The notes under the pieces: generated by a model
The model's database searches: none
Seen by the model: only the letters and a program-made list of their open reading frames with translations
What the model was told of the DNA's origin: nothing
Shown here: positions 1 to 64,000 of the stretch, piece by piece
Numbering within the stretch: the first letter of the stretch is position 1
Layout of the letters: each line of letters begins with the position of its first letter
Assembly: GCA_022482735.1 (NCBI GenBank)
Contig: JAKVOO010000001.1
Span: 55,699 to 119,698, forward strand
Direction: 5' to 3'
Source: Bacilli bacterium
Lineage (GTDB): Bacteria; Bacillota_I; Bacilli_A; RFN20; CAG-826
DNA: 64,000 nt
Made by a program: the position numbers and the translations under genes

Positions 1-171
1 ATAGGTGCTGGATATCTAACTATATTAATTGTGTGTTTGGCAAATTCTTATAATATAAACGATTATTCTTTTGTTGAAGTTACAATTTCGATGTCTGGCG
101 TTTTTGCTATTATCCAAGTTATATTTGATATTTCTAATTCAAAGAAAAAGAAGAAATTAAATGAAAACAAA
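1..171 (+). CDS. 3' end of a hydrophobic (membrane) protein gene truncated by the window edge
   Basis: Frame 1 is open from base 1 to TAA at 169-171 (IGAGYLTILIVCLANS...SGVFAIIQVIFDISNSKKKKKLNENK*). The stop overlaps the ATG at 161 of the next ORF, suggesting an operon. Confidence 0.4.
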
Positions 172-1357
172 TAAAAAGGATTTGTTTGACTTATCAAAAA
201 TTTTTAACTTTCGATCTAAAATTAATGAAACTGATATCTTTCTAAAATCTAGTGAAAAGAAAAATTGGAATCTTATCTGTGCTGTAATGGATAGACTTGA
301 TTCTTCGGCGAAATATTTGAATGAATTGATAGTTGACTCCGAAGAGAAATTTATTATGTTTTTAGTTTTTGGGGATATAATCATTAGCTGCATTCAAGAA
401 TTGTACAAGAATTTAAAAATTAAATATCCTTTAGAGGATGATTTTTCGTGTTTCCACGAAAAAGATCTCAATGGCTCTTTTGTTTCTGATGACAAATTTT
501 TTGCTTATATAAGAGCTCTTGCTTTTGCCCATTGTGAAAATTGTTCAAGACACAAATCTTTTATCAAAAGTGGGGAAACTCAATATTCACCATTTGTGTT
601 CTTTTCTTATATTGGCGATAATGGTAAATGTGGGCTCCGCATATACTCGTCGTTAGATATCAATTCATTAAATGACAAATTATTTAATTTCAGTGATTTA
701 AAACGTTTTATTAAAAAAAGATTCGATTTGATATCAATTTGTGAAAAAAAAGTAGAAAAAATTATTAACGATTATAAAAAAGAGTGGATGAAAACAAATA
801 TTTCATTCAATAGTGGGAAACCAGAATTAACTGCTCTAGATATCGAAAAAGTCGGAAAAGAAAGATACCAAGAAGGGATTGAAGATTTGGGCAAACAAAT
901 TTATTTATACCTTCAAATGGAAATAACTGATTTGCGAAACACTCCTTTTGTTCAAAAATACAAAAAGGCAATTATCAAATCATTGCCAGAAATTGTCTTG
1001 GCAATAAACAATATTTGTCAAGATGAAATCGATAACGCAGATATTTGGAATATCTTGAGTCCAAAATGGCCAGACGTTTATAATGGAATAGGTTATGATT
1101 TAAGCAAAATTTTTGATTATTTAGAACCAGACAGATATAGCGAAAAATTTAATAGTTCTATGCTTGGTGTTACTCCTAATTGTGATTCGAATCTTGCCTG
1201 GGGCTATAAAAGACTGGAATCTTTTAAAATTAATTTCTCCGACAAATTTATTTTTATTGATTATGCAATTTCAAAACAAGAAATTATTTTTTTAATTAAT
1301 TGCTTTTTGTTCTTGTTTCATGAAAAAGAAATCGGCCCTATTGATTCTAGACAATAA
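161..1357 (+). CDS. hypothetical protein, 398 aa, no family recognised
   Basis: Long uninterrupted ORF ending in TAA. Its start overlaps the upstream ORF. I could not recognise any motif. Confidence 0.55.
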   Translation: MKTNKKDLFDLSKIFNFRSKINETDIFLKSSEKKNWNLICAVMDRLDSSAKYLNELIVDSEEKFIMFLVFGDIIISCIQELYKNLKIKYPLEDDFSCFHEKDLNGSFVSDDKFFAYIRALAFAHCENCSRHKSFIKSGETQYSPFVFFSYIGDNGKCGLRIYSSLDINSLNDKLFNFSDLKRFIKKRFDLISICEKKVEKIINDYKKEWMKTNISFNSGKPELTALDIEKVGKERYQEGIEDLGKQIYLYLQMEITDLRNTPFVQKYKKAIIKSLPEIVLAINNICQDEIDNADIWNILSPKWPDVYNGIGYDLSKIFDYLEPDRYSEKFNSSMLGVTPNCDSNLAWGYKRLESFKINFSDKFIFIDYAISKQEIIFLINCFLFLFHEKEIGPIDSRQ

Positions 1358-1578
1358 TATGGGTATCTCTTTCGTTCAACGATACGCTGCACTAAAGTAG
1401 GGGATTGAGAATCGTACCCACAAAAAGTGACAAAAACAACGTATCACTTTTGTTCAAAGCCCTTATTTTGAGGTATCGTTTTCGTTCACTAAAGCCATTT
1501 AAGAATGAAATGACTCCAAAAAGTTGGAGAGAAGGTACAATAATGATGCCTGATTTTAAACTAAGGAGTCTTTTTTAT

Positions 1579-2037
1579 ATGAGATTAGCATTTAAAGATT
1601 GATTGAAGATGTGTGAAGACCATGTCTTAAGAGGAAAATCACTTTCACACATATCTAAAGATAACGGGGACTATGATATCATAAATCTACAGTATTTAAT
1701 TAACCTCTATAAGAAGTTTGGGAAAGAGGACTTTTTAAATCGAGAAGATATCGTGTATTACAGAGATACAAAACTTCTAGCGATTTCTAGGGTTTTATCA
1801 GGCAAAGAATCACTGAGAAGTGGGGCATTATATCTAGGACTTCCTGACCCAACTATATTGGGTGGTTGGATGAAAGCATATAAAGCAAAAGGTGAAACTG
1901 GTATACAAGATACATATTCAAGAAAGAATTATGTATTAAAAGATGAGAGAGTTAGACTCATTGTTGATAAGAAATTAGCCGAAGAAAATGAGAGATTAAA
2001 AGAAGAGATAGAATACCTAAAAAATCGCACTCCTTAA
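1579..2037 (+). pseudogene. IS3-family orfA with in-frame TGA at 1600-1602
   Basis: SD taaggag (1562-1568) precedes ATG 1579. The reading MRLAFKD-TGA-LKMCEDHVLRGKSL... continues in the same frame as ORF 1603..2037. Confidence 0.6.
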
Positions 2038-2135
2038 CCCAAAGACTGGAAGGAGTAACAGGTAGAGAAAAAGTTTTAATTGTTACAGAGTTAAGGAAGA
2101 CGTTTAAATTAGAAGTCCTTCTAGAAATATCAGAA

Positions 2136-2683
2136 ATGGCAAGTTCGGTCTACAACTATCACGTTTCAGAGGAAAAGAAAAAAGTAGATAAATATGAAAG
2201 CATCAAAGAAGTGATTGATTATCTATACATAGATAAACATAAAAAAAGAATGAGTTATCAACGCATTCATACTGAATTAATCAAATTAGGGTATCATATT
2301 GGCAAGAATAAAGTGAATAATATCATGAGAGAAAAAGGGTATCTTAAAATAAGAAAACCAAAATGGCGTAAATACAATTCATACGAAGGTGATCAAGGTG
2401 TTCAATATCAAAATTCAAGTTATCGCGAAAACTTGAACAATTAGGTATCATTCAGTCTATGAGTAGAAAAGAGAACTGTTTAGATAATAGTCCAACTGAA
2501 AACTTCTTTGGAAGAATGAAGAGGGAACTGTGACACGGTAATGAAGATGAATATAAAAGTGTTGAAGAACTACTTGCAGCTATTGATGAATACATTGAGT
2601 GTTACAATACAACAAGCATCGTTTCTAAATTAAAAATGAGTCCTGTTGACAATATAAATACAATTATTAATAGGTTACACTAG
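2136..2683 (+). pseudogene. IS3-family transposase orfB remnant (catalytic core deleted, frameshift, in-frame TGA near 2530)
   Basis: ORF 2136..2444 holds only the N-terminal region. The conserved C-terminal tail sits in another frame (about 2402-2683) and contains KREL-TGA-HGNE. Confidence 0.7.
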
Positions 2684-2766
2684 GTGTAGTTTCATTAAAA
2701 TATTTTCCAACTTTATAGAGTCATTTCACAGAGTCATTTCAACAATTTATATTGAAGGTAAATTAA

Positions 2767-3282
2767 TTGAAAAAGGCAAAAAACATAATTATTCCCATTT
2801 ATTTAATTATCGTAGGAGTTGTTTTGACTGGATGCACTGATTTATATAAAGGGTATACAGGGGGACATCTGGAATTGTATTCTGTGGCAATCAACAGCAA
2901 AGAGGATTTTCGAGGTTACATACAGTCAGAAGTGCGGCATCAACCTGTTGTCGAACTGCTTGAAGAAGATTACTACGAAAGGAAACTTTTTACCTATTCT
3001 GAGGGTCAAGGCGCTTATGGCGATGTTTATTTGATTATTTCGCAACATGCGACGGATGAGTATGCGTATTTCTATTATGGAATCAATTACATTTCGGGAG
3101 AAATCGTCGAAGGAAACTACATCCATCTTTATGGTTCGAAAAAACCGGCGACAATCGACAATCCTTACAATGGTTTCACTGTAAATGAAATCGACGAGTT
3201 GAAACAATCAAATGATTTGGGCGAAGAGATAGACATCTCCCAGTGCACACAAGTAAGAATTGTCAATAAAAAAAGTGAATAG
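2767..3282 (+). CDS. putative lipoprotein
   Basis: Signal peptide with lipobox (IIVGVVLTGC). TTG start according to the ORF track. Confidence 0.55.
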   Translation: MKKAKNIIIPIYLIIVGVVLTGCTDLYKGYTGGHLELYSVAINSKEDFRGYIQSEVRHQPVVELLEEDYYERKLFTYSEGQGAYGDVYLIISQHATDEYAYFYYGINYISGEIVEGNYIHLYGSKKPATIDNPYNGFTVNEIDELKQSNDLGEEIDISQCTQVRIVNKKSE

Positions 3283-3592
3283 AATTATAGCATGGACACT
3301 GGTCACAAAGGCAGGGGATTTTTATTTGGAGTATATTCGCAGTCAAATATTTTATCAAATAAGTACAAGTTCTGGGGTTCGCATCATAAATAGTATAGAC
3401 GCTGAAAACAATACAATATATGTGACTTCAAGTGAGCTTCATGAACTAGAAAAAGTAACTTATAAGCAAAGAATAGTTGATTCAAATGATAAACCATATG
3501 ATATTAGTAAAATAGTAATAGGAGATGAGATATCATTCTTTTATTATGAAAGATATAAAGATTACACACCTAAGCATGTTTATGTAGATTAA
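3260..3592 (+). CDS. hypothetical protein (110 aa)
   Basis: ORF only, with a non-ATG start and overlap with the preceding gene. Confidence 0.3.
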   Translation: MSIKKVNRIIAWTLVTKAGDFYLEYIRSQIFYQISTSSGVRIINSIDAENNTIYVTSSELHELEKVTYKQRIVDSNDKPYDISKIVIGDEISFFYYERYKDYTPKHVYVD

Positions 3593-3766
3593 ATAAAAAT
3601 TATTTTAGTAAAAAAATTAAAAGGAGAATAATTTCAGAAGAAGGAACTTAAATATTTTATTGCATTACTCTTTTTGCGTTTATAATCTAACATATTACTG
3701 ACTTTTTCTTTGTTATCTTAGAATCAAATTATTTGCAAATTAACACAGAAAATATATCATAAAATT

Positions 3767-4372
3767 ATGAGAACATTATTGTTTATTTTGCTTATACCCC
3801 TATTATCATCTTGTAATAGTGGTAACTTACGTACTGATAAATTATATGTAGGCTACGATTATGGCAATATAACTTTTAAAACTGACCCTAACAGTGGTGA
3901 GCAAATTTCGGCTATAACCATCCTTCTTGAAGATGGATTTTTTTCGTTCAGCGATGGTGTAAAAAGTCCTAAACTAGAATATGATTTTCTTGTTCCTGGC
4001 GATTATTTATCAATAACTTATGAAAACGATCTAGTTTGTCAAGAATCCTATCCTGTAAGATGGATGGTCAGCAATGGAAAATTGCTAAGCGCTGAATACA
4101 AATACACGAATATAATCGAAATTGAAAATGAAAATATTGCACGAAATGAAGAAGGAATGGTTTCTGAAATAACTAATTATGGCTACTATGATGAATATGT
4201 AATATTAGATGAAAATTTAAATTACGTCGCTTTAGATAATTATAATGGTGACAAACTTTATGCAAGTGTTGATTCATCAAGAGCCCCAGCCCCATCTTGT
4301 CCGGTGGGAGCGTTATGTGAGCCTACTATATATCCCCTTGGGGCCCTTTTTGCTTTTAATCCCAGAATATAA
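3767..4372 (+). CDS. putative lipoprotein
   Basis: N-terminus MRTLLFILLIPLLSSC is a lipoprotein signal with lipobox. Confidence 0.6.
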   Translation: MRTLLFILLIPLLSSCNSGNLRTDKLYVGYDYGNITFKTDPNSGEQISAITILLEDGFFSFSDGVKSPKLEYDFLVPGDYLSITYENDLVCQESYPVRWMVSNGKLLSAEYKYTNIIEIENENIARNEEGMVSEITNYGYYDEYVILDENLNYVALDNYNGDKLYASVDSSRAPAPSCPVGALCEPTIYPLGALFAFNPRI

Positions 4373-4613
4373 ATAGTTTTAATTTTTTATAATAATTTCT
4401 AACAGATATTTGAATGCTTGAGTAAAATGATTATTTATCGTCGGTATATAAAATTGGGTGTATTTTTATGATTGTTTTATATCAATTAACTTATTCAATG
4501 TTTATTTATTACAAAAACCATTAAGCATAGATTGTATTTATTTAATTAATAAAATTGCTTGCTTGCTTGATAGCGTTTTTGTAAACTTAAGATAAGTATA
4601 AAAGAGGCAATTT

Positions 4614-6185
4614 ATGAATTACGATGTCATAGTTATAGGGGGAGGCCTTTCAGGTCTTACGGCTGCGGCATATCTCTGCAAATATGGTTTATCGACTTTA
4701 TTAGTGGAAAAATCCGCTAAAGTCGGTGGCTTGGCGAACAGTTTTAATTATGAAGGCTATACTTTTGATTATGGTATTAGAGCTTTCGAAAATTCCGGTA
4801 TCATCTTACCGATGATTAAGTCTCTAGGATTAGATATTAGTTTTGCTAAAAGTCCAGTATCCGTTGGAATTGATGATCAATGGAAACTATTAGATAAAAA
4901 ATCCTCAATTATTGATTATTCTATGATGCTCAAGCACTTTTTTAATAAGAATGAACGCGATATCGATTTAATTGTTGTTGAAATTAAAAAAGTAATGGCG
5001 CAGATGGATGTCATATATGGAATCGATAATCCTTTGTTCCTCGAAAAAATAACCGACAAGAAGTATATTTTTAAAACACTTTTGCCCTGGTTAATTAAAT
5101 ACCAAAAGAATATTCGGGCGGCAAGCAAGCTAAATGAGCCAATCAACGAATATCTATTAAAGTTTACAAATAACCATTCGTTAATTGATATGATAACGCA
5201 GCATTTTTTTACTTCGACTCCATCTTTTTTTGCTTTAAGCTATTTTAGCCTTTACATTGATTACATCTATCCTCTAGGAGGAACTGGCGTATTAGCCAAA
5301 AAGGTCAAAGAATATATTATTAGCCACGGAGGCGAAATTCTGCTTAATAGTGAAGCGGTAAATATTGACATAGAAAAACATACTGTATCCTTAATAAATA
5401 ACAATGTAATTTCGTATCGTAAATTAATATGGGCTGGGGATCAAAGAAGTTTATATAACCGAGTTACATCGCTTAATGAAGCCCAGCGTAAAGTCAAAAA
5501 TATTTGCAATAGTAGCCGTGGAGGCAATTCAGTCTTAACCTTATTTATCGGAGCGGATATAAATCCCGAGAAATTTGCAAAAAAGTGTGGGCAGCACGCC
5601 TTTTATACAGCAGACTTATCCGGCCTTTCTTCGATTAAAAATATTGATTTAGCAAAAGTCAAAAATGATGAAGAGGTTTTTGCATGGGTTAGAGAGTACC
5701 TCAAGAAAACCACATACGAGATTTCAATTCCTGTCTTAAAAGACTCTAGCCTTGCGCCATCTAGCAAAACTGGTTTGATTGTCAGTACAGTTTTTGATTA
5801 TGACATTACCGATTATTTCTCTAAGAATAATAAGTACCAGGATTTTAAAGATTTTTGCATGAAAGAAATGATTTCTTTGCTTGATGAAAAATTGCTAAAC
5901 GGATTGAAAGATAAAATCGATTTCTCGATGGTCGCCACACCATTAACAATTGAAAAAGAAACCGGTAACTTTGAAGGGGCGATTACGGGATGGTCCTTTG
6001 CTAATAAAGTCATGCCATCCGAAAATCGCTTCCAAAAGATTAAAAACGCAATTAAGACACCACTAAAAGACATTTATCAATGCGGAGCATGGACTTTTAG
6101 TCCATCCGGGTTACCGGTATCAATTTTAACGGGTAAACTGGCCGCGGATGATGCTAAGAAACACTTAAGGAGCAAAAAGAAATGA
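4614..6185 (+). CDS. FAD-dependent oxidoreductase, phytoene-desaturase (CrtI/CrtP-like) family
   Basis: N-terminal dinucleotide-binding motif YDVIVIGGGLSGLTAAAYL. The C-terminal GAITGWSF...CGAWTFSPSGLPVSILTG resembles the CrtP/CrtN family C-terminus. The gene lies in an operon with crtQ/crtO-like genes. Confidence 0.75.
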   Translation: MNYDVIVIGGGLSGLTAAAYLCKYGLSTLLVEKSAKVGGLANSFNYEGYTFDYGIRAFENSGIILPMIKSLGLDISFAKSPVSVGIDDQWKLLDKKSSIIDYSMMLKHFFNKNERDIDLIVVEIKKVMAQMDVIYGIDNPLFLEKITDKKYIFKTLLPWLIKYQKNIRAASKLNEPINEYLLKFTNNHSLIDMITQHFFTSTPSFFALSYFSLYIDYIYPLGGTGVLAKKVKEYIISHGGEILLNSEAVNIDIEKHTVSLINNNVISYRKLIWAGDQRSLYNRVTSLNEAQRKVKNICNSSRGGNSVLTLFIGADINPEKFAKKCGQHAFYTADLSGLSSIKNIDLAKVKNDEEVFAWVREYLKKTTYEISIPVLKDSSLAPSSKTGLIVSTVFDYDITDYFSKNNKYQDFKDFCMKEMISLLDEKLLNGLKDKIDFSMVATPLTIEKETGNFEGAITGWSFANKVMPSENRFQKIKNAIKTPLKDIYQCGAWTFSPSGLPVSILTGKLAADDAKKHLRSKKK

Positions 6186-7288
6186 TAAAGCCAATGGTTG
6201 AACTATCAATTTCCGTTATTGGCCTGTTGCTTTGTTTTATTCTTTTTCATCATTTCCCCCGTCTATCCAAAACTAGAAAGAAAGTAGATATCGCCCCATC
6301 GGTTTCGGTGATTATTCCCGCGCGAAATGAAGGCCGAAATATCGCTAATTTACTGAATGATTTAAGAAAGCAATCTTTGCCTCCTCTGGAAATAATCGTA
6401 GTGGATGACATGTCTAGTGATGACACCCTAAAGATAGCAAAAAGCTTTGCGGTTAAAGTAATTAAGATTGAAGAAAAACCAGATGACTGGCTCGGCAAAT
6501 CGTGGGCATGTCAAAAAGGGGCGGATGCTGCAAAGGGAGATTTCCTTCTTTTTCTTGATGCGGATGTTAGGCTCTCTGGTAACGCTCTGTTTAGATTAAT
6601 TAAAACCCGAATGGAAGTTTGCACGACCATATCGGTTCAGCCCTATCACCAAACCAAGAAACTCTATGAGCAGTTCTCAATGATTTTTAATATCGTTCAA
6701 ACGGCCGCTGATGGGGTCTCTCTTCCTTGGAAGAAAACCACGGGATTATTTGGGCCAGTAATTCTAATATCTAAGAATGATTACTTCAGTATTGGAGGGC
6801 ATCAGAGCGTTAAGAACTCAATTATTGAAGATATTGCTTTAGGCAAGGCTCTTGATAAAGCGGGATTAAAATATAATTTATATGTTAGTGAGGGCGATAT
6901 CTCCTATCAAATGTATGGGGATGGCTTTAAAAGTCTATTTAACGGTTGGACTAAAAATATCGCTTCTGGTGCCAGTAGCATGTCTTTTGTTAATTTTTTG
7001 CTGGTTTTCTTATTTATAGCCTCCTTAATTTCGGTCCCGTCTAATGTTGTATTATACGCAATTAATTTTGATTTATTATGGCTGCTTCTATATTGTGGCC
7101 TGTATCTATTTTGGGTGATCGTACTGTTTTTTATAAGCCACAAGATTGGGAGATTTAATCCTTTAGCAATCATTCTATTTCCAATTTTGGTTTTATTCTT
7201 TACTCTAGTTTTTATTGTTTCGTTTTTTATTAAAATTTTTAATTTAAAATATAAATGGAAAGGTCGCTCAATAAGCGGAAAAAGATAA
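6182..7288 (+). CDS. crtQ: family-2 glycosyltransferase, 4,4'-diaponeurosporenoate glycosyltransferase-like
   Basis: Blocks VIIPARNEG, VVDDMSSDDT, LDADV, SVQPYHQTKKLYEQFSMIFN, FGPVILISKNDYFSIGGH, IIEDIALG, NGWTKN and the C-terminal KWKGRSIS match my recollection of S. aureus CrtQ. ATGA overlap with the upstream gene. Confidence 0.75.
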   Translation: MIKPMVELSISVIGLLLCFILFHHFPRLSKTRKKVDIAPSVSVIIPARNEGRNIANLLNDLRKQSLPPLEIIVVDDMSSDDTLKIAKSFAVKVIKIEEKPDDWLGKSWACQKGADAAKGDFLLFLDADVRLSGNALFRLIKTRMEVCTTISVQPYHQTKKLYEQFSMIFNIVQTAADGVSLPWKKTTGLFGPVILISKNDYFSIGGHQSVKNSIIEDIALGKALDKAGLKYNLYVSEGDISYQMYGDGFKSLFNGWTKNIASGASSMSFVNFLLVFLFIASLISVPSNVVLYAINFDLLWLLLYCGLYLFWVIVLFFISHKIGRFNPLAIILFPILVLFFTLVFIVSFFIKIFNLKYKWKGRSISGKR

Positions 7289-7290
7289 AT

Positions 7291-7779
7291 ATGCAAATTG
7301 TATTTTTGTCTCCTCTATGGATGATTATCTTGTTTTTCACTCTTTGGCCCGTGCTACAAATTTCATGTGCGCTTATTGCTCTAGCAATTCCTAATCGAGC
7401 GTATGACCCGGACTCATTTTTTTACCGTTCGCACCGGTTTGAATTAGAAGGTAAACTTTATGAGCGTTTATTTGCTGTAAAAAAATGGAAGCATTTGCTA
7501 CCAGACGGTGGGGCGGTATTTAAAAAGCGCGGATACAAAAAGAAGAAGTTGGAGAGTTTTTCAAAAGAAAATTTGGAACTATTTCTTGTCGAATCGGCGC
7601 GGGGCGAATTGACCCATTGGCTGGCTATTTTTCCATTTTGGATTTTTGGCTTTTTCGCGCCTCCCTACATTATTTTAATTATGCTTGCCTATGCTTTAAT
7701 CGTTAACCTTCCTTGTATTATCGTTCAACGATACAATCGGCCAAGAATCAAAAAGATTTTAAAAATGATGAATAAATAA
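7291..7779 (+). CDS. crtO: glycosyl-4,4'-diaponeurosporenoate acyltransferase-like membrane protein
   Basis: Motifs VKKWKHLLPDG, ELTHWLAI and IIVQRYNRPRI match recalled S. aureus CrtO. ATG at 7291 lies 3 nt after the crtQ stop. Confidence 0.75.
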   Translation: MQIVFLSPLWMIILFFTLWPVLQISCALIALAIPNRAYDPDSFFYRSHRFELEGKLYERLFAVKKWKHLLPDGGAVFKKRGYKKKKLESFSKENLELFLVESARGELTHWLAIFPFWIFGFFAPPYIILIMLAYALIVNLPCIIVQRYNRPRIKKILKMMNK

Positions 7780-8105
7780 TTTTTAGTGTTAGATATAATT
7801 TTTTTCACCTTGTTTTCATATATGCGATTGTCAATTCGGTTAATAACTAATTTTTAAAGGAAAACGTAATAAAACATACGATGTTTTTTTCATTTGAAGT
7901 GAATTGCTATTAATAGAATAATTTGTGGACAGCTTATCGATAGTTAATCCTCTCTAAGTTATATTTCGATTGGATCTTGCCGACATTTTTTATTTTTTTC
8001 TATATATTGGTCAAAAAGCAACCCAAAGTTTACATTTTGAAACCTATAAATGATAGAATGGAAAAGTTAGTATTGTTAACATTGTTGTTGAAAAGGAGAT
8101 TACTT

Positions 8106-8861
8106 ATGAGAACGGGAGAAAAGATTACACGTCTTAGAAAAGAGAACAATTATACTCAGGAACAATTAGCAGATTTACTAGGTGTATCTCGGCAATCAGT
8201 TTCAAAGTGGGAATCGGATTTAACGCTTCCTGAAACAGATAAGCTTATTCAGATGGCAAAAATGTTTAATTGTTCAATCGATTATTTGCTCAATGAAGAC
8301 AAGACGCAAAAGGATGGAACTATTTTAGAAGTTAAAGATGAAAACGATGTAGATTCTAATCAACAAAAGTCTTCATTTGAAAGTAATAAACCAAGCAGGG
8401 ATGCTAAGCATATATTTTTAAATATTAATATGCTCTGGGGTATAGGCTATTTAGTTATTTCATTGCTACTTTATGCTCTGCCATACTTAACGCTTACGGC
8501 CACGATAACTACTTGATTTCCCCCTTATAGTTCGACAACCACGATTACAGTCTCACCCAATGTTTATGAATTGATTTCTTCGCCCAACTTTCAGTCGGGC
8601 AACTTTATTATTTTACTCGCATTCTTAGTTATGTTAAGTCAGACATTATTTAGCGTTTTATTGGTTTTCATTCATAAAAAAGGAATTCACAATGCCCGGT
8701 TTATACTGGCGTTTGTTGAATTTGGATTATGGATGATTCTCTTGTTGATGTTTGGTGGTTACGCTAATGCGGGAACAATCTTATTGCCGATTATTTCGTT
8801 GACCAATGCTATCCTAATTGTCGTCTTAAAAAAGCTGAAGTTCACCCCTTTAGCAGTTTAA
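8106..8861 (+). pseudogene. XRE-family HTH regulator with C-terminal membrane domain, interrupted by in-frame TGA (8514-8516)
   Basis: SD aaggag precedes ATG 8106. The HTH reads IKRLRKENNYTQEQLADLLGVSRQSVSKWE. ORFs 7977..8516 and 8571..8861 share a frame, and no other stop lies between them. Confidence 0.6.
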
Positions 8862-9063
8862 TTTATAGTTCACAAATCTTTTATTACGCAAATAATGAAG
8901 ATTTATTTAATCAGCATTTATCCCTATTTTCAGCAACTTGAAATTAGGGATTTTTATTTATTCGGATATAGGCAAAAACTCCCATTAACTTATTTTTTTT
9001 GGTAAAATGAAAAACGAAAGGGTAATAAAGGTTTAATAACAAATAGACCTAAATGGTTAGAAT

Positions 9064-9594
9064 ATGACAAAAAGAATTTCAAAAAGCAAAAAACAAAATG
9101 TCGCTTTGTTGGCTCTCTTATCTTTTATTTTTATCGTATTTGTTTTCGTGACAATGTTCTTTGATGGGGCGGTATTAAAAGATTCATCCGGCAACATTAC
9201 CAATTCCGTAAAAGGATATGATTTAGCCTTTGGCAAAGAATATGTCAATAGTTCGATGCTCACCGGAAGTTTGAAGGCAAATATTGTTCTTGCTGTCGGA
9301 TATATACTTCCTTTGATCCTCATGCTTTTTATCCTCGTCGCTGCTTTTATCGGCAAAATGAAGTTGCTTAGTGGATTATCATTATTAATGGCTTTATCAT
9401 TGATCGTCTCTACTATCGGCATTTTTACGATACCAACCATGAGTAAGTTTAGCGTATCGTTACTTGGAGTCAACCAAATAAGCACCTTAAAAGATATGGA
9501 TTATGAATTAAGTTTTCTTTCTATTTTAGCTGGCGTTGGTTCAGGATTGGGATTTATTTCTAGCTTATCATTGGCATTTTCGACCCGTAAATAA
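9064..9594 (+). CDS. hypothetical multi-pass membrane protein
   Basis: Several hydrophobic helices. A hairpin plus T-run terminator follows at about 9630-9675. Confidence 0.5.
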   Translation: MTKRISKSKKQNVALLALLSFIFIVFVFVTMFFDGAVLKDSSGNITNSVKGYDLAFGKEYVNSSMLTGSLKANIVLAVGYILPLILMLFILVAAFIGKMKLLSGLSLLMALSLIVSTIGIFTIPTMSKFSVSLLGVNQISTLKDMDYELSFLSILAGVGSGLGFISSLSLAFSTRK

Positions 9595-9706
9595 AACTGG
9601 ATATTAATTTTATAATAAGGCAAATTTTTGACTAACTAGCGAATTTCGTTAGAAAGCGAAAATTTGCTTTTTTTAATACATGTATGCAAAAAACACGAAA
9701 AACTGA

Positions 9707-9735
9707 TTGACTTGTAAACGCTTACACCATACAAT
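9707..9735 (+). promoter_or_regulatory. sigma-70-like promoter of the ABC transporter operon
   Basis: TTGACT (9707-9712), 17-nt spacer, TACAAT (9730-9735). Confidence 0.45.
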
Positions 9736-9851
9736 TTAAGTGTTGAAAAAGGAGTAAGAAATAGTTAATGATATCCGAGGTCCGCAGGAACCATTTGGCT
9801 ATTTTCTTATACCCATCAATAAGCCTAACACTTTTAGGAGGAAACAAAGAA

Positions 9852-11207
9852 ATGGCTAATTCTAAGAAGATTCTTACCTTAGGCATCAGTGTTTTAACTG
9901 TAATGACATTGGCATCATGTGGTTCGAGTGGTGAAGACACACGAGTTGCTGATATTGTTGCTGAAGCGGAAAAAATGGACCGCAATGAACTATATGCCAA
10001 GGCAATTGAAGAATTGGACGGCAAGACGATGGAAGCGGTAGGAAATTCTTCCCGTGGCAAAACGGCTAAAGAATATTTCCTCGCTTATTTGCAAGGCAAA
10101 AAGTATGATAGTTCAACACAAACGTATGTTGTGGATGAGGCTATTCGCCAAGAGTTCCCCGGTTATAAGGAGGATTTCAGCGGAAAAATCAACTGGAGTC
10201 AACCGAAGAACAACAAGATTTTTTCTCAAATTTCAGCTGATGTTAGGGCGAGCAACCATGTTTTGTCAATGACTTTGATTCAGGATGGAAATCAGATTCA
10301 ATCAAAGATGCTCAATACTGGGTATCTATTAAACTACATTCCAAAGGAATGGGCGGGAAGTGAAGAGGATAATGGACATCCATTTGCCCTTCAATCATTG
10401 AATAAAGTTTTCATGTTTAATAACTTAGGCGAAAATGTTGATTACAGCAACGTTTGGGACTTTGTTGAAGATGGCAGCGCGCCAATGTTCATGGGTGTTG
10501 ATAGTGAACCGGTTGGAAAGAACTTCCTCTATATGCTCACTAACGAACATTACGCTGCTATTATGAAACAAGCCTATGAAGCCTACAAATTAGAGAGTGG
10601 CTCGCAAGATTTCGATGATGAAATTGATGCAATGGCAGAAACTGTAACTGATTTAGGGCTATCTAGTCCAGATGCAAAATATTCACTAGCTTGGATTAAG
10701 CGTTGGGTTACTCAATACAACGAACAAACGGACGATGGCCCAATTTGTAATAGTCTTGTTCAAACAAGTGCAGCTGGACAATCAGCTTTGATTGTCTATA
10801 GCAAACTGCGGTCAGTCGAAGAAACCGCTGAAGCATCCAAAAAGAATGTGACGATTGCGGCTTACCAAAGTGGTTACGAGGGTGTTGGTGGCTTTATGTA
10901 TAAGCACTATCTACAAGTATTGAAGAGCTCACCATATCCATGGACTTCATGTGCATTTATTCACTTTATGACAACGACTGCTGATGGATTCAGCCCTTGG
11001 GGCAAAGACATCGGTGGCTATTGCTCAAATCCATCGGCCAACGTCGATCATACCAATGATGGCGGCGAAGATTATCCAGCGATGAATGATAGAGGCTATA
11101 ATTGGTGGAGTAGTCAGGAAGAAGGTAAAGGTCGGATGGTAATAGAAGATCCAGCCTATGTGTCTAGTGTCAGCTATAACGTTGGGGACTGGATTGACTT
11201 ACTCTAA
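9852..11207 (+). CDS. ABC transporter substrate-binding lipoprotein
   Basis: SD ggagg precedes ATG 9852. Lipobox LTVMTLASCGSSG. Followed by permease and ATPase genes. Confidence 0.7.
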   Translation: MANSKKILTLGISVLTVMTLASCGSSGEDTRVADIVAEAEKMDRNELYAKAIEELDGKTMEAVGNSSRGKTAKEYFLAYLQGKKYDSSTQTYVVDEAIRQEFPGYKEDFSGKINWSQPKNNKIFSQISADVRASNHVLSMTLIQDGNQIQSKMLNTGYLLNYIPKEWAGSEEDNGHPFALQSLNKVFMFNNLGENVDYSNVWDFVEDGSAPMFMGVDSEPVGKNFLYMLTNEHYAAIMKQAYEAYKLESGSQDFDDEIDAMAETVTDLGLSSPDAKYSLAWIKRWVTQYNEQTDDGPICNSLVQTSAAGQSALIVYSKLRSVEETAEASKKNVTIAAYQSGYEGVGGFMYKHYLQVLKSSPYPWTSCAFIHFMTTTADGFSPWGKDIGGYCSNPSANVDHTNDGGEDYPAMNDRGYNWWSSQEEGKGRMVIEDPAYVSSVSYNVGDWIDLL

Positions 11208-11299
11208 TTCTATTTAAAATATGAGCCTATTTTTTGCGGACAAACTTTCAAAAAAGGGGCGCTTAAAATGCGCCCCTTACTCTAATTGAGGCAGGAAAA

Positions 11300-13102
11300 A
11301 TGGAACAAACACTCAATAATCGTATGCCATCACCCGCTTTCCGTCGCTTTCGTAAGATAACGAATTTTTTTAAGAAACCTCAAAACGTTATTCTATTAGT
11401 TTTGGGCATCTTACTATCGATTTTTACAATTGTACCAATTGTTGCCATCGTGCGTGACGCTTTCGTCATTCATACTGGAACAATTGAATCGGATAGTACG
11501 GGAAGAGTCGATGGATATACTTTATGGAACTTTATTGACTTATTTACTGGTTCCCTTGCAAAGAAGAATTTATGGATTCCGCTTGGAAACACCTTGGCAA
11601 TGAGCGTAATTGCCTGTTTTACAGCTCTTCTTTTTGGCGGACTGGTTGCCTATCTTATCACAAGAACAAATTTAAAATATAAGAAATATATAAGTTCAAT
11701 CTTTATTTTCCCTTATATCATGCCACAGTGGACACTGGCGATGGTTTGGCGCAATTTATTTAACAGCGCAAGCGTAACTGGTGGTGCTGATGGTTTATTA
11801 GCAGCTCTTTTTAATATCCGTTTACCTTTATGGTGGTGTTCAGGCCTTTTTCCGAGTGCTATCGTTTTAGGTCTACACTATGCTCCATTTGCTTACATCT
11901 TAATCGGGGGCATTTTTAAAAATATGGATGCGAACTTAGAAGAAGCGGCAACAATTTTAAATACCCCGCGCTGGAAAATATTTACGCGCGTGACTCTTCC
12001 TATGGTAAAACCAGCCATTCTTTCAACTATTCTTCTTGTATTTAGTAGTGCGATGGGATCATATCCAGTTCCGCATTACTTGAATTTCACGACGATGGCG
12101 ACTCGCTATGTTGAAATTAATGGTTCTCGTCCAGGAGCAAGTAGCATTATTGCTATCATTATGATGCTTATCGGAGTGGGAATTCTTCTTGTTAATCAGG
12201 CTTCAACCAGTGGGCGAAAGCAATATACGACCGTTACCGGTAAATCTGGTCAGGCAAGCAAAATCAACCTAGGAAAAATTGGAAAGTATGCTCTAGGGAT
12301 AATCCTAATTGTGGCTACTTTCTTTACGAGTATATATCCAATTATATCTTTTACAATGGAAACTTTTCTTCCTAATCCCGGCGATTATAGTGGTTTCACT
12401 TTAAAATGGTGGATCACTTCGAATGCGGGAGGAGAAAATGGCCTCTATGGTAATTTAGGTATTCTTTATAACAAGGAAATATGGAACTCATTTTTGGGAA
12501 CCTTACGCGTGGCATTTGTGGCCAGTATACTAGCAGGAACAATTGGCTTTCTTGTCGGATATGCCGTCAGCAAGAGTCGCAAGAGCAAATGGGCGGGATA
12601 TGTGAATGGAATTGCCTTTTTACCCTATCTTCTTCCTTCTTTAGCTGTCGGCGCTGCCTACTTTGTTATTGGACTGGAATTCTCAATTTGGGGAACCTAT
12701 CTACTATTCATTCTTGTTGGAACAATAAAATATATTCCCTTCTCTAGTCGTTCATCACTTAATGCAATGATGCAGATCAGTGGAGAAATTGAAGAAGCAG
12801 GAATTATTCAAAATATTCCATGGTGGAAGCGGATGCTGAAGATTGTCGTTCCAATTCAAAAGACATCTATTATCAGCGGCTATCTATTACCATTTATTAC
12901 TGCAATGCGTGAATTAACGTTATTCATGATGCTCGGTCCGATGGGAATGATTGTCACTACGATGCTTGATTATTACGATGAGATGGGGCTATATGCCTTC
13001 TCAAGTGGTATCAACTTAATTCTTATTATTACAATTTTACTCTGCAACTGGCTGATTAATAAATTAACAGGAGCCAGTCTTGATAAGAGTATTGGAGGAT
13101 AA
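11300..13102 (+). CDS. ABC transporter permease, fused two-domain (12-TM) type (FbpB/PotBC-like)
   Basis: 600 aa, highly hydrophobic, with two repeated permease halves. Operon context. Confidence 0.75.
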   Translation: MEQTLNNRMPSPAFRRFRKITNFFKKPQNVILLVLGILLSIFTIVPIVAIVRDAFVIHTGTIESDSTGRVDGYTLWNFIDLFTGSLAKKNLWIPLGNTLAMSVIACFTALLFGGLVAYLITRTNLKYKKYISSIFIFPYIMPQWTLAMVWRNLFNSASVTGGADGLLAALFNIRLPLWWCSGLFPSAIVLGLHYAPFAYILIGGIFKNMDANLEEAATILNTPRWKIFTRVTLPMVKPAILSTILLVFSSAMGSYPVPHYLNFTTMATRYVEINGSRPGASSIIAIIMMLIGVGILLVNQASTSGRKQYTTVTGKSGQASKINLGKIGKYALGIILIVATFFTSIYPIISFTMETFLPNPGDYSGFTLKWWITSNAGGENGLYGNLGILYNKEIWNSFLGTLRVAFVASILAGTIGFLVGYAVSKSRKSKWAGYVNGIAFLPYLLPSLAVGAAYFVIGLEFSIWGTYLLFILVGTIKYIPFSSRSSLNAMMQISGEIEEAGIIQNIPWWKRMLKIVVPIQKTSIISGYLLPFITAMRELTLFMMLGPMGMIVTTMLDYYDEMGLYAFSSGINLILIITILLCNWLINKLTGASLDKSIGG

Positions 13103-13105
13103 AAT

Positions 13106-14758
13106 ATGCCAGAAATAAAACTTACCAATGTCAGTAAGCGTTGGGGTAATTACTATGCAGTTGACCACCTTGATTTGACAATTGAAAATAACTCATTTGT
13201 AACCCTTTTGGGTCCATCGGGCTGTGGCAAGACGACAACCTTACGAATGATTGCGGGGTTAGAAACGCCGACCGAAGGAAAAATCACTATCGGTGATCAG
13301 GTGGTCTTTGATAGTGAGCGCGAGATAAATATTCCCGCTAGTAAACGACGGGTGGGTTTTCTTTTTCAAAACTATGCCTTGTGGCCGAATATGACAGTTT
13401 ATAATAATATAGCTTTTGGCCTTAAAAATATTAAAGAGACCTTGCCTTTTATCTCCCATGATGCCAAAAAATGGGCTAAATTTATCGCGATTTTAAATAA
13501 ACCTAAGGAACTTATTAAAAATATCAACGACTGCAAAAATAAAAAAGGGCAAATAGACAATAAAAAAGTTTTGATAAAATTAATCGACAGTTATGAGCTT
13601 TCAATGGCATCAGCAAAAGAACTTTTTTCCTTAAAAATTCATCTTCTTGAAAATGAAGAATTAGAACAAAGAATAGCCGATCTTTGCAAACGTTATCAAA
13701 CGAACATTGACAAAGTAAAAACCAATCTAGCAAAAGAGGGCAAAGAATTGGATGAGTCATTTGCAATTACCAAAAATGGCCAGTTATTGCTAAAAGAGCG
13801 AAAACTAGACAAAGAGGAAGTTGACCTTCGCGTGCGAGCGGTGAGTAGAATTGTTAAAATCGGTGAGTTTATGGATCGTTATCCGAGTGAACTATCGGGT
13901 GGTCAACAGCAAAGAGTAGCGATTGCGCGGACCTTGGCTCCTGAACCTAAAGTGCTATTCATGGATGAACCATTAAGCAATCTAGATGCCAAATTACGTT
14001 TAGAGATGCGCTCCGAGTTGCAAAGGCTTCATCACGATACCAATGCGACATTTGTTTATGTGACCCATGATCAATTAGAGGCGATGACTTTAGCCACTAA
14101 AATCTGTTTGATAAACAATGGAGTTGTTCAACAAGATGCGGCTCCACTCGACATCTATAAAAAGCCGGCTAATCTTTTCGTTGCTGATTTTGTGGGCAAT
14201 CCTTCCATTAACTTTATTGAAGCTAAAGGCAAGCAAAAAGAAAATAGTTTTATTGATTTAGAAGTTTTCTTAAATCATCAAATCCATTTTACTTTCGATA
14301 AGCCCGTGGATTTATCAGCAGTGCATAAAGATATTAGAAAGCAAGAAATGGATGCTAAAAGTCAAGATGAAGTAAATAAGAATCACAAAGGATACGTTGA
14401 GAAGGGGAACAAAGATATTAGTTTTAAGTATCACATCGCAAAAGTTGACGAAGTAGAAGCGACTAAAGATGAGGAAGATATAACTGATGATGACTATGTC
14501 ATCGGCGTGCGTCCTGAGTTTATCGATTTTAAAGCAGATGGCGAATTTGAGGGAACTATTTATAGCGCGATGCCGGCTGGAATGGAAACGACAGTTAAGG
14601 TTCAAGTGGGAGAATACCTCTTAACTGGGGTTATCTTTGGCGGTGTAATCTATCATCTAGGGGAGAAGATGCGCTTTGATTTTAAGGGAAAAGAAATACT
14701 TCTTTTTGATCGACGTAGCGGCCGCTTAATCAGTCAGGGAACATGCAAATTGCTCTAA
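13106..14758 (+). CDS. ABC transporter ATP-binding protein (PotA/MalK-like) with a large internal insertion
   Basis: Walker A GPSGCGKTT, Q-loop FQNYALWP, signature [13 protein letters not shown], Walker B LFMDEP. The signature sits near residue 262, whereas it usually lies about 45-55 residues after the Q-loop. Confidence 0.85.
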   Translation: MPEIKLTNVSKRWGNYYAVDHLDLTIENNSFVTLLGPSGCGKTTTLRMIAGLETPTEGKITIGDQVVFDSEREINIPASKRRVGFLFQNYALWPNMTVYNNIAFGLKNIKETLPFISHDAKKWAKFIAILNKPKELIKNINDCKNKKGQIDNKKVLIKLIDSYELSMASAKELFSLKIHLLENEELEQRIADLCKRYQTNIDKVKTNLAKEGKELDESFAITKNGQLLLKERKLDKEEVDLRVRAVSRIVKIGEFMDRYPSELSGGQQQRVAIARTLAPEPKVLFMDEPLSNLDAKLRLEMRSELQRLHHDTNATFVYVTHDQLEAMTLATKICLINNGVVQQDAAPLDIYKKPANLFVADFVGNPSINFIEAKGKQKENSFIDLEVFLNHQIHFTFDKPVDLSAVHKDIRKQEMDAKSQDEVNKNHKGYVEKGNKDISFKYHIAKVDEVEATKDEEDITDDDYVIGVRPEFIDFKADGEFEGTIYSAMPAGMETTVKVQVGEYLLTGVIFGGVIYHLGEKMRFDFKGKEILLFDRRSGRLISQGTCKLL

Positions 14759-14876
14759 ATTTATCATTAAAGAAAGTCTCTTTTATTAGAGACTTTTTTT
14801 GTTATATACATAAGTCATATTAGGCGACTTTTTTGGGGATTATGATAAACTTAAAGCAAATAAGGAGCAAATAAAT

Positions 14877-15623
14877 ATGTATAAAATAGTTTTAGTCCGG
14901 CATGGCGAAAGCGAATGGAATAAACTAAATCTCTTCACTGGTTGGACCGATGTCGGTTTATCAGGTACGGGAGTAAATGAGGCGAAATCCGCGGGTGCGG
15001 TTTTAAAGGCCAATGGTTACCGATTTGATGTATGTTACACTTCATTTTTGAAGCGAGCGATTCATACCGAGGAATATATTTTAGATGCATTGGATGAGAA
15101 CTGGATTCCAGTTATTAAGTCATGGAAATTAAATGAGCGTCACTATGGCGCTTTGCAAGGTTTGAATAAGGCGGAGACAGCCGCGAAGTATGGTGAGAGT
15201 CAAGTGCAGATTTGGCGCCGCTCATTTGATGTGCGACCGCCTGAGCTTGATCATCAGGCGGCAGAAGCTTTGCATTTGTTGCCGCAGTATCAAAATGTGC
15301 CATATGATGAACTACCTCATGGGGAAAGTTTAAAAGATACGATTGCGCGGGTCGTACCTTATTTTGAAACGGAGATTAAGCCCCAAATAGTAAGCGAAAA
15401 AAATGTCATTATCGTCGCCCATGGCAATTCGCTTCGCGCCTTAGTTAAATACTTTGAAAAGCTTTCTGATGATGAAATTGCGGCGGTAAATATCCCGACT
15501 GGGACCCCACTTGTCTACGAATTGGATTTCAACTTTACCGTCCTTAAGAAATATTATCTTGGGGATGAAAAAGCTGTCGCTGAAAAAGAGAAAGCAGTTG
15601 CCAACCAAGGAAAAAAGATATAA
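14877..15623 (+). CDS. gpmA: 2,3-bisphosphoglycerate-dependent phosphoglycerate mutase
   Basis: [18 protein letters not shown] and ERHYGALQG motifs. Confidence 0.9.
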
Positions 15624-15650
15624 CTTTATGCTATAGCGGAGGAAAGTTCA

Positions 15651-16724
15651 ATGGCTATTTATGCATACTATTCAACTCCTCTTTTAGTTGATAATCAATT
15701 ACCTTTATGGCCTAATAGTGACAAAAAGCCTATCCGCCTATTTTCTTCGCGCGCAAGAGCCTTACTGGAAGCAATCGATTATTCCTTTCCTAACATCAAT
15801 GAAATGGCCGGAAATGTGATTGAGTATCAAGAATCTTTTCCTAACGAACTCTTAAAGTTATATCAGGGAAAACGATGTTTAATAAGTAAAGTGCAATTAA
15901 TGGTAAAAAATCAGGACATATTAACTCCCGATAGCATTGTCATTGAAAAGGAAGAAATTGATGATATCCATTATGCACTTTTGAAAGAAATAGAAGCGGG
16001 AAATTTAATTTTTAAGAATTATTTTTCACTTTCGAAACTCGAAGTTAAAAAAATTGAAATTGAAGTTGTTTACCGAATATTGAAGAATAGTTGGCACCAG
16101 ACAAGAACTTTAGAATCATCTTTTTATTATGCCTATTTTCCACAGGCGATGGCGATGGCTAATCAAATGGATCCCAAGATAGCAATCGGTTCGGAAGTGA
16201 TAGAAACTGAACGTATGATTTTACGCGCTTTTCGAAACGATGACTTAAGCGATCTATTTGCTTATGCCTCTAATCCGGAGGTCGGACCGCATGCTGGATG
16301 GCCGGCGCATAAGAATCTTGACGAGTCAAAGCGAATTCTTAATTTATTTATCAATGGCGATAAGACATTTGCCATTGTAATGCGCGACACGGGGAAAGTC
16401 GTTGGCTCGATTGGTATTGAGAAACGTTCGATTGATCTTGGTCAGGAGTTTTATCGTCTCGCATCAAAAGAAATCGGGTATGTTTTAGCCTATGAGTATT
16501 GGGGACGTGGATTGATGCCTGAGGCGGTAAAAGCAGTGATAAAATGGTGCTTTGAAAATAAAGGCATCGATATACTTACCTGTGGTCACTTTATAAGCAA
16601 TGGGCAATCGCAAAGGGTAATTGAAAAGTGCGGCTTTAGTTATTACAAAACGATAGCGTATAAAACTCAAAACAACAGCCTTGAGACAACAAGACTTTAT
16701 ACATTAAGCAAGCGAGCAAGATAA
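15651..16724 (+). CDS. GNAT family N-acetyltransferase (RimJ/RimL-like) with an unknown N-terminal domain of about 185 aa
   Basis: The C-terminal half (ERMILRAF...IGYVLAYEYWGRGLMPEAV...QRVIEKCGF) is typical of GNAT acetyltransferases. Confidence 0.65.
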   Translation: MAIYAYYSTPLLVDNQLPLWPNSDKKPIRLFSSRARALLEAIDYSFPNINEMAGNVIEYQESFPNELLKLYQGKRCLISKVQLMVKNQDILTPDSIVIEKEEIDDIHYALLKEIEAGNLIFKNYFSLSKLEVKKIEIEVVYRILKNSWHQTRTLESSFYYAYFPQAMAMANQMDPKIAIGSEVIETERMILRAFRNDDLSDLFAYASNPEVGPHAGWPAHKNLDESKRILNLFINGDKTFAIVMRDTGKVVGSIGIEKRSIDLGQEFYRLASKEIGYVLAYEYWGRGLMPEAVKAVIKWCFENKGIDILTCGHFISNGQSQRVIEKCGFSYYKTIAYKTQNNSLETTRLYTLSKRAR

Positions 16725-16725
16725 T

Positions 16726-17568
16726 ATGGGATTCTTAAAAAAAGATAAAATAGGAATAGTTTTTAGTGGTGGCGGTGGAAAGGGTGCGTATGAAGCGGGA
16801 GTCTGGCAGGCGCTTCGCGAAAAAAAACTCGATCGAAATATCACCGGTGTGGCGGGGACTTCAATCGGAGGATTGACCGCAATTCTTTTTGCTATGGACG
16901 ATTTTGCCTCGGCGATTAATTTGTGGGAAGAAGCCAAAATTCAGGATAAAAACATGCCTTCTTTTCTTTCAAATTCCATCACAAAAAATGTGGCTAAGCG
17001 CGTTAGTAACAAGTTGACTCCTGAAGAGATGTACTCGGCTTTTGATAATTGGTTTCGCTCGAAATTTTTGCGCTCCAAAAAGTTGGAGCAATTAATTAAA
17101 AGCCAAGTAGACAATGATATCTTAAGGAAAAGTCAAAGAGTTTGTTTTGTTACTTGTCATGATTTAGTCCGCAAGGAAGTTGTCTATTATAACGTTTCAA
17201 AGATGGAAAATAGTGATGATATCTACAAAGTCGTTCAAGCCACCGCCTCAATCCCATTTATTTTTCATCCAATAAAACTAGATAATCGACGTTTAGTCGA
17301 TGGCGGTATCAGTGATAATACGCCGATTAAGCCACTTTACGATGCCGGCTTTACCAAAATTATTGTTGTCAAACTTAAAAAAGAAGATGACAAATATGCC
17401 GAACTTTTTCCAAATGCCAAAATATCCGTTCTCAATCCGAGTCAAGAACTGGGTGGTTTTTTGGATGGGTCACTTAACTTTTATGCCTCATCGATCGATG
17501 AGAAGTGGTCGCAAGGATATTTAGATATGCTGACTTTTATTAAAGAAAATCGAAAAATGTTCAAATGA
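16726..17568 (+). CDS. patatin-like phospholipase
   Basis: GGGGKGAYEAGV oxyanion motif, GTSIGG nucleophile elbow, DGG catalytic Asp motif. Confidence 0.8.
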   Translation: MGFLKKDKIGIVFSGGGGKGAYEAGVWQALREKKLDRNITGVAGTSIGGLTAILFAMDDFASAINLWEEAKIQDKNMPSFLSNSITKNVAKRVSNKLTPEEMYSAFDNWFRSKFLRSKKLEQLIKSQVDNDILRKSQRVCFVTCHDLVRKEVVYYNVSKMENSDDIYKVVQATASIPFIFHPIKLDNRRLVDGGISDNTPIKPLYDAGFTKIIVVKLKKEDDKYAELFPNAKISVLNPSQELGGFLDGSLNFYASSIDEKWSQGYLDMLTFIKENRKMFK

Positions 17569-17712
17569 TATCGGGCAAAAAAGCACCTTTTTATCTAACT
17601 TTTTTCATTTGTAAATTTTGAAAGCGCTTTCTAATGGGCTATTTTAAAAAAAACAATTTTTTTTGTTGCAATAACCGATAAAATACACTTAAAAATTTAT
17701 GGAGGGCATATT

Positions 17713-18564
17713 TTGAAAAAGAAATTTAGCAGTTTACTTCTTTTGGCGGCGTCACTACTTGTAGTTGCAAGTTGTGAAAAAGGTGGAACATCTAGTTCAC
17801 CAAGTGACAGCGCCAGCGAATCGTTGTCGGAGAGTTTAGACGGAACTTCCTTATCAGAAGGAACTTCTGAAGTAGAACTTGTCGTTCCCGAAGTGGGCGA
17901 AACCTTTTCGGCCTCATGGCCATCGGCGGCGGTTAGTTCTGTTTTAGGCGGGGTAAATGTCGTTGTCCCTGAGTTTACTTCACCAGCAGGCTTTGCCTAT
18001 ATCGCGGTTGAAGATGATTCTGGCGATTATATTTACATTCATACTTTATTTGACGAGTCGGGTGAAGACATATACTCATCAGTTCTTACTAATGCTGGAT
18101 GGACCGTTGATGACACCTCGTATGATGACTATGGTCTAGTGGCAATTGATAGCACCGAACTCGTTGCGGTTCAATTTTATCACTATGAGGGCGAAATCAT
18201 TTTTATGGTTTTCTTGGTTCCAGAAGAGCAAGAAGATGACTTTATCGAATCGGCTACCTGGCCGGCCGGTGCCATCGTTGAATTACTGGGAAGCTCGGTT
18301 TCAGTTCCAGCCTATGTTGGAGAAGGCCCTTTCTTCTATGCGATTTTAGAGGATGATTACGGCGAATATATTGCCGTCTATACCTCCGCTACTTCTACCG
18401 CTAGTGAAGATAGCTATGTTGCAGCTTTACAGGCCGCCGGTTGGACCATCGACTCCGATTACTACGATGATTATGGTTATTTTGCTGATGATGCCACAGA
18501 AAGTGTTGAAATTCAATTCTACTACTGGGATGGCACGATCGTTTTCTACATCTACGCTTTATAA
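17713..18564 (+). CDS. acidic surface lipoprotein with two tandem domains of about 105 aa
   Basis: Lipobox LLVVASC. There is an internal duplication: SASWPSAAV...AGWTVDD...VQFYHYEGEIIFMVF versus SATWPAGAI...AGWTIDS...IQFYYWDGTIVFYIY. Confidence 0.65.
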   Translation: MKKKFSSLLLLAASLLVVASCEKGGTSSSPSDSASESLSESLDGTSLSEGTSEVELVVPEVGETFSASWPSAAVSSVLGGVNVVVPEFTSPAGFAYIAVEDDSGDYIYIHTLFDESGEDIYSSVLTNAGWTVDDTSYDDYGLVAIDSTELVAVQFYHYEGEIIFMVFLVPEEQEDDFIESATWPAGAIVELLGSSVSVPAYVGEGPFFYAILEDDYGEYIAVYTSATSTASEDSYVAALQAAGWTIDSDYYDDYGYFADDATESVEIQFYYWDGTIVFYIYAL

Positions 18565-18649
18565 TTTTTCGTTAAAACGAGGACTAATCGAAATGATTAG
18601 TCCTTTTTTTATGCCCAAAGGTTATAATAAATCCAAAGGAGCAATACAT

Positions 18650-19177
18650 ATGGATGTGGAAGAAGCTATGCTCAAACGGCGAAGCGTTAGACAATTTACC
18701 GAGGAAAAGGTTACTGAACAGCAAATCGATAAGCTCCTGCATTATGCAATGAGCGGTCCTTCAGGACTAAACCGCCAACCATGGGAATTTTATGTGATAA
18801 AAAACGAGGAAATTAATAATAAGATTATCGATGCGGGACGCTTCAGTAAGCATCATAGTCCGCTGAAAATTATTGTCGCGGGCAATACCCACCGCGCTTT
18901 GCCCTTAAAAATGAAGCAAATATGGATTCAAGACTGCTCAGCCGCAATCGAAAACATCTTGCTTGGGGTCACTAGTTTAAGCCTTGGAGCCTGCTGGGAA
19001 GGAGTATACCCGCAAGAAAAATTTGTTTTGCGAATCCAAAGTATATTGAATCTTCCGTCGCATATTATTCCATTGGCAGTTATATCTATCGGCCATCCGA
19101 AAGGTGAAGTGATACCTCGCGATCAATATAACAGTCGATACGTACATTTTGTGGGTGAGGAAAATGCGATTATCTAG
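18650..19177 (+). CDS. nitroreductase family protein
   Basis: MLKRRSVRQF...NRQPWEF motifs. ATG 18650 follows aaagga. Confidence 0.75.
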   Translation: MDVEEAMLKRRSVRQFTEEKVTEQQIDKLLHYAMSGPSGLNRQPWEFYVIKNEEINNKIIDAGRFSKHHSPLKIIVAGNTHRALPLKMKQIWIQDCSAAIENILLGVTSLSLGACWEGVYPQEKFVLRIQSILNLPSHIIPLAVISIGHPKGEVIPRDQYNSRYVHFVGEENAII

Positions 19178-19574
19178 ACGTGTTGCTTTAACTACTGGTA
19201 TAGCGATGACAGCAGGTGTCACCCTTGTGTTAGCTAGCTTAGCCTTACTACTACCGCGCTCATTATCATCTTTAATCAATCGCAAAGAAATAAGCGCCAT
19301 TACTTATGTTAATGGTCAGGGTGAATATTTTCTTCCAAGTGAAGCATATGATGATTTTTTTGTTAGTCTTAAAGAAATAAAGTTTCAAGTTCAATATGGT
19401 CCCACATGCAATTGTATCAGCTCGTATAGCTTGAAATTATATTATATAGACGGCCATAAAGGTCTAATAAATGGATATTATTATAATCTTAATCTCTTTG
19501 GTGATCAGTCGGCTACAGCAATTAAATTTGTGCAGGGCGATATATCAAATCTTGCTCACTTTTTTGCCTTATAA
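19164..19574 (+). CDS. hypothetical membrane-anchored protein
   Basis: ORF with an N-terminal TM helix. The start is uncertain (19149 or 19164). Confidence 0.4.
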   Translation: MRLSRRVALTTGIAMTAGVTLVLASLALLLPRSLSSLINRKEISAITYVNGQGEYFLPSEAYDDFFVSLKEIKFQVQYGPTCNCISSYSLKLYYIDGHKGLINGYYYNLNLFGDQSATAIKFVQGDISNLAHFFAL

Positions 19575-19684
19575 AATCAAAATAAGTCTTTTCCGATTGC
19601 CTTTTTAAAGACAATAAGTATTTATTCATGGGCCCCTATGGATTGTTTTTAACTAACTATGAGAAAATTGGTTATAATAGGCCT

Positions 19685-20092
19685 ATGAAAAGCGAAAAGA
19701 GTTGTGGAGCAGTTTTATACTTTCGTAGCGAAGATGGAATCTTATTTTTAATTGAAAAAATGAACAAAGGCCATTATGCCTTGGTAAAGGGACATGTTGA
19801 GCGCCAAGAAACAGAACTAGAGACGGCGTTAAGAGAGATTAAAGAAGAAACTAACCTTGATGCGAAAATTGACACTTCTTTTCGGCTTGAAACGGAATAT
19901 GCGCCCGCAATTGGAGTAATGAAGAAAGTCGTTTACTTTATTGGGGAGTTAATAAGTCAAAAGGCAATTCCTCAAGCAGAAGAGGTAAAAGAAATTCTCT
20001 TCTTACCTTTTGATCAAGCCTATTCGATCTTGACATATCAAAATGATAAAGCCATCTTGAAATCTGCCATCGAATATATAAATAGAAAGTGA
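19685..20092 (+). CDS. NUDIX hydrolase
   Basis: Nudix box GHVERQETELETALREIKEETNL. Confidence 0.8.
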   Translation: MKSEKSCGAVLYFRSEDGILFLIEKMNKGHYALVKGHVERQETELETALREIKEETNLDAKIDTSFRLETEYAPAIGVMKKVVYFIGELISQKAIPQAEEVKEILFLPFDQAYSILTYQNDKAILKSAIEYINRK

Positions 20093-20101
20093 ATTATTAA
20101 A

Positions 20102-20599
20102 ATGATCGCACTAAGCTCGGTTACAAGAAAAAATCCAATCAAAGTATGGCTTCTTTTTCCATTATTAATTGGCTGTTCATCAAAAATTTCGGGTCCATCC
20201 TTTTCGGGAACAAAAATAACGCTTGATGCTAGCAGTTACGGCGTCAGTGAGAACATTGAAATACCTAGTAACGACGATTTCGACCAAAAACGAGTAGCTA
20301 AAGAATCCTTTATTCTTTATTTTTACAATACACTATGCCCTCATTGTGTTCAGTTTTCGCCCATTGTGGAGGCGTTTTCTCGTCAAGAGCAAATCGCTAT
20401 TTATAAGCTTTCTTCCTCGCTGGTTGATTATAGTGATTACATAGGAAAAGTATCACCGGAAATTCCAAGTATCATTATATTTTCTCAAGGTGAACTATTA
20501 GCCCGGCTTGATCCCCAGGTGGAAGAAAATCAAGTTTATTATCAAAATATAATGAATTTACAGGTTTGGATATATACTTTTATTACTTCCAAGCCTTAA
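20102..20599 (+). CDS. thioredoxin-fold lipoprotein
   Basis: Lipobox LLIGCSS and CPHC redox motif. Confidence 0.6.
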   Translation: MIALSSVTRKNPIKVWLLFPLLIGCSSKISGPSFSGTKITLDASSYGVSENIEIPSNDDFDQKRVAKESFILYFYNTLCPHCVQFSPIVEAFSRQEQIAIYKLSSSLVDYSDYIGKVSPEIPSIIIFSQGELLARLDPQVEENQVYYQNIMNLQVWIYTFITSKP

Positions 20600-20707
20600 T
20601 TTTTTTGACTAAAAAATTTGTTTTTAAATAATAAAAGGCGAAAAAAGCTAATAATTTGATACTTGATTTTTTTTCTTGCTTAACAAAAAAGTAAATAATG
20701 GTAAAAT

Positions 20708-21202
20708 ATGGCTAGGAAGTTACACAAAATGGAACCTATATTTATTAAAAAGTCCTCTTTTGCCGTCATCGGAAAAGAAGGCTCAACCATCGACGGCAAT
20801 GGATTTGTTGAGACACTATGGCAGTCGATGAATGTTGATTTTGACAAGATTTTTCGTTTAGTAAAAACTGATGAAAAAGGAAATACGGCTGGAATTTGGG
20901 GGCTAATGAGCAACTTTGATCGTTCGCTTAAACCGTGGACAGATTTTAAAGATGGGCTTTATTTAGCGGGTGCGGAAGTTGAATTAGATGTTGAGCCTCC
21001 AACCGGTTGGAAAAAATGGATTGTCCCCAGCGCAGAATATCTTGGCTTTAAGGTGGAAAATAATTATCAAGATACTTTTAAAAAGGGACTTGATTATCTA
21101 AAAGCCCATAATCTTTCATTGGTAATGGCGGTCTTTGACTTCCATAAAATGGATGAAAACGGACAACTATATATTATGTTTCCCGTTTCAATCGTCGCCT
21201 AA
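20708..21202 (+). CDS. GyrI-like / AraC effector-binding domain protein
   Basis: The size and general sequence character recall GyrI-like small-molecule binding proteins. This is a weak call. Confidence 0.4.
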   Translation: MARKLHKMEPIFIKKSSFAVIGKEGSTIDGNGFVETLWQSMNVDFDKIFRLVKTDEKGNTAGIWGLMSNFDRSLKPWTDFKDGLYLAGAEVELDVEPPTGWKKWIVPSAEYLGFKVENNYQDTFKKGLDYLKAHNLSLVMAVFDFHKMDENGQLYIMFPVSIVA

Positions 21203-22125
21203 ATAATTGCGTATTTTTCGTGATATTTCATTTTTAAATTCAAAAATTGCTCCAGTTCCATCAGTACATAGTATAGACGGGCTCGATTTTCGAATTCATC
21301 CCGTGAAATCGGTAGTTTTTCATTACGGAATCGGGCTAAAAGGTCATCTAATTCCTCCTTTAAAAAAGCCGCATAATTCTCCTCCCCAATATTGTTTTCA
21401 AATGATGATAGATAAGTGAGGATTATTTTCTTTTCTTTAATTAAGGCGACACTTTCGAGTGTGGAAGCGATTCTTTTTAAAATTGAAGTCTGTTCTTGAC
21501 GCATATTTAAATAGTCTTGACGGCGAATAGCATAGGGGAAAAGATGATTTTCAATATCCTGAATAAGACTCTTTTTAGCTTGTGATAAATAATTCTCGAT
21601 TTGTTGAAAATCAACTTTTTGGTTATGCGCAAGTTGCACTAAAAGATCGTTTAGTTTCTCATCGACCATGCTAATAGTAATCTGCACCTGTTTTTTGAGC
21701 GGGGGTGTGATCAGATTTAAGGCAAAAGCAATCGCAACTGATACTAAGACAATATAAAAAGCGTTATAAACCATTGCTGGATTTTGATTTATATAGAGTT
21801 GCGAAATAACAACCAGCGATGATGGTAGTCCTTTTTCAATATTTAAGGCAAAACTTAATGGAATGAAAATAACGACCAGCAAAGCCAGGGTAAAAACATT
21901 GATACTTAGCAAGGAGAAAATGGCAACGGCGAGCAAAAGACCAATCGTAGCATCCAAAAGGCGTTTTAAGGAATTAAGGAAGGTTGGCTTGCGACTGATC
22001 TCAAGATTTAAAACGACGAAGACACCAGCGGTATAATAATAATTAAGATGAAGTAAATCGGCAATAATCACTCCGAGTAAAAAGCCAATTATCATCTTAA
22101 TAAGCAAGAATAGTTTGATTTTCAT
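21199..22125 (-). CDS. aromatic acid exporter (ArAE/UPF0421)-like membrane protein
   Basis: N-terminal multi-TM region followed by a C-terminal coiled-coil cytoplasmic region, as in the YgaE-type family. Confidence 0.5.
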   Translation of the reverse strand: MKIKLFLLIKMIIGFLLGVIIADLLHLNYYYTAGVFVVLNLEISRKPTFLNSLKRLLDATIGLLLAVAIFSLLSINVFTLALLVVIFIPLSFALNIEKGLPSSLVVISQLYINQNPAMVYNAFYIVLVSVAIAFALNLITPPLKKQVQITISMVDEKLNDLLVQLAHNQKVDFQQIENYLSQAKKSLIQDIENHLFPYAIRRQDYLNMRQEQTSILKRIASTLESVALIKEKKIILTYLSSFENNIGEENYAAFLKEELDDLLARFRNEKLPISRDEFENRARLYYVLMELEQFLNLKMKYHEKYAII

Positions 22126-22249
22126 ACATCTCCTCCTAGACCAATTATATTTTTTTAATAAAAATTCACCAAGTGAAATGGTTTATAAGCATTTAGATTT
22201 TCAATTATATTCTTTTAGTTATAATAGTAATGGAAGCAGGGTAACACAT

Positions 22250-22480
22250 ATGCAAAGATATCGTTGTTTGGTTTGTGGTCAAATCCTTGATCGTCCAGAT
22301 TTTTGTATCTACTGTGGCGCCGGACGCGAGCAAATTGTTCCATTAGAAGAGAACACGAAAAGCAATAAGAAATTACGGTATAAGTGTCTTGTTTGTGGAG
22401 CGATTATTGATAATCCGGACCATTGCCCTGTTTGTGGCGCAACCAGCGACCGAATTGTTTTACTCGAGGAGGATAATTAA
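22250..22480 (+). CDS. double rubredoxin-like zinc-ribbon protein
   Basis: Two copies of the module YRCLVCG-x-I-x-D-x-PD-x-C-x2-CGA...IV. Confidence 0.6.
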   Translation: MQRYRCLVCGQILDRPDFCIYCGAGREQIVPLEENTKSNKKLRYKCLVCGAIIDNPDHCPVCGATSDRIVLLEEDN

Positions 22481-22485
22481 ACATT

Positions 22486-22611
22486 ATGGCTGAAGGAAAA
22501 AAGTATCGTTGTCTAGTCTGTGGAGCAATCATTGACAATCCCGACTATTGTCCATTCTGTGGAGCAACTAGCGAGAATATTGTTCCCTATGACGAAGAAG
22601 AAGATAAGTAA
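22486..22611 (+). CDS. single rubredoxin-like zinc-ribbon protein (41 aa)
   Basis: MAEGKKYRCLVCGAIIDNPDYCPFCGATSENIVPYDEEEDK is a third copy of the same module. It is below the ORF-track length cutoff. Confidence 0.55.
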   Translation: MAEGKKYRCLVCGAIIDNPDYCPFCGATSENIVPYDEEEDK

Positions 22612-22698
22612 CAATTAGGGGTTTCGTTATCGGAACCCTTTTTGTTTACGCAAAATAGTGATAGAATAACGCAAACAAGCAAAAAAGAGGTAAAAAAG

Positions 22699-23991
22699 AT
22701 GAAAATTCGCTTTATCAACGCCCGGCTACTTACGATGGACAAAAACGAAAATGTCACTTTTGGGGAACTGGAAGTAACTGATAATCATATTTCTTATGTT
22801 GGAGAAGAGCGCAAAAACGTTGCGATTAAATGTGATCGAGAAATTGATTGTCAAGGCAATGTATTAATGCCTGGTTTTAAGAATGCCCATACGCATAGTG
22901 CGATGACTTTTCTACGTTCCTTCGCTGACGATCTCCCTTTAGAAGATTGGCTTCATAAGGCAGTATTTCCTGCGGAAGCACACCTTAAAAAGGGCGATGA
23001 ATATCATCTATCTAAAGTGGCTATCGCCGAGTATCTTACAAGCGGAATAACCGCCGCATTCGATATGTATTATAATCCATTAGAAACGGCTAGAGCTGCC
23101 AGTGACAGCGGTTTTCGTATGGTGTGCCTTGGAACGGTGACTTCATTTCGTGAATCCGTCGATGATATGGTATCCGCCTATCGAGTCATTAATAGCAGCA
23201 AGAATGGTCTAGTAACTTATCGGCTAGGCTTTCACTCCATTTATACGACAACGCGCGAAATATTACAGGAGTTATCTAAGGCGGCTCATAGTTTAAAAAC
23301 GCCGATTTTTACTCATACTTCGGAGACGGAAGTCGAAGTTAAGAACTCTTTAGAGAAGAACAATTTGACGCCCCCGGCTTATATTGAAAGTCTAGGCTTA
23401 TATGATTATGGTGGTGGTGGTTTCCATTGTGTCCATATGCAAGACGAAGATTTTGAAATTTTTAAGCGTCATAAATTATATGTGGTCACCAATCCAAGCA
23501 GCAATACAAAATTAGCCAGTGGGATACCAGAAATTCAAAGAATGATAGATGAAAACATTCCCGTGGCGATTGGGACCGACGGACCAGCTTCGGGTAATTG
23601 CCTCGATTTTTTCCGGGAGATGTTTTTGGTAACAGGGCTTGGGAAATTGAGGACGAAAGATGCTTCAGCCGTAAAAGCCACCGAAGTCATCAAGATGGCA
23701 ACGGTCAATGGGGCTTTAGCCATGGGATTGGATGATGCTGATGTTCTCGCCGTTAATAAGAAAGCGGACATTATCATGATTGACCTTCAGCAACCCAATA
23801 TGCAACCGATTAACAATATTGTTGATAATATCGTTTATAGTGGCTCAAAACAAAATGTTAAGATGACAATGATCAATGGCAAAATACTATATGAAGACAA
23901 TAAATTTTTCCTTGATGAGAGCATCGAGCAAATCTATCAAAAAGCTCAAGAAATAACCGATCGCATAAAACGAGATATGAGGCATGATTAA
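22699..23991 (+). CDS. mtaD: amidohydrolase, 5-methylthioadenosine/S-adenosylhomocysteine deaminase-like
   Basis: The LMPGFKNAHTHSAMT metal-binding motif and overall length are typical of the MtaD/SsnA family. Confidence 0.7.
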   Translation: MKIRFINARLLTMDKNENVTFGELEVTDNHISYVGEERKNVAIKCDREIDCQGNVLMPGFKNAHTHSAMTFLRSFADDLPLEDWLHKAVFPAEAHLKKGDEYHLSKVAIAEYLTSGITAAFDMYYNPLETARAASDSGFRMVCLGTVTSFRESVDDMVSAYRVINSSKNGLVTYRLGFHSIYTTTREILQELSKAAHSLKTPIFTHTSETEVEVKNSLEKNNLTPPAYIESLGLYDYGGGGFHCVHMQDEDFEIFKRHKLYVVTNPSSNTKLASGIPEIQRMIDENIPVAIGTDGPASGNCLDFFREMFLVTGLGKLRTKDASAVKATEVIKMATVNGALAMGLDDADVLAVNKKADIIMIDLQQPNMQPINNIVDNIVYSGSKQNVKMTMINGKILYEDNKFFLDESIEQIYQKAQEITDRIKRDMRHD

Positions 23992-24502
23992 AGAGTATTT
24001 ATGGGAGAAAAGTAGCTTAGATTCAGCTGAGCTACAAAGTATTGAAAAAGAAGCACGCCATGAAAAACTAGAAGCTTTGTTGGCTTTAGCCAGTTTTTAT
24101 CATCGGGGAGCATATGGCTATCCGATGGATGAAAAAAAGGCGATGCGTTATATGGATGAGGCAATGGCGAAACACTATCCGCAAGCTTTTTATATGTATG
24201 CTGAATGGCTTTTGGAGACTCCCAGTTTAAATGATGGCATCTATTTTAAGGCCTTGAAATTTTTTGAACGTTCCGCCAATCTTGGCTATGGTCGAGCAAT
24301 GGCCAGAATCGGTCATTTTTTCCTTTATGGTCTAGGAGTAAAAGTTGATTATGTTCAAGCGGAAAAATGGCTTTTAGCGGCTAAATCTCATTTTGCAATT
24401 GACGATCTAAATGCGCTAGCAAAACACTATCGCGAACTAAAACGGGATAAAGATGCCGAAAATGTTCTTTTGGCGGCACAAGAATATCAAAACTTTCTTT
24501 AG
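23984..24502 (+). CDS. Sel1/TPR-like repeat protein
   Basis: Repeated A-x-YY/W...A-x-LG motifs (ASFYHRGAYG, SANLGYGRAMARIGHFFLYGLGV). Confidence 0.55.
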   Translation: MIKEYLWEKSSLDSAELQSIEKEARHEKLEALLALASFYHRGAYGYPMDEKKAMRYMDEAMAKHYPQAFYMYAEWLLETPSLNDGIYFKALKFFERSANLGYGRAMARIGHFFLYGLGVKVDYVQAEKWLLAAKSHFAIDDLNALAKHYRELKRDKDAENVLLAAQEYQNFL

Positions 24503-24563
24503 AAAAGGGGTTTGCTCTTTACATATTTAGCAAAATATTTAAAAATAATATCGTGGTAAAATT

Positions 24564-25508
24564 ATGGATATAAAATTTGACGAAAAGTTTTCAGTTCTCG
24601 AGAACAGCCGTTTAAAATCTTACGAAGATTATAAAAAGAAAATGAAGGTCGGGACAATTCTGATTGTTATCGGAGCACTTTTACTAATAATCGGTTTTTT
24701 TGCTTATGGTAATTCTGCCATTGCGCCCATACTAGTGTTTATTGGAATTCCATTAGTAGTGGTAGGTTCGATTTTCTCTGGATCAGCCGCCAAAATCAAT
24801 TCCGACTACTCTAAAAAAATTAAATTAACTTTGCTTGAAAAAATTATTACCGAAGTATATGGGAAAGCTAATTACCAGATGAATGCGCATATCGGAATTA
24901 ATCAAATGATGAAAACGGGCTTATATTCTCGCCCTGATCGTTATCGGGGAGAAGATTATATTAGCGGCACATTTGAGAATGTTAATTTTGAAACCAGCGA
25001 ATTAACCCTTGAACGGCGCGTGCAACATACGGACAGTAAGGGACATACCTATACCACATATGAGGTTTATTTTTCAGGGCAATATTTCGTATTCCGGTTT
25101 CCTCGCGTATTCAATCAAACCATCACTATCCGTGAAGGGTTGAAATTTTCCCTCTTCAATATGGATGGTCTTAAGAAAATTGAGACTGAAAGTATGGAGT
25201 TTAATAAAAAGTTCTATACGCGCGCTAACGATGAGCAATTTTTCTTTTATATCATGACACCTTTATTTATGGAGCGTTTGATGAAAATCGAAGCGGGAAA
25301 TAAAGGATCGATTGCAGTGTATTTACATGAGAATGAACTGCATATTGGTATTGACTCGCGTAAGAATAAGTTGGAGTTTTCAATTAAATCTCCCCTTACC
25401 AAGGAAGGTTTAGCGCCGATTATTAATGATGTTTCATTTATGGCCCGAACGATAGATGATTTGCGTTTATCGTCGAATAAATTTCAATTACCTGAAGGAG
25501 GTATTTAA
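24564..25508 (+). CDS. DUF3137-like membrane protein (LemA-associated)
   Basis: Two N-terminal TM helices. The gene lies immediately upstream of lemA, a commonly conserved pairing. Confidence 0.5.
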   Translation: MDIKFDEKFSVLENSRLKSYEDYKKKMKVGTILIVIGALLLIIGFFAYGNSAIAPILVFIGIPLVVVGSIFSGSAAKINSDYSKKIKLTLLEKIITEVYGKANYQMNAHIGINQMMKTGLYSRPDRYRGEDYISGTFENVNFETSELTLERRVQHTDSKGHTYTTYEVYFSGQYFVFRFPRVFNQTITIREGLKFSLFNMDGLKKIETESMEFNKKFYTRANDEQFFFYIMTPLFMERLMKIEAGNKGSIAVYLHENELHIGIDSRKNKLEFSIKSPLTKEGLAPIINDVSFMARTIDDLRLSSNKFQLPEGGI

Positions 25509-25510
25509 GA

Positions 25511-26083
25511 ATGGATGATGTATTAAAGATTATCTTAGCTATTGTTGGTGTTATTTTAGTTTTGCTTTTATTCTTTGCCGTGTGGTATATTTCCGTACTC
25601 AATGATTTGAGAAGAATGAAGGTAAAAATTGATGAGAGTGAATCATCAATTGACGTGGCTTTAACGAAGAGATTTGATTTATTGACCAAAATGGTTTCGG
25701 CGACAAAAGGCTATGCCAAGCATGAACAAGAGACGCTTGAGAAAGTCATTGCCATGCGTCAGCCAGGAAGCACTGCTTCAATTAAGGAAAAGAGTGAATT
25801 TGCTAATGAAATTACGCGTGGACTTAATTCCTTAAATGTCGTCGTTGAACAATATCCAGATTTAAAAGCAAATACGACTTTTTTGAAATTGCAAGATGCC
25901 AGCATGGAAGTTGAAGAGAATCTTCAAGCTGCACGGCGTTTTTACAATTCTAATGTGCGCATTTATAACCAAAAAGTAGTTGTGTTTCCTTCAAACTTCG
26001 TCGCTAAGCGTCGGGGATTTGCTGAGCGTGACTTCTTTGAAGCGGAAGAAGCCAAACGGGCGGATGTTAAATTCGATTTCTAA
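25511..26083 (+). CDS. lemA: LemA family protein
   Basis: N-terminal TM helix. Characteristic YNSNVRIYNQKVVVFPSNFVA and EQYPDLKAN blocks. Confidence 0.8.
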   Translation: MDDVLKIILAIVGVILVLLLFFAVWYISVLNDLRRMKVKIDESESSIDVALTKRFDLLTKMVSATKGYAKHEQETLEKVIAMRQPGSTASIKEKSEFANEITRGLNSLNVVVEQYPDLKANTTFLKLQDASMEVEENLQAARRFYNSNVRIYNQKVVVFPSNFVAKRRGFAERDFFEAEEAKRADVKFDF

Positions 26084-26183
26084 GTATTGATTATAACCGA
26101 CAAAAGTAAAGGCCCAATCGGGCCTTTTTCTTTTTATAATCCTTGCATATATTTTTGGTTGTGCTATTATATACAAGCGTAAT

Positions 26184-26260
26184 CGCGGGGTAGAGCAGTT
26201 TGGTAGCTCGTCGGGCCCATAACCCGGAGGTCGGAAGTTCAAATCTTCCCCCCGCAACCA
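26184..26260 (+). tRNA. initiator tRNA-fMet (CAT)
   Basis: C1-A72 mismatch, three G-C pairs in the anticodon stem (GGG/CCC), CAT anticodon and encoded CCA. Nearly identical to the canonical bacterial tRNA-fMet except for C instead of U at position 33. Confidence 0.9.
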
Positions 26261-26270
26261 ATAAAAAAAT

Positions 26271-26292
26271 AGCACCCTTCGGGGTGTTTTTT
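26271..26292 (+). terminator. rho-independent terminator
   Basis: Hairpin caccc-ttcg-gggtg followed by a T-run. Confidence 0.7.
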
Positions 26293-26491
26293 AATTAACT
26301 TGATAAAATTAGTATGATTATTTTATTATCTTGATATAACCCTAATAGTATTTATTTTGATACAAATAAATTAATTTCCATTTTATAAGATATGTCTTCA
26401 AAATTTTATTATAGCTGTTTTTTTTCTAATTCTTCACCTAGTTGTATTGAAGTCGTCCATGCAAATAGATATAATTCTAACTAGGAGGATT

Positions 26492-27055
26492 ATGAAAATG
26501 GATGATAAGTTATATGAAAAATTAAAAGGGTCTAAAACCGAAAAAAACTTGCATGAAGCTTTTGCTGGTGAGTCAATGGCCACGAACAAATACTTCTATT
26601 ATGCTGGCGTTGCCAAGAAGGCAGGTTATGAACAAATTGCCGATTTATTCTTAGAGACCAGTGGAAATGAGCGTGAACACGCGGAATTATGGTTTAAGTA
26701 TCTTCACGGTGGCACTAAAGGTGTTATGCCCGATGTCTTAGAAGATGCGGCTGCCGGTGAACATTACGAATGGACAGATATGTACGATCGGTTTGCCAAA
26801 GATGCAGAAGAAGAAGGGTTTTTAGAAATTGCTGCTAAGTTTAAAGGTGTAGCGGCGATTGAGAAAATTCATGAAGAACGTTATCGGAAGCTTGCTTCTA
26901 ACATTAAAGAAGGTATCGTCTTTGTGCGCGATGACGTTGTTGTTTGGAAATGCCGTGTCTGCGGCAATATCCATGTTGGCAAGTCCGCTCCAAAAATTTG
27001 CCCGGTCTGTGGTCACGAACAATCCTATCAAGAATTGCGCGCTACCAACTGGTAA
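26492..27055 (+). CDS. rbr: rubrerythrin
   Basis: Ferritin-like diiron motifs ([16 protein letters not shown]..., EEGF) plus a C-terminal rubredoxin CxxC...CxxC (CRVCG...CPVCG). The start is 26492 or 26498, after aggagg. Confidence 0.85.
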
Positions 27056-27063
27056 TTAAAAGA

Positions 27064-27100
27064 TACACACCTTTGCTTATTGCAAGGGTGTGTTTTTTTA
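27064..27100 (+). terminator. rho-independent terminator after rbr
   Basis: Hairpin acacaccttt...aagggtgtgt followed by a T-run. Confidence 0.7.
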
Positions 27101-27231
27101 ATGGCAATAAATCTTAATTTGTTTGAATAATTCTGGAATTAAAAAAGATTTCATTCAAACAAGTTTTTCAATGAAAATTAGGCTTGATTTTTGCTGGCTA
27201 TTCATAGATAATATAAAAGCGCAATTGCACT

Positions 27232-27307
27232 GGACTAGTGGTGTAGCGGTTAACATGTCTCCCTGTCACGGAGAAGATCGAGGGTTCGATTCCCTTCTAG
27301 TCCGCCA
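27232..27307 (+). tRNA. tRNA-Asp (GTC)
   Basis: The cloverleaf folds by eye: acceptor GGACTAG/CTAGTCC, anticodon loop CTGTCAC, T-loop GTTCGATTC, CCA encoded. Confidence 0.9.
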
Positions 27308-27314
27308 TGATTGT

Positions 27315-27375
<61 letters not shown>

Positions 27376-27390
<15 letters not shown>

Positions 27391-27450
27391 TCTAAACCTA
27401 GGAACCATCGAAGAAATTCGGTGGTTTTCTTTTTTCCAAAAACATAAAAA
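27376..27450 (+). repeat. attL-like direct repeat (last 15 nt of tRNA-Phe plus about 60 nt including the tRNA terminator hairpin)
   Basis: Near-identical to 34560-34636. Weaker similarity continues to 27553 / 34736. Confidence 0.85.
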
Positions 27451-27493
27451 AGGCGATTTTGGGCTAAATCGCCAAATGTCCGTGTGTCGGTTT

Positions 27494-27553
27494 TTATTTA
27501 ACTTTTTTCATAAACTTGTCATATCGCTTCCTTGATTCAATCAAATAAACATG
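27494..27553 (-). pseudogene. tyrosine integrase remnant (last 19 codons only)
   Basis: The reverse strand reads HVYLIESRKRYDKFMKKVK*. The C-terminus of the intact integrase at 34677..35519 reads HIDLIETRRRYDKFIHKKK*. Confidence 0.75.
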
Positions 27554-27644
27554 AATAATTATCTTTGCCGCATAAACTGAAGGATGATTAGATATCTATA
27601 TAGTTATCAAACAAAGAATCATACATCACTGCCCATATTTTGTT

Positions 27645-27826
27645 GTTCTTAATATTTGCTTGGTGATATACTTAAAATAATACTAAGGCACACTCAAATA
27701 ATTTAGTGCTTTGAAACATAACGGGGGTTATGAGCAATGAAAAAATCAAAAGCTAAAACGATTGGACCGAAATCAGTTTTAGTTGCGACTAAAGGAGAAG
27801 TCGTTTTAACTTCCTTTGGCCAAAAG
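27645..27826 (+). repeat. duplicate of the cas13d promoter / 5' UTR / first ~30 codons
   Basis: Aligns with 31229-31419, from atattttgttgttcttaatatttgcttgg... through ...acttcctttggc. The encoded peptide is MKKSKAKTIGPKSVLVATKGEVVLTSFGQK, versus MKKSKAKAVGLKSVLVTTKGEVLVTSFGKK in cas13d. Confidence 0.9.
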
Positions 27827-28459
27827 AGTATTAAGTCAGTGGCCCTGGCCTTGGAGACCGCATCAGAAATCATCTTGGCTGCGCTATCTATGGTTTTGAT
27901 TGTTGCTTTTGCTTTCAAGCCGATGCTTTCTTCGAAAAGAGTATTTTTTTCGACAACATCCAGCGGCTCGCCGTCCTTGGCAGTATCGGAAGCTATTGAA
28001 TATTCCTCTTCTGGTGAAAACGCTGCCTCTACGGTGGACGTGATGGTTGCCAACTTATATTACGGAACCAATTACGACGGAACGGTCGGGAAACTGAACC
28101 CCGGATACGATTTTCGGGCAATTACAATCTCCCTAGAGGAGTTGAACGGAAACGAAATTCTTCTTTCGTATCCAGTCGCCATCAATGAATACGGGAAAAT
28201 GGAGAACGGCATCCTTCGCGAGAATGTCCACAAAGTCATTAGGGATGATTATTCCCTAATCTATTCCTTTGACCTAAATGAAATTTTCCAAAACGACTAC
28301 GATGGGGTTATTTCCTTCGCCGTGAAATACGAGGAATCACGCTCGGATGTCATTTATTCGTTTGGGAAACGATTCTATTTTGATTTTTCGAAGGTTGGGG
28401 ATGTTGCAAAACTATCTGATTTTAAATGGGATTATTTCAGCGATGGCTACGCTGACTGA
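27737..28459 (+). CDS. chimeric ORF: cas13d N-terminal 30 codons fused to unrelated sequence (240 aa)
   Basis: The start and RBS are inherited from the duplicated cas13d 5' end. The remainder has no Cas13d similarity. The middle part (about 27835-28050) has an equally open antisense frame, so it is uncertain whether this ORF codes for anything. Confidence 0.4.
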   Translation: MKKSKAKTIGPKSVLVATKGEVVLTSFGQKSIKSVALALETASEIILAALSMVLIVAFAFKPMLSSKRVFFSTTSSGSPSLAVSEAIEYSSSGENAASTVDVMVANLYYGTNYDGTVGKLNPGYDFRAITISLEELNGNEILLSYPVAINEYGKMENGILRENVHKVIRDDYSLIYSFDLNEIFQNDYDGVISFAVKYEESRSDVIYSFGKRFYFDFSKVGDVAKLSDFKWDYFSDGYAD

Positions 28460-28475
28460 TTAGGAGGATTCACCT

Positions 28476-30980
28476 ATGAATATGAGCCTTGCCATAATTC
28501 TTACCATTTAGGCAGTTAGCGCCCGTATTGCTGGCTCCGACTTACAGCCATCAATTATAGCCGATATGCAAGACAATTCGGTATTGCGAAGCGTCACATC
28601 ATCTCAGGTGTCAGTTGCTTTTTTAGACGATTCGGTATCCTCTGGTAGCACAATTTCCGCTACTTTAGCACCTGCTACCCCAAGTGTTTCTCTTTCAATT
28701 CTAAATGCATCTCCTAATCTTGCGGTTTCACTGATAAACAATAACGACGGAACTTATACCACATTGTTGAACACGCCAGGAATTGCGGGGGAGTACATCG
28801 TTTCGCTCTTTTAAGAAAATGCCCCATCCATAGATGGTAATCCCGACGAAATTAGTTCCATCTATATCTATTCCGACGGCAACAACGACTGTGCTTCTTG
28901 CGTGTCAATGGATGAAGCGCATGGAAAGTATTATATGAATTATGTGGCATCGGAGACCGATAAGGTTTTGCTTGGAAAAGAAGAACAGACTGATGGTTTC
29001 ACATCGACGAAGACTCGATATGCAGCTGAGCAGGACTATGCCAATGCCACTTACGATGGGGGCGATATTGAAACTCAATGGAGCGTTTCATCAGCAAATA
29101 ATTCTGGAAAAGTAAAGGTGACGGGGAATGCCACTTGGTACGACGAGAACGAAGTCTCTCATCCATTGGTCGGAGTTAAGGCAATTTTGTGGGACGATGA
29201 TATTTTTTGGAATGAATATTGCGGATCTACATATACGGACAGCGACGGCTATTTTTCATTTGAAATAAGCAACCAAATATTTTTTGAATTAGGAGGAAGA
29301 GACCTTTTTGTGGCTCTTTATTCGGAAACTGACGCCGTTTTGGTAGAAAGTTTTTGGTGGGGAGAATACATCATGATGACGCCGCTTTTCACGAATGTTT
29401 TTAGCAATTCGCAAATCGAATTTGACATTGCAATCCACCCAGGAGTAAGCGATCGCGCGAATGCTTTTGAAATCACTCAAGCGGAGAACATACCTCACAA
29501 ATACATAAAGGATATGGATAATACCGATCTTCCTATGGTTCCTATCTTTTATCCAGCATTTGATGGGGAAGGATGCTATTATAACAACGTCTTAGATTAT
29601 CTTGCTATCGGATGGAAATTCTATCGGGATTGGGATTGCTTAAATCACGAATATGGTCATTTTATCAATGATCAATTGGACTTGTGCGACGACAGTGTTG
29701 GTGGTGACCATTACGTAGGCGAGGATCTGGTCAGCAGCAAAGGAAAGACCAACGGATTGAAGATGGCCATGTCTGAGGGATTGGCGAGTTATTTGGGGAC
29801 TGCCGCACAGATGTACTGTGGAACGGATCTTGGAGTGCCTAGGGTAGGAGATGAAATATACCATGCAGTGAATGGTGTTAACGAAAATTATGGCTTATAT
29901 CGATATGGTCAAGGTTTTGGTGTTGGCGGAGAGGGAAACGAATTTAGCGTCACCAGTTTGCTAATCAAACTTTTAGACGGAGAAATTCGTGCTAATGATT
30001 CAGTCGCCCTTGGGCATTCTGCAATGTGGAGTGCAATCAAATCATCAAATCATTGGTGCATTTCATCCCTTATTTCGACGATTATCTCTGCGCACGAAGA
30101 ACAAAGGAGTGCAATAGGGTTGATTCTCGAAAATGAGGGATTTGCGCCTATTCCCAGTGGCTCAGGCAATACATCTTTAGTTACCAACTCGAACAACCCA
30201 TGCTGGACTTTCTCTTGGGACGTGAACGGGTTTGATTCGGTTGATCCGGATTTGTTTGATTTGGTTTTTGAGGGATTAGACAATAGCACATTCACATTAG
30301 GTGGACTTACTACCACGAGTGTTTCCCTGACAGCGACTCAGGCTAATTCAGTCCTTGATTTGCCGGGTGATCTGGTTAGATGGCACGTTGTTGGATACAA
30401 TAGCGGCAGCCCAACTACTGGAGAATATTCAAGTTCTGATTTGGTTTCTAATGGTCCCTCGTCTTCAACTTTGATTAAGGATGTGTCCAAAGCATCTAAT
30501 CTGTCGGAAGGGGAAATTGAATGGTTCAGATTTACGGCACCTTATGCGAGTACTTTCTATTTCGAGAGTAGTGGTGGCATTGATATGTATGGGGAAATTT
30601 TCCCCGACTTCGTGGCCGACGGCACGCTATCTGGCAGGCTCGCTTATAACGATGATGGGGGCGTGGGACTTAATTACAAAATAGCCATCTCTCTCACCTC
30701 AGGTCAAACTGTGTATCTGAGATCAAGGGCTTATAATGCTTCCGCATCGGACAGTTATTCTATATTGGTAACCTCCGACCATGTTCATGATTATTCCGAC
30801 CATTATGATCAATATAGCTCTACTCAGCACAAATCGTGCTGTAGTTGCGGTGCCTATGTACTCCAGCCTCATATCTCCAATGGAATTGTGACCTGGGTTG
30901 GTATGCACAAATACACCAACTGCGCCCTGTGCGGTCAGCTCATTGATCTCAATACGACTCCTATTATCGTCGGTCCATAA
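28476..30980 (+). pseudogene. secreted HExxH zinc-metalloprotease-like protein with a C-terminal pre-peptidase (PPC)-like domain, two in-frame stops
   Basis: SD aggagg (28463-28468) precedes ATG 28476. In-frame TAG at 28509-28511 and TAA at 28812-28814, with the frame otherwise open to 30980. HEYGH motif, and a PPC-like block EGEIEWFRFTAP...YGEIF...LAYNDDGG. Confidence 0.6.
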
Positions 30981-31109
30981 GTTTTTATCGGAACAAGTAA
31001 CAACGGTGAGACTCGTTTAATATTAAGTTTTTAAGTTTCTTGTTATATCATCTAGAGAGGATTTTCGACTTAAGCATCTATTCTCAAAGCACTTAGGATA
31101 ATTTGGATT

Positions 31110-31129
31110 AGGACCTAGGGTCCTTTTTT
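31110..31129 (+). terminator. rho-independent terminator separating island cargo from cas13d
   Basis: Hairpin aggacc-tag-ggtcct followed by tttttt. Confidence 0.65.
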
Positions 31130-31249
31130 ACTTTTCTAAAGTGTCAGTTGTCTAACTCATTTGGTAATGGAAAAGACCGGATACTTGGCAAAAATTCGTG
31201 AAGTGCTGGCATATAAATAAAATAATCTATATTTTGTTGTTCTTAATAT

Positions 31250-31279
31250 TTGCTTGGGGTATATTTAAATTAATATTAA
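31250..31279 (+). promoter_or_regulatory. candidate cas13d promoter
   Basis: TTGCTT, about 18 nt spacer, TATTAA, inside the duplicated segment. A G-rich SD (ggggg) lies 8 nt before ATG 31330. Confidence 0.35.
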
Positions 31280-31329
31280 TGGACACTCAAATAATTTAGT
31301 TCTTTGAAACATAATGGGGGTTATAAGCA

Positions 31330-33987
31330 ATGAAAAAATCAAAAGCTAAAGCGGTTGGACTGAAATCAGTTTTAGTTACGACTAAAGGCGAAGTACTTGT
31401 TACTTCCTTTGGCAAAAAGGCGGAAGCCACGATTGAAAAGAAAATAATAAACAATAAGTTGGATAAAGAACATGACCCACCGACTTTTAGTCTTAATGTT
31501 GATAATTACGATTATAGATTAAAAAATAATACTGGAACTTTTTCGGCAGAAGTTGAAAATCCATTTCCTAGAAAGGAAAGCAATCGAAAAATTAGATGGA
31601 AGAATTGGCAAGAAGGGAAAAAGGAAAAGGGAGAGATTCCAACCATAAAAAGAACGATTGGAGATGATCAAATTTTTGCTAAAGCGGAGTTGGAAACAGA
31701 GTTTTTTGGCAAGCGGTATGAGGATAACATTCACATCCAAATTATTTACAATATATTGGATATTAGAAAAATACTTTCCCCCTACATCAATGATATTATT
31801 TATTCTATAAATAATTTAAATCGTGATTTAAATGTTGATGATGAAAAATCGGATATTTTTACGATTCGTTTTAGTGAAAATTATGAAAAGGCCAGCGATA
31901 GGATAAAGAATCTATTTGAAAAGTTTTATATTAATATTTCAAAAAATGGATACTATTCTAGTGCTTTTTATCATCAAGAAGGCGATAAATTTAAGTTTAA
32001 AAGTAAAATTGAGATATTTGATATTTTTAGACTATTAAGTGCGATTAGACAAGATGCCATGCATAGCTCAATAAGAAATAAAAATTGTGAATATAATGTT
32101 TTTTTTGATGAGAAAATGCTTCCTAATGATTTAAAAATTGTTCTTGATGGGTTATATTCACAAAAAGTTTATGAAACGAATAAAAGTTTTATCGAGTTAA
32201 ATAAGAGAGCAAACTTTTCTATTTTAGATAGCCTCTATTCTGATGAAAAAAACAAAGAAGCACTCTATCGCTTATTTTATGACTTTAATGTAAGGCAAGA
32301 GAATCTTAACTTAGGTTTTTCTATAAAGCGAATTCGCGAATGTTTACTTACACTAACCGATTATTCTGAGATAAAAAACAAGGACTTTGATAGCGAAAGA
32401 AGCAAATTGTATCATTTTTTTGATTTTGCTCTATATAAATACTATCTTAGCAACAATAAAATAGTTGATACTTTTGTAGAAAAGCTTCGCCAAAACATGA
32501 CCGATGAAGGAAAAGACAAACTCTACATTGAGCAAGCAAATGAAGTGGCTAATATTTTACATGATAAAGTTATTGATAGGCTTTTGCCGATGATGAATGG
32601 AGATGTAATAAAAAAATTAAATAGTGACTCGTTGAATACTAAAATTTCTGATCAAATAATTAATAGAATTAGAATAAATGATTCGGTTTCTTACTTTACT
32701 AAGTTGCTCTATTTTATGACTTTGTTTTTAGACGACAAAGAGACCAATGATATGCTTGCTAACATCACTAATAAGTTTGATAACATTATGTCCTTTATGC
32801 AGGTTTACAAGAATAAGGATAATGAATTTTTAGATGATGGCCTAAGCGATTTGCAAAATATGTATAAGGGACACAAACTAAATAATGGCAATCAGCAGAT
32901 TGTTTTCAGAGGTAAATATGCGCTTTTTAATAAAAATAATGAAATTGCCGATGAATTACGTATTTTGAAGTCAATTTCACGTTTTAAGCCGGCAGCAAAG
33001 ATAAGCCGTCAAATGATTCTTGATGCTGCTTATCTATTAGGATATAAGGAAGATGAGAACAGCGATCAAGTACTCACGAAGAAACTGAAGTTAGATGATG
33101 ATGGGAGTAAGGGGGCTAGAAATTTCTTAATCAATAATGTTGTTAAATCTAGACGATTTATCTATATCGCTCGGCATGTAAATCCTCGGAAAATTTGTGT
33201 AGTAGCGCAAAATGAACATGTGGTTAGGCTGGTACTAGAAAGACTTCCTCTTGAGCAGTTAACGCGTTACTATCAGGCGATTACTGGACTAGATTTAAAA
33301 GCACCACCTAAAATGATTGATAAACTGGTTCAAGAAATAAAATCAGTTAATCTAGAATCTTTTATCGATATCGACAATAAGGCATTATCTAGAGATAAGC
33401 AAATTATTAAAGAGCAAAAAAAGACCATAATCGGTTTATATTTAACAGTATTGTATCTTGTCTACAAGAATCTTGTTAATGTAAATTCGCGGTATGCAAT
33501 TGCCGTTTATACCCTAGAACGAGACTATGATATTAAATTTCCTAACGAAGAATTTGATTTTAAAAAACTAAATAATCAGTTGAAACTTTCAAATCTATTC
33601 ATTGAAAAAGGATATTTAAAAAAGAGACAAAGAGAAATATTGCAAAAAAATATAAGCGAATTAAGTAATGGAAGATTTTTTTCCTTATATAGGAATCAAA
33701 TCGCTCATTTGAACGCGATTAGGAATTTAGATAAATACATATCTAATGTTAAAGACATTAAAACATATTTTGGTTTATATCACTTTATCAGTCAGGCATT
33801 ACTTTGTGCTAAAATAGTAGAGTATTGCAAAGGCGACAATTCATTTCTTTTAAATCAAATTAAAGAATCTCAAAGAAGAGGTAAGTACTCAAAAAATGCT
33901 TTACACATTATTCATGTTCCCTTTGGATACAATCAAGCAAGATACAAGAATTTAAGTATTGAAGTCTTGTTTGATAAAAACAAATAA
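31330..33987 (+). CDS. cas13d: type VI-D CRISPR effector Cas13d (RNA-guided RNase, two HEPN domains), 885 aa
   Basis: Two R-x4-H HEPN motifs: RQDAMH (residues 240-245, nt 32047-32064) and RNQIAH (residues 788-793, nt 33691-33708). Blocks match my recollection of RfxCas13d/EsCas13d:
- N-terminal KSKAKAVGLKSVLV;
- IHIQIIYNILDIRKIL;
- NLGFSIKRIRE;
- FTKLLYFMTLFLDDKETNDMLANITNKFDNIMSF;
- ADELRILKS;
- ARNFLINNVVKSRRF;
- IIGLYLTVLYLVYKNLVNVNSRY;
- YFGLYHFISQ;
- VPFGYNQARYKNLSIEVLFDKN.
The gene is directly followed by a CRISPR array. Confidence 0.93.
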   Translation: MKKSKAKAVGLKSVLVTTKGEVLVTSFGKKAEATIEKKIINNKLDKEHDPPTFSLNVDNYDYRLKNNTGTFSAEVENPFPRKESNRKIRWKNWQEGKKEKGEIPTIKRTIGDDQIFAKAELETEFFGKRYEDNIHIQIIYNILDIRKILSPYINDIIYSINNLNRDLNVDDEKSDIFTIRFSENYEKASDRIKNLFEKFYINISKNGYYSSAFYHQEGDKFKFKSKIEIFDIFRLLSAIRQDAMHSSIRNKNCEYNVFFDEKMLPNDLKIVLDGLYSQKVYETNKSFIELNKRANFSILDSLYSDEKNKEALYRLFYDFNVRQENLNLGFSIKRIRECLLTLTDYSEIKNKDFDSERSKLYHFFDFALYKYYLSNNKIVDTFVEKLRQNMTDEGKDKLYIEQANEVANILHDKVIDRLLPMMNGDVIKKLNSDSLNTKISDQIINRIRINDSVSYFTKLLYFMTLFLDDKETNDMLANITNKFDNIMSFMQVYKNKDNEFLDDGLSDLQNMYKGHKLNNGNQQIVFRGKYALFNKNNEIADELRILKSISRFKPAAKISRQMILDAAYLLGYKEDENSDQVLTKKLKLDDDGSKGARNFLINNVVKSRRFIYIARHVNPRKICVVAQNEHVVRLVLERLPLEQLTRYYQAITGLDLKAPPKMIDKLVQEIKSVNLESFIDIDNKALSRDKQIIKEQKKTIIGLYLTVLYLVYKNLVNVNSRYAIAVYTLERDYDIKFPNEEFDFKKLNNQLKLSNLFIEKGYLKKRQREILQKNISELSNGRFFSLYRNQIAHLNAIRNLDKYISNVKDIKTYFGLYHFISQALLCAKIVEYCKGDNSFLLNQIKESQRRGKYSKNALHIIHVPFGYNQARYKNLSIEVLFDKNK

Positions 33988-33999
33988 CCTCATTTTGAG

Positions 34000-34299
34000 G
34001 TGCAACACCTGTGTAAAATTACATAGGTCTAAAACTGTAGACCATATTTTTTGTCAATGGCTTTGGTGCAACACCTGTGTAAAATTACATAGGTCTAAAA
34101 CGGCATTAGTTACTTCACTAGGAATATCGATGTGCAACACCTGTGTAAAATTACATAGGTCTAAAACTGGGCGATTAGTTTTTCGATTTTGCTTTCAGTG
34201 CAACACCTGTGTAAAATTACATAGGTCTAAAACTTGTGCATTTTTTATTTTTACAGAACTTGCGTGCAACACCTGTGTAAAATTACATAGGTCTAAAAC
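34000..34299 (+). CRISPR. CRISPR array: 5 identical 36-nt repeats and 4 unique 30-nt spacers (plus a possible 5th spacer and degenerate repeat at 34300-34364)
   Basis: The repeat GTGCAACACCTGTGTAAAATTACATAGGTCTAAAAC occurs at 34000, 34066, 34132, 34198 and 34264. It has an internal 7-bp hairpin (ACCTGTG/CATAGGT) and a 3' GGTCTAAAAC, like the recalled Cas13d repeat GAACTACACCCGTGCAAAAATGCAGGGGTCTAAAAC. Confidence 0.95.
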
Positions 34300-34559
34300 T
34301 CCGTACATAGAGCCACCAGTATGTATTAGAAAGAGTTTTGTTGAATGATTTATAGGTGTTAGTCAAATTTGTATGCAAAAAAATCAGCATAGTTTGTCAT
34401 GCTGAAATAAAAACTTAAATTATAAGTACTAGGCGACTAAATTTAGTTCTTTCAATAGAGTTAAATTATTTATTGCCTTTAACTAATTTTTCACCAAGAA
34501 AATGATGACAAATTAAGCCGAAAGTTAAACTATCTTTAAAAAATAGTTCGTCTAAGAAT

Positions 34560-34636
34560 CGGCTTGGGCCACCATCTAAACCTAGGAACCATCGAAGAAA
34601 TTCGGTGGTTTTCTTTTTTTCTAAAGCATAAAAAAA
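34560..34636 (+). repeat. attR-like direct repeat (partial tRNA-Phe 3' end plus downstream sequence)
   Basis: cggcttgggccaccatctaaacctaggaaccatcgaagaaattcggtggttttctttttt is identical to 27376-27435, and the similarity continues beyond it. Confidence 0.85.
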
Positions 34637-34676
34637 GCCCTATTTTTTAGAGGGCCATATAATCCGTGTGTCGGTT

Positions 34677-35519
34677 TTATTTCTTCTTATGAATAAATTT
34701 ATCGTATCTTCTTCTTGTTTCAATTAAATCTATATGAACATATCGCTTTGTGGTTTCAACCGATGTATGGCCAAGAACACGAGAGATCATAATTAAATCA
34801 GCTCCATTAGAATAAAGATTTGTTGTAAGCGTATGCCTAAGCATATGAGGAGATAATTTTTCGATTTTAAAACGCTTTCTCATTCGACCAAATATACATT
34901 CAACATTATTAACTGTTAACTGTTTTCCACTAGGTGTGCTAAACAAGAACTTATTCATTTTCTTTTGCTTTTTAACATACTGCTTTAACAAACGTGAAGT
35001 TCCAACTGTGTAATAAACATATCGCTCATGTTTTGTCTTTGTATGAACTAAGTAAACATATCTTTCATCAAAATTAATATCTTCTATTCGTATGTTTATT
35101 ACTTCACTTAACCTTGCTCCAGTGTCAACAAAAATCATAATTAGAACTTTGCTTCGCAAAGTTATTTTTGGAAATACATTACTAAACAATTCAGTTTGTT
35201 GCTTCTGATCTAAATAACCAAATGTTACAAAAGGAATACGCATATTCCTTATATTCTCAACACCAGGATGAACATCACTAAAACGACATGCTCTTTTAAT
35301 AAATCCTACTCGATGATTTAAAGTATTAGGACTAATACCACGTTCCCGTTCGGAAAATATATAATTGGTAACAAATTCTTTTGTTAAAGCACTAGAATCA
35401 ATGTTACCAAAAGTATTAATCAAGGTCTTTTTAATTGATAAATAGAACTTATATGTTCCGGGAGAATTATATAGTTTTTGTTCAATCAAATATAAATCAA
35501 ACAATTTATTAAGTTTCAT
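34677..35519 (-). CDS. int: tyrosine recombinase / phage-type integrase (280 aa)
   Basis: Catalytic signature ARLSEV (Arg), HMLRHT (His-x-x-Arg) and LGHTSVETTKRYVH (His...Tyr). The gene lies next to the partial tRNA-Phe repeat. Confidence 0.85.
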   Translation of the reverse strand: MKLNKLFDLYLIEQKLYNSPGTYKFYLSIKKTLINTFGNIDSSALTKEFVTNYIFSERERGISPNTLNHRVGFIKRACRFSDVHPGVENIRNMRIPFVTFGYLDQKQQTELFSNVFPKITLRSKVLIMIFVDTGARLSEVINIRIEDINFDERYVYLVHTKTKHERYVYYTVGTSRLLKQYVKKQKKMNKFLFSTPSGKQLTVNNVECIFGRMRKRFKIEKLSPHMLRHTLTTNLYSNGADLIMISRVLGHTSVETTKRYVHIDLIETRRRYDKFIHKKK

Positions 35520-35632
35520 TTTTAATTCCCCAATCTAATCATTTCTCTGCAATAATTTAAAACCCGAAGGTATATATTTCGGGCTTATATCAATAAATTG
35601 ACATTAAAAGAAAACTAATATAAAATAGTAAA

Positions 35633-35713
35633 CAAATGGAAGCTATGTCATTAACATATGCTTTCGCTCATCCCGTAAGGGAAGGGTGCCCGGGTACTTA
35701 CCGGGCTTTTTTT
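35633..35713 (+). ncRNA. candidate small RNA (about 80 nt) with its own promoter and terminator
   Basis: TTGACA (35598-35603), 17-nt spacer, TAAAAT (35621-35626). The terminator is gcccgg-gtactta-ccgggc plus T7 (35688-35713). Divergent from int. Confidence 0.4.
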
Positions 35714-35767
35714 AACATATTTGTCCCCTTTCTTGACAAATTTTTAAATATTTGATTTAATATAGGC

Positions 35768-35898
35768 GACCCCGGATAGTAATATCTTGTGCGGTCTGAA
35801 GCTAGCTTCGCGCTAGATTAGAGCTAGCCTGTGTGCTAGAGAGGCTTCAGTCTTAATTGGCTGCGGAATGAGCTAACCCGTCAAAGTGGCTCTTTTTT
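35768..35898 (+). ncRNA. candidate structured RNA (about 130 nt), class not recognised
   Basis: TTGACA (35733-35738), 17-nt spacer, TTTAAT. An outer stem gtctgaagc/gcttcagtc (35794-35802 / 35844-35852) encloses two hairpins with the same ctagc/gctag stems. The segment is G+C-rich relative to its surroundings and ends in a T-run at about 35893-35898. Confidence 0.35.
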
Positions 35899-36927
35899 AT
35901 TTCCATCGCGATTTTCGCGCCTTATAGTATTCTTTTAAATCATCGGGATGAAGTTTTTTTTACTTTGTTTACTGCATCTAATGGATGTTCTCCTGCTTTA
36001 AATCGATTACTTGTCAATTTAATTTTAGCAATGGTTTACGTATAAATATAGCTACCTTGCTATCTATTCGGATAAGTCTTGGTTAAAGGAACACTTTGCT
36101 TATTAGCTATTTGTTTGCTGGTTGCTTTTCTAATAATTTCAGAGATTTGAGCATACTGAGGGGCAGTTTTAACAACCGCCACTGGCCGACTATTACTAGC
36201 TTTTACTCCTTTCGTCCTAACATAGTTTGGCCAGTTCTTTGACAGCACACTTATACAGAGTTTTATAGGCCCAACCAGATGGATTATTCAAAATTGCAAT
36301 AAAAAATAAGATGTATTTAATAGATTTTTATGTGAAAAATAATTGTTGAAAATGTTGGTTCATAGGTTTTTTTAAATTAATTTTATGGCAAAAAAAACTT
36401 ATGCGAGAAAATTGAAATCATTGAATTTATAAAAATATTTTTTTATAGAACAAGTTCTGACATATCACTGCCATCATTAAATTGTTATGAAGTTTTGAAT
36501 CAAAGTGAGCATTAAAATATAGGATAAAAAATATTTTTAAACGGCACTACATTAAGCAATATATTGAATAATAGCTTAAATTAATTTGAGTATATTTATT
36601 ACATTCTCATTAAGTTTTTGATAGAAAATTATAAATAGAATAAATACAGTTTTATAGTCATCGATTAAAAAGATTAGCATGAATCTTAAAACGCCCAGTT
36701 TTAATTAAGCATATTTTTGTGGATTAGCACAAATAATCTATAAAAAGAAGCACTAAATAAAATATTTTTTTAGTTCTTTTCTATAATAATAAAACATATA
36801 TTAGCAGCAAATATAGCTTTGGTATTTGCTTTTGAATTTTAACTTATTCAAAAACATTTCTCTACTTTAATGTCTATTAGCGTGATAGAATATCGCTATC
36901 AAAGTTTTGATCTTTGATTAGTGCTCT

Positions 36928-37027
36928 TCATGAGTAGAAATGATGCGTCAAGTATCGTCAGATGGGAGGTTGCTGACGAGCGAAAGAAATCTTTGATTTC
37001 TGCGGTATCATTTCGCCATCCGCATGG
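36928..37027 (+). promoter_or_regulatory. THF (tetrahydrofolate) riboswitch aptamer
   Basis: TCATGAGTAGAAATGATGCGTCAAG...GATGGGAGGTTGCTGACGAGCGAAAG...TGCGGTATCATTTCGCCATCCGCATGG follows the recalled folT-motif consensus (GAGUAG-AUGAU-GCG...UGGGA...ACGA-GCGA...GCGGU-AUCAU...AUCCGC). The P1 stem is tcatg/catgg. Downstream, cctccc (37052-37057) can sequester the SD gagagg (37071-37076). Confidence 0.75.
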
Positions 37028-37083
37028 ACTAATTTAGTTTTGAGCATTAAACCTCCCCTGATACAAGAATGAGAGGTATTATC

Positions 37084-37629
37084 ATGGGGAAATCAAAAAT
37101 TATTCACCGCATCACCCTTGATGCTATGCTAGCCGCCCTTTATGTTGTCCTTGCTTATGTTACCATACCTATAGGCAATATTCGTCTTACAATTGCTTCG
37201 CTACCCGTAGCCCTTGCCTGCCTTGCTTTGGGTATTGGAGATGGGGTATCCGTGGCATTTCTTGGCGAGTTTATTAATCAGCTATTGAAGTATGGATTTA
37301 CTTTAACAACTCCGATTTGGCTGATTCCACCGATAATTAGGGCGCTTGTCATCGGATTGTTTGCTCATTTTTATCGTAAACAAGGTCAAAGACTCGAAAA
37401 TCACTATGTAATTTATTTCGTGGCTTTCATAGTTGCCGCTATTGTTACAACCGGAGCAAATACTTTAGCGTTATATCTTGACGCATTAGTATTTGATTAT
37501 CCGTTTGCCTTTGTGCTGTATGAGACGATTATTCGGTTTTTGACGGGTATTTTGACCGCAGTTTTGCTGGCCATTATCGCGCAACCATTATCAAGAATAA
37601 TTAGAAATTACACCTTTAGTCCTTCTTAG
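37084..37629 (+). CDS. folT: ECF transporter S component, folate family
   Basis: A roughly 180-aa 6-TM protein directly downstream of a THF riboswitch. ATG 37084 lies 7 nt after the SD. Confidence 0.7.
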   Translation: MGKSKIIHRITLDAMLAALYVVLAYVTIPIGNIRLTIASLPVALACLALGIGDGVSVAFLGEFINQLLKYGFTLTTPIWLIPPIIRALVIGLFAHFYRKQGQRLENHYVIYFVAFIVAAIVTTGANTLALYLDALVFDYPFAFVLYETIIRFLTGILTAVLLAIIAQPLSRIIRNYTFSPS

Positions 37630-37674
37630 TTATAGCAAATAGGTCAGAAAATTAAGCCGCAATTTTATCTGAAA

Positions 37675-37697
37675 GTTTACATTTACAAAATGTAAAC
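37675..37697. promoter_or_regulatory. inverted repeat, candidate operator upstream of pflA
   Basis: GTTTACATT-tacaa-AATGTAAAC: perfect 9-bp arms, about 70 nt upstream of the pflA start. Confidence 0.3.
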
Positions 37698-37767
37698 AAT
37701 TTCATAGTCAAATTAGTTGCTATGATTCCTTTTAATATATATATTTACGATATGGGATGGTGATCGT

Positions 37768-38490
37768 ATGGAAGGACAATATCATTCAATTGAATCTTTC
37801 GGTACGGTCGATGGACCGGGTATTAGATTTGTCCTTTTTCTTCAGGGCTGTCCAATGCGCTGTTTATATTGTCATAACCCCGACACGTGGTCTTTTTTTC
37901 AAGGGAAACGGATTACAGTTGAGACAGTAGTTAATCAAGTACTAAAGTATCAAGCCTACTTAAAAAATGGTGGGGTAACAGTCAGTGGTGGTGAACCATT
38001 AAGACAAGTTCCATTTTTGATTGAACTCTTCACGGAACTGAAGAAGCATCATATTCACACGGCGATTGACACTTCGGGAATTCTCTTTGATCAGAACAAC
38101 GTGTCTTTGTTTGATGATTTAATGAAAGTTACAGATTTGGTCTTGCTGGATATAAAAGCTTATAGTGAGAGCGCACATCTGAAACTTACCGGTCAATCAA
38201 ATAAAAACATTCTCGCATTTGCAAAGTACTTATCCCAGAAAAATGTTCCAGTATGGATTAGGTACGTTTTAGTCCCAGGACTTACTGATGATCATCATGA
38301 AATGATAGCGGTACGACAATTTATTGAGACCCTTCCTAATGTGCAGAAAATTGAGGTATTGCCCTATCACTCTATGGGTGAAAAGAAGTATGAAGCACTC
38401 GGTATACGTTATGCATTGAAGGGCGTTAAGGAACCAGACGAAACTCTGATTGCTGAGGCGGAAAGGATACTTGTGTATGGGAAAAGATAA
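37768..38490 (+). CDS. pflA: pyruvate formate-lyase activating enzyme (radical SAM)
   Basis: CPMRCLYCHNPDTW radical-SAM cluster motif and GGVTVSGGEPL. Confidence 0.9.
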   Translation: MEGQYHSIESFGTVDGPGIRFVLFLQGCPMRCLYCHNPDTWSFFQGKRITVETVVNQVLKYQAYLKNGGVTVSGGEPLRQVPFLIELFTELKKHHIHTAIDTSGILFDQNNVSLFDDLMKVTDLVLLDIKAYSESAHLKLTGQSNKNILAFAKYLSQKNVPVWIRYVLVPGLTDDHHEMIAVRQFIETLPNVQKIEVLPYHSMGEKKYEALGIRYALKGVKEPDETLIAEAERILVYGKR

Positions 38491-38776
38491 AGAATACTTT
38501 CTTATCGAAATCAGTGGTAATTCGTGTCCAACATGTGCCGTTCTTAAAAGCAATGTTGAAGAGGTCGTAAAAGAATTTCCGTTTATTACCTATTACTATG
38601 TTGATGATGAAATGACGAGTCGAACTTATATTGAACAGCTTAATTTACAGCATTTACCAGCTCTTGTTCTTATTTCTCACGGTGCAGTCCTCGGGATTGC
38701 TTATGGCGGTCAGCCATCAGAAATTATTAGGGAATGGTTGACAGCAAAAGTGGAAGGAGAAAAAGAAAATGGATAA
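38477..38776 (+). CDS. thioredoxin-fold protein embedded in the pfl operon
   Basis: CPTC motif. The gene overlaps the pflA stop by 14 nt and the pflB start by 8 nt. Confidence 0.6.
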
Positions 38777-40787
38777 TTATGAAGGTTGGAAGGGATTTGT
38801 TCCCGGACATTGGCAAAATGAGATTAATGTGCGCGATTTTATACAGAAAAACTATACTCCCTATGAGGGCGATGATGCTTTTTTAGTTGGAGTTAGTACA
38901 AATACACAAAAACTATGGCAAGAGGTTCTTAATTATAAAAAAGAAGAAAGTGCCAGAGGCGGAGTTTATGATGCTGACACTAAGGTCATATCAACAATTA
39001 CCTCACATGGTCCTGGATATATTGACAAGGAAATTGAAAAAGTGGTTGGCTTACAAACCGATAAGCCTTTTAAAAGATCACTTCAACCTTTTGGCGGTAT
39101 ACGGATGTCGGAAAGTGCGCTTAAGGCGTATGGATATACAATCGACCCTGAAGTGGAAACTGTTTTCTCACTTTATCGTAAGACTCATAATCAGGGAGTT
39201 TTTGATGCCTATAATGAAGAGATTAGAGCCGCGCGTCGAAGCGGGATTATTACCGGATTACCCGATGCATATGGTCGAGGAAGAATTATTGGCGACTATC
39301 GCCGGGTTGCCTTATATGGCATCGATCGTTTAATTGAGGCAAAAGAAGCCGATAAAAATTTAATCGTATCGCCATTTACTCCGGAGAAAATTCGTGATCG
39401 GGAGGAAATAACCGATCAGATTAATGCACTCAAAGCGATCAAGACGATGGCGCAAACATATGGAGTAGATATTTCTTTGCCGGCTAAAACAGGGCAAGAA
39501 GCTACTCAGTTTACTTATTTTGCTTACTTGGCGGCAATTAAAGAACAAAATGGCGCGGCTATGTCTTTAGGCCGGGTATCAACATTTCTTGATATTTATT
39601 TTGCTCGCGACTTACAAAACGGAAAAGTTACGGAAGTCGAAGTTCAGGAGATTATCGATCAATTTATTATGAAACTGCGGATGGTTCAATTCATGCGCAC
39701 TCCGGAATATAATGACTTATTTAGCGGTGATCCTACTTGGGTGACGGAATCAATCGGGGGAATGGGGGTCGATGGAAGGACACTGGTTACCAAAACTTCT
39801 TATCGTTTCTTGCAGACTCTAATCAATCTTGGACCCGCACCCGAACCCAATCTAACAGTCTTATGGTCGACAAATTTACCTAAGAATTTCAAGCGCTTTT
39901 GTGCCCGGATATCGATTGAGACTTCCTCAATTCAATATGAGAGCGATGATTTAATGCGTCCCGAAATGGGGGATGACTATGGTATTGCATGTTGTGTATC
40001 GGCCATGCGCATTGGAAAAGATATGCAATTTTTCGGCGCCCGCGCCAATCTAGCAAAAGCTTTGCTTTATGCGATTAATGGCGGCAAAGATGAGAAGACG
40101 GGAGCGCAAGTTGCTCCGCTATATGCTCCAGTAATAGGCGAGGTTTTGGATTTTGATGAAGTTATGCTTAAGTATGATCAAATGCTCGAATGGCTCGCTC
40201 GGGTCTATTGCGACGCGCTAAACATTATTCATTATATGCATGACAAGTATTCCTACGAGGCCGCTCAGATGGCTTTACATGATCGTGAAGTTCGCCGATT
40301 CTTTGCCACAGGAGTAGCTGGACTGTCGGTAGTAGCGGATTCGCTTTCGGCAATAAAATATGCGCGCGTATTTCCGATTAGAAATAGCGATAATATCACT
40401 ACTGATTTCCGTATTGAAGGCGATTTTCCAAAGTATGGAAATAATGATGATCGGGTTGATTTAATAGCCCAAGATCTCGTCCATCGCTTTATGGATAAGA
40501 TCCGCAAGCAGTTTCATTATCGCAATAGTGTCCCTTCAATGAGCATTTTGACGATTACTTCTAATGTTGTATATGGAAAGAAAACCGGAGCAACGCCCGA
40601 CGGAAGAGCGGCTGGACAGCCATTTGCTCCAGGGGCAAATCCGATGCACGGTCGGGATAGTAATGGGGCTTTAGCCGCTCTTCAATCGGTAGCAAAGCTT
40701 CCCTATGACGATGCCCGGGATGGCATATCGAATACATTTTCAATTATTCCCGGGGCACTGGGAAAACTGGATAAGGAGGAGAAATAA
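38769..40787 (+). CDS. pflB: pyruvate formate-lyase, catalytic core lacking the glycyl-radical C-terminal domain (672 aa)
   Basis: The N-terminus [25 protein letters not shown] and the active-site CCVS (GIACCVSAM) match PflB. The ORF ends at TAA 40785-40787, at the linker just before the glycyl-radical domain. Confidence 0.88.
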
Positions 40788-41021
40788 ATGAGTGATCGAA
40801 TTGATAATTTGGTTGATATGATTGATGGTTATGTTGAAAATGGTGGTCATCACCTTAACGTTAATGTTTTTAATCGCGAAACTTTACTCGATGCTCAAAA
40901 GCATCCAGAAAAATATCCGCAATTGACGATAAGAGTATCGGGCTATGCGGTAAATTTTCATAAGTTGACAAAAGAACAACAGGATGAAGTTATTGCCCGG
41001 ACAATGCATGATCATATGTAA
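40788..41021 (+). CDS. stand-alone glycyl-radical domain (GrcA/YfiD-like, 77 aa) corresponding to the PflB C-terminus
   Basis: [56 protein letters not shown] contains the RVSGYAV glycyl-radical motif. The ATG directly follows the TAA in the same frame as pflB, and the SD aaggagg (40773-40779) sits 8 nt upstream. Confidence 0.85.
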
Positions 41022-41076
41022 AAGGAAACACATGTTTCCTTTTTTTTATTAAATTCATGGTATAATCAATTTTATC

Positions 41077-41898
41077 ATGAAGCATAAATTTTACCTTTCA
41101 CCAATAAGAAAAAAACGGGTAATCGAAATTGATTTTTTACGTGGTTTTGCCGTTTTATTGATGATTTTGGATCATATGATGTTTGACTTTATGGATTATC
41201 CTTCTTGGGTCAGCAACTTCAGTCAAGTTAATAACAGTATCTTCAATGCTTTGAACAATTTTGGAACGATGATTTTCACCTCATCTTGGCGTCTAGCCGG
41301 CCACTATATTTTTGCCTCGCTATTTATTTTAATTAGCGGAATATCGTCGACCTTTTCTCATTCCAATTTAGATCGCGGACTAAAACTTTCATTCGTGGCC
41401 ATTATGCTAACCTTAGTAACCCATACAATTCAAACCACAATTGGTTTAGAAATTGGAATTTATATGGGAATCTTACATGTATTGGCCATCGCTATTATCC
41501 TTTATGGACTGGTGGATTTACTAATAGATAATAAATGGGTTGATTTAGCCATTGCTATCGTTTTTGCCGTTCTTACATATTTTATTGTTGACTGGAATGC
41601 TCGATATATTTCGCCTGACTCAATTATGAATAATTTAGGTGACTTTTTACTTGGCCGGGTAATTTCTGGCGCAGATTACATTCACTTGCTTCCAACTATT
41701 GCCTTGATGTTTTTGGGTAGTTTTATTGGTAAGACAGTTTATGCAAAAAAGAAATCACTATTTTCCCTTCACCATACCGCGTGGACAAAGCCAGTCATCT
41801 TTTTGGGAAAACACGCTTTAGCGATATATGTTCTTCATCAGGTCATAATCGCCTCAATTTTATTTTTAATTGGTTACTTAGTTGGGTATCGATTATAG
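41077..41898 (+). CDS. DUF1624 / heparan-alpha-glucosaminide N-acetyltransferase-like membrane acyltransferase
   Basis: N-terminal RVIEIDFLRGFAVLLMILDH and a multi-TM topology. Confidence 0.55.
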   Translation: MKHKFYLSPIRKKRVIEIDFLRGFAVLLMILDHMMFDFMDYPSWVSNFSQVNNSIFNALNNFGTMIFTSSWRLAGHYIFASLFILISGISSTFSHSNLDRGLKLSFVAIMLTLVTHTIQTTIGLEIGIYMGILHVLAIAIILYGLVDLLIDNKWVDLAIAIVFAVLTYFIVDWNARYISPDSIMNNLGDFLLGRVISGADYIHLLPTIALMFLGSFIGKTVYAKKKSLFSLHHTAWTKPVIFLGKHALAIYVLHQVIIASILFLIGYLVGYRL

Positions 41899-41906
41899 GA
41901 GGACTT

Positions 41907-43508
41907 ATGAATCTATATGAAATTTTAGCGAAAACCGCTGCCAAATATCCGGCCCGTTCGGCTTTATATTATGAAGGTAAACACTGGACATACCGTCAGT
42001 TGATAAACGAGATTGACCTTGCCGCTCAAAAGATGGCTGGACTAGGAATTAAAGAAGGCGAGGTAATCGCCCAATGTATGCCCAATTGCCCAAGTTCAGT
42101 TTTTATTTTTTATGCATCCGCTAAACTGGGGGCGATAAGTTATTTAATTCATCCTCTATCTCCCGTTAAACAAATTATTAAATTTATGGAGAAAAGCCGT
42201 TCGCAAAAGATATTTATTTTGAATGTGTTTTCGTCTTCTCTTACTCCCATGCTTCACCAGCAAGGATATCAGGTTATTGCCGTTAATCCCTATGCTCGAG
42301 TATCGTTATTTAAATCAGCGCTAGCTTTAGCTAAAGCCAAGGGTAATCACCGTGCTAAATCATTCTTTTTTGCTCCCAAAGGTAAAATTAAAACCATCAC
42401 GCGCACTGATACTCAAACGGCTGTTTATTTGAATTCCGGGGGAACAAGCGGCGATCCTAAAATAATCGAACTTTCAAGTAAGGCCATTAATGCACTGGCA
42501 TTAGAGGGTTTTAATATTGTCGGTAGCGACAATCCGGAAATGTTTAAAATGCTGGCCGTACTTCCACTTTTTCATGGCTTTGGTTTATGTATGGGATTAC
42601 ACGCTCCTTTAGTTTTGGGCGGACAAGCAACTCTACTTACAAAGTTTAAAGCACCAGTGGTTAACAAATTAATTCTTCAAAATGAAGTGAAGATAATCAT
42701 CGGCGTGCCGACGCTTTTTACAGCCTTATTAAACAGTGATGGTTTTGCTGGACCGCACTTACAAAATTTAGCCGTGGCCTATATCGGTGGCGACTCGGTT
42801 CCTCAGTCACTACTAGATCGTTTTAATTCTTTGATGAAAAAATACAATTCTCCGGCACGGCTGCTTGAGGGCTATGGTCTTACAGAAACGGTAACAGTTA
42901 ATGCTGTCAATACACTGACCAGCAATCGACTTCATAGCGCGGGAAAACCCTTAGGTATCATCGATATCAAAATACTTGATTTGGAGTCTCATCAGGAAGT
43001 TAAGCCCAATGAATTAGGAGAGATAGCCGTTAAAGGACCGACGATGATGAATGGCTACCTGGATGATGAAATGACGACTGCCAAAACTTTTTATGATATT
43101 CCGGGTGCCGGCCAATACATATTGACTAAAGATATCGGTTATTTAGATAACGATGGCTATCTATTTTTTCGGCAACGAATTAAACGCATCATAAAGGTTA
43201 ATGGCATTAATGTCTTTCCAACCGATATCGAACGGATTGTGCTGAATTTTCCCGAGGTTTTTGAAGCCTATGTTATCGGCATAACTGATCAGCGTTTAGG
43301 CTCAATCGCCCGTTTATTCTTATCCCTTAATAAAGATTACACGAACGTGAATCCAAATGAACTAAAAGCGAAAATTGTCGAAAAAATAAAAGAAGAGATG
43401 CCTGTTTATGCTTTACCTAAGGACATCATCATCCTCGAGCATCTACCAAAAACTTCAGTTGGAAAAATTGATCTAACTAAATTAACTAGTTATGAAGAAA
43501 ACCGTTAA
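41907..43508 (+). CDS. AMP-dependent synthetase/ligase (acyl-CoA synthetase family)
   Basis: AMP-binding motif LNSGGTSGDPK, plus GYGLTET and the C-terminal PKTSVGKI. SD aggagg precedes ATG 41907. Confidence 0.85.
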   Translation: MNLYEILAKTAAKYPARSALYYEGKHWTYRQLINEIDLAAQKMAGLGIKEGEVIAQCMPNCPSSVFIFYASAKLGAISYLIHPLSPVKQIIKFMEKSRSQKIFILNVFSSSLTPMLHQQGYQVIAVNPYARVSLFKSALALAKAKGNHRAKSFFFAPKGKIKTITRTDTQTAVYLNSGGTSGDPKIIELSSKAINALALEGFNIVGSDNPEMFKMLAVLPLFHGFGLCMGLHAPLVLGGQATLLTKFKAPVVNKLILQNEVKIIIGVPTLFTALLNSDGFAGPHLQNLAVAYIGGDSVPQSLLDRFNSLMKKYNSPARLLEGYGLTETVTVNAVNTLTSNRLHSAGKPLGIIDIKILDLESHQEVKPNELGEIAVKGPTMMNGYLDDEMTTAKTFYDIPGAGQYILTKDIGYLDNDGYLFFRQRIKRIIKVNGINVFPTDIERIVLNFPEVFEAYVIGITDQRLGSIARLFLSLNKDYTNVNPNELKAKIVEKIKEEMPVYALPKDIIILEHLPKTSVGKIDLTKLTSYEENR

Positions 43509-43569
43509 TAAATAATAGATTTATTATTCATAACCCGATATAATGTCTCTCATAGTCAGGAGATTAGTT

Positions 43570-44106
43570 ATGAAAATCAATCGTAGTCTACTTTTTGCGG
43601 CAGTTGGTATTGCTCTTGTTGCCGCGGTTTGGCAGGTTTTAGCAATTTTTGTCGGTAATACGAGTATTGGAGTTAATTTTCCCGCCGTTCATGCCATTGG
43701 CATTCCGGCATTCTTAGGATGGGCAAGTTACTATATTGCCGGAGGAAAATTCGCCACTCAAATTAAGGCCACGATAACCAATTTATCCGGCATGGTTTGG
43801 GGGGTAGTCATGATGGCCATTATTGTTTTCTTTGCTAGCAAAGGCTGGAATCAGTATTTGGGTGGCTTTTTGGCATTATTAGTCGGTGGTTTCTTTATTG
43901 TCTTTCAAGCCCACATTAAATATATCGGAAACATTCCTTTGATGTTTATGGGTTCAACGGCCTTCTTCGCTGTCTATAATGGTCAATGGATTGAATCGAT
44001 AATCGTTGTGATTATTGGGCTGTTCTGTGGAGGCTTTCTTGGTCTTTTTGGCCAAAAAATTGGCGAGTTTCTCGACGAAAAAGTCTTTAAGAAAACCAGC
44101 AAGTAA
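43570..44106 (+). CDS. hypothetical multi-pass membrane protein (DUF1097-like)
   Basis: SD aggag precedes ATG 43570. About 6 TM helices. Confidence 0.5.
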   Translation: MKINRSLLFAAVGIALVAAVWQVLAIFVGNTSIGVNFPAVHAIGIPAFLGWASYYIAGGKFATQIKATITNLSGMVWGVVMMAIIVFFASKGWNQYLGGFLALLVGGFFIVFQAHIKYIGNIPLMFMGSTAFFAVYNGQWIESIIVVIIGLFCGGFLGLFGQKIGEFLDEKVFKKTSK

Positions 44107-44159
44107 CCAAAATAAAAAGCAAGTTTTCGCTCTTGAAGAAAAACTTGCTTTTTTTCTAC

Positions 44160-44768
44160 TTATTTATTGTAATTATCTTCAACAACTTGCCAATCGAGAA
44201 CTTCAAAGAAATCCTTGATGTAATCACCACGTAGATTGCGGTGCTTTAGATAGTAGGCATGTTCCCACACATCAATGCCAAGAATTGGTGTCCATTCGCC
44301 ACTCGTTTCCATTAGAGGATTGTCTTGGTTTGGCGAGCTCGTTACTTTTAAGTCGCCATTTTTATTTTTTGATAGCCAAGCCCAACCTGAGCCAAACTGC
44401 TTTGTAGCTGCGTTAGTTAACTGCACCTTAAGGGCATCGACATTTCCAAACGTCGCATTAATTTTATCAAGGAGTTCTCCACTCGGGACTTTCTTTGGAT
44501 GGGCGGCTAAAGAAGCAAAATATAGGTTATGATTATAATAGCCTCCCCCATTGTTGCGCACGGCGGCTTGAACATCCTTAGGTAGTTTCTCAAGATGGGA
44601 CAGAATATCCACGATATCATCGTTAGTATTATTCGCCGTTTCTAAAGCGGCATTTAAATTTTTCGTATACCCCGCGTGATGCTTTTAATAATGCGTTTCC
44701 ATCGTCAGGGTATCAATGTAGGGTTCAAGGGCATTAAATTCATATTTTAATTCAACTTGTTTAAACAT
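44160..44768 (-). pseudogene. sodA: Fe/Mn superoxide dismutase with an in-frame TAA at codon 28
   Basis: The reverse strand from 44768 reads MFKQVELKYEFNALEPYIDTLTMETHY-TAA-KHHAGYTKNLN.... It runs in frame into ORF 44160..44612, which contains DVWEHAYYL. The stop lies at 44685-44687. Confidence 0.8.
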
Positions 44769-44897
44769 AATATATATTTCCTTTCATTAAGTTAGCAATT
44801 GCTAACTGATGATTATATTGTCGCTGATTAGGGTAAATAATTCAAATAATGTGCTTAAAAAAAGATGACCGCTAAAGCGATCATCTTCGAAAAACAA

Positions 44898-46205
44898 TCA
44901 ATCAGCTAAAGTTCCCATTGGATCCCAAGGCTTGAGATGGATTACATCAGTATCAAGCGCTGATATAGCTTCGGGAGTAAGGTATTTTTTGTGAACTACC
45001 GCCTGATAGGCAAATTGATCAAACCAGCTGCTGGAAGCAAGATAATACCCTTTATCTCCACTTTTATCTCCCCATGAATTCTCAATTTTCCATTTGGTCG
45101 GGGAATCATTGACTAAGTTAACACCCGTTAACAGCATCGCATGGTTCATCGCACTCGCCCGATAATCAAGGCGATGAGCTTTGGTATCCGTCAAATCAAG
45201 GCCAAAGAGATCTTGATAGGCGTATTGTTCATCGTCCCAAATTCCTTCATCGCGCGCGCCATAAAGGGCAACATCGCTTCCAAACCAAACAGGAGTTTGA
45301 TCCTTCAGTTGACTGACAATCGTCTTTTTAAATTCAGATAAAGGCAAATTTAAGTGTGTAACTGCCTCACCCTCAATGACGTTATTTAAATAATCAATCA
45401 CGAAGCGGTGGTAAAAGGGTTTATCATCGGTTGGTGAATTGATTAAGCTTACATAATCATCAAGATTAATTTTAACAAATTTATCATAGAAACTATGGGC
45501 ATTTAGATTGCGCTCAAAATGGTACTTGCCATCCTTATCCACATATTCAAAATCAAACTTGACTGGTGGTTCACCAAATGTGCTAGCTAATAAGGAATAT
45601 AATTCATCAAGAGCTTTTTCTTTTAATTTGGCAACATTGGCATTAGGTTCTCTTACTTCCGCCGCAAATTTCTTTAACCGTCGATCAATGAGATTATTGA
45701 CCATCGAAGTTGCCGAACTTGCAATAGTCTCTGGCATGGCATCTTGTGGAATAACGCCATACTTTTTAACTAAGTTGGCAAACATTGTCCACTGACCGCC
45801 ATCTTGAATCGAGGTTTGAAGGATAAACTGAACTAATCTATCATCAACTTCACGATCCTTTAAATCAATAATGGTTTCAAGGAAAAAATTAATTTTCTCC
45901 AGTTTGTCGTAAAAAGCGATGTAATTCTGCGATAGTTCAATGTTATTGACATTAGTAATATGCGCGGTTTCTTCGCGTAAGAAGTTCAATGCGGAAAATA
46001 TCCAGCATCTACCACTTTGTTTTTGGTTGGTCACTGGCAAGGTTTTTAAATCAATCGAAAAACGAAATTGATTATCGGCATGTTTTTTCATCACGCGGCT
46101 GGCATCGTTAATGGCCGTTTTAAAAAGAACGGTTTCCATAGCTAGTGAAACTGGCTTGTGACGAAAACTAGTATTCAGTTTTTTTAAGTCTTTTTCATTT
46201 ATCAT
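44898..46205 (-). CDS. pepC: aminopeptidase C (bleomycin hydrolase-like C1 cysteine peptidase)
   Basis: QKQSGRCWIFSALN active-site block and a C-terminal NSWG motif. Confidence 0.88.
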   Translation of the reverse strand: MINEKDLKKLNTSFRHKPVSLAMETVLFKTAINDASRVMKKHADNQFRFSIDLKTLPVTNQKQSGRCWIFSALNFLREETAHITNVNNIELSQNYIAFYDKLEKINFFLETIIDLKDREVDDRLVQFILQTSIQDGGQWTMFANLVKKYGVIPQDAMPETIASSATSMVNNLIDRRLKKFAAEVREPNANVAKLKEKALDELYSLLASTFGEPPVKFDFEYVDKDGKYHFERNLNAHSFYDKFVKINLDDYVSLINSPTDDKPFYHRFVIDYLNNVIEGEAVTHLNLPLSEFKKTIVSQLKDQTPVWFGSDVALYGARDEGIWDDEQYAYQDLFGLDLTDTKAHRLDYRASAMNHAMLLTGVNLVNDSPTKWKIENSWGDKSGDKGYYLASSSWFDQFAYQAVVHKKYLTPEAISALDTDVIHLKPWDPMGTLAD

Positions 46206-46353
46206 AAATAGTAATCTCCAATCTAATTGCTATTATATATCCTGATGGAAGTTGATACCACTTTTTTACTGCCTAAAATATAGAAATAAAACCACAATTG
46301 GTCTAAATAAAATTGCTGTTTCGTGATAAAATATAAACAATTAGGGAGATATT

Positions 46354-46803
46354 ATGGAAAAGAAAAAATTTGTCAGTGAAGAACAGTATAAAAAGTATCG
46401 TAACCGCTTGATTATTATTCTTGTAATTTCCTTTCTTGTCGGCCTTCCTTTGGTTATTTTTGGAATTATAAACATTATTGATTTTAACCCACTAGGAATG
46501 TTTCTTCTTTTTGTTGGGGCTATTTTCTCGTTTTTAGTTCCATTTGGAATTGGTGGTCTTCTTTTACAAAGGCCATTGTTGGCTTACTCTGCGAGCGCTT
46601 CGGCCCCGGTAATTAATGAGGGGGCGGAAGCTGTTTCTCCGGCAATCAAGACGGTATCGCGTTCGGTAATGGAGGGAATTCATTCCTATAATAATGATCG
46701 ATTAGAAACCGATCCTAAGGATTATGGATTCTGTGATAATTGCGGGCATAAATTAGATGATGACGACGTCTTTTGCCCGGTGTGTGGAAAGAAGGTTCGC
46801 TGA
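46354..46803 (+). CDS. membrane protein with C-terminal zinc ribbon
   Basis: Two TM helices and CDNCGHKL...FCPVCGKK. Confidence 0.5.
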   Translation: MEKKKFVSEEQYKKYRNRLIIILVISFLVGLPLVIFGIINIIDFNPLGMFLLFVGAIFSFLVPFGIGGLLLQRPLLAYSASASAPVINEGAEAVSPAIKTVSRSVMEGIHSYNNDRLETDPKDYGFCDNCGHKLDDDDVFCPVCGKKVR

Positions 46804-47498
46804 TGAAACTTCGGGAAGTCTTTAATGGCTATCAAGAAATAATTACGCTCGATACCGAAACCACGGGATTGAGTTTTGAGCAAAATCAGATTATTGAGCT
46901 TGGCGTGGTCAGGTATAAAGTTCTTGATGATGAACTCGTTTTTGTCGAGGAATTAAATGAGTTAATAAAGCTTCCACCTCAGGAAAATTTATCTCCGGAA
47001 ATTGTAAAACTAACGGGAATAACCGATGAAGACTTGTCAAAGAATGGTATTTTTATGAGTGAGGCCGCAAAAAAGCTTTATGCTATATTAACCCCGTCCG
47101 ACGAAAAAAACATTCTTTTTATCGCCTATAATGCTGCGTTTGATATGGCCTTTGTACGGAGCCTCTTTGCTCGTTTTTTAGTTGATTTTGAAAGTCTACC
47201 AATTGATTTTTTAGATGTTTTAACCATCTATAAAGACCGAGCTGAGTACCCCCATAAATTGAAGGATGCGATTGCTCATTATCAGCTTGAAGACAAAGTT
47301 GTTAATTCACATCGAGCGAGCGATGATGCTAAAGCCGCACTTGCGGTTTTGTTAGCAATGGCCGGTGAAAAAAATGACATTGGTCGCTATATCAATTTGT
47401 TCGGCTTTAACCCTAAGTATGCTCCTATGGCAACTTTTCAAAAAGTAATTAATCGCCCGCAAAATGCCAATTCAATTCCTTTATATGCAAACAAGTAA
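46803..47498 (+). CDS. DnaQ-like 3'-5' exonuclease
   Basis: Exo I ITLDTETTGL, Exo II YNAAFD and Exo III HRASDDA motifs. The ATG overlaps the upstream TGA. Confidence 0.8.
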   Translation: MKLREVFNGYQEIITLDTETTGLSFEQNQIIELGVVRYKVLDDELVFVEELNELIKLPPQENLSPEIVKLTGITDEDLSKNGIFMSEAAKKLYAILTPSDEKNILFIAYNAAFDMAFVRSLFARFLVDFESLPIDFLDVLTIYKDRAEYPHKLKDAIAHYQLEDKVVNSHRASDDAKAALAVLLAMAGEKNDIGRYINLFGFNPKYAPMATFQKVINRPQNANSIPLYANK

Positions 47499-47916
47499 TA
47501 AGAAATCGTGGATTCAATTCCTTAAATTTTTGCTTTTTTCAATTAGTGCAGGAGTAATTCAGGCATCGAGTTTTGCGTTGTTGGATGTTATTACCCCTTG
47601 GACCTATTGGCCCTGCTATCTTATATCGCTTCTTTTATCCGTATTATGGAACTTTACATTTAATCGTCACTTTACTTTTAAAGATAGTTCAAATGTTCCC
47701 CTCTCAATGGCTTTAGTTATCATCTTTTATGTGATATTTACTCCTCTATCAACCTGGTGGGGAGATAAATTAGATAATTTAGGGTGGGACTATTATGTTA
47801 TTTTGGCGATGACGATGGTGATAAATTTTATTACCGAGTTCTTCTATGACAAATATGTGGTTTTTCGCCATCAGCAAGATAAACGGAATTCTATCGTTGA
47901 TGAGCAGGAGTCATAA
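47485..47916 (+). CDS. GtrA family membrane protein
   Basis: Four TM helices and FLKFLLFSISAGVIQ / NFTFNRHFTF motifs. Confidence 0.65.
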   Translation: MQTSNKKSWIQFLKFLLFSISAGVIQASSFALLDVITPWTYWPCYLISLLLSVLWNFTFNRHFTFKDSSNVPLSMALVIIFYVIFTPLSTWWGDKLDNLGWDYYVILAMTMVINFITEFFYDKYVVFRHQQDKRNSIVDEQES

Positions 47917-47918
47917 TT

Positions 47919-48335
47919 ATGGAAGAGATTATTCTCACTAATATGTGCTTGGTATATGATAATGATAATAAGAGAGCGCTTTTTCTTTTACGAACAAAAA
48001 GCGATTGGCCAGGCTTAACTCTTCCCGGAGGACATATTGAGGAAAAAGAGGACCTACTTGATGCTGTCAAGCGCGAAGTATATGAAGAAACGGGACTCAA
48101 TATTTCTCATCCCGAATTAGTCGGCGTCTACTCCTGGACAAACTTTGGCCCTCACCGCCGCGATTTAACGCTTTTGTATCGTACAAGCAATTATGAGGGT
48201 GAAATAAATTCTTCAAGCGAAGGGAAAGTAATTTGGCTAACAATGGATGAGATAAAAAAATATCCATTAAGTAATGATTTTTCGGTGCTAACGGACATTC
48301 TTTTTCAAGGATTAAGTTTTCGCCCAAATATATAA
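47919..48335 (+). CDS. NUDIX hydrolase
   Basis: Nudix box GGHIEEKEDLLDAVKREVYEETGL. Confidence 0.8.
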   Translation: MEEIILTNMCLVYDNDNKRALFLLRTKSDWPGLTLPGGHIEEKEDLLDAVKREVYEETGLNISHPELVGVYSWTNFGPHRRDLTLLYRTSNYEGEINSSSEGKVIWLTMDEIKKYPLSNDFSVLTDILFQGLSFRPNI

Positions 48336-48347
48336 AAGGAGAAAAAT

Positions 48348-48764
48348 ATGCGTATTGCCTTAATTGCCCACGACAAGAAAAAAATTGCGATGATGGGGTT
48401 AGCGATGAAGTATCGCACGACCTTGGCGCAACATGAATTGTATGCAACGGGAACAACTGGCCAATTAGTGATGGAGCAAACTGGACTAAAGGTTCATTGT
48501 ATGAAATCGGGGCCACTCGGAGGAGATCAGCAAATAGGTTCAATGATTGCCGATGCCCAACTCGATTTAGTATTATTTTTGCGGGATCCGTTAACGGCGC
48601 AGCCGCACGAACCCGATGTTTCGGCTCTTCTTCGCCTTTGTGATGTGATTAATATTCCTTTGGCAACCAATATGGCTAGTGCAGAAATTATGCTTACGGC
48701 TTTATCTCGGCAGGAAATAATCTGCCAAAAAACCATTCCGCAAGATCGCAGTTCTCATAAGTAA
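48348..48764 (+). CDS. mgsA: methylglyoxal synthase
   Basis: [12 protein letters not shown]...ATGTTG...[10 protein letters not shown]...[12 protein letters not shown] are signature blocks. Confidence 0.9.
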
Positions 48765-48776
48765 TGACATAAAAAA

Positions 48777-48805
48777 ATAGAGGCTCAACACCTCTATTTT
48801 TTTTA
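48777..48805. terminator. bidirectional rho-independent terminator between mgsA and eno
   Basis: An A-run, the hairpin atagagg-ctcaaca-cctctat, then a T-run. Confidence 0.75.
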
Positions 48806-48818
48806 TAGATAATTGTAA

Positions 48819-50117
<1,299 letters not shown>

Positions 50118-50439
50118 TCAATTTACCTCCTAATGTAGTTATTTAATGCGATACTATTATACAATGATTTTTAATCAATGGCACGTTATTTACGTATAAA
50201 TAACTAGGTAATTGATTATATTTTACAATCGAAAATTATCTTCAACGCAGTGGCTAAAATAATAGATATAAAAATACCGAAACATATAATATTTGCATAT
50301 TTAGTAATCTTGTATATAATTTACAACGTGAAATTTATGAAGCATCTTAAAAACGACATTCGGTTTTGGATATTTGTTTTCTTCGGCATATTATTTGTCG
50401 TTTATTTAATTCTGTTTTTAACGGGAAACAGCACTTCTT

Positions 50440-51033
50440 TTAGATAATATCCTTATTTTTTTTAAGAAACTCAAAGAGTTTTTTGGATGCTTTTGCTCGG
50501 TGAGAAAAAGTGTTTTTTTCATTTAATGAAGCTTCAGCAAAGGTTTTATTTAGTTGGTAAGAGAAAAAAATCGGATCATACCCAAAACCATCAATACCAA
50601 ATTCCCGGTGGGTAATTTCCCCGCGAGCAACGCCTTCAAAAACAAACTCTTTGTTGGCGTAAACAAGAGCGATCGCACAATGAAATGAGGCTCGTCGATT
50701 AGAACAATTTTCCAGCATATGCATTATGGCGCTGTTTTTTTCGCGATACGAATAATCTTCCATAAAACGATGTGAAAAAATACCCGGAAAACCATAAAGC
50801 GCATTGATGGTAATGCCGGAATCATCAGCAATAACCGGATAGGAAACTTGAGAAGCAATGGCCCGTGCTTTTATAAGTGCGTTCTGCTTAAAGTTCAGTC
50901 CATCTTCGATTACAGCATCCAAAGAGAGTCCAATGTCTTCAGAGGAAATAAATTCATATTCCAAACTGGAAAAAAGATTTTGATATTCTTTTATTTTGTT
51001 CTTATTACCGGTAGCCAAAACAATTTTTTTCAT
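50440..51033 (-). CDS. rdgB: XTP/dITP diphosphatase (RdgB/HAM1 family)
   Basis: ATGNKNKIKEY, GFGYDPIF and SHRAKA motifs. Confidence 0.88.
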   Translation of the reverse strand: MKKIVLATGNKNKIKEYQNLFSSLEYEFISSEDIGLSLDAVIEDGLNFKQNALIKARAIASQVSYPVIADDSGITINALYGFPGIFSHRFMEDYSYREKNSAIMHMLENCSNRRASFHCAIALVYANKEFVFEGVARGEITHREFGIDGFGYDPIFFSYQLNKTFAEASLNEKNTFSHRAKASKKLFEFLKKNKDII

Positions 51034-51058
51034 TAAACTCTCCCTCGACTTTACATTC

Positions 51059-53509
51059 CTATTCTACGCTTTTCAAGGAGGCAATCATATTGATTTTTTT
51101 AAGGATATGATGGGCAATAAAAATAACGATGATAGCGAAGATTATCGACATCAGTCCCGAGTAAATGAAACTAAGATATTTTATGTGATGGATAAAGCGA
51201 ATGCGTTCGATTTCCACCGTATTAACAATGAGATTAGTTAAAAAATAGCCCATCACTAGTCCAAGAATAATTCCCACAAGGGTCAAAATAATTAACTCTT
51301 TATTGATATAATTATCTACTTCCCGATTGTTAAAACCCAGCACTTTCAACGTAGCTAGTTCGCGTTTTCTTTCACTAATATTGATATTTGTAAGATTAAA
51401 CATTACAACAAATGACAACATCGCCGAAAGAATGAGCAAGATAATAACAACATTATTCAGGGACTTTAAAGTGTTTTCCACGGACTTAATTAAAGAACTA
51501 ATAGAAGTAACGGTCATCACTTTGCTATGGGCTAAAAGGGATAAAGCTAAGGCGGATTGCGCTTCGCTCGATAAAGGAATTGTTTTTACGTAAATGGTAT
51601 TAGCGCTAAAAGTTGTGAAGTTGTTTTCAAAAGTGGTTTTGTTCATATAAATCAAGTGGCCAACATAATTTTCGACGATAGCAGAAACTTTTAAGCTATG
51701 AGTAACATTGTTCACGTCAATAATTGATATCTCATCACCAATACTTATCTTCGCGAGGGCGGCTAACTTATCGGTAAGAACCACCTCATTATCTTGGAGA
51801 AAAACGGGGCTTTTTGTATCGACATTGCGTAGGTTTACCATTGATGTCAAATCTGTGCTGGGGACAAAAATGTTGACCTCATAGTCATTAACAGTCGCTG
51901 GGAGCATATCGACCGCTAGAAAGTCGGTGATTGCTGAATCAGAAAAAGTTTGGTTAAGTTCTTCATCACTGATGCCACTTTGAACTAAAACGACCTGATC
52001 ATAGGTAAATATTTGGCCATAGTTGGTGCGAGCGATATCGATGATAGCATCGCGGAGGCCAAATCCCGAGAGCATTAAGGCTGTACATCCCATAATGCCA
52101 ATTATTGTGGCGATAACTCTTTTCTTATAACGTCCGATATTGCGCATGGTAATCTTATTTGAAAACTTTAAATGTCTCCAAATAAAAGGTATTTTTTCTA
52201 AAAAAATTCGCTTTCCTGGTTTAGGAGCTTTTGGTCGCATTAACTGCGATGGACTTTCCCGGATTGTTCTATTAACTGAATATATGGAGGAACCAACGAT
52301 GCAGGCTAAAGCAATGGCGATTCCTACGATGACATAGGTCATTTGGTAGGTAAAGACAAATTGAGGAATAGAAAAAATGATTGTATAAATATTCCAAATT
52401 AGTAGGGGAATAATGTAAAACCCAAGTGTTGATCCAATTAATCCTCCTAATAAAGTTGCTAATCCGCTATAAATGACATATTTGCCCATAATATGCGGGT
52501 TAGAAAAACCTAGTGACTTTAAAGTTCCAATTTCTAAACGATTGTCTTCAACCATTCGCGCCATTGAAATTAAACTAATAAGTATGGCGACAATATAAAA
52601 CACAGTTGGAAAAACCTTAGAAAGATTATCTATGCTTCGACTGGAGCCGATATAGTCACTATAAGTAGCATCATCTTCTCGATCATATACTTTAATAACA
52701 TTGTTCGAAAAGTTGTTCGTGTTGGTAGTCGTCGTTTCATTTGCATCTAATGATGGATTCTCAGTTGATTGATTTAAGAACTGCGAAAGGGAAATTTTGG
52801 CTTTAGCAATTAAATCAAGATAAGCAGATTTAGATGTGACTTTTTGACTTGCTCCATCAACGGTTAAATATAAATCGGTATAAAACGAATAATTAAAATT
52901 ACTTTTGGCAACAAACGAATAATAGTTGACGATACCAGCGCCAACATTGGTGTTGCCCCGTGAGCCAGTTCCAAGGGCGGTTCCGATATAAAGAGGAGAC
53001 ATAACTTCCCCAACAATTGTGTAATTGTTATTTTTTAAAATACTTTGTTCATTATCAATTGCAATCGTATCGCCGAGCAATAAACTATTATCCGTCAAAT
53101 AACGTTTTTCAATGACAATTTCATTCTCATTTTCTGGCAAGCGACCATCAATCACATCGAGCGTATTAATTTTTTCAGGTAGTGAAATAGTCCGAATGAC
53201 AAATTGCTTTTCATTAATTAGCGAAAGACCATCATAATACTTGCTACCTTCAACATTATCGATTTCGGGAAGTGCTTTTAATTGCAAAATCGTGTCATCA
53301 CTAAAACCATGAGTGGCTTGAAGGTGAAAATCGTAAGCCTGATGTTGGTCAAAAAATTTATCTAGTGAGGTAATCATATCCGGGCTCGTGGCCTTTAATC
53401 CAACAAAGGTGCCAACTCCGAGCAAGCTCATAATTAATAGTGAGATGAAACGTCGAGAAGAAGAGAAAATCTCGCGTTTAGTCGACGTAAATAAAAGGTT
53501 TTTTTTCAT
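51059..53509 (-). CDS. ABC transporter permease with two FtsX-like domains (MacB-type)
   Basis: 816 aa. Two repeated FtsX 4-TM modules are separated by large extracytoplasmic domains. The gene lies adjacent to a MacB-type ATPase. Confidence 0.8.
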   Translation of the reverse strand: MKKNLLFTSTKREIFSSSRRFISLLIMSLLGVGTFVGLKATSPDMITSLDKFFDQHQAYDFHLQATHGFSDDTILQLKALPEIDNVEGSKYYDGLSLINEKQFVIRTISLPEKINTLDVIDGRLPENENEIVIEKRYLTDNSLLLGDTIAIDNEQSILKNNNYTIVGEVMSPLYIGTALGTGSRGNTNVGAGIVNYYSFVAKSNFNYSFYTDLYLTVDGASQKVTSKSAYLDLIAKAKISLSQFLNQSTENPSLDANETTTTNTNNFSNNVIKVYDREDDATYSDYIGSSRSIDNLSKVFPTVFYIVAILISLISMARMVEDNRLEIGTLKSLGFSNPHIMGKYVIYSGLATLLGGLIGSTLGFYIIPLLIWNIYTIIFSIPQFVFTYQMTYVIVGIAIALACIVGSSIYSVNRTIRESPSQLMRPKAPKPGKRIFLEKIPFIWRHLKFSNKITMRNIGRYKKRVIATIIGIMGCTALMLSGFGLRDAIIDIARTNYGQIFTYDQVVLVQSGISDEELNQTFSDSAITDFLAVDMLPATVNDYEVNIFVPSTDLTSMVNLRNVDTKSPVFLQDNEVVLTDKLAALAKISIGDEISIIDVNNVTHSLKVSAIVENYVGHLIYMNKTTFENNFTTFSANTIYVKTIPLSSEAQSALALSLLAHSKVMTVTSISSLIKSVENTLKSLNNVVIILLILSAMLSFVVMFNLTNINISERKRELATLKVLGFNNREVDNYINKELIILTLVGIILGLVMGYFLTNLIVNTVEIERIRFIHHIKYLSFIYSGLMSIIFAIIVIFIAHHILKKINMIASLKSVE

Positions 53510-53515
53510 CGGCTT

Positions 53516-54217
53516 TTACCATTCAATTGAATCAATCGATGCAGGGTGCTCATTAATGATTATCTTTTCTACACTCCCATTTTTAAATTTAATAACGCGG
53601 TCCGCCATCGGAGCAATCGCCCCATTATGGGTAATAATTAGTACGGTCATTTTCTCTTTTCGGCACGTGTCTTCAAGTAATTGAAGAATTTGTTTGCCGG
53701 TTTTGTAATCAAGAGCTCCTGTAGGCTCATCGCAAAGAAGAAGTTTTGGGTTTTTGGCAAGAGCGCGGGCGATGGCGACTCTTTGCTGCTCACCACCCGA
53801 TAGTTGCGAAGGAAAATTGTTAATTCTATCTTCAAGACCAACTTTATTTAAAACTAGTTTAGGATCAAGTGAATCTTTGCATAGTTGAACGGCCAATTCG
53901 ACGTTTTCGATGGCGGTTAAATTTTGAATAAGGTTATAAAACTGAAAAACAAAGCCGATATTATTGCGGCGATAATTAATTAAGTCTTTGTCATTAAGTT
54001 TCGATATCTCTTTTCCATCAACTATTACCTTTCCTGCGGTAACGGAATCCATGCCACCTAAAATATTTAGACAAGTGGTTTTCCCCGCACCACTTGGACC
54101 AAGGATAACAATCAATTCTCCTTTTTCAATAGCAAAAGAGGCTTTGTCAAGTGCTTTAATCTTGACTTCACCCATGTGATATATTTTTTCGACTTCGACA
54201 AAAGATATGTATGCCAT
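53516..54217 (-). CDS. ABC transporter ATP-binding protein (MacB/LolD-like)
   Basis: [24 protein letters not shown] and [12 protein letters not shown] motifs. The likely ATG is at 54217 ([11 protein letters not shown]). Confidence 0.88.
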
Positions 54218-54318
54218 AAAATTACCCTTATATATTATATATTCAAATATACTTTGGCACACAATTTTTGAAAATAATCTTTGTATGTCGTTATAAAACT
54301 GAATGAATAACGATACTG

Positions 54319-57045
54319 CTATTTATAAAAGATTTTTATGTTGGCACCACTTCCGCTGACACTATATAAAGTTATGGATAAATCGCCATCACTACCTAAA
54401 ATTAGGGTAGTATTTGTCGCCCCTTCTAAATCGCTAGCAAAGGGTCGATAAGTTCCAAAATTACTAAAACTATCACTGCCAGAAGACAAGGTTATAATGA
54501 TAGCGTCACTTGTATTTACATAAGTAAAATAGATTGTGTAAGTTCCGTTTACACTGCTTCGAACAAAAGTACCGACTCCTTCTTCCATGAAAGAAATCGT
54601 AAAAGTAGTGTCGACTCCGCCAATCCTTGCGGTTAATGAATAAGAACCGAACAGATCATTATTTATCGGTGGAACACTGTTATCGACGACATGAATACTA
54701 TAGGATGCAGTTTTGGTTATTCCATTTTCCGTGTAACTAACAATGACAGTCTGAGATCCAGTTTTAGACATATCATAATTAGAAAATGTGGCAGAATGGG
54801 TGACATATCGCTCTGAACCATCACTATAATGGGCGATCACCTCTCCTTCAAACGAATAAACATCGCCCAAATTAAAGGAAGTTCGCATATCAAAAAGCGA
54901 TATCGATGATAGGGTGATTTCACTTCCATTTTCATTGGATAGATGTGCGGAAATAGTTGCACTATGATTGGGCATAATAAAGTAATAACTATTATTGCCA
55001 AAAGGATTTTTAATAATACTTATTGAAGAATCCTCCACGATAAATATGCTTTCTAAAGTGAATTCTGTATCTACGGAAACCGTAAAGCGAACTTGTTCTC
55101 CTTCAAGGACATAACCTGCGGTGGGCGATATCAAGTTGATGGTGGCACCGATAATTTGGTCGTCAACTTTCAAAAGGTGACCAGAATTATCAATGGTTAA
55201 AACAAGAGTGACGCTTTCTAATGCAATCGTACTTGGTTTTATCTCCCATCTTCCTTGACTTGAGTCGAAAAGACATGAGGCATTACTATCTTCCAAAATC
55301 GATAAACTAGAAACTATGAATCCATCTTCGACGACAAATGAAGCATAAAAGAAGCCGTCATCGATACTTGCATCATAAGAAGATAGAGGAGTTCCATTCA
55401 AATCAGTAATGCTATAACTTAGTAAATGCGGGCTCGATTGAACAGATATTTTAGGATAACTATCTCCATCGGGATTATAGTTATCAGGTGTATAGATGTT
55501 AAAACGCATTTGGATGTATCCGAGATAACTACTTTCATTTACATAACTAAAATCAGTAATGGCTACAAAGGAGTCATAAAGAATATTATTCTCTGTATTA
55601 GCTATCATTTTTATGCCATTTGATGAGGTTACTTCGGTATAACCAAAGGTAGCTAATAGGGAAATATAGTTTGTAGCAGCATTTTTGGCTAGTTGATAGT
55701 CGTCAATATAGAAGCGAATGAAGGTGGTGCTGGTGTAGAAAAAATAGTCATCACCATCGCCATATAATTGATTCATATTTGCCGTTCGGTCATCAAAATT
55801 AGCAACGGAAGTGCACTCGCTACCAAAGGGAACAAGTGGAATGAGATCATTTAGGTTATTAGCAATTAAGTAACTGTTTAATAATTGAATGGAATCGACG
55901 ACATTATTCTTAATGCGACAGGATAGAAGCGCTTGGAATACTCCATCGGGATAATAATGTCCAATAGTGTGTTTACCATATTCTTCACTTGGATGAACAT
56001 AAACCATTTCAATGGTGTAGGTTGCAGTTTTTTTATTTTCTTCATCAATTTCAATTAATTGGTATTTATTAACATTAGTTCCCATTTGAACAAAACCAAC
56101 ATTAGTAAGTAAACTTGTATAGGCGGAGATTTGATTTCCACATCCATAATCGGTCAATAGAAGATCGACGCCACTATAGGTTTCTTTGCTTTTAAGTGAC
56201 AATGTATAACTGGCGTTAGGAAGAAAAGGAATTACCTTATCATTATAATAATAGTTAAAAAGAGTGATATCATTGTTACTCCACGAAGTGGGATCAGGAA
56301 AAGTTTGGGTTGGATCAGTGATGTAGTTCTCTAAAACACTGTTGGACGCAAGGCCAAGATTATAAATGGTAAGGGTGGTGTGACCATTTTCAAACGTCTC
56401 TTCCCCAGTGTCACTATCAATGTATGCTACTTGAAAGTTAATCGTAAAGATCAATTCCTCATTATCGACACGGGCCGTAATTTCACTAGGAGCTATAAAC
56501 CAAGCTGAATCAATATATCCAGAAAAGTTTGCGGCAACGGCAATAACATCTTGATCAGAACAGTAATAAAGTGAGGCATCGTTTTCATCTTGCCGATAAT
56601 CAGCTAAAAATAAGTTTTCAGCGACGATATCATAAAGTGAAGATACGCCGATTTCTGAGTTGGTGGCATAGAATCCGTTATAAACAACATTTCCTCCGTT
56701 TTGAACAAAATATATATATCCTTGATTTTTCTGAAGAATAATCCCGCTATAATTTCCATAATAATTGTTATAGTATGCCTGATCGTTTAGATTTATGAAA
56801 GTATCAGAATAAATATCACTAGGATCATTTTCTAAATAAGAATTGACATGGATAAAGTAATTATGATGACCTAGAACACTATCCTTAAAATCGCTAAATT
56901 GCTTATTGTTTAACGATGAGATTGACCCTATAGAAGACGATGGATCGTGCTGGGAACTACTAGATGAATTCCCTAAATGCCGATTGCAACTGGAAAGAAA
57001 AAGCGTAATTCCTATAAGAACTACCAAAAAGTTTTTTTTGCTCAT
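54319..57045 (-). CDS. large surface lipoprotein (908 aa)
   Basis: Lipobox LFLSSC. The protein is Ser/Asn/Tyr-rich and beta-rich, with no catalytic motif recognised. Confidence 0.6.
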   Translation of the reverse strand: MSKKNFLVVLIGITLFLSSCNRHLGNSSSSSQHDPSSSIGSISSLNNKQFSDFKDSVLGHHNYFIHVNSYLENDPSDIYSDTFINLNDQAYYNNYYGNYSGIILQKNQGYIYFVQNGGNVVYNGFYATNSEIGVSSLYDIVAENLFLADYRQDENDASLYYCSDQDVIAVAANFSGYIDSAWFIAPSEITARVDNEELIFTINFQVAYIDSDTGEETFENGHTTLTIYNLGLASNSVLENYITDPTQTFPDPTSWSNNDITLFNYYYNDKVIPFLPNASYTLSLKSKETYSGVDLLLTDYGCGNQISAYTSLLTNVGFVQMGTNVNKYQLIEIDEENKKTATYTIEMVYVHPSEEYGKHTIGHYYPDGVFQALLSCRIKNNVVDSIQLLNSYLIANNLNDLIPLVPFGSECTSVANFDDRTANMNQLYGDGDDYFFYTSTTFIRFYIDDYQLAKNAATNYISLLATFGYTEVTSSNGIKMIANTENNILYDSFVAITDFSYVNESSYLGYIQMRFNIYTPDNYNPDGDSYPKISVQSSPHLLSYSITDLNGTPLSSYDASIDDGFFYASFVVEDGFIVSSLSILEDSNASCLFDSSQGRWEIKPSTIALESVTLVLTIDNSGHLLKVDDQIIGATINLISPTAGYVLEGEQVRFTVSVDTEFTLESIFIVEDSSISIIKNPFGNNSYYFIMPNHSATISAHLSNENGSEITLSSISLFDMRTSFNLGDVYSFEGEVIAHYSDGSERYVTHSATFSNYDMSKTGSQTVIVSYTENGITKTASYSIHVVDNSVPPINNDLFGSYSLTARIGGVDTTFTISFMEEGVGTFVRSSVNGTYTIYFTYVNTSDAIIITLSSGSDSFSNFGTYRPFASDLEGATNTTLILGSDGDLSITLYSVSGSGANIKIFYK

Positions 57046-57120
57046 TTTATGACCTCTTTTATTTTCAAATCTAAATTAACATTTGATTAATTTAAATTCT
57101 TATTTAAGCATCGATTGTTT

Positions 57121-57723
57121 TTACTCACAATAATAGTTGATGGTTATAGAACTAAAATAAGTATTATTCGAACCATCGGAGATAAACTTAATGTACCGAT
57201 TTGCATTGGAAGGAATTTCAATCAGTGTTGTTCCCGAAGCCACACTTGTATTGACCCATGCTGAACCATCTTCAGAACTTTGAATTGTAAACCCACCATT
57301 TGCGGTTCCGTATGCAATTGCTACAGAGGTTATGTTTTGGAAACTGCTAACATTTTGATCGTTTTCTAACGAAGAAGGATCGATATAAAACGTAATTGAG
57401 GCATCTTCATCTTGCTTAAAACGGGTTACATCACTGCCAAGAGCGGTGGTATATGTGACCACTATATCAGCAAAGACTTTATATTTACTTTGACTTAAAC
57501 GCGAGGATATTGTGTATGCGTTGGCTGAATATGCACCACTTTCAAGCGTAGAATCTGATTTTTTGAAAATTACAGAAAAATCTTGGCCAGTGGTTGCGCC
57601 AACAACGTTTTTTTGAGGTGACTTTAATATTGAATTTGAGCACATTACTCCAAATACTCCAACTAAGGCAAGAATAAAAACATCAAAGACTTTTAGTTTT
57701 TTTCCATTATTGCGAATAACCAT
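57121..57723 (-). CDS. secreted/lipo-protein, hypothetical
   Basis: N-terminal signal sequence (ILALVGVFGVMCS). Confidence 0.5.
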   Translation of the reverse strand: MVIRNNGKKLKVFDVFILALVGVFGVMCSNSILKSPQKNVVGATTGQDFSVIFKKSDSTLESGAYSANAYTISSRLSQSKYKVFADIVVTYTTALGSDVTRFKQDEDASITFYIDPSSLENDQNVSSFQNITSVAIAYGTANGGFTIQSSEDGSAWVNTSVASGTTLIEIPSNANRYIKFISDGSNNTYFSSITINYYCE

Positions 57724-58806
57724 AATAAGTCCTCCATTTTTTAAAATATGCGAACAAATGCAAAGTGCCCAATTCGCATTAATTGTATTTATATACTTAT
57801 ATAATTAATTGAGTTATTTACCTAAATGAAATGTAATAAAACATACATTTTTGGTAATGGAAAAAAATTTATGAAAGTATAAAAATAACTTGCACATTAA
57901 AAGATATTATTAGCATACGACTACAATAAATACAGAGGTATAGCCAAATGTTTAAATATAAGTATGGCTTTCACGCATGCAAAAAGACGACTTATTGTAT
58001 ATTGATGCAGCAAACAATCTAGTTTTTTATTTTGTGTGGCAGACGGATAACAATCTCATTTGAATCAGCATAGGATTGGTTTTTACTTGCTTCATTCAAG
58101 TTAAAGTTTTTAAAATTAGTCTATACTTTTAATAGGTATTTATTTGTCGCCTCAATTTGCAAAGCGAAAAATATGTTGATGCATTATAAGGTTTCTTTGA
58201 TAAAAGACGCGTTTTTGTTATTAAGTTGTTTTGTTACTTCACTCCATGCGAGTTCAAAAGTTTTTGCTTAGGCTTTTTATAAAAACTATTTATCTTTAAG
58301 AGTTCAGGACCTTGTCAAGTAGTTGCCGTGAACAACTTCTAAATAAAAAAACGAGCCGTAATTGAAAAGTAAAATATCTCGTCAATAAGCAGTTTTTAAT
58401 AAAAAACGCCTTTTTTAAGGCGAAAATATTACAACTGCTGTAAAAATGTCGAAATGGGAAAAAAGTGAAAATTAAAACTTTTTTAGCTGAAAAGTTATTT
58501 TCTCGATTAATGTATTAACAAAATTTTCAATTGCATATTACTCTGTAATGAAAGGTTCAAATCAAAAATTACTGGCACATTTAAATATAGAATCTAAATA
58601 ATTCTTATAAGAATAAGATGCAAGATAACTTTTTTGTCTTATCAGAAAAATATTGATAAACTTCCTGATAGCAGAATTGAATAATACTTGTAGTAATTAA
58701 CAGATTATGACGATTAATTGTTTGGTCTATGAAATAAAAAAGTGGGAAATCAAATAAACTTGCCCCCACTTGATTTCATCGGCCCTAATTATTTTAAAAA
58801 ACTTTG

Positions 58807-60468
58807 CTACGAAGAGTGTACTGTTAGTTTGCCTATACAGATTCTTCCTCTATTATTGTTATTTGTACTGATCATTTGATTTACTTCAGCGTAAAATCTA
58901 AAACCGTAAACTGGTTTATTGAAATTAACGGTATACGTTGTTGGATTATCCCTGTTTCTTGGCAAATTTGTTGTATCAGAAAGAAGATCAAGCTTTCTGT
59001 TCCAATCCCCCTTTGCATTAATTTTATATGCATCTGTTTGTACTTGTAACTCAGCCTTACCAGTATTTTTATCTAACAACTCAACTTGAAATTCACGCCA
59101 ATGTGTCAATTCCACATTAATTTGAAAAACTGGAACTGAAAATTTGTATTCAATAAAAGCATACTTTACTCCATCTCTAATTGGCGATAGGACAACGTAT
59201 TGGTTTTGAATGAAACCAGTCCTAAATCTTCGTGTTCTTAATCCTATATGGTCTACATTAAGATGAGTGTTATATAAAACAGCAGTCCTTATGTCGGTCG
59301 GATAATAATCAATAAATTCATAATCGCTTTGATTTATAACTGTCTCTTCAGAAAACTGTTCTCCTGATGAACTAATAAACTTATTAATAGTACTGGAATA
59401 ATAATTGTTCGTTCGCTGGCGAGGTAAAGCATTCATATTTAGGCTATAGTAATCAGCAATTTTGATATTAAAATATTCATCTATGTTTCTCTTTGTTTGA
59501 TTTATATTCCATCCCATATTTCCATATAAAATGTCATTAACTTCATCGTAGCAATAAGCAACAACTAGATGCCCACTTGCGGCCTCGTTAGGGTCTTTAA
59601 TTCCATTGTTATTAGTATCATTATAGTGACTCCCGCCAACAAGAACTGGCTTTCCCGATTGAACTAGCGCAATTATTTCATTTCGAAGACGCGCTTTTTC
59701 TAGTGGGGTTTCTTGCTGAAGTTTGCTTGTATTAAGTGTAACAACGTTTGCAATTGCTTCGTTGTTAAGCAAATAATCATTTATAGTATTTACAACTATA
59801 TTGTAACTAACACCAATTCCATTCAAATAACTTTGATTACCAGAAGAATAATAATCATAAGTTTGTGATGGTTTAATTGATCCATTACTTAATGCAATAG
59901 AAAACAACTTACCAAGAAATGTATCATTATCTATTAATAATTTAACTTCTTGCATAATGCCAAATTCAAAAGCCCTTGGAAAATCACTTGAAGCAATAAA
60001 CTCATCTCTCGTCATATCATCAGGTTTTATTTTCTGAATAATTGCATTTTGTGAAGGCATAGTGTCATTCTGAACGCCTGGTGATGCGACAGTAAGATTT
60101 TGTAAACTAGCGCCGATAATTGCTACTGGAGAATCATACTTTTCATCAATTATTGCATCATTCCAACACGTATCATAAAAGGACAGCAACATCGAAATCC
60201 CTGTGTAACCGCATATCCCAAAAGAATTAGATGGCTTATTGGTCGCCAAATTTCGATAATAAGTTTCTAAAAAACTAGAGTCTTGTGAAAAATTAGGATC
60301 ACCCAAACCGGTGTCATCTGGGGCTGGTTCATAATACAAATCATTCTTTCTTTCGATCAAAGCCTGATTGGAAAAATCATCTGCAAAAACCTCATTTTTA
60401 ATATCTTTTTGTTGAGGTGTGTACATTCCTGTTAAAAGAATTGAGCCAATAAGTAAAAAAACATTCAT
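58807..60468 (-). CDS. secreted protein, possible papain-fold cysteine peptidase (streptopain/C10-like)
   Basis: Signal peptide present. The candidate catalytic Cys is in FGICGYTGISMLL. The candidate His context SGHLVVAYCYD...YGNMGW resembles the C10 H...NWGW block. This is a recollection-based, weak call. Confidence 0.4.
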   Translation of the reverse strand: MNVFLLIGSILLTGMYTPQQKDIKNEVFADDFSNQALIERKNDLYYEPAPDDTGLGDPNFSQDSSFLETYYRNLATNKPSNSFGICGYTGISMLLSFYDTCWNDAIIDEKYDSPVAIIGASLQNLTVASPGVQNDTMPSQNAIIQKIKPDDMTRDEFIASSDFPRAFEFGIMQEVKLLIDNDTFLGKLFSIALSNGSIKPSQTYDYYSSGNQSYLNGIGVSYNIVVNTINDYLLNNEAIANVVTLNTSKLQQETPLEKARLRNEIIALVQSGKPVLVGGSHYNDTNNNGIKDPNEAASGHLVVAYCYDEVNDILYGNMGWNINQTKRNIDEYFNIKIADYYSLNMNALPRQRTNNYYSSTINKFISSSGEQFSEETVINQSDYEFIDYYPTDIRTAVLYNTHLNVDHIGLRTRRFRTGFIQNQYVVLSPIRDGVKYAFIEYKFSVPVFQINVELTHWREFQVELLDKNTGKAELQVQTDAYKINAKGDWNRKLDLLSDTTNLPRNRDNPTTYTVNFNKPVYGFRFYAEVNQMISTNNNNRGRICIGKLTVHSS

Positions 60469-60488
60469 AAATATATTCCCTTTAATAA

Positions 60489-60896
60489 TTAACCTTCGAT
60501 TCCGAAATAATAAATTTCGTGATCAGAGATTATTGTTTCTGGTGTAAGCTGAGTCTCATTGTTAGTTATATAACGATCATAGTAAAAAAAGGTAAACATG
60601 AAATATCCGTTAATAAGAGGTGGAACCTTATAGTTCAACACTTTATTATCTTCCAAGCCAAAGATTTCCTCTTGTGTTAATTTCTGCCCTTTTTCAAATG
60701 TTAAGATTGTTTCCGCAAGAATTGTATTGCCAAATCCGCCCCCTACAGTAGAAAAATTAGTGGCATCTAATTGAATAAAATGAATGTCAACTTTGTTGTC
60801 AGTAGGACTTTGTTCTGAAACACTAATAGTTGAACACCCCAATAGACAAGAAATAATAAAACTTAGTAAAAGTAATTTGGTGGTATTTTTAATCAT
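60489..60896 (-). CDS. small lipoprotein
   Basis: Lipobox SCLLGCS. Confidence 0.55.
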   Translation of the reverse strand: MIKNTTKLLLLSFIISCLLGCSTISVSEQSPTDNKVDIHFIQLDATNFSTVGGGFGNTILAETILTFEKGQKLTQEEIFGLEDNKVLNYKVPPLINGYFMFTFFYYDRYITNNETQLTPETIISDHEIYYFGIEG

Positions 60897-61625
60897 AAAC
60901 TATTATCCCCTTATATATACTTTTTACATTATTTACAAAAAAAATTGTTAAGTCAAGTTTGGGCAAATAATTCTTTTCCAATTGCATCTGAATATTCTTT
61001 AATAACAATAGTTATAATCACTGATCAATTAAGCGTAATTATTGTCTAGAATTACGGCACAAACGAAAAAATCGAACTATTGATGCACTAGTAATCGTAC
61101 TACTAATATTTGTTTTATTTGTAAATGTACATCACGTTTTTATAAATCATTTCTTCAAATGTTATCAGTGGATAAATGGCCTTTCTCATCATCAGTTCTC
61201 ATTTCATTTATCTTATTAGTTTGAGAAACCACTTCTATTTTTCGCACTGCTTGTGCAGTAGGTGTTTATACCAACTCAATATGGATTTTTACCGCATGAC
61301 TTATTTTCTATGGGTTAGCTGAGAGCATACAAATTAAAAAAAGAACCAATCGTCTTGTTCGGTTCTAATGTTCTAAATAGGACTAATGTTTGGAAGTTGA
61401 GTCTTGACTAGATTTAATAGTTACTGTTTATTTCTAAATGAACTTAAATGCTCTAGTGTCGACTGCACTCAGCAATGTGAGTTCCTGTTGCCTATTTGAA
61501 TAATAAAGGTTTAATATGTTTGTTTTGCTTCTACAATAAAATTATTAATACTTTTGTAGTTTTAATTCTAATATTTTCGATTCTTTATTTGCCATTAAAA
61601 GTGGTGATTATAGCGCAATTTTTGA

Positions 61626-61697
61626 TTTACACGATTTTTCCACTATTTGCATACCTATTACCCATAGAAGTATATATTTTTCCTGTTTGAGAGTTCA
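61626..61697. repeat. about 72-bp direct repeat, copy A, just downstream of the Pycsar effector gene
   Basis: tttacacgatttttccactatttgcatacctattacccatagaagtatatatttttcctgtttgagagttca aligns with 63155-63226, and the core gatttttccactatttgcata is identical in both copies. Confidence 0.8.
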
Positions 61698-61719
61698 TAT
61701 ACTTACGTCATTGAATTGA

Positions 61720-62235
61720 TTAAAGCCAAATAATTAAAATCGTTGTTATTAGAAAAAATAGCACCATTGGGATCATTAGAACGATGGATATCTTTAACAT
61801 TAAATGTTTAAATGAACAAATTCTTGCATTTTGATTGATCTGTTCAATACTTATTCCACAGTCACCATTATCTTTGAATATTATTATGTATTCATCACTT
61901 GTAATATCTTTTAAATCTTTATAATATGTCAGCGACTTGTGATCTGGACTTCCTTTTCTATTTTTAGGCAATAAAACTAAAACAGAAAAAGTCAATGCCG
62001 CTATAATTGAGACTAAAAAAACTAAAAATGAACTAAATATATATGGCTTAATCTGATCCGATTTACTTGAAATAACATCAATAACTGTAAATGATAGTGC
62101 AAATACAATACCAAGTATCGATACAATAATTGATGCTTTATTATCAAAGGAAGCAATTTGATTCAAAATAAGTTCTAATGACAATCCCTTTTGTTCTTTT
62201 AAACTTTCACTATTCACATTCATTTTTCCATCCAC
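61720..62235 (-). CDS. pycTM: Pycsar effector, transmembrane type (PycTM-like)
   Basis: Small protein with an N-terminal LILNQIASFDNKASIIVSILG block (the F-D/A-x-K-A motif of the Pycsar effector family as I recall it) and 3 TM helices. It lies directly downstream of a class III cyclase gene. The probable true start is ATG 62223, after the SD gaggtg. Confidence 0.7.
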   Translation of the reverse strand: MDGKMNVNSESLKEQKGLSLELILNQIASFDNKASIIVSILGIVFALSFTVIDVISSKSDQIKPYIFSSFLVFLVSIIAALTFSVLVLLPKNRKGSPDHKSLTYYKDLKDITSDEYIIIFKDNGDCGISIEQINQNARICSFKHLMLKISIVLMIPMVLFFLITTILIIWL

Positions 62236-62303
62236 CTCTCTTTAAAATTGCTCGATTATTTTATTTTACGTTCTTTTACCTAACCAAATTGTTATCCTTA
62301 TTC

Positions 62304-63077
62304 TTATTGGTCTGGCATACCATCATCAATCCACTTATCAAATTTTGTTTTTATGACATTACCATGATAAAACTCAACTTCTGTGGTGTCATATCCTCTT
62401 GAATCTTTTTCATATTCACTTTCAAACCATGTGGGAAAGTCTTTATAATTTTTCGTTTCTTGCTCTACTATATTTGTATAAACCGATGGGTCAATGGCAA
62501 TTGAACCAATTCCATTTCTGGAGGCTATATTAGATAAATTTGAAGCATTTACTACAGCTTTCCCAATAAAAACCAAATCATTGATAACGCCTTTTTTTCC
62601 AACTTTAATAACCAAATCTTTTGATAATCCAATGCCAATACCATAATCAATTTGTGGCATATTATTTTGTCTCAACACTTTATTAATCATTTTCTTGAGT
62701 GTGTTAATCTCAACAGCCATATTATATGCTTCCGCAACATTTTCCTTATTAGGAGATGCAAAAATAGCAAACACACAATCTCCTCTCACACCAATTCTTT
62801 TATACATTTGTGTGTCGTTCAAAATCTGAATTGTCTCAGATGAAAAAGTTCTTATGACCTTAGCAATAGTTTTATCATTTTTCCCTTTAAACAATTCAGT
62901 AGAATTTACTAAATCTACAAATATTGAAACAACCCAACCCTTAATTCCATTATTAAATGTTAAACTCCCATTAGTTTCACTTTCGATATCCGATATGCTG
63001 GTCTTATCTGCAACCTCAGTACTGGAGTTAATGATGTTGTAAATAACGTCCTTTCTTTGCTTGTAGTCGTATGCCAT
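62304..63077 (-). CDS. pycC: class III nucleotide cyclase, Pycsar cyclase-like (PycC)
   Basis: Cyclase-homology motifs: VVSIFVDLVNSTEL (first metal-binding Asp), RGDCVFAIF (second Asp), GIGIGLSKDLVIKVG and FIGKAVVNASNLSN. SD aaggtgg precedes ATG 63077. The gene pairs with a TM effector. Confidence 0.75.
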   Translation of the reverse strand: MAYDYKQRKDVIYNIINSSTEVADKTSISDIESETNGSLTFNNGIKGWVVSIFVDLVNSTELFKGKNDKTIAKVIRTFSSETIQILNDTQMYKRIGVRGDCVFAIFASPNKENVAEAYNMAVEINTLKKMINKVLRQNNMPQIDYGIGIGLSKDLVIKVGKKGVINDLVFIGKAVVNASNLSNIASRNGIGSIAIDPSVYTNIVEQETKNYKDFPTWFESEYEKDSRGYDTTEVEFYHGNVIKTKFDKWIDDGMPDQ

Positions 63078-63154
63078 TAAGATTCCACCTTTCTATTACT
63101 TAAAATATATTCGTTATGGTATAGATTTTTTTATCAAGGGTATCCGTTTCTCAC

Positions 63155-63226
63155 TTTACTTGATTTTTCCACTATTTGCATATCTATTATCCATAAAAGT
63201 ATATCATTTTCTGCTTTAAGCATTCA
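63155..63226. repeat. about 72-bp direct repeat, copy B, upstream of pycC
   Basis: See copy A. This copy lies 78-150 nt upstream of the pycC start on the coding (minus) strand. Confidence 0.8.
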
Positions 63227-63318
63227 AAAACCGCTATTACTTAATAGATCATCTGCAAACATGTTTTAAATATATATCTTCTTAATTGTTTAATAATAAT
63301 TTATTCTTGATTTTTATG

Positions 63319-63924
63319 TTAATGCCCTTTATTACCTACTTGCGCACCTTCCACAAATTTAATGTACTTTGGATTTTTAGAAAAATCTTGCCACTCGATA
63401 AGAAAATCTGCTTTTGAATCAATAAAGTTACTATTTTTACCAATGAAATTTTCTATCAATAAAACATCACTTCTATCACAGTATTCTATTTTATTAAAAA
63501 CATCAGAATGAGGATTAAATATAATTAGAGAAATATTAAACATTGTATTTTTAACTAGTTGTTCTATTTTGGTTGATTTAGTAACATTGTCCATATTTTC
63601 AAAGTCATTGATTAGTTTTTTTGATTCCTTAATAAACAAGCAAAAATTCTCATAAGTTACTTTTATATTGGAATAATCACCATGAGTAATTTTTTTCCAT
63701 TCAATCAAAAAAACACTCAGAAACATTATTAAAGATAATGCAAGAGGTAGTATGACTTTAAGAAGCCAATCATCGATGAAGCTCATATTTCCACTATTGC
63801 CTGAAGCAATTTTTACAATGAAAACAATTAATGAAGAAACGATATTAATCCCGATAGCAAACCCAAAAAGCCTAAATGTTGACCACAATTTTTCTTTCAT
63901 TAAGTCTTTTTGTTTTTCATTCAT
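63319..63924 (-). CDS. hypothetical membrane protein (201 aa)
   Basis: Two or three N-terminal TM helices and a soluble C-terminal domain. SD aaaggag. Family not recognised. Confidence 0.5.
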   Translation of the reverse strand: MNEKQKDLMKEKLWSTFRLFGFAIGINIVSSLIVFIVKIASGNSGNMSFIDDWLLKVILPLALSLIMFLSVFLIEWKKITHGDYSNIKVTYENFCLFIKESKKLINDFENMDNVTKSTKIEQLVKNTMFNISLIIFNPHSDVFNKIEYCDRSDVLLIENFIGKNSNFIDSKADFLIEWQDFSKNPKYIKFVEGAQVGNKGH

Positions 63925-64000
63925 TATTCAACAACTCCTTTCTTGCATGAGCATTTTTAGAACTTAAGTAATAGTCAACCAATGGTTGATCATATATAGC

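What the first reader, a model, noticed from the sequence alone, without database searches (positions are those of the whole stretch)
27645..31419. Direct duplication of the cas13d promoter and first ~30 codons brackets a 3.6-kb foreign segment
Positions 27645-27826 and 31229-31419 are clearly homologous. They share the putative promoter, the 5' UTR, the SD, the ATG and the MKKSKAK..GxKSVLVxTKGEVxxTSFG peptide.

The upstream copy now drives a chimeric 240-aa ORF. It is followed by a visibly more G+C-rich segment encoding a decayed secreted metalloprotease.

This looks like the scar of a recombination or insertion event that used, or copied, the cas13d 5' end. Alternatively it is the remnant of a second, deleted cas13d copy.

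The upstream copy could titrate regulators of cas13d or express a 30-residue Cas13d N-terminal peptide fusion.
Basis: seen in the sequence. Interest (0 to 1): 0.65.

Follow-up and report, generated by a model that had tools for sequence, protein, structure and literature searches.

The report
Tandem tRNA-Phe cassettes sharing Cas13d head
The repeated Cas13d promoter and start are real, and they most likely mark two related mobile cassettes parked one behind the other at a tRNA-Phe gene: one still carries Cas13d, while the other lost its Cas13d body to a borrowed membrane-protein/protease operon that appears to run off the old Cas13d promoter.

Summary
Window 27635-27826 and 31229-31419 are 89.6% identical over 192 nt (E=8e-70). 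At least 13 independent assemblies show the same layout, so it is not an assembly artefact.

A 7,184-bp unit (27376-34559) is bounded by direct repeats of the last 15 nt of tRNA-Phe plus its terminator (60 nt perfect, 79 nt at 95%). It lies next to a tyrosine integrase gene and is precisely absent from sister strains.

The upstream copy B is part of a ~450-nt "head": att core, terminator, 30-codon integrase remnant, Cas13d promoter, 5'UTR and 30 codons. A diverged relative (L001) has this whole head in front of cas13d, and separately in front of ORF240.

Segment X is the 3' part of an ECF-sigma / anti-sigma-like / HExxH-protein operon, cut inside the anti-sigma-like gene.

Best model: two sister integrase-less (CIME-like) cassettes accreted in tandem. 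B is the remnant of the one whose cas13d body was replaced, and it now supplies expression signals to ORF240 and the protease-like gene.

The protease-like gene is intact in several strains. The window allele carries two nonsense mutations.

Interest is moderate.

The parts
27315..27390 (+). tRNA-Phe (GAA), intact. Its last 15 nt (27376-27390) form the att core.
   Evidence: ARAGORN; Rfam; the core is found exactly twice in the window.
27376..27454 (+). Outer direct repeat A: att core plus the tRNA terminator hairpin (27401-27428). The first 60 nt are identical to A'.
   Evidence: the repeat finder D4, 79 nt at 95%; 60-nt perfect run; terminator scan.
27496..27588 (-). Remnant of a tyrosine-integrase gene: the last 30 codons and the stop. 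16 of 30 residues match the C-terminus of the intact integrase, and the catalytic-Tyr context is lost.
   Evidence: Alignments; translation.
27589..27634 (+). Spacer ('gap') between the integrase remnant and B. It belongs to the conserved cassette head.
   Evidence: The segment tested as 'gap' (27566-27634) is 100% identical in L001:19397-19465 and 80% in L001:9836-9899.
27635..27828 (+). Copy B: Cas13d-type promoter-like region, 5'UTR, SD, ATG at 27737 and 30 Cas13d codons, fused in frame to ORF240.
   Evidence: Candidate promoter: my reading is -35 TTGTTC (27643-27648) with extended -10 TGATATACT (27664-27672); the scan gives TTAATA/TAAAAT. Neither is verified.
27737..28459 (+). ORF240, a chimera. 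Residues 1-30 come from Cas13d. Residues ~31-240 are homologous to P0096, the gene that follows an ECF sigma factor elsewhere. It has one predicted TM helix (residues 42-60) and a beta-rich C-terminal domain.
   Evidence: The same protein is seen on 23 contigs.
28476..30980 (+). Large secreted HExxH protein ('MP', 834 codons). In the window it is broken by two in-frame stops (TAG 28509-28511, TAA 28812-28814). It has a C-terminal PPC domain.
   Evidence: intact alleles; HEYGH invariant; PPC domain, TMt 0.74.
30981..31228 (+). Tail of X, with a terminator-like hairpin (31110-31124). The junction X|B' lies at 31228/31229.
   Evidence: no counterpart in L001.
31229..31421 (+). Copy B': the promoter-like region, 5'UTR, SD and first 30 codons of the real cas13d. 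It lacks the A-gap part of the head that L001 keeps.
31330..33987 (+). cas13d (885 aa), with RxxxxH motifs at residues 240 and 788.
34000..34299 (+). CRISPR array: 5 repeats of 36 nt (GTGCAACACCTGTGTAAAATTACATAGGTCTAAAAC) and 4 spacers of 30 nt.
34300..34559 (+). Array-distal trailer. Its last 52 nt (34507-34558) form an 'arm' next to the att core that is shared with another element.
   Evidence: 95% identical to L001:13302-13561. The arm alone recurs at L001:9587-9638, L003:6880-6931 and L004:299-350.
34560..34638 (+). Outer direct repeat A': displaced copy of the tRNA-Phe 3' end (34560-34574) plus terminator.
34677..35519 (-). Intact tyrosine recombinase/integrase (280 aa).
   Evidence: Pfam PF00589, E=3e-36; NCBIfam Xer-like hits below the equivalog cut-offs.
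35520..36927 (-). Decayed remainder of the integrase-bearing element. It holds a frameshifted relic of a 138-aa gene (about 35900-36285) and a protospacer-like site (35846-35868).

Best explanation
The two copies are the homologous 5' modules ('heads') of two sister integrative cassettes that sit in tandem at the 3' end of tRNA-Phe.

The ancestral cassette was: att core (last 15 nt of tRNA-Phe), terminator, integrase (later deleted to a 30-codon stump), Cas13d promoter, cas13d, CRISPR array, trailer/arm, next att core.

In one cassette (E2), everything after Cas13d codon 30 was replaced by the 3' part of a foreign ECF-sigma / anti-sigma-like / HExxH-protein operon. The break lies inside the anti-sigma-like gene. 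That gene therefore lost its sigma partner, its own promoter and its ~40-residue cytoplasmic N-terminus, and gained the Cas13d promoter, 5'UTR, SD, ATG and 30 codons.

E2 and the intact cas13d cassette (E1) then came to lie side by side. In the window lineage a deletion removed E2's right end and the att-core-to-gap part of E1's head. That left only the 193-nt B' in front of cas13d.

The resulting 7,184-bp composite has no integrase of its own but keeps attL- and attR-type repeats, so it is CIME-like. It lies next to an element with an intact integrase that could move it.

What is shown: the repeat; the nested att repeats; the integrase stump; the full head in L001; the chimeric origin of ORF240; the native operon of X; the empty site; the extra element at the same core.

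What is inferred: the order of events; that B acts as the promoter and start of ORF240-MP; that the integrase moves the unit.
For: 1. B and B' are 89.6% identical over 192 nt with sharp edges.

2. The outer repeat A/A' begins exactly 15 nt before the tRNA-Phe end. It is perfect for 60 nt, and weaker homology continues into the 3' end of the integrase gene. The upstream copy keeps 30 codons of that gene, 16 of 30 identical.

3. Sister strains L021 (98.4% identical flanks, 795-kb contig) and L022 join tRNA-Phe directly to A'-integrase. They lack exactly the 7,184 bp.

4. In L001, cas13d (95.6% identical) is preceded by a complete collinear head: arm, core, A (93%), gap (80%), B' (94%). It is followed by array, trailer and core. 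A second head, A(55-190)-gap-B (97%, 100%, 99.5%), precedes ORF240 (99.4%) elsewhere in the same locus, in the opposite order to the window.

5. L001's chromosomal flanks are only 81-89% identical to the window. The cassettes are therefore more similar than their hosts, which points to horizontal exchange.

6. L003, L004 and L026 carry a further gene block between tRNA-Phe and A. It ends in the same 52-nt arm plus core, so elements accrete in tandem at one att site.

7. ORF240 residues ~31-240 align with P0096 (60% identity). In 8 contigs P0096 directly follows, and overlaps, an ECF sigma factor gene (TIGR02937, 71.7 bits) and precedes an 832-aa MP homolog. X is ~71% identical at the DNA level to that operon, whose GC is 46-49%.

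8. Terminators lie upstream of B (27401-27428 on +, 27473-27452 on -) and between MP and B' (31110-31124), so each copy needs its own promoter.

9. The only metatranscriptome that detects the organism has 4 contigs in the island, all inside X. One spans the ORF240/MP junction. About 21% of X is covered, against ~4.5% of 20 kb of chromosome.
Against: - No full-length cas13d with a B-type N-terminus was found. All database N-termini of this Cas13d cluster are B'-type, so the 'lost' second cas13d is inferred, not seen.
- No E2 with its own right-hand arm was found.
- Excision or circularisation could not be tested, because only k=31 contigs were available and they break inside the 60-nt repeat. 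The single trailer-to-A junction contig (L005) could be a circle, a tandem copy or an assembler path.
- The empty site could also arise by RecA-mediated recombination between A and A'.
- Promoter activity of B rests on consensus-like motifs and on sparse metatranscriptome contigs that may include DNA.
- JGI gene callers start the ORF at an internal Met (138 aa), so translation from B's ATG is unproven.
Confidence: 0.68

Rival explanations
1. In-situ duplication by Campbell-type integration. A circular DNA carrying X plus a ~193-nt fragment of a diverged cas13d 5' region recombined once with the resident cas13d 5' region. This automatically leaves the homologous segment as a direct repeat on both sides of X.
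For: The repeat brackets X exactly and has sharp edges at both ends. The copies are 10% diverged, as expected if the incoming fragment came from another lineage. X is compositionally foreign.
Against: In L001 the B-type copy has its own A-gap sequence (97-100% identical to the window's), while cas13d has a different, complete head (A* 93%, gap* 80%). Two full heads therefore exist, not one head split by an insertion. A Campbell event should leave reciprocal hybrid copies, but the B/B' differences are spread evenly over both copies.
Confidence: 0.14
2. One resident cassette duplicated its head locally (replication slippage or unequal crossing-over). The copies then diverged in place, and X arrived later between them by illegitimate recombination.
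For: Direct repeats in the same orientation, 3.6 kb apart.
Against: B is 99.5-100% identical across hosts whose flanks differ by 11-19%, while B and B' differ by 10% in both hosts. The divergence therefore predates the present arrangements, and the copies travel separately. The order of the two units is inverted between L001 and the window.
Confidence: 0.08
3. The upstream copy is kept mainly as a regulatory decoy. It would titrate a repressor or activator of cas13d, or produce a Cas13d N-terminal peptide that acts on Cas13d. Its link to ORF240 would then be incidental.
For: An 18-nt block, ACACTCAAATAATTTAGT (an imperfect palindrome in the 5'UTR), is invariant in all four head copies compared. 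B is nearly invariant across strains.
Against: No regulator gene lies in the locus. The near-invariance extends equally over ORF240 and the tail of X, so it reflects recency rather than selection on B. The 30 codons show 7 replacements against 2 silent changes between the copies. This idea is not exclusive with the main model.
Confidence: 0.05
4. Assembly artefact: the two copies are a collapsed or mis-joined repeat.
For: None found. Logan contigs do break at the outer A/A' repeat, but not at B or B'.
Against: At least 13 independent assemblies from different samples and assemblers run straight through B, X and B'. The longest identical run between the copies is 29 nt, which is shorter than k=31.
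Confidence: 0.01

Closest known systems
CIMEs (cis-mobilizable elements) and tandem accretion of integrative elements at tRNA genes, as in the ICESt1/ICESt3 family of Streptococcus thermophilus. Definition taken from PMC5704250.
   Same: The unit is flanked by attL- and attR-type direct repeats of the tRNA 3' end. Its own integrase has decayed to a stump. It lies in tandem with a related element that keeps an integrase. Further elements pile up at the same core. It is a presence/absence polymorphism among strains.
   Different: It is very small (7.2 kb; the cas13d cassette alone is ~3.9 kb in L001). No conjugation or mobilisation genes are seen in any partner. The cargo is a type VI-D CRISPR-Cas locus. 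Excision and transfer have not been demonstrated.
Type VI-D CRISPR-Cas loci (Cas13d; Yan et al. 2018, PMC5935466).
   Same: The effector matches the family model over its full length, has two RxxxxH motifs, and stands next to an array of 36-nt repeats ending in GTCTAAAAC with 30-nt spacers. There is no cas1/cas2 in the locus, which (from my own knowledge, not checked here) is common for VI-D.
   Different: There is no WYL-domain accessory gene. The effector is 885 aa, shorter than the family median of 928 aa. It is only 38% identical to the nearest Cas13d outside its own cluster. It is carried between att repeats next to an integrase, and its 5' module is duplicated.
ECF sigma / anti-sigma operons with a co-transcribed extracytoplasmic target gene.
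   Same: In the native context (L013-L020) the ORF240 homolog overlaps the stop of an ECF sigma gene. It has a short N-terminal cytoplasmic part and a single TM helix, followed by an outside domain. A secreted HExxH protein gene follows it.
   Different: No recognised anti-sigma domain was detected (no Pfam or NCBIfam hit). In the window the sigma gene and the presumed sigma-binding N-terminus are gone, replaced by Cas13d sequence.
Promoter capture and in-frame gene fusion at a rearrangement junction.
   Same: A 5'-truncated gene acquires the promoter, RBS, start codon and first codons of an unrelated gene.
   Different: Here the donor is a CRISPR effector gene, and the fused product is a membrane protein. 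The fusion is fixed and nearly invariant across many samples and two host lineages.

Membership tests
Cas13d (type VI-D effector) | Full-length match to the family profile or to solved Cas13d structures | tested here: met
   NF038189 equivalog, 645 bits against a cut-off of 150, model 1-882 matched to residues 2-884. UrCas13d 6iv8 E=3e-110 and EsCas13d 6e9e E=1e-103.
Cas13d (type VI-D effector) | Two HEPN RxxxxH motifs | tested here: met
   RQDAMH at residue 240 and RNQIAH at residue 788.
Cas13d (type VI-D effector) | Adjacent CRISPR array with 36-nt repeats in crRNA sense (5' repeat, 3' spacer) | tested here: met
   Five 36-nt repeats at 34000-34299 on the same strand, 12 nt after the stop. 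Orientation follows the rule in PMC5935466.
Cas13d (type VI-D effector) | RNA-guided RNase activity | not testable with these tools
   Needs biochemistry or an interference assay.
Upstream copy B as a cas13d gene | Cas13d coding sequence beyond the N-terminus | tested here: not met
   Only 30 codons are Cas13d-like. From residue ~31 the ORF matches P0096 instead.
tRNA-gene integrative island / CIME | Direct repeat of the tRNA 3' end at both boundaries | tested here: met
   27376-27390 equals 34560-34574. The repeat extends to 79 nt at 95%, with 60 nt perfect.
tRNA-gene integrative island / CIME | Own integrase lost while the att sites are retained (this defines a CIME as opposed to an IME or ICE) | tested here: met
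   A 30-codon stump at 27496-27588. No other recombinase ORF lies within 27376-34559.
tRNA-gene integrative island / CIME | Precise presence/absence among close relatives (an empty site exists) | tested here: met
   L021 and L022: tRNA-Phe joined to A'-integrase, with the 7,184 bp absent.
tRNA-gene integrative island / CIME | Neighbouring element with a functional integrase of matching specificity | tested here: inconclusive
   An intact PF00589 integrase lies directly beside A', and its 3' end is homologous to the stump. Its activity and specificity were not tested.
tRNA-gene integrative island / CIME | Excision as a circle, or mobilisation with a partner | not testable with these tools
   Only k=31 contigs were available, and they break in the 60-nt repeat. 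The trailer-to-A junction in L005 is ambiguous.
ECF anti-sigma factor (ORF240 / P0096 family) | Gene directly downstream of, and coupled to, an ECF sigma gene | tested here: met
   Met for the homolog P0096 in 8 contigs (sigma identified). Not met for ORF240 itself, because no sigma gene stands upstream of it in the window.
ECF anti-sigma factor (ORF240 / P0096 family) | Recognisable anti-sigma domain (for example zf-HC2/RsrA-like) | tested here: not met
   No Pfam or NCBIfam hit for ORF240 or P0096. 'Anti-sigma-like' therefore rests on position and topology only.
Zincin-type secreted metallopeptidase (MP) | HExxH motif conserved across homologs | tested here: met
   H361-E362-Y363-G364-H365 are invariant in 15 sequences.
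Zincin-type secreted metallopeptidase (MP) | Catalytic-domain fold or profile match to a known peptidase family | tested here: not met
   No Pfam, NCBIfam or PDB sequence hit. Foldseek on a good model (pLDDT 83.7) recognised only the PPC domain.

The most novel reading that the evidence does not exclude
The ~450-nt head (att core, terminator, integrase stump, Cas13d promoter and start) is a portable 'integrate-and-express' module for a family of integrase-less mini-cassettes. These cassettes would swap cargo (a Cas13d-CRISPR unit, or a sigma-less membrane-protein/protease operon), be moved in trans by a neighbouring integrase, and compete for one tRNA-Phe site with a larger, abundant mobile element. 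A sister lineage's Cas13d array carries a spacer that matches that element family (30/30 in L023). That would make this an element-borne RNA-targeting CRISPR system used in a contest between mobile elements for an integration site.
Probability: 0.15. Interest if true: 0.7.

Novelty: new member of a known kind. Interest (0 to 1): 0.42.

Why it matters
Type VI-D systems are usually described as chromosomal loci of gut Firmicutes. Here a compact Cas13d and its array sit between tRNA att repeats beside an integrase. They are present in some strains and precisely absent in others, and they are more conserved across hosts than the hosts' own flanks. This gives a concrete, testable route for horizontal spread of an RNA-targeting CRISPR system on a ~4-7 kb integrase-less cassette.

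The duplicated 5' module records how such a cassette changes cargo: a Cas13d promoter and start codon were re-used to express a foreign operon that had lost its own sigma factor. For annotation, the case shows that a short 'second Cas13d start' can be a cassette remnant rather than a gene. It also shows that the nearby 'pseudogene' is a segregating polymorphism rather than old decay.

Tried and rejected
- An orphan CRISPR-repeat-like match at 26515-26538 (D3) lies inside a rubrerythrin ORF (homolog annotated). I treat it as chance.
- The A-A' spacing (7184) is twice the B-B' spacing (3593). I looked for a hidden 3.59-kb periodicity and found no in-register homology, so this is coincidence.
- Pfam, NCBIfam and PDB sequence searches gave nothing for ORF240 or MP.
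- Foldseek on the MP model recognised only the PPC domain. The ORF240 model was too poor to search (pLDDT 63.7).
- PHROGs on the ten genes of the extra block in L001 gave one weak hit, so calling it a prophage is not justified. Its 738-aa protein and the arm-plus-core pattern are absent from IMG/VR.
- A B-specific pattern and the core-plus-terminator pattern both gave 0 hits in the GTDB species representatives. The B pattern gave only one JGI contig, L024, which repeats the window. No new cargo and no B-type cas13d was found.
- All N-terminal Cas13d fragments in the 90% cluster are B'-type.
- The nearest outside Cas13d (38% identity, L025) has cas1-cas2 and HTH genes but no integrase on its 7.5-kb contig, so the island context is not shown to be general.
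- Read-level tests for a circle or an empty-site junction failed because only Logan contigs were held for every run.
- Literature searches found no report of Cas13d on a tRNA-integrating island or CIME. This is absence from a partial library, not proof of novelty.

Full report
OBSERVATION

Window 27635-27826 aligns with 31229-31419 over 192 columns, with 19 mismatches and one indel (89.6% identity). blastn within the window gives E=8e-70.

Each copy holds a promoter-like stretch, a ~100-nt leader with the SD GGGGG, an ATG (27737 / 31330) and 30 codons. Ten of 102 non-coding positions differ. Ten of 90 coding positions differ, giving seven amino-acid changes and two silent codon changes.

The downstream copy opens a true Cas13d of 885 aa:
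- NCBIfam equivalog NF038189 scores 645 bits, with model positions 1-882 matched to residues 2-884.
- The solved UrCas13d and EsCas13d structures match over the full length.
- RxxxxH motifs lie at residues 240 and 788.
- A five-repeat array of 36-nt repeats follows 12 nt after the stop.

The 30 duplicated codons therefore correspond to the very N-terminus of the family profile. The upstream copy is in frame with a 240-aa ORF (27737-28459).

The same B-X-B' arrangement is present in L003-L012, L024, L026 and L027. These come from NCBI MAGs, JGI assemblies (one contig of 1.478 Mb) and Logan contigs of separate runs from anaerobic digesters and sludge. The longest identical run between the copies is 29 nt, too short to confuse a k=31 assembler. 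An assembly artefact is excluded.

THE LARGER STRUCTURE

A second, outer pair of direct repeats brackets everything. Window 27376-27454 and 34560-34638 are 95% identical over 79 nt, and the first 60 nt are perfect. This repeat starts exactly 15 nt before the 3' end of an intact tRNA-Phe (27315-27390) and runs through the tRNA's terminator. The 14-nt core occurs only at these two places in the window.

To the right of the second copy lies a 280-aa tyrosine recombinase on the minus strand (34677-35519; PF00589, E=3e-36). Weaker homology between the two repeat copies continues into the 3' end of that gene. On the tRNA-proximal side only the last 30 codons survive (27496-27588), and 16 of 30 residues are identical to the integrase C-terminus.

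The order in the window is:
- tRNA-Phe
- core and terminator (A)
- integrase stump
- 46-nt gap
- B
- X
- B' and cas13d
- CRISPR array
- 260-nt trailer
- core and terminator (A')
- integrase
- about 1.4 kb of decayed sequence
- THF riboswitch and folT

EMPTY SITE AND ACCRETION

Two sister assemblies join tRNA-Phe directly to the A'-type sequence and the integrase: L021 (a 795-kb JGI contig, 98.4% identical in the flanks) and L022. The 7,184 bp from 27376 to 34559 are missing, and the boundary lies inside the perfect 60-nt repeat.

Conversely, L003, L004 and L026 carry an additional block of uncharacterised genes between tRNA-Phe and A. That block ends in a 52-nt stretch that is 94% identical to the last 52 nt of the trailer (34507-34558), followed by the core.

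One att core therefore receives several elements that share the arm next to the core. This is the pattern of site-specific tandem accretion described for integrative elements in tRNA genes (PMC5704250).

THE HEAD

In L001, cas13d is 95.6% identical to the window's. L001 is a MAG whose folT and flanking DNA are only 81-89% identical to the window. There cas13d is preceded by a complete, collinear head:
- arm and core
- A (93%)
- integrase stump
- gap (80%)
- B' (94%)

It is followed by a longer array, the trailer (95%) and again the core.

Further right in the same locus, a second head precedes ORF240 (99.4%). It consists of A positions 55-190 (97%), gap (100%) and B (99.5%). Its first 24 nt stand 5.7 kb to the left, in front of an insert that carries a resolvase gene and a peptidase S8 gene.

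Four conclusions follow:
- Two full heads exist.
- They belong to two separable units: E1 with cas13d, and E2 with ORF240.
- The two units stand in the opposite order in L001 and in the window.
- Both units are more conserved between the two hosts than the hosts' own DNA.

In the window lineage, the E1 head has been cut down to the 193-nt B'. The cut lies just upstream of the promoter-like region. That is the outcome expected to persist, because it keeps cas13d expressible behind the terminator that follows MP (31110-31124).

WHAT X IS

ORF240 has only two database relatives. P0096 (252 aa) is 60% identical from ORF240 residue ~31 to the end. Homology starts right at the fusion point, while the first 30 residues match Cas13d instead.

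In eight contigs P0096 overlaps the stop codon of a 157-aa ECF sigma factor gene (Sigma70_r2/r4_2; TIGR02937, 71.7 bits) and precedes an 832-aa homolog of the window's large ORF. X is ~71% identical at the DNA level to that operon from 28197 to 30964. The operon's contigs have 46-49% GC, against 42.9% for X, 36.0% for the window and 29.8% for cas13d.

X is therefore the 3' part of a foreign sigma-ECF / anti-sigma-like / secreted-protein operon, cut inside the second gene. The sigma gene, its promoter and about 40 N-terminal cytoplasmic residues are missing. B replaces them. ORF240 keeps one strong hydrophobic helix (residues 42-60) and a beta-rich outer domain.

'Anti-sigma-like' is an inference from gene position and topology. 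No anti-sigma domain was detected.

The large protein belongs to a small uncharacterised family (20 database hits). An HEYGH motif is invariant in the 15 homologs aligned. The AlphaFold model is good (pLDDT 83.7), but PDB comparison recognises only a C-terminal pre-peptidase (PPC) domain. 'Metalloprotease' therefore remains a reasonable but unproven label.

The gene is not generally decayed. It is an intact 834-codon gene in L003, L004, L007 and L008. Two C-to-A nonsense changes (TCG to TAG at codon 12; TCA to TAA at codon 113) occur in all four combinations among eleven assemblies that differ at five or fewer other sites.

HOW IT MOST LIKELY WORKS

B supplies the only evident expression signals for ORF240 and MP:
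- Terminators lie upstream of it on both strands.
- The native sigma-dependent promoter is gone.
- The fusion is in frame.

One anaerobic-digester metatranscriptome holds four small contigs from the island. All lie inside X, and one spans the ORF240 stop and the MP start. About 21% of X is covered, against about 4.5% of 20 kb of neighbouring chromosome. Nothing covers cas13d or the integrase gene. This is a hint only. Contig presence is a poor measure of expression, and DNA carry-over cannot be excluded.

JGI gene callers start the ORF at an internal Met (138 aa), so translation from B's ATG is unproven.

The composite 7.2-kb unit fits the definition of a cis-mobilizable element: att sites retained, own integrase lost. 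The neighbouring integrase is the obvious candidate to move it.

One Logan contig (L005) joins the trailer directly to A. That is what a circle or a tandem copy would give. However, contigs from the other runs laid on the window break inside the 60-nt repeat, and no raw reads were available. Mobility today is therefore unproven.

RIVAL MODELS

A Campbell-type single crossover of a circle carrying X plus a 193-nt cas13d fragment would also leave a bracketing repeat. It does not explain why L001 has two complete and different heads, or why the B-type head there has its own A-gap sequence.

In-place duplication followed by divergence is contradicted by two facts. B is near-identical across hosts that differ by 11-19% in their flanks. 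B and B' differ by 10% in both hosts.

A decoy role for B cannot be excluded. An 18-nt imperfect palindrome in the leader is invariant in all four head copies compared. Nothing else supports this idea, and there is no regulator gene in the locus.

COMPARISON WITH KNOWN SYSTEMS AND NOVELTY

The effector is a member of Cas13d by every sequence test. It is a divergent one: the next relative outside its 90% cluster is 38% identical. It has no WYL accessory gene and no cas1/cas2 nearby.

The island architecture matches tRNA-integrating islands and CIME accretion. The fusion is ordinary promoter capture. What is less ordinary is the combination: a type VI-D locus as the cargo of a 4-7 kb integrase-less cassette, with a documented empty site and cross-host conservation. 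A cargo swap also left the Cas13d start attached to a membrane protein.

I found no report of this in the searchable literature. That is weak evidence of novelty. I rate it a new member of a known kind, of moderate interest.

Noticed in passing
window 35846-35868; L001:13037-13066; L023:9653-9682; L004:8888-8910: One spacer of the Cas13d array in L001 matches 30/30 in L023, a strain 98.7% like the window. The match lies in the decayed region next to the integrase. It is 23/23 in L004 and 22/23 in the window. Its sense implies a target RNA made from the window's minus strand, the same direction as the integrase and the gene relic beside it.
   Followed up: partly
window 35727-36100 and 34507; runs X1 and X4: Contigs at about 10 times the genome's depth (534-748 against 57 in X4) cover this stretch. 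They join it in opposite orientation to the 52-nt arm at 34507. An abundant element in digesters therefore shares both the arm and this sequence. About 35900-36285 (minus strand) is a frameshifted relic of a 138-aa gene found in L001's extra block (69% identity over 110 aa).
   Followed up: partly
window 28509-28511 and 28812-28814: Two C-to-A nonsense polymorphisms in the 834-codon HExxH gene occur in all four combinations among 11 assemblies that otherwise differ at 5 or fewer sites. This implies recombination or recurrent knock-out, and possibly selection against the gene's expression.
   Followed up: partly
L006:3925-6582; L005:4199-6727: cas13d itself is broken in some strains. It is split into 89 + 765 aa in L006 and called as only 842 aa on L005. 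Fragments of 89 and 151 aa are in the protein cluster.
   Followed up: no
window 34000-34299; L004:6976-7342; L001:12671-13300: The three arrays (4, 5 and 9 spacers) share no spacer, although cas13d is 95.6-98.5% identical and no cas1/cas2 lies in the locus. Either spacers turn over fast using adaptation genes elsewhere, or whole arrays are exchanged.
   Followed up: no
L005:1-434: A Logan contig joins the trailer (34316-34559, 100%) directly to A (27376 onward, 100%). This is the junction expected of a circular or tandem 7,184-bp unit. It cannot be told apart from an assembler path through the 60-nt repeat.
   Followed up: partly
L001:1-9638; L003:1-6931: A block of at least 15 genes with no family matches (one weak PHROG hit to an Ig-domain structural protein) sits between tRNA-Phe and the cassettes in some strains. 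It ends in the shared arm plus core. It is absent from IMG/VR.
   Followed up: partly
window 27703-28053 (minus strand): JGI annotation calls a 116-aa antisense ORF here and starts ORF240 at an internal Met (138 aa), while NCBI calls the 240-aa fusion. Gene finders disagree over the B-derived part.
   Followed up: no
L013:6600-7637: In the native sigma/P0096/MP context, a 346-aa protein with faint WYL and weak WCX hits lies about 1.6 kb downstream. WYL proteins are the usual Cas13d accessories, so this may be coincidence or a shared island neighbourhood.
   Followed up: no
window 36928-37027: A THF riboswitch (65 bits) stands in front of an ECF-transporter S component (folT-like, 37069-37629). 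It marks the chromosomal right border of the island region.
   Followed up: no

What the first reader, a model, noticed from the sequence alone, without database searches (positions are those of the whole stretch)
31330..34365. Compact type VI-D (Cas13d) CRISPR-Cas locus with no adaptation or accessory genes
A single 885-aa protein carries two widely separated R-x4-H HEPN motifs: RQDAMH at residues 240-245 and RNQIAH at residues 788-793. Numerous blocks match what I recall of Cas13d effectors (RfxCas13d, EsCas13d), from the N-terminal KSxAKxxGxKSxLV to the C-terminal VPFGYxxxRxKNLSIExLFD.

A 36-nt-repeat, 30-nt-spacer array follows immediately. Its repeat ends in GGTCTAAAAC and has the internal hairpin typical of type VI-D repeats.

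I see no cas1, cas2 or WYL-domain gene anywhere in the 64-kb window. At 885 aa the protein sits at the small end of the family as I remember it. I predict a single-protein RNA-guided RNase with crRNA self-processing and probable collateral RNase activity.
Basis: partly seen in the sequence, partly recalled or inferred. Interest (0 to 1): 0.9.

Follow-up and report, generated by a model that had tools for sequence, protein, structure and literature searches.

The report
Cas13d RNA-targeting CRISPR locus, confirmed
This is a genuine but ordinary type VI-D (Cas13d) CRISPR locus, an RNA-guided RNA-cutting defence enzyme with its guide array, that public databases already label as Cas13d; its only unusual side is that it sits in a tRNA-Phe integration hotspot and changes spacers between strains with no adaptation genes nearby.

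Summary
ORF 31330-33987 (+) encodes an 885-aa protein with RQDAMH (residues 240-245) and RNQIAH (788-793). Twelve nt downstream lie five exact 36-nt repeats with four 30-nt spacers (34000-34299).

The protein matches NCBIfam's Cas13d equivalog end to end (E 2e-193, 645 bits, cut-off 150) and PADLOC Cas13d (E 2e-203). It also matches solved UrCas13d, EsCas13d, DjCas13d and CasRx by sequence. An AlphaFold model (pLDDT 82) hits only Cas13d structures (TM 0.62-0.79).

No cas1, cas2 or WYL gene is found in the 64 kb. That is the commoner state of VI-D loci (19% with cas1/cas2 in Yan 2018; 23 of 77 loci here).

The exact protein is already in NCBI nr, and 94-98% identical copies are named Cas13d [Bacilli bacterium]. 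Every other relative is at most about 42% identical.

Side findings:
- The nearest other lineage carries cas13d-cas1-cas2.
- Conspecific strains share the gene-array junction but no spacers. cas13d is under purifying selection (dN/dS 0.22-0.34).
- The locus lies between perfect 60-bp repeats of the tRNA-Phe 3' end, next to an integrase.
- One sister-strain spacer matches the adjacent integrated element.

The implied sixth repeat (to 34365) is not supported.

The parts
31206..31329 (+). cas13d upstream region with a weak sigma-70-like site (31206-31233). It follows a terminator-like hairpin at 31110-31124 that ends the upstream gene.
   Evidence: The region from 31229 onwards is duplicated at 27635-27826.
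31330..33987 (+). cas13d, 885 aa, type VI-D effector
32047..32064 (+). HEPN-1 catalytic motif RQDAMH (R240...H245)
   Evidence: It aligns to the EsCas13d RHWCVH motif.
33691..33708 (+). HEPN-2 catalytic motif RNQIAH (R788...H793)
   Evidence: both residues invariant. It aligns to the EsCas13d RNTVCH motif.
34000..34299 (+). CRISPR array: 5 exact 36-nt repeats and 4 spacers of 30 nt, on the same strand as cas13d
34300..34559 (+). Array trailer, conserved between strains. Its last 53 nt (34507-34559) recur at the right end of other integrated elements in sister strains. No sixth repeat is demonstrable.
27315..27390 (+). tRNA-Phe gene. Its last 15 nt begin the left att-like repeat.
27376..27435 (+). 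Left copy of a perfect 60-nt direct repeat (att-like)
   Evidence: 2 matches in the window, 0 expected
34560..34619 (+). Right copy of the perfect 60-nt direct repeat (att-like), 260 nt after the array
27497..27589 (-). Remnant of the last 31 codons of a tyrosine integrase gene
   Evidence: 52% identity to the C-terminus of the intact integrase, E 1.6e-4
27635..27826 (+). 90%-identical duplicate of the cas13d upstream region plus its first 30 codons. It forms the start of a chimeric 240-aa ORF (27737-28459).
34677..35519 (-). Intact tyrosine recombinase (phage-integrase family), directly outside the right repeat
   Evidence: PF00589, E 3e-36; phrog_1 integrase, E 6e-47
35839..35868 (+). Protospacer-like site in the element remnant next to the integrase. 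It matches spacer 6 of sister strain L001: 22 of 23 nt here, and 23 of 23 nt exact in strain L003.

Best explanation
This is a functional, minimal type VI-D CRISPR-Cas interference module. cas13d and the co-oriented array are transcribed in the same direction; co-transcription is inferred from the 12-nt gap between them. Cas13d itself cuts the pre-crRNA into guides made of a roughly 30-nt 5' repeat handle plus spacer. Pairing of a guide with a complementary transcript of a phage or other mobile element brings the two HEPN motifs (R240/H245 and R788/H793) into an active RNase site. That site cleaves the target and, collaterally, other RNAs. Family membership, the catalytic motifs, the fold, the repeat type, purifying selection and spacer variation between strains are shown here. 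Processing, target-activated cleavage and collateral activity are inferred from characterised Cas13d enzymes. New spacers must come from adaptation proteins encoded elsewhere or from array exchange, because the locus has none.
For: - Profile and sequence matches: NCBIfam Cas13d equivalog, E 2e-193, 645 bits against a cut-off of 150, covering 2-884 of 885 aa. PADLOC Cas13d, E 2e-203. PDB sequence matches to UrCas13d, EsCas13d, DjCas13d and CasRx, E 3e-110 to 7e-79.
- Fold: AlphaFold model with pLDDT 81.9 and pTM 0.84. Its top 20 Foldseek hits are all Cas13d (TM 0.62-0.79); the next hit, Cas13a, has TM 0.25.
- Catalytic residues: the HEPN residues are conserved.
- Repeat: 36 nt with a hairpin. 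It is 29/36 identical to the repeats of two other Cas13d loci and shares the ...GGTCTAAAAC 3' end, on the same strand as the gene.
- Selection: the ORF is intact in five other loci, representing three distinct conspecific sequences, with dN/dS of 0.22-0.34.
- Spacer variation: the spacer sets of the window, L001 and L003 are entirely different, although the gene-array junction is identical and cas13d is 95.6-98.5% identical.
- A target: spacer 6 of L001 has an exact 23-nt match to the integrated element beside the locus in L003 and a 22/23 match in the window.
- Published biochemistry: self-processing (a 5' repeat truncated by 6 nt), target and collateral cleavage, and no flanking-sequence requirement were shown for EsCas13d and RspCas13d (PMC5935466).
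Against: - There is no experimental evidence for this ortholog. Its repeat sequence appears in no searchable paper.
- None of the 18 spacers matches a GenBank phage. Five spacer- or element-derived patterns have no exact match in IMG/VR.
- The array is short, with four spacers.
- No adaptation or WYL accessory gene lies within 64 kb.
- The promoter assignment is weak: the count of consensus-like sites is no higher than in shuffled sequence.
Confidence: 0.92

Rival explanations
1. The cas13d-array module is cargo of, or a decayed derivative of, a site-specific integrative element that targets the 3' end of tRNA-Phe. On this reading it serves mainly in conflicts between competing mobile elements at that site. 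This is not exclusive of the best explanation, because the enzyme would work the same way.
For: - Perfect 60-nt direct repeats, starting with the last 15 nt of tRNA-Phe, bracket 27376-34619.
- An integrase remnant lies beside the left repeat, and an intact integrase lies just outside the right repeat.
- The 53 nt before the right repeat recur at the right end of other elements stacked at the same site in L001 and L003.
- cas13d has 30% GC against 38-43% in the flanks.
- In L001 the module sits between att copies in a different arrangement, next to an element with a phage-type DNA methyltransferase.
- A sister-strain spacer matches the neighbouring element.
Against: - No excision or circular form has been seen.
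- The integrase inside the bracketed segment is a 31-codon remnant.
- The segment is a mosaic; the upstream 834-aa-type gene has 43% GC.
- L001 is a metagenome-assembled genome, and the repeats could have caused misassembly.
- Only one spacer has a convincing match.
- tRNA genes are general hotspots, so the locus may be a passenger of neighbouring insertions.
Confidence: 0.3
2. The locus is a decaying, frozen relic. After losing cas1-cas2 it can no longer adapt and is no longer used.
For: - The nearest other lineage (P0002, P0003) has cas13d-cas1-cas2, whereas here the array abuts the stop codon.
- No cas1/cas2 is found in 64 kb.
- Only four spacers are present.
- The gene just upstream carries two nonsense codons in this strain.
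Against: - The ORF is intact in all loci, with dN/dS of 0.22-0.34.
- All five repeats are identical.
- Spacer content is completely different between strains whose cas13d is 98.5% identical, so turnover continued after the shared junction arose.
- Type VI loci without cas1/cas2 are known to borrow adaptation machinery from co-resident systems (10.1101/2020.02.20.957498 and 10.1101/2024.10.25.620265).
Confidence: 0.06
3. The protein is not a Cas13d but another two-HEPN protein, either a different Cas13 subtype or a toxin, that happens to lie next to repeats.
For: Pfam has no model that hits it. R-x4-H motifs alone are common; a third, non-catalytic one occurs at residues 357-362.
Against: End-to-end equivalog match far above the cut-off. 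Cas13a scores only 1e-12 over one HEPN stretch. The fold matches only Cas13d. The repeat belongs to the VI-D family.
Confidence: 0.01

Closest known systems
Characterised Cas13d effectors: EsCas13d (6e9e), UrCas13d (6iv8), RfxCas13d/CasRx (9m31, 9lzt), DjCas13d (9m30)
   Same: Full-length collinear alignment, both HEPN motifs and the same fold (TM 0.62-0.79). All have a 36-nt repeat with an internal hairpin and a ...CTAAAAC or ...GAAAC 3' end on the gene's strand.
   Different: Only 25-31% identical over the structural alignments. The window protein is shorter (885 aa) than the 954-, 930- and 967-aa deposited chains and close to DjCas13d (877 aa). Relatives of this protein are labelled Bacilli bacterium, whereas most Cas13d loci come from Ruminococcus, Eubacterium or Oscillospiraceae. 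It has not been tested experimentally.
Conspecific proteins annotated by NCBI as 'type VI-D CRISPR-associated RNA-guided ribonuclease Cas13d [Bacilli bacterium]' (HMM00821.1, MCH4236080.1)
   Same: 94-98% identical, the same 885 aa, and the same repeat and gene-array junction.
   Different: Different spacers. In one assembly (L001) the surrounding arrangement differs.
Nearest other Cas13d lineage (P0002, P0003; metagenome contigs L083-L085)
   Same: Sister branch in a neighbour-joining tree, 38-41% identical, with a VI-D-type repeat.
   Different: In that lineage cas1 and cas2 follow cas13d directly, with the array after them. Here both are absent and the array starts 12 nt after the stop codon.
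Type VI systems that adapt with borrowed Cas1-Cas2: Flavobacterium VI-B with II-C, and Listeria seeligeri VI-A
   Same: The locus lacks cas1/cas2, yet spacer content varies between strains.
   Different: A different subtype. No co-resident CRISPR-Cas system can be seen in the 64-kb window, so trans-adaptation is only an inference here.

Membership tests
Cas13d / type VI-D CRISPR-Cas | Sequence membership: a full-length match to a curated Cas13d profile above its cut-off | tested here: met
   NF038189 equivalog, 645 bits against a cut-off of 150, E 2e-193, residues 2-884 on profile positions 1-882. PADLOC Cas13d, E 2e-203.
Cas13d / type VI-D CRISPR-Cas | Two HEPN domains with R-x4-H catalytic motifs at the family's conserved positions | tested here: met
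   RQDAMH 240-245 and RNQIAH 788-793. R788 and H793 are invariant and R240 and H245 are at least 90% conserved in 24 Cas13d sequences. They align with the EsCas13d motifs.
Cas13d / type VI-D CRISPR-Cas | Cas13d fold | tested here: met
   Model with pLDDT 81.9 and pTM 0.84. The top 20 PDB matches are all Cas13d, TM 0.62-0.79, E 1e-42 to 4e-28. Cas13a follows at E 3.5e-3 with TM 0.25.
Cas13d / type VI-D CRISPR-Cas | Adjacent, co-oriented CRISPR array with a 36-nt hairpin repeat of the VI-D type and spacers of about 30 nt | tested here: met
   Five exact repeats 12 nt after the gene. Hairpin z = -3.85. 29/36 identity to the repeats of L075 and L063, and 17 of 21 full-length (35-37 nt) repeats recovered from other Cas13d loci share the ...AAAC end.
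Cas13d / type VI-D CRISPR-Cas | Compact size (median 928 aa) | tested here: met
   885 aa. Relatives range from 847 to 1049 aa at full coverage. The median of 928 aa is from PMC5935466.
Cas13d / type VI-D CRISPR-Cas | Autonomous pre-crRNA processing, and crRNA-guided target and collateral ssRNA cleavage | not testable with these tools
   Shown for EsCas13d and RspCas13d (PMC5935466). Inferred here from homology and conserved catalytic residues.
Cas13d / type VI-D CRISPR-Cas | WYL-domain accessory gene (frequent but optional) | tested here: not met
   No WYL (PF13280) hit in about 61 window ORFs. This is not a defining feature. The count of WYL genes in other loci was not made.
Cas13d / type VI-D CRISPR-Cas | cas1-cas2 adaptation module (optional; present in a minority of loci) | tested here: not met
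   No Pfam Cas1 or Cas2 hit, and no tblastn hit with Cas1/Cas2 of the nearest relatives. Only 19% of loci have them nearby in PMC5935466, and 23 of 77 loci here.
tRNA-targeting integrative element (genomic island) | Direct repeats that duplicate the tRNA 3' end and flank the segment | tested here: met
   A perfect 60-nt repeat at 27376-27435 and 34560-34619, beginning with the last 15 nt of tRNA-Phe. Two matches in the window against 0 expected.
tRNA-targeting integrative element (genomic island) | A functional integrase within the flanked segment, and evidence of mobility (empty site or excision) | tested here: inconclusive
   Inside the segment there is only a 31-codon integrase remnant. The intact integrase lies just outside the right repeat. 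Sister strains show other elements stacked at the same att, but no empty site or excised form was seen.

The most novel reading that the evidence does not exclude
The cas13d-array unit is a minimal, att-flanked passenger of a family of tRNA-Phe integrative elements. It can be moved by an integrase supplied in trans, renews its spacers with adaptation proteins encoded elsewhere, and is aimed largely at rival elements that compete for the same attachment site.
Probability: 0.25. Interest if true: 0.5.

Novelty: already known. Interest (0 to 1): 0.22.

Why it matters
Cas13d enzymes are valued as small programmable RNA-targeting tools, and shorter orthologs are sought because they fit viral delivery vectors. 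At 885 aa this one is about as small as DjCas13d. It is at most about 42% identical to any relative outside its own species, so it is a reasonable candidate for a screening panel.

Biologically, the locus gives a clean natural case of a VI-D system that lost cas1-cas2 while its sister lineage keeps them, yet still shows complete spacer turnover between close strains. That makes trans-adaptation of type VI-D testable if the organism or its genome can be examined. None of this changes the understanding of the family.

Tried and rejected
- Sixth, degenerate repeat at 34330-34365: rejected. Its alignment score equals the shuffle mean. This also removes my early idea of a conserved terminal spacer; that sequence is simply trailer.
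- Natural targets: 18 spacers from three strains against 50,697 GenBank phage records gave no match at E <= 1. Three spacer patterns, one protospacer pattern and one element pattern gave no exact match in IMG/VR. A protein of the L001 element has no relative in IMG/VR.
- Repeat core in the JGI metagenome collection: no match.
- Weak spacer matches (window spacer 2 against L001 6662-6691, 24/30; window spacer 4 against L001 170-199, 23/30) are about what chance gives in AT-rich DNA. I do not count them.
- The 100%-conserved stretch beside the protospacer (35770-35845) as a structured RNA: folding z-scores of 0.4-0.7 and no Rfam match.
- The upstream 240-aa and 834-aa-type genes as Cas13d accessories: no Pfam or PADLOC hit, and neither lies next to cas13d in L001.
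- The window's own species is not in the species-representative genome collection, so its name could not be read there. An exact look-up of the window protein's contig also returned nothing.
- The L001 element could not be classified: only a DNA methyltransferase and a weak transcriptional-activator hit in PHROGs.
Full report
**Observation**

The window holds an ATG-started ORF at 31330-33987 (+) of 885 aa. It contains RQDAMH at residues 240-245 and RNQIAH at 788-793, exactly as reported, plus a third R-x4-H (RSKLYH, 357-362) that is not a HEPN site. Twelve nucleotides after the stop codon come five identical 36-nt repeats, GTGCAACACCTGTGTAAAATTACATAGGTCTAAAAC. They start at 34000, 34066, 34132, 34198 and 34264 and are separated by four 30-nt spacers.

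The repeat folds into a 9-bp hairpin with a 4-nt loop (-10.6 kcal/mol, z = -3.85).

Aligned to the repeat, that stretch scores no better than shuffled sequence. I therefore end the array at 34299 and treat 34300-34559 as trailer. The trailer is conserved in sister strains.

**Identity of the protein**

Pfam has no model for it. NCBIfam's curated equivalog NF038189 (VI_Cas13d) matches residues 2-884 over the whole 882-position profile at E 2e-193. The score is 645 bits against a cut-off of 150. PADLOC's Cas13d models give E 2e-203, while Cas13a reaches only 1e-12 over one HEPN stretch.

A sequence search of the PDB finds only Cas13d chains: UrCas13d 6iv8 (E 3e-110), EsCas13d 6e9e (9e-104), DjCas13d 9m30 (2e-98) and RfxCas13d/CasRx (7e-79). 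The alignments are collinear and end to end. They place RQDAMH on the EsCas13d RHWCVH motif and RNQIAH on its RNTVCH motif.

In an alignment of 24 family members, R788 and H793 are invariant and R240 and H245 are at least 90% conserved.

An AlphaFold2 model built on that alignment has mean pLDDT 81.9 and pTM 0.84. Its 20 best matches among solved structures are all Cas13d (TM 0.62-0.79, E 1e-42 to 4e-28). The next match is a Cas13a at E 3.5e-3 and TM 0.25. Membership of Cas13d is as secure as computation can make it.

**Repeat type**

I fetched 77 Cas13d loci from species-representative genomes and extracted their arrays. Their repeats are typically 36 nt and lie on the strand of cas13d. They have a G+C-rich hairpin in the middle and end in ...GTCTAAAAC or ...GTCTGAAAC. 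The window's repeat is 29/36 identical to those of L075 and L063. Its orientation fits a crRNA with a 5' repeat handle, as reported for EsCas13d: a mature crRNA with the 5' repeat truncated by 6 nt (PMC5935466).

**Neighbourhood**

About 61 ORFs covering the 64 kb were scanned against Pfam. They are ordinary chromosomal genes:
- transporters, enolase and pyruvate formate-lyase with its activase;
- a rubrerythrin, carotenoid-type enzymes and three tRNAs.

None has a Cas1, Cas2 or WYL domain. tblastn with Cas1 and Cas2 taken from the closest other Cas13d loci finds nothing in the window or in the sister-strain loci.

This absence is not unusual. Yan et al. found cas1/cas2 near only 19% of Cas13d genes (PMC5935466). 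In my 77 loci, 23 have a Cas1 homologue within the fetched flank.

**How known it is**

The exact protein is already in NCBI nr and JGI/IMG, on a 1.48-Mb contig. Members of its 90% cluster carry the NCBI name 'type VI-D CRISPR-associated RNA-guided ribonuclease Cas13d [Bacilli bacterium]' (HMM00821.1, MCH4236080.1).

Outside that cluster the best full-length relatives are 38-42% identical. An exhaustive search of 1.84 billion cluster representatives finds 306 proteins at E <= 1e-30, so the family is large. A neighbour-joining tree puts the window protein on a long branch, sister to P0002 and P0003.

The repeat sequence occurs in no searchable paper, so I found no sign that this ortholog has been characterised. 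Only 3 of about 57 full-length relatives are shorter than 885 aa. DjCas13d, at 877 aa, is described as unusually small.

**Comparison of strains**

Loci L001 to L005 carry the same gene at 95.6-99.6% DNA identity.
- dN/dS is 0.22-0.34, so the gene is under purifying selection.
- The 12-nt junction between the stop codon and the first repeat is identical in all of them.
- The spacer sets differ completely: 4 spacers in the window (the same 4 in L005), 9 in L001 and 5 in L003, with none shared.
- The sister lineage P0002/P0003 has cas1 and cas2 directly after cas13d, with the array behind them.

The simplest reading is that this lineage lost cas1-cas2 once and kept exchanging spacers afterwards. 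That requires either adaptation proteins encoded elsewhere in the genome or recombination between arrays. Borrowed adaptation is documented for type VI-B and VI-A (10.1101/2020.02.20.957498 and 10.1101/2024.10.25.620265). It is an inference here, because the rest of the genome is not available.

**Genomic setting**

A perfect 60-nt direct repeat occurs at 27376-27435 and 34560-34619. It begins with the last 15 nt of tRNA-Phe (27315-27390). There are only these two copies in the window, against none expected by chance.
- Beside the left copy lies the remnant of the last 31 codons of an integrase gene (27497-27589, minus strand).
- Just outside the right copy lies an intact tyrosine integrase (34677-35519, minus strand).
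- Next comes a fragment (35706-36236) homologous to part of an integrated element seen in L001.
- The 53 nt before the right repeat recur before att copies at the ends of other elements in L001 and L003, where extra elements are stacked at the same site.
- cas13d has about 30% G+C against 38-43% in the flanks.

These are the marks of a tRNA integration hotspot with tandem insertions, and the cas13d-array unit lies inside one att-bracketed segment. Whether the unit itself moves is not shown. L001 is a metagenome-assembled genome, and the repeats could have misled its assembly.

**Oddities inside the segment**

The 100 nt upstream of cas13d plus its first 30 codons are duplicated at 27635-27826 (90% identity). 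There they form the start of a 240-aa ORF, which continues into an unrelated sequence with a predicted membrane helix. The gene between the two copies encodes an 834-aa protein in L003. In the window it carries two nonsense codons: TAG at 28509 and TAA at 28812.

**Targets**

Spacer 6 of L001 has an exact 23-nt match in L003 (8888-8910) and a 22/23 match in the window (35846-35868). The site lies in the element fragment next to the integrase. L001's own copy of that element is unrelated over exactly this stretch. The orientation means the crRNA would pair with transcripts made in the direction of the integrase and the element's genes.

No other spacer has a convincing match. Nothing was found in GenBank phages, IMG/VR or the metagenome collection.

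**Mechanism**

Shown here:
- a Cas13d-family protein with intact catalytic motifs and the Cas13d fold;
- a VI-D array in the right orientation;
- purifying selection;
- spacer turnover, and one spacer directed at a neighbouring mobile element.

Inferred from characterised family members:
- self-processing of the pre-crRNA;
- activation of the composite HEPN site by guide-target pairing;
- cleavage of target and bystander RNA, with no requirement for a flanking sequence.

Inferred from context: co-transcription of gene and array, basal activity without WYL1 stimulation, and spacer supply in trans.

**Verdict**

However, this is a family member that public annotation already names. Its lack of adaptation and accessory genes is the commoner state for the subtype. 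The att-flanked setting and the spacer turnover without local cas1/cas2 are modest leads rather than surprises.

Noticed in passing
window 61720-63077 (-): A two-gene Pycsar anti-phage system: the cyclase PycC (62304-63077; PADLOC E 5e-70) followed by the PycTM membrane effector (61720-62235; E 6e-19, Pfam PF18967).
   Followed up: partly
window 27635-28459 (+): A chimeric 240-aa ORF. Its promoter region and first 30 codons are a 90% copy of the start of cas13d (MKKSKAKTIGPKSVLVATKGEVVLTSFGQKS). The rest is unrelated and has a hydrophobic helix. The ORF is 99% conserved in L001. Its origin and function are unexplained.
   Followed up: partly
window 28476-30980 (+): The gene just upstream of cas13d is intact in strain L003 (834 aa, no family hit; it contains an HEYGH motif). 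In the window it has two C-to-A nonsense changes: TAG at 28509 and TAA at 28812. It is probably a pseudogene or an N-terminally truncated product.
   Followed up: yes
window 27376-27435 and 34560-34619; 34677-35519 (-); 35706-36236: tRNA-Phe integration hotspot: perfect 60-nt att-like repeats, one integrase remnant, one intact integrase, and a fragment of an element that is longer in L001. That fragment includes a truncated 62-aa ORF at 36060-36248.
   Followed up: partly
L001 1-9560: A mobile-element-like gene block of at least 9.5 kb upstream of cas13d in the sister assembly. It has a phage-type DNA methyltransferase, several membrane proteins and a 738-aa protein with a P-loop motif. It has no relative in IMG/VR and almost no PHROG hits.
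   Followed up: partly
window 34264-34329 (+): Cas13d crRNAs carry the repeat at the 5' end, so the last repeat plus the conserved trailer (TCCGTACATAGAGCCACCAGTATGTATTAG) could yield an invariant extra crRNA. That guide matches nothing else in the window or the sister loci.
   Followed up: partly
window 36928-37027 (+): A THF (tetrahydrofolate) riboswitch (Rfam RF01831, 65 bits) in front of an ECF-transporter S component at 37069-37629, presumably a folate transporter.
   Followed up: no
window 4614-7779 (+): Three adjacent genes resembling the late steps of staphyloxanthin-type carotenoid synthesis: an amine-oxidase/desaturase-type flavoprotein, a family-2 glycosyltransferase and a CrtO-type acyltransferase. 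This is unexpected in a genome of about 1.5 Mb.
   Followed up: no
window 33987-34001 (+): A 5-bp hairpin (ACCTC ATTTT GAGGT) spans the cas13d stop codon and the first two bases of repeat 1. It is identical in all strains. Its significance is unknown.
   Followed up: no

What the first reader, a model, noticed from the sequence alone, without database searches (positions are those of the whole stretch)
61720..63077. Two-gene Pycsar-type anti-phage cassette (nucleotide cyclase plus TM effector)
The 257-aa protein has the class III cyclase-homology motifs: F-x-D-L-x-x-S-T, then G-D-C-x-F-A-x-F, then the G-x-G-x-x-x-G and V-N-x-A-S-x-L blocks. It has no sensor or regulatory domains.

The gene 68 nt downstream encodes a roughly 170-aa protein. 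It has an N-terminal FDNKAS-containing segment and three TM helices. This matches the architecture I recall for Pycsar PycC plus PycTM systems, which signal through cCMP or cUMP and cause membrane-disrupting abortive infection.

The cassette sits in an AT-rich accessory stretch with other orphan genes.
Basis: partly seen in the sequence, partly recalled or inferred. Interest (0 to 1): 0.75.

Follow-up and report, generated by a model that had tools for sequence, protein, structure and literature searches.

The report
Pycsar anti-phage cyclase and membrane effector
The two genes are a genuine but ordinary Pycsar-type anti-phage system (a small nucleotide cyclase plus a three-helix membrane effector), carried as a repeat-flanked mobile cassette in a strain-variable island of an uncultured small-genome Bacilli bacterium.

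Summary
Two minus-strand ORFs sit at the stated coordinates: 62304-63077 (257 aa) and 61720-62235. The second more likely starts at ATG 62223, giving 167 aa.

- The 257-aa protein matches a PADLOC PycC model end to end (E 5e-70).
- Its subfamily profile significantly matches only the four solved PycC cyclases in the PDB (E 1e-5 or better), and its AlphaFold model is closest to the two solved Pycsar uridylate cyclases.
- Both catalytic Asp (D55, D100) are invariant.
- The partner passes Pfam PycTM (34 bits against a cut-off of 27.2) and PADLOC PycTM (E 6e-19), and it has three TM helices.
- The pairing recurs in 66 of 80 reference-genome loci, and dN/dS is about 0.1 for both genes.

The product cannot be read from sequence. 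The pocket F53/R98/F103 most resembles the cUMP-forming clade D enzyme, and the Glu used by cGMP-forming Pucsar cyclases is absent, so cUMP is my best guess.

The new detail is in the surroundings. The pair is bracketed by two copies of a ~100-120-nt junction repeat that also separates other cargo genes in prophage-like elements carrying an 87-89% identical cassette. Conspecific strains lack the whole 4.9-kb island.

Verdict: a new member of a known kind, of low to moderate interest.

The parts
62304..63077 (-). pycC: 257-aa standalone Pycsar-type nucleotide cyclase. Catalytic Asp are D55 and D100; pocket residues are F53/R98/F103.
   Evidence: ORF. PADLOC PycC PDLC02368, E 5e-70. PDB profile hits are 8jsz, 7r65, 6yii and 8jsf only at E <= 1e-5. 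AF2 pLDDT 90.5, with Foldseek top hits 7r65 and 8jsz. Invariant residues. dN/dS 0.10-0.14.
63085..63090 (-). Shine-Dalgarno sequence AGGTGG, 7 nt before the pycC ATG
   Evidence: read directly from the sequence
61720..62223 (-). pycTM: 167-aa three-TM Pycsar effector. The mechanical ORF extends to GTG 62235 (171 aa).
   Evidence: Pfam PF18967, 34 bits > GA 27.2. PADLOC PycTM, E 6e-19. Homologues start at the ATG 62223 position. SD AGGTGG at 62237-62232. Three hydrophobic segments and helices. dN/dS 0.09-0.14.
63142..63261 (-). Junction repeat copy A, upstream of pycC. It contains the promoter-like TTGAAT-18 nt-TATACT with an extended -10 TG (63227 to 63198) and the 21-nt exact core TATGCAAATAGTGGAAAAATC (63182-63162).
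   Evidence: the repeat finder D1. The core has 2 matches with 0 expected. Promoter scan. nhmmer 91 bits.
61613..61732 (-). Junction repeat copy B. It overlaps the last 13 nt of pycTM and runs downstream, with the same 21-nt core at 61653-61633.
   Evidence: nhmmer 101 bits
61171..61361 (-). Conserved non-coding piece at the right-hand edge of the strain-variable island. It is 73-80% identical to a non-coding segment of the prophage-like elements L009-L014. Function unknown.
   Evidence: blastn and tblastx. The breakpoint with empty-site strains is at about 61365. No Rfam hit and no fold signal.
61366..64000 (.). The part inside the window of a 4.9-kb strain-variable island. It continues about 2.3 kb beyond the window end. 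It holds the Pycsar cassette, a 201-aa two-TM orphan (63319-63924) and further small orphan ORFs.
   Evidence: L109, L110 and L112 share the flanks at 98.6-99.3% identity but replace L001 6768-11712 with 1247 bp.

Best explanation
This is a two-gene Pycsar-type abortive-infection system.

Shown here:
- pycC encodes a standalone class III-fold cyclase with an intact two-Asp metal site, and it belongs to the PycC lineage.
- The gene 80 nt downstream encodes a PycTM-family effector with three TM helices.
- The pair is a conserved, selected unit.

Inferred from published work on the family:
- On phage infection the homodimeric cyclase converts an NTP into a 3',5'-cyclic mononucleotide.
- The signal binds the cytoplasmic face of PycTM. 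I suggest the site is the N-terminal helix carrying the invariant Q-I-x-x-F-D-x-K motif, together with the 50-residue TM2-TM3 loop carrying YYxD...EQ..N..IC..KH.
- PycTM oligomerises and permeabilises the membrane, and the infected cell stops growing or dies before phage are released.

The most likely signal is cUMP, at about 0.55. The base pocket F53/R98/F103 parallels F60/K104/F109 of the cUMP-forming clade D AnPycC, and the enzyme is closest in sequence and fold to the two uridylate cyclases.

The cassette is transcribed from a promoter-like site inside an upstream junction repeat. It was exchanged as a ~1.65-kb repeat-flanked module with prophage or ICE-like elements.
For: Family assignment:
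- PADLOC PycC E 5e-70 over the full length, and PycTM E 6e-19.
- Pfam PycTM above its gathering score.
- The subfamily profile hits only PycC structures in the PDB: 8jsz 2e-13, 7r65 6e-11, 6yii 2e-6, 8jsf 1e-5.
- AF2 model pLDDT 90.5. It has the N-terminal helix called a PycC hallmark and a C-terminal beta-hairpin. The Foldseek top hits are 7r65 and 8jsz.

Conservation and selection:
- F53, D55, G96, R98 and D100 are invariant in 47 homologues.
- A PycTM gene lies next to the cyclase in 66 of 80 reference-genome loci. It also lies next to it in every closer relative examined.
- dN/dS is 0.09-0.14 for both genes.

Published mechanism and determinants: PMC11224242 and bioRxiv 10.64898/2026.08.12.744502.

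Mobility:
- DNA homology to L009-L011 runs from one repeat to the other.
- Nothing else is shared with those elements except a 170-nt non-coding piece.
- Conspecific empty-site strains exist.
Against: - There is no experimental data for this locus or for any close relative. The product, trigger and phenotype are inferred.
- The Pfam Guanylate_cyc hit is just below its gathering score (20.1 against 21.9).
- The canonical class III transition-state Asn position (N177) is variable in the subfamily.
- The pocket is not identical to that of any characterised enzyme (R98 rather than K104), and the clade D zinc ribbon is absent (only one Cys).
- PycTM has no solved homologue in the PDB copy by sequence or fold, so the ligand site is conjecture.
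- The immediate neighbours are orphan and surface-protein genes rather than known defence genes. The nearest recognised defence locus, Cas13d, is 27 kb away.
Confidence: 0.85

Rival explanations
1. The architecture and abortive-infection logic are the same, but the signal is a purine cyclic nucleotide. That would be cGMP as in the recently described Pucsar sister clade, or cAMP, and not a pyrimidine.
For: The 2026 preprint shows that standalone cyclases paired with 3TM pJV1-spdB3-type effectors can make cGMP, and that specificity shifts with a few pocket residues. The window's pocket (F/R/F) matches no characterised enzyme exactly. I could not place the protein in that paper's tree, because no supplement is held.
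Against: The position 4 residues before the second catalytic Asp is Glu118 in PfPucC, where it reads guanine. Here it is an invariant Gly (G96). The best sequence and fold matches are uridylate cyclases. According to the preprint, the large standalone-cyclase + 3TM subclade (Pycsar-1) is modelled to prefer UTP.
Confidence: 0.12
2. The system is the same but the product is cCMP, as in clade E PycC enzymes that also pair with TM effectors.
For: Clades C and E both use TM effectors (PMC13069673). F53 corresponds to F100 of the cCMP-forming EaPycC.
Against: The EaPycC determinants R142 and Q144 correspond to G96 and R98 here. EaPycC is the weakest of the four PycC PDB matches (E 1e-5). Published work states that only clade E makes cCMP.
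Confidence: 0.12
3. The cassette is a decaying, non-functional remnant of a mobile element, left behind in a chromosomal hotspot.
For: The island has no integrase. It holds orphan ORFs, including two that look like fragments of one phage protein. The gene or genes that follow the cassette in the donor-like elements are missing.
Against: Both ORFs are intact with strong SD sequences. Catalytic and family-invariant residues are all present. dN/dS is 0.09-0.14. The protein is 100% identical on 9 contigs from several samples.
Confidence: 0.05
4. This is a housekeeping cAMP or cGMP signalling cyclase that merely sits next to an unrelated small membrane protein.
For: The fold is class III, and sources annotate homologues generically as 'adenylate cyclase'. 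Generic class III cyclases follow in the Foldseek list.
Against: No housekeeping cyclase in the PDB is hit by the subfamily profile at E <= 1. The partner is a specific PycTM-family protein and is syntenic in 66 of 80 loci. The pair moves on prophage-like elements, plasmids and viral contigs. Conspecific strains lack it entirely.
Confidence: 0.02

Closest known systems
Pycsar PycC + PycTM systems (Tal et al. 2021, Cell 184:5728; described in PMC11224242)
   Same: A two-gene operon with a single-domain class III-fold cyclase carrying an N-terminal helix extension and two catalytic Asp, next to a small membrane effector of Pfam PF18967. It is mobile and patchily distributed.
   Different: Untested. 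The host is an uncultured small-genome Bacilli lineage. The pocket residue set (F/R/F) matches no characterised enzyme exactly.
Anabaena AnPycsar: clade D AnPycC (PDB 8jsz) + AnPycTM, a cUMP system
   Same: The best PDB sequence match (profile E 2e-13) and the second-best fold match. The pocket positions correspond: F60/K104/F109 there, F53/R98/F103 here. It also has a TM effector.
   Different: The clade-defining C-terminal zinc ribbon (C221/C223/C260/H263) is absent, since the window protein has a single Cys. It has Arg in place of Lys104. Identity is about 17-20%.
Burkholderia cepacia BcPycC (PDB 7r65), clade B, cUMP
   Same: The best fold match (Foldseek E 1.7e-12). Similar size, with an N-terminal helix and a simple C-terminal beta-hairpin.
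   Different: The pocket Y50/D94/R97 corresponds to F53/R98/C101 here.
PucsarTM (EcPucC + EcPucTM; bioRxiv 10.64898/2026.08.12.744502)
   Same: A standalone cyclase plus a 3-TM pJV1-spdB3-type effector, with an abortive-infection phenotype. The effector is reported to form a hexameric channel-like assembly, which is a plausible model for this PycTM.
   Different: Pucsar cyclases make cGMP. The guanine-reading Glu at -4 from the second Asp is an invariant Gly here. No beta-sheet appendage is predicted in the 167-aa effector.
CBASS systems with 2TM effectors
   Same: The effector gives weaker hits to PADLOC CBASS '2TM' effector models (E 4e-9 and weaker). The logic is the same: a nucleotide signal activates a membrane effector.
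   Different: There is no CD-NTase. The signal generator is a class III-type cyclase, and the PycTM models score much better.
Repeat-delimited cargo cassettes in phages and integrons (e.g. T4 PeSL-flanked cassettes, integron attC). Recalled from general knowledge, not tested.
   Same: A short conserved element recurs at each junction between accessory genes, and the same element flanks the Pycsar pair on both sides.
   Different: No integrase is associated and no stem-loop signal was found. The element is about 100-120 nt and carries a promoter-like site. The mechanism of exchange is unknown.

Membership tests
Pycsar | PycC: class III cyclase fold with two metal-binding Asp | tested here: met
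   D55 and D100 are invariant in 47 homologues. AF2 model pLDDT 90.5, with class III and PycC fold matches.
Pycsar | The cyclase belongs to the PycC lineage and not to housekeeping cyclases | tested here: met
   12 PADLOC PycC models hit, the best at E 5e-70. The profile against the PDB hits only 8jsz, 7r65, 6yii and 8jsf at E <= 1e-5.
Pycsar | N-terminal alpha-helix extension, described as a PycC hallmark (PMC11224242) | tested here: met
   The predicted helix spans residues 5-17 ahead of the core, with near-invariant Y3, K9 and I15. This is a prediction and not a solved structure.
Pycsar | An adjacent effector gene with a TM (PycTM) or TIR domain | tested here: met
   Pfam PF18967, 34 bits > 27.2. 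PADLOC PycTM, E 6e-19. Three TM segments.
Pycsar | The cyclase-effector pairing is conserved across genomes | tested here: met
   66 of 80 reference-genome loci have an adjacent PycTM (27 cyclase-first, 22 effector-first, 17 on both sides). The closer relatives also have one.
Pycsar | The product is cCMP or cUMP | not testable with these tools
   Only pocket-residue analogy is available: F53/R98/F103 against AnPycC F60/K104/F109.
Pycsar | Confers phage resistance by abortive infection | not testable with these tools
Indirect support: it lies in a strain-variable island and on mobile elements.
Pycsar | Located in a defence island | tested here: inconclusive
   The immediate neighbours have no PADLOC hits, and Cas13d is 27 kb away. 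Relatives sit beside HNH, FRG and DUF5677 genes (L017) or Z1 and DUF4420 genes (L009).
PycC clade A | Two consecutive cyclase domains | tested here: not met
   A single domain of 257 aa.
PycC clade B (BcPycC type) | Pocket Y50/D94/R97 | tested here: not met
   The equivalent residues are F53/R98/C101.
PycC clade D (AnPycC type) | C-terminal zinc ribbon (3 Cys + His) | tested here: not met
   Only one Cys (C101) and one His (H238) in the whole protein.
PycC clade D (AnPycC type) | Pocket F60/K104/F109 | tested here: inconclusive
   F53/R98/F103 is the same at two of three positions, with a conservative K-to-R change at the third. F53 and R98 are invariant, and position 103 is F or Y, in the subfamily.
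PycC clade E (cCMP) | Pocket F100/R142/Q144 | tested here: not met
   The equivalent residues are F53/G96/R98.
Pucsar (cGMP) | Guanine-reading Glu 4 residues before the second catalytic Asp (PfPucC E118), plus K195 | tested here: not met
   The -4 position is an invariant Gly96.
CBASS | A CD-NTase signal synthase in the operon | tested here: not met
   No CD-NTase hit among the cassette genes or their neighbours.
Housekeeping class III adenylate/guanylate cyclase | Groups with physiological cyclases, usually with sensor or regulatory domains | tested here: not met
   No extra domains. No housekeeping cyclase is hit by the profile in the PDB at E <= 1.

The most novel reading that the evidence does not exclude
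The Pycsar pair may be one unit of a repeat-delimited cargo array. A ~100-120-nt junction element bearing a promoter-like site follows each accessory gene in a family of prophage or ICE-like elements, with at least 5 copies per element, all on the coding strand. The same element brackets the Pycsar pair. It might act as the recombination handle that shuttles single defence cassettes between those elements and a chromosomal hotspot in small-genome Bacilli. That would be an integrase-independent cassette-exchange system for defence genes.
Probability: 0.3. Interest if true: 0.5.

Novelty: new member of a known kind. Interest (0 to 1): 0.25.

Why it matters
The locus itself adds one more Pycsar system. 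Standard tools (PADLOC, Pfam) recognise it, and NCBI already annotates close PycTM relatives as 'Pycsar system effector family protein'.

Three things are mildly useful:
- It documents Pycsar in an uncultured ~1.5-Mb Bacilli (Acholeplasma-like) lineage alongside a type VI-D Cas13d locus.
- The subfamily has an invariant F/R/(F,Y) pocket that no characterised PycC shares exactly. A single LC-MS experiment would extend the specificity map at a time when the family has just been shown to include cGMP makers.
- The cassette comes with natural occupied and empty alleles and with a recurring junction repeat. This gives a concrete, testable example of how a small defence module moves between prophage-like elements and chromosomes.

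Tried and rejected
1. A second, degraded cyclase copy, suggested by inverted repeat I1 (57904-57926 against the pycC start). tblastn of 47 PycC and 22 PycTM sequences against the whole window found nothing outside the cassette (best E 0.13). I treat it as a chance match.
2. A structured RNA or riboswitch in the 115-nt leader, or in the conserved 170-nt non-coding piece. There was no Rfam hit at E <= 1, and the fold z-scores were +0.89 and +0.46.
3. A pseudogene in the 0.8-kb gap 60897-61719. tblastx hits fall in several frames and only over the two conserved non-coding pieces.
4. The 201-aa two-TM upstream gene as a third component. It is absent from all diverged cassette copies and has no PADLOC hit.
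5. The 21-nt repeat core in 185,579 reference genomes: no exact match.
6. Direct subclade placement against the Pucsar and Pycsar-1 to -4 tree. No supplement is held for the preprint, and the founding Tal et al. paper (PMC9070634) is not held.
7. Close relatives in IMG/VR with the single protein: none. With the alignment, 8 distant ones were found.
8. A solved structure for PycTM: none by sequence or fold.
9. A whole prophage in the window. Only the 1.65-kb module and the 170-nt piece are shared with the donor-like elements.
Full report
**Observation.** Reading the DNA shows a strong Shine-Dalgarno sequence (AGGTGG, 63090-63085) 7 nt before the cyclase ATG. The listed GTG of the second ORF lies inside another AGGTGG (62237-62232), and an ATG follows 8 nt later at 62223. 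Nearly all 21 aligned homologues of the second protein begin at that ATG position (MN...). The product is therefore most likely 167 aa and the gap 80 nt.

The other two are approximations: GIGIG in place of G-x-G-x-x-x-G, and VNASNL in place of V-N-x-A-S-x-L. FDNKAS and three hydrophobic segments are present in the small protein. The region is AT-rich, with GC 0.27-0.32 over 57-64 kb against 0.36-0.45 for most of the window.

**Family assignment of the cyclase.**
- It matches 12 PADLOC PycC models, the best end to end (PDLC02368, E 5e-70, residues 2-254 on 3-234/234).
- Pfam's general Guanylate_cyc model is hit only just below its gathering score (20.1 against 21.9 bits).
- A database search returned 89 homologues. 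An alignment of 47 of them (A1) has F53, D55, F78, G96, R98, D100, G146-I147-G148 and A178 invariant.
- Searched as a profile against all PDB sequences, the subfamily significantly matches only the four solved PycC enzymes: AnPycC 8jsz (clade D, 2e-13), BcPycC 7r65 (clade B, 6e-11), PaPycC 6yii (clade A, 2e-6) and EaPycC 8jsf (clade E, 1e-5). The only other rows at E <= 1 are two weak unrelated proteins (E 0.04 and 0.3), and no housekeeping class III cyclase appears.
- An AlphaFold2 model is confident (pLDDT 90.5, pTM 0.87). It shows an N-terminal helix (5-17) before the core and a C-terminal beta-hairpin. Hou et al. describe these features as typical of PycC and BcPycC (PMC11224242).
- Foldseek ranks BcPycC (E 1.7e-12) and AnPycC (9.4e-12) first, ahead of generic class III cyclases.

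**Family assignment of the effector.**
- The small protein exceeds the Pfam PF18967 'Pycsar effector protein' gathering score (34 against 27.2 bits).
- It matches PADLOC PycTM models (E 6e-19 and 6.5e-18), with weaker hits to CBASS '2TM' effector models.
- Thirty homologues were found, all carrying PF18967. One is 70% identical and comes from Alteracholeplasma palmae J233, and one MAG protein is named 'Pycsar system effector family protein' by NCBI.
- The alignment (A2) has an invariant Q-I-x-x-F-D-x-K motif just before TM1. It also has invariant P86, Y100-Y101-x-D103, and Q128/N132/I135-C136 in and after the TM2-TM3 loop.
- The AlphaFold2 model (pLDDT 79) consists of three long helices (2-52, 59-84, 126-166) with two short helices between them.
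- Nothing in the PDB resembles it by sequence or fold.
- The three-TM layout matches the '3TM pJV1-spdB3 family' that a 2026 preprint names as the dominant effector of Pycsar-type cyclases. That preprint solved one example as a hexameric channel-like assembly (bioRxiv 10.64898/2026.08.12.744502).
- By the positive-inside rule, the N-terminal helix and the Lys/Arg-rich 50-residue loop both face the cytoplasm. I therefore propose them as the ligand-binding face. This is inference only.

**The pair is a unit.** The eight contigs fetched with the identical cyclase are the same strain population (>99.7% nucleotide identity) and do not count as independent evidence. More distant copies do.
- At 87-89% protein identity, the cyclase is followed by a 167-aa PycTM inside prophage or ICE-like elements. 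These carry serine recombinases, an rve transposase, Phage_rep_org_N, ParB-methyltransferase, SAM synthetase and TerL.
- At 53% identity, it is followed by a PycTM in an Acholeplasmataceae MAG, next to HNH, FRG and DUF5677 genes.
- A scan of one genome per species found 155 species with this subfamily. Most are Bacillota and Acholeplasmatales, with scattered hits elsewhere.
- In the 80 loci kept, 66 have a PycTM next to the cyclase (27 cyclase-first, 22 effector-first, 17 on both sides). Twenty-six loci carry more than one cyclase ORF, as the preprint notes for its Pycsar-1 subclade.
- The subfamily is also on 37 plasmids, one deposited phage (27% identity) and 8 IMG/VR contigs.
- dN/dS between the window and the diverged cassettes is 0.095-0.143 for pycC and 0.088-0.141 for pycTM. 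Both genes are therefore under purifying selection.

**Which nucleotide?** This cannot be settled from sequence. The published determinants are:
- BcPycC (cUMP): Y50/D94/R97.
- AnPycC (cUMP): F60/K104/F109, plus a clade-specific zinc ribbon.
- EaPycC (cCMP): F100/R142/Q144 (PMC11224242).
- PfPucC (cGMP): E118, four residues before the second catalytic Asp, plus K195.

Using the HMMER alignments, the window protein has F53, G96 (-4), R98 (-2), D100, C101 and F103. It therefore matches the clade D pocket pattern, with Arg in place of Lys. It lacks the clade D zinc ribbon, having only one Cys. It lacks the clade E Arg and Gln, and it has an invariant Gly where Pucsar has Glu. Published statements say that only clade E makes cCMP and that clades C and E use TM effectors (PMC13069673). 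On that basis I rate cUMP at about 0.55, cCMP at about 0.12 and a purine at about 0.12. The canonical class III Asn position (N177) is variable in this subfamily, while K158 and R/K187 are conserved. How the transition state is stabilised is not clear from sequence.

**What surrounds the cassette.** A direct repeat brackets the two genes: 61626-61702 and 63155-63231, 81% identical and 1529 nt apart. It has a 21-nt exact core that occurs nowhere else in the window (0 expected by chance). The upstream copy contains the best-placed promoter-like site, TTGAAT-18 nt-TATACT with an extended -10 TG (63227 to 63198). The downstream copy overlaps the last 13 nt of pycTM.

DNA homology to the prophage-like loci L009-L011 (87% identity) runs from one repeat to the other (window 61646-63252), and both copies are present there too. 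A profile of the element finds it five times in L009 and L012, and also in L014. Every copy is on the coding strand and lies in an intergenic gap directly after one cargo gene and before the next. The cargo includes DUF4420, two orphans, an aminoglycoside-resistance-like gene, PycC-PycTM, DUF6560, a Trypsin_2 gene and DUF4160. The Pycsar pair is therefore one cassette in a repeat-delimited cargo array.

Apart from this 1.65-kb module, the window shares only a ~170-nt non-coding piece (61171-61361) with those elements. It has no Rfam match and no fold signal.

**Empty-site strains.** Contigs L109, L110 and L112 encode the identical 135-aa flanking protein and match the flanks at 98.6-99.3% identity. 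Where the window's strain has a 4,945-bp segment (L001 6768-11712), they have 1,247 bp of unrelated sequence. In window coordinates that segment starts at about 61366 and runs about 2.3 kb past the window end. The replacement sequence holds a 113-aa ORF and a single copy of the junction element. The right-hand breakpoint coincides with the start of the conserved 170-nt piece.

The cassette therefore sits in a strain-variable hotspot populated by fragments of one mobile-element family. Neither the window nor the 10 kb beyond it has an integrase near the cassette. How the exchange happens is not shown. It could be homologous recombination at the junction repeats and the 170-nt piece, or something site-specific.

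**Host.** The window belongs to a 1.48-Mb contig. At >90% identity, its proteins cluster only with 'Bacilli bacterium' MAG proteins. The closest named relatives of the cassette proteins are Acholeplasmataceae and Alteracholeplasma. Because the cassette is mobile, this is only weak evidence for host taxonomy.

**Verdict.** This is a bona fide Pycsar-type PycC + 3TM PycTM system that standard tools recognise. It is a new member of a known kind, not a new kind. Product identity, trigger and phenotype remain untested. The most interesting residue is the junction-repeat cassette structure together with the natural occupied and empty alleles. I score interest at 0.25.

Noticed in passing
window 31330-34300: A full-length type VI-D CRISPR effector Cas13d (885 aa; NCBIfam NF038189 E 2e-193; PADLOC E 2e-203). 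It is followed directly by a small CRISPR array (34000-34300, 36-nt repeat GTGCAACACCTGTGTAAAATTACATAGGTCTAAAAC, period 66, about 4.6 copies). The mechanical 'ORF' 33959-34348 is just the array translated. No cas1 or cas2 was seen nearby. The locus lies in an AT-rich stretch (31-37 kb, GC 0.28-0.32).
   Followed up: partly
window 34677-35519 (-): A 280-aa tyrosine recombinase (Pfam Phage_integrase, E 3e-36) lies immediately after the Cas13d array, in the same AT-rich stretch. This may mark that locus as an acquired island.
   Followed up: no
window 36928-37027 (+): A THF riboswitch (Rfam RF01831, 65 bits) lies just upstream of a 186-aa multi-TM protein (37069-37629), presumably a folate-family transporter component.
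   Followed up: no
window 38769-41021 (+): Pyruvate formate-lyase is split. The 672-aa body ends in TAA at 40785-40787. A 77-aa ORF carrying the glycyl-radical motif (RVSGYAV) starts at the very next base (ATG 40788), in the same frame, with its own AAGGAGG just upstream. This is either a genuine two-piece PFL or a nonsense mutation rescued by reinitiation.
   Followed up: partly
window 61171-61361 (and L009 10582-10748, L012 10098-10255, L014 14672-14843): A ~170-nt non-coding segment, 73-80% identical between the chromosome and the prophage-like elements. It sits exactly at the right-hand breakpoint of the strain-variable island. It has no Rfam hit and no fold signal, and its function is unknown.
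   Followed up: partly
window ~61086 (L001 11993-12142; L003 5302-5462): A 150-160-nt insertion/deletion polymorphism between otherwise near-identical strains, in the non-coding region upstream of the 135-aa lipoprotein-like gene.
   Followed up: no
window 63319-63924 (-) and L001 8661-9161: A 201-aa orphan with two N-terminal TM helices overlaps a 166-aa orphan upstream by 8 nt, within the same variable island as the Pycsar cassette. Neither has a Pfam or PADLOC hit, and neither is conserved next to diverged cassettes. This could be another accessory or defence pair.
   Followed up: partly
L001 7780-8483 (beyond the window end): Adjacent 84-aa and 148-aa ORFs both give weak hits to one PHROG (phrog_15126), at positions 92-138 and 180-315 of 368. 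They look like two fragments of a broken phage gene inside the island.
   Followed up: no
window 58807-60468 (-); L003 6078-7117; L116: A 553-aa secreted protein with weak C39-like and Mycoplasma-type cysteine peptidase similarity is intact in the window. In some conspecific contigs it is called as two shorter pieces (66 aa plus a remainder). It may be a variable or phase-variable surface gene.
   Followed up: no
window 57724-58806: About 1.1 kb without any ORF of 60 aa or more on either strand, between the 200-aa and 553-aa genes. It has no Rfam family at gathering score.
   Followed up: no
L015 5377-9391: In a relative (cyclase 55% identical), the cyclase follows a 558-aa HD-domain protein with a 9-nt gap. 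It is followed by a 176-aa protein with no Pfam hit, and a divergent 212-aa PycTM sits on the opposite strand upstream. This may be a variant architecture.
   Followed up: no
L021-L098 (reference-genome loci): Twenty-six of 80 loci of this PycC subfamily carry two or three cyclase ORFs around one PycTM. This agrees with the multi-cyclase Pycsar-1 loci mentioned in the 2026 preprint.
   Followed up: partly
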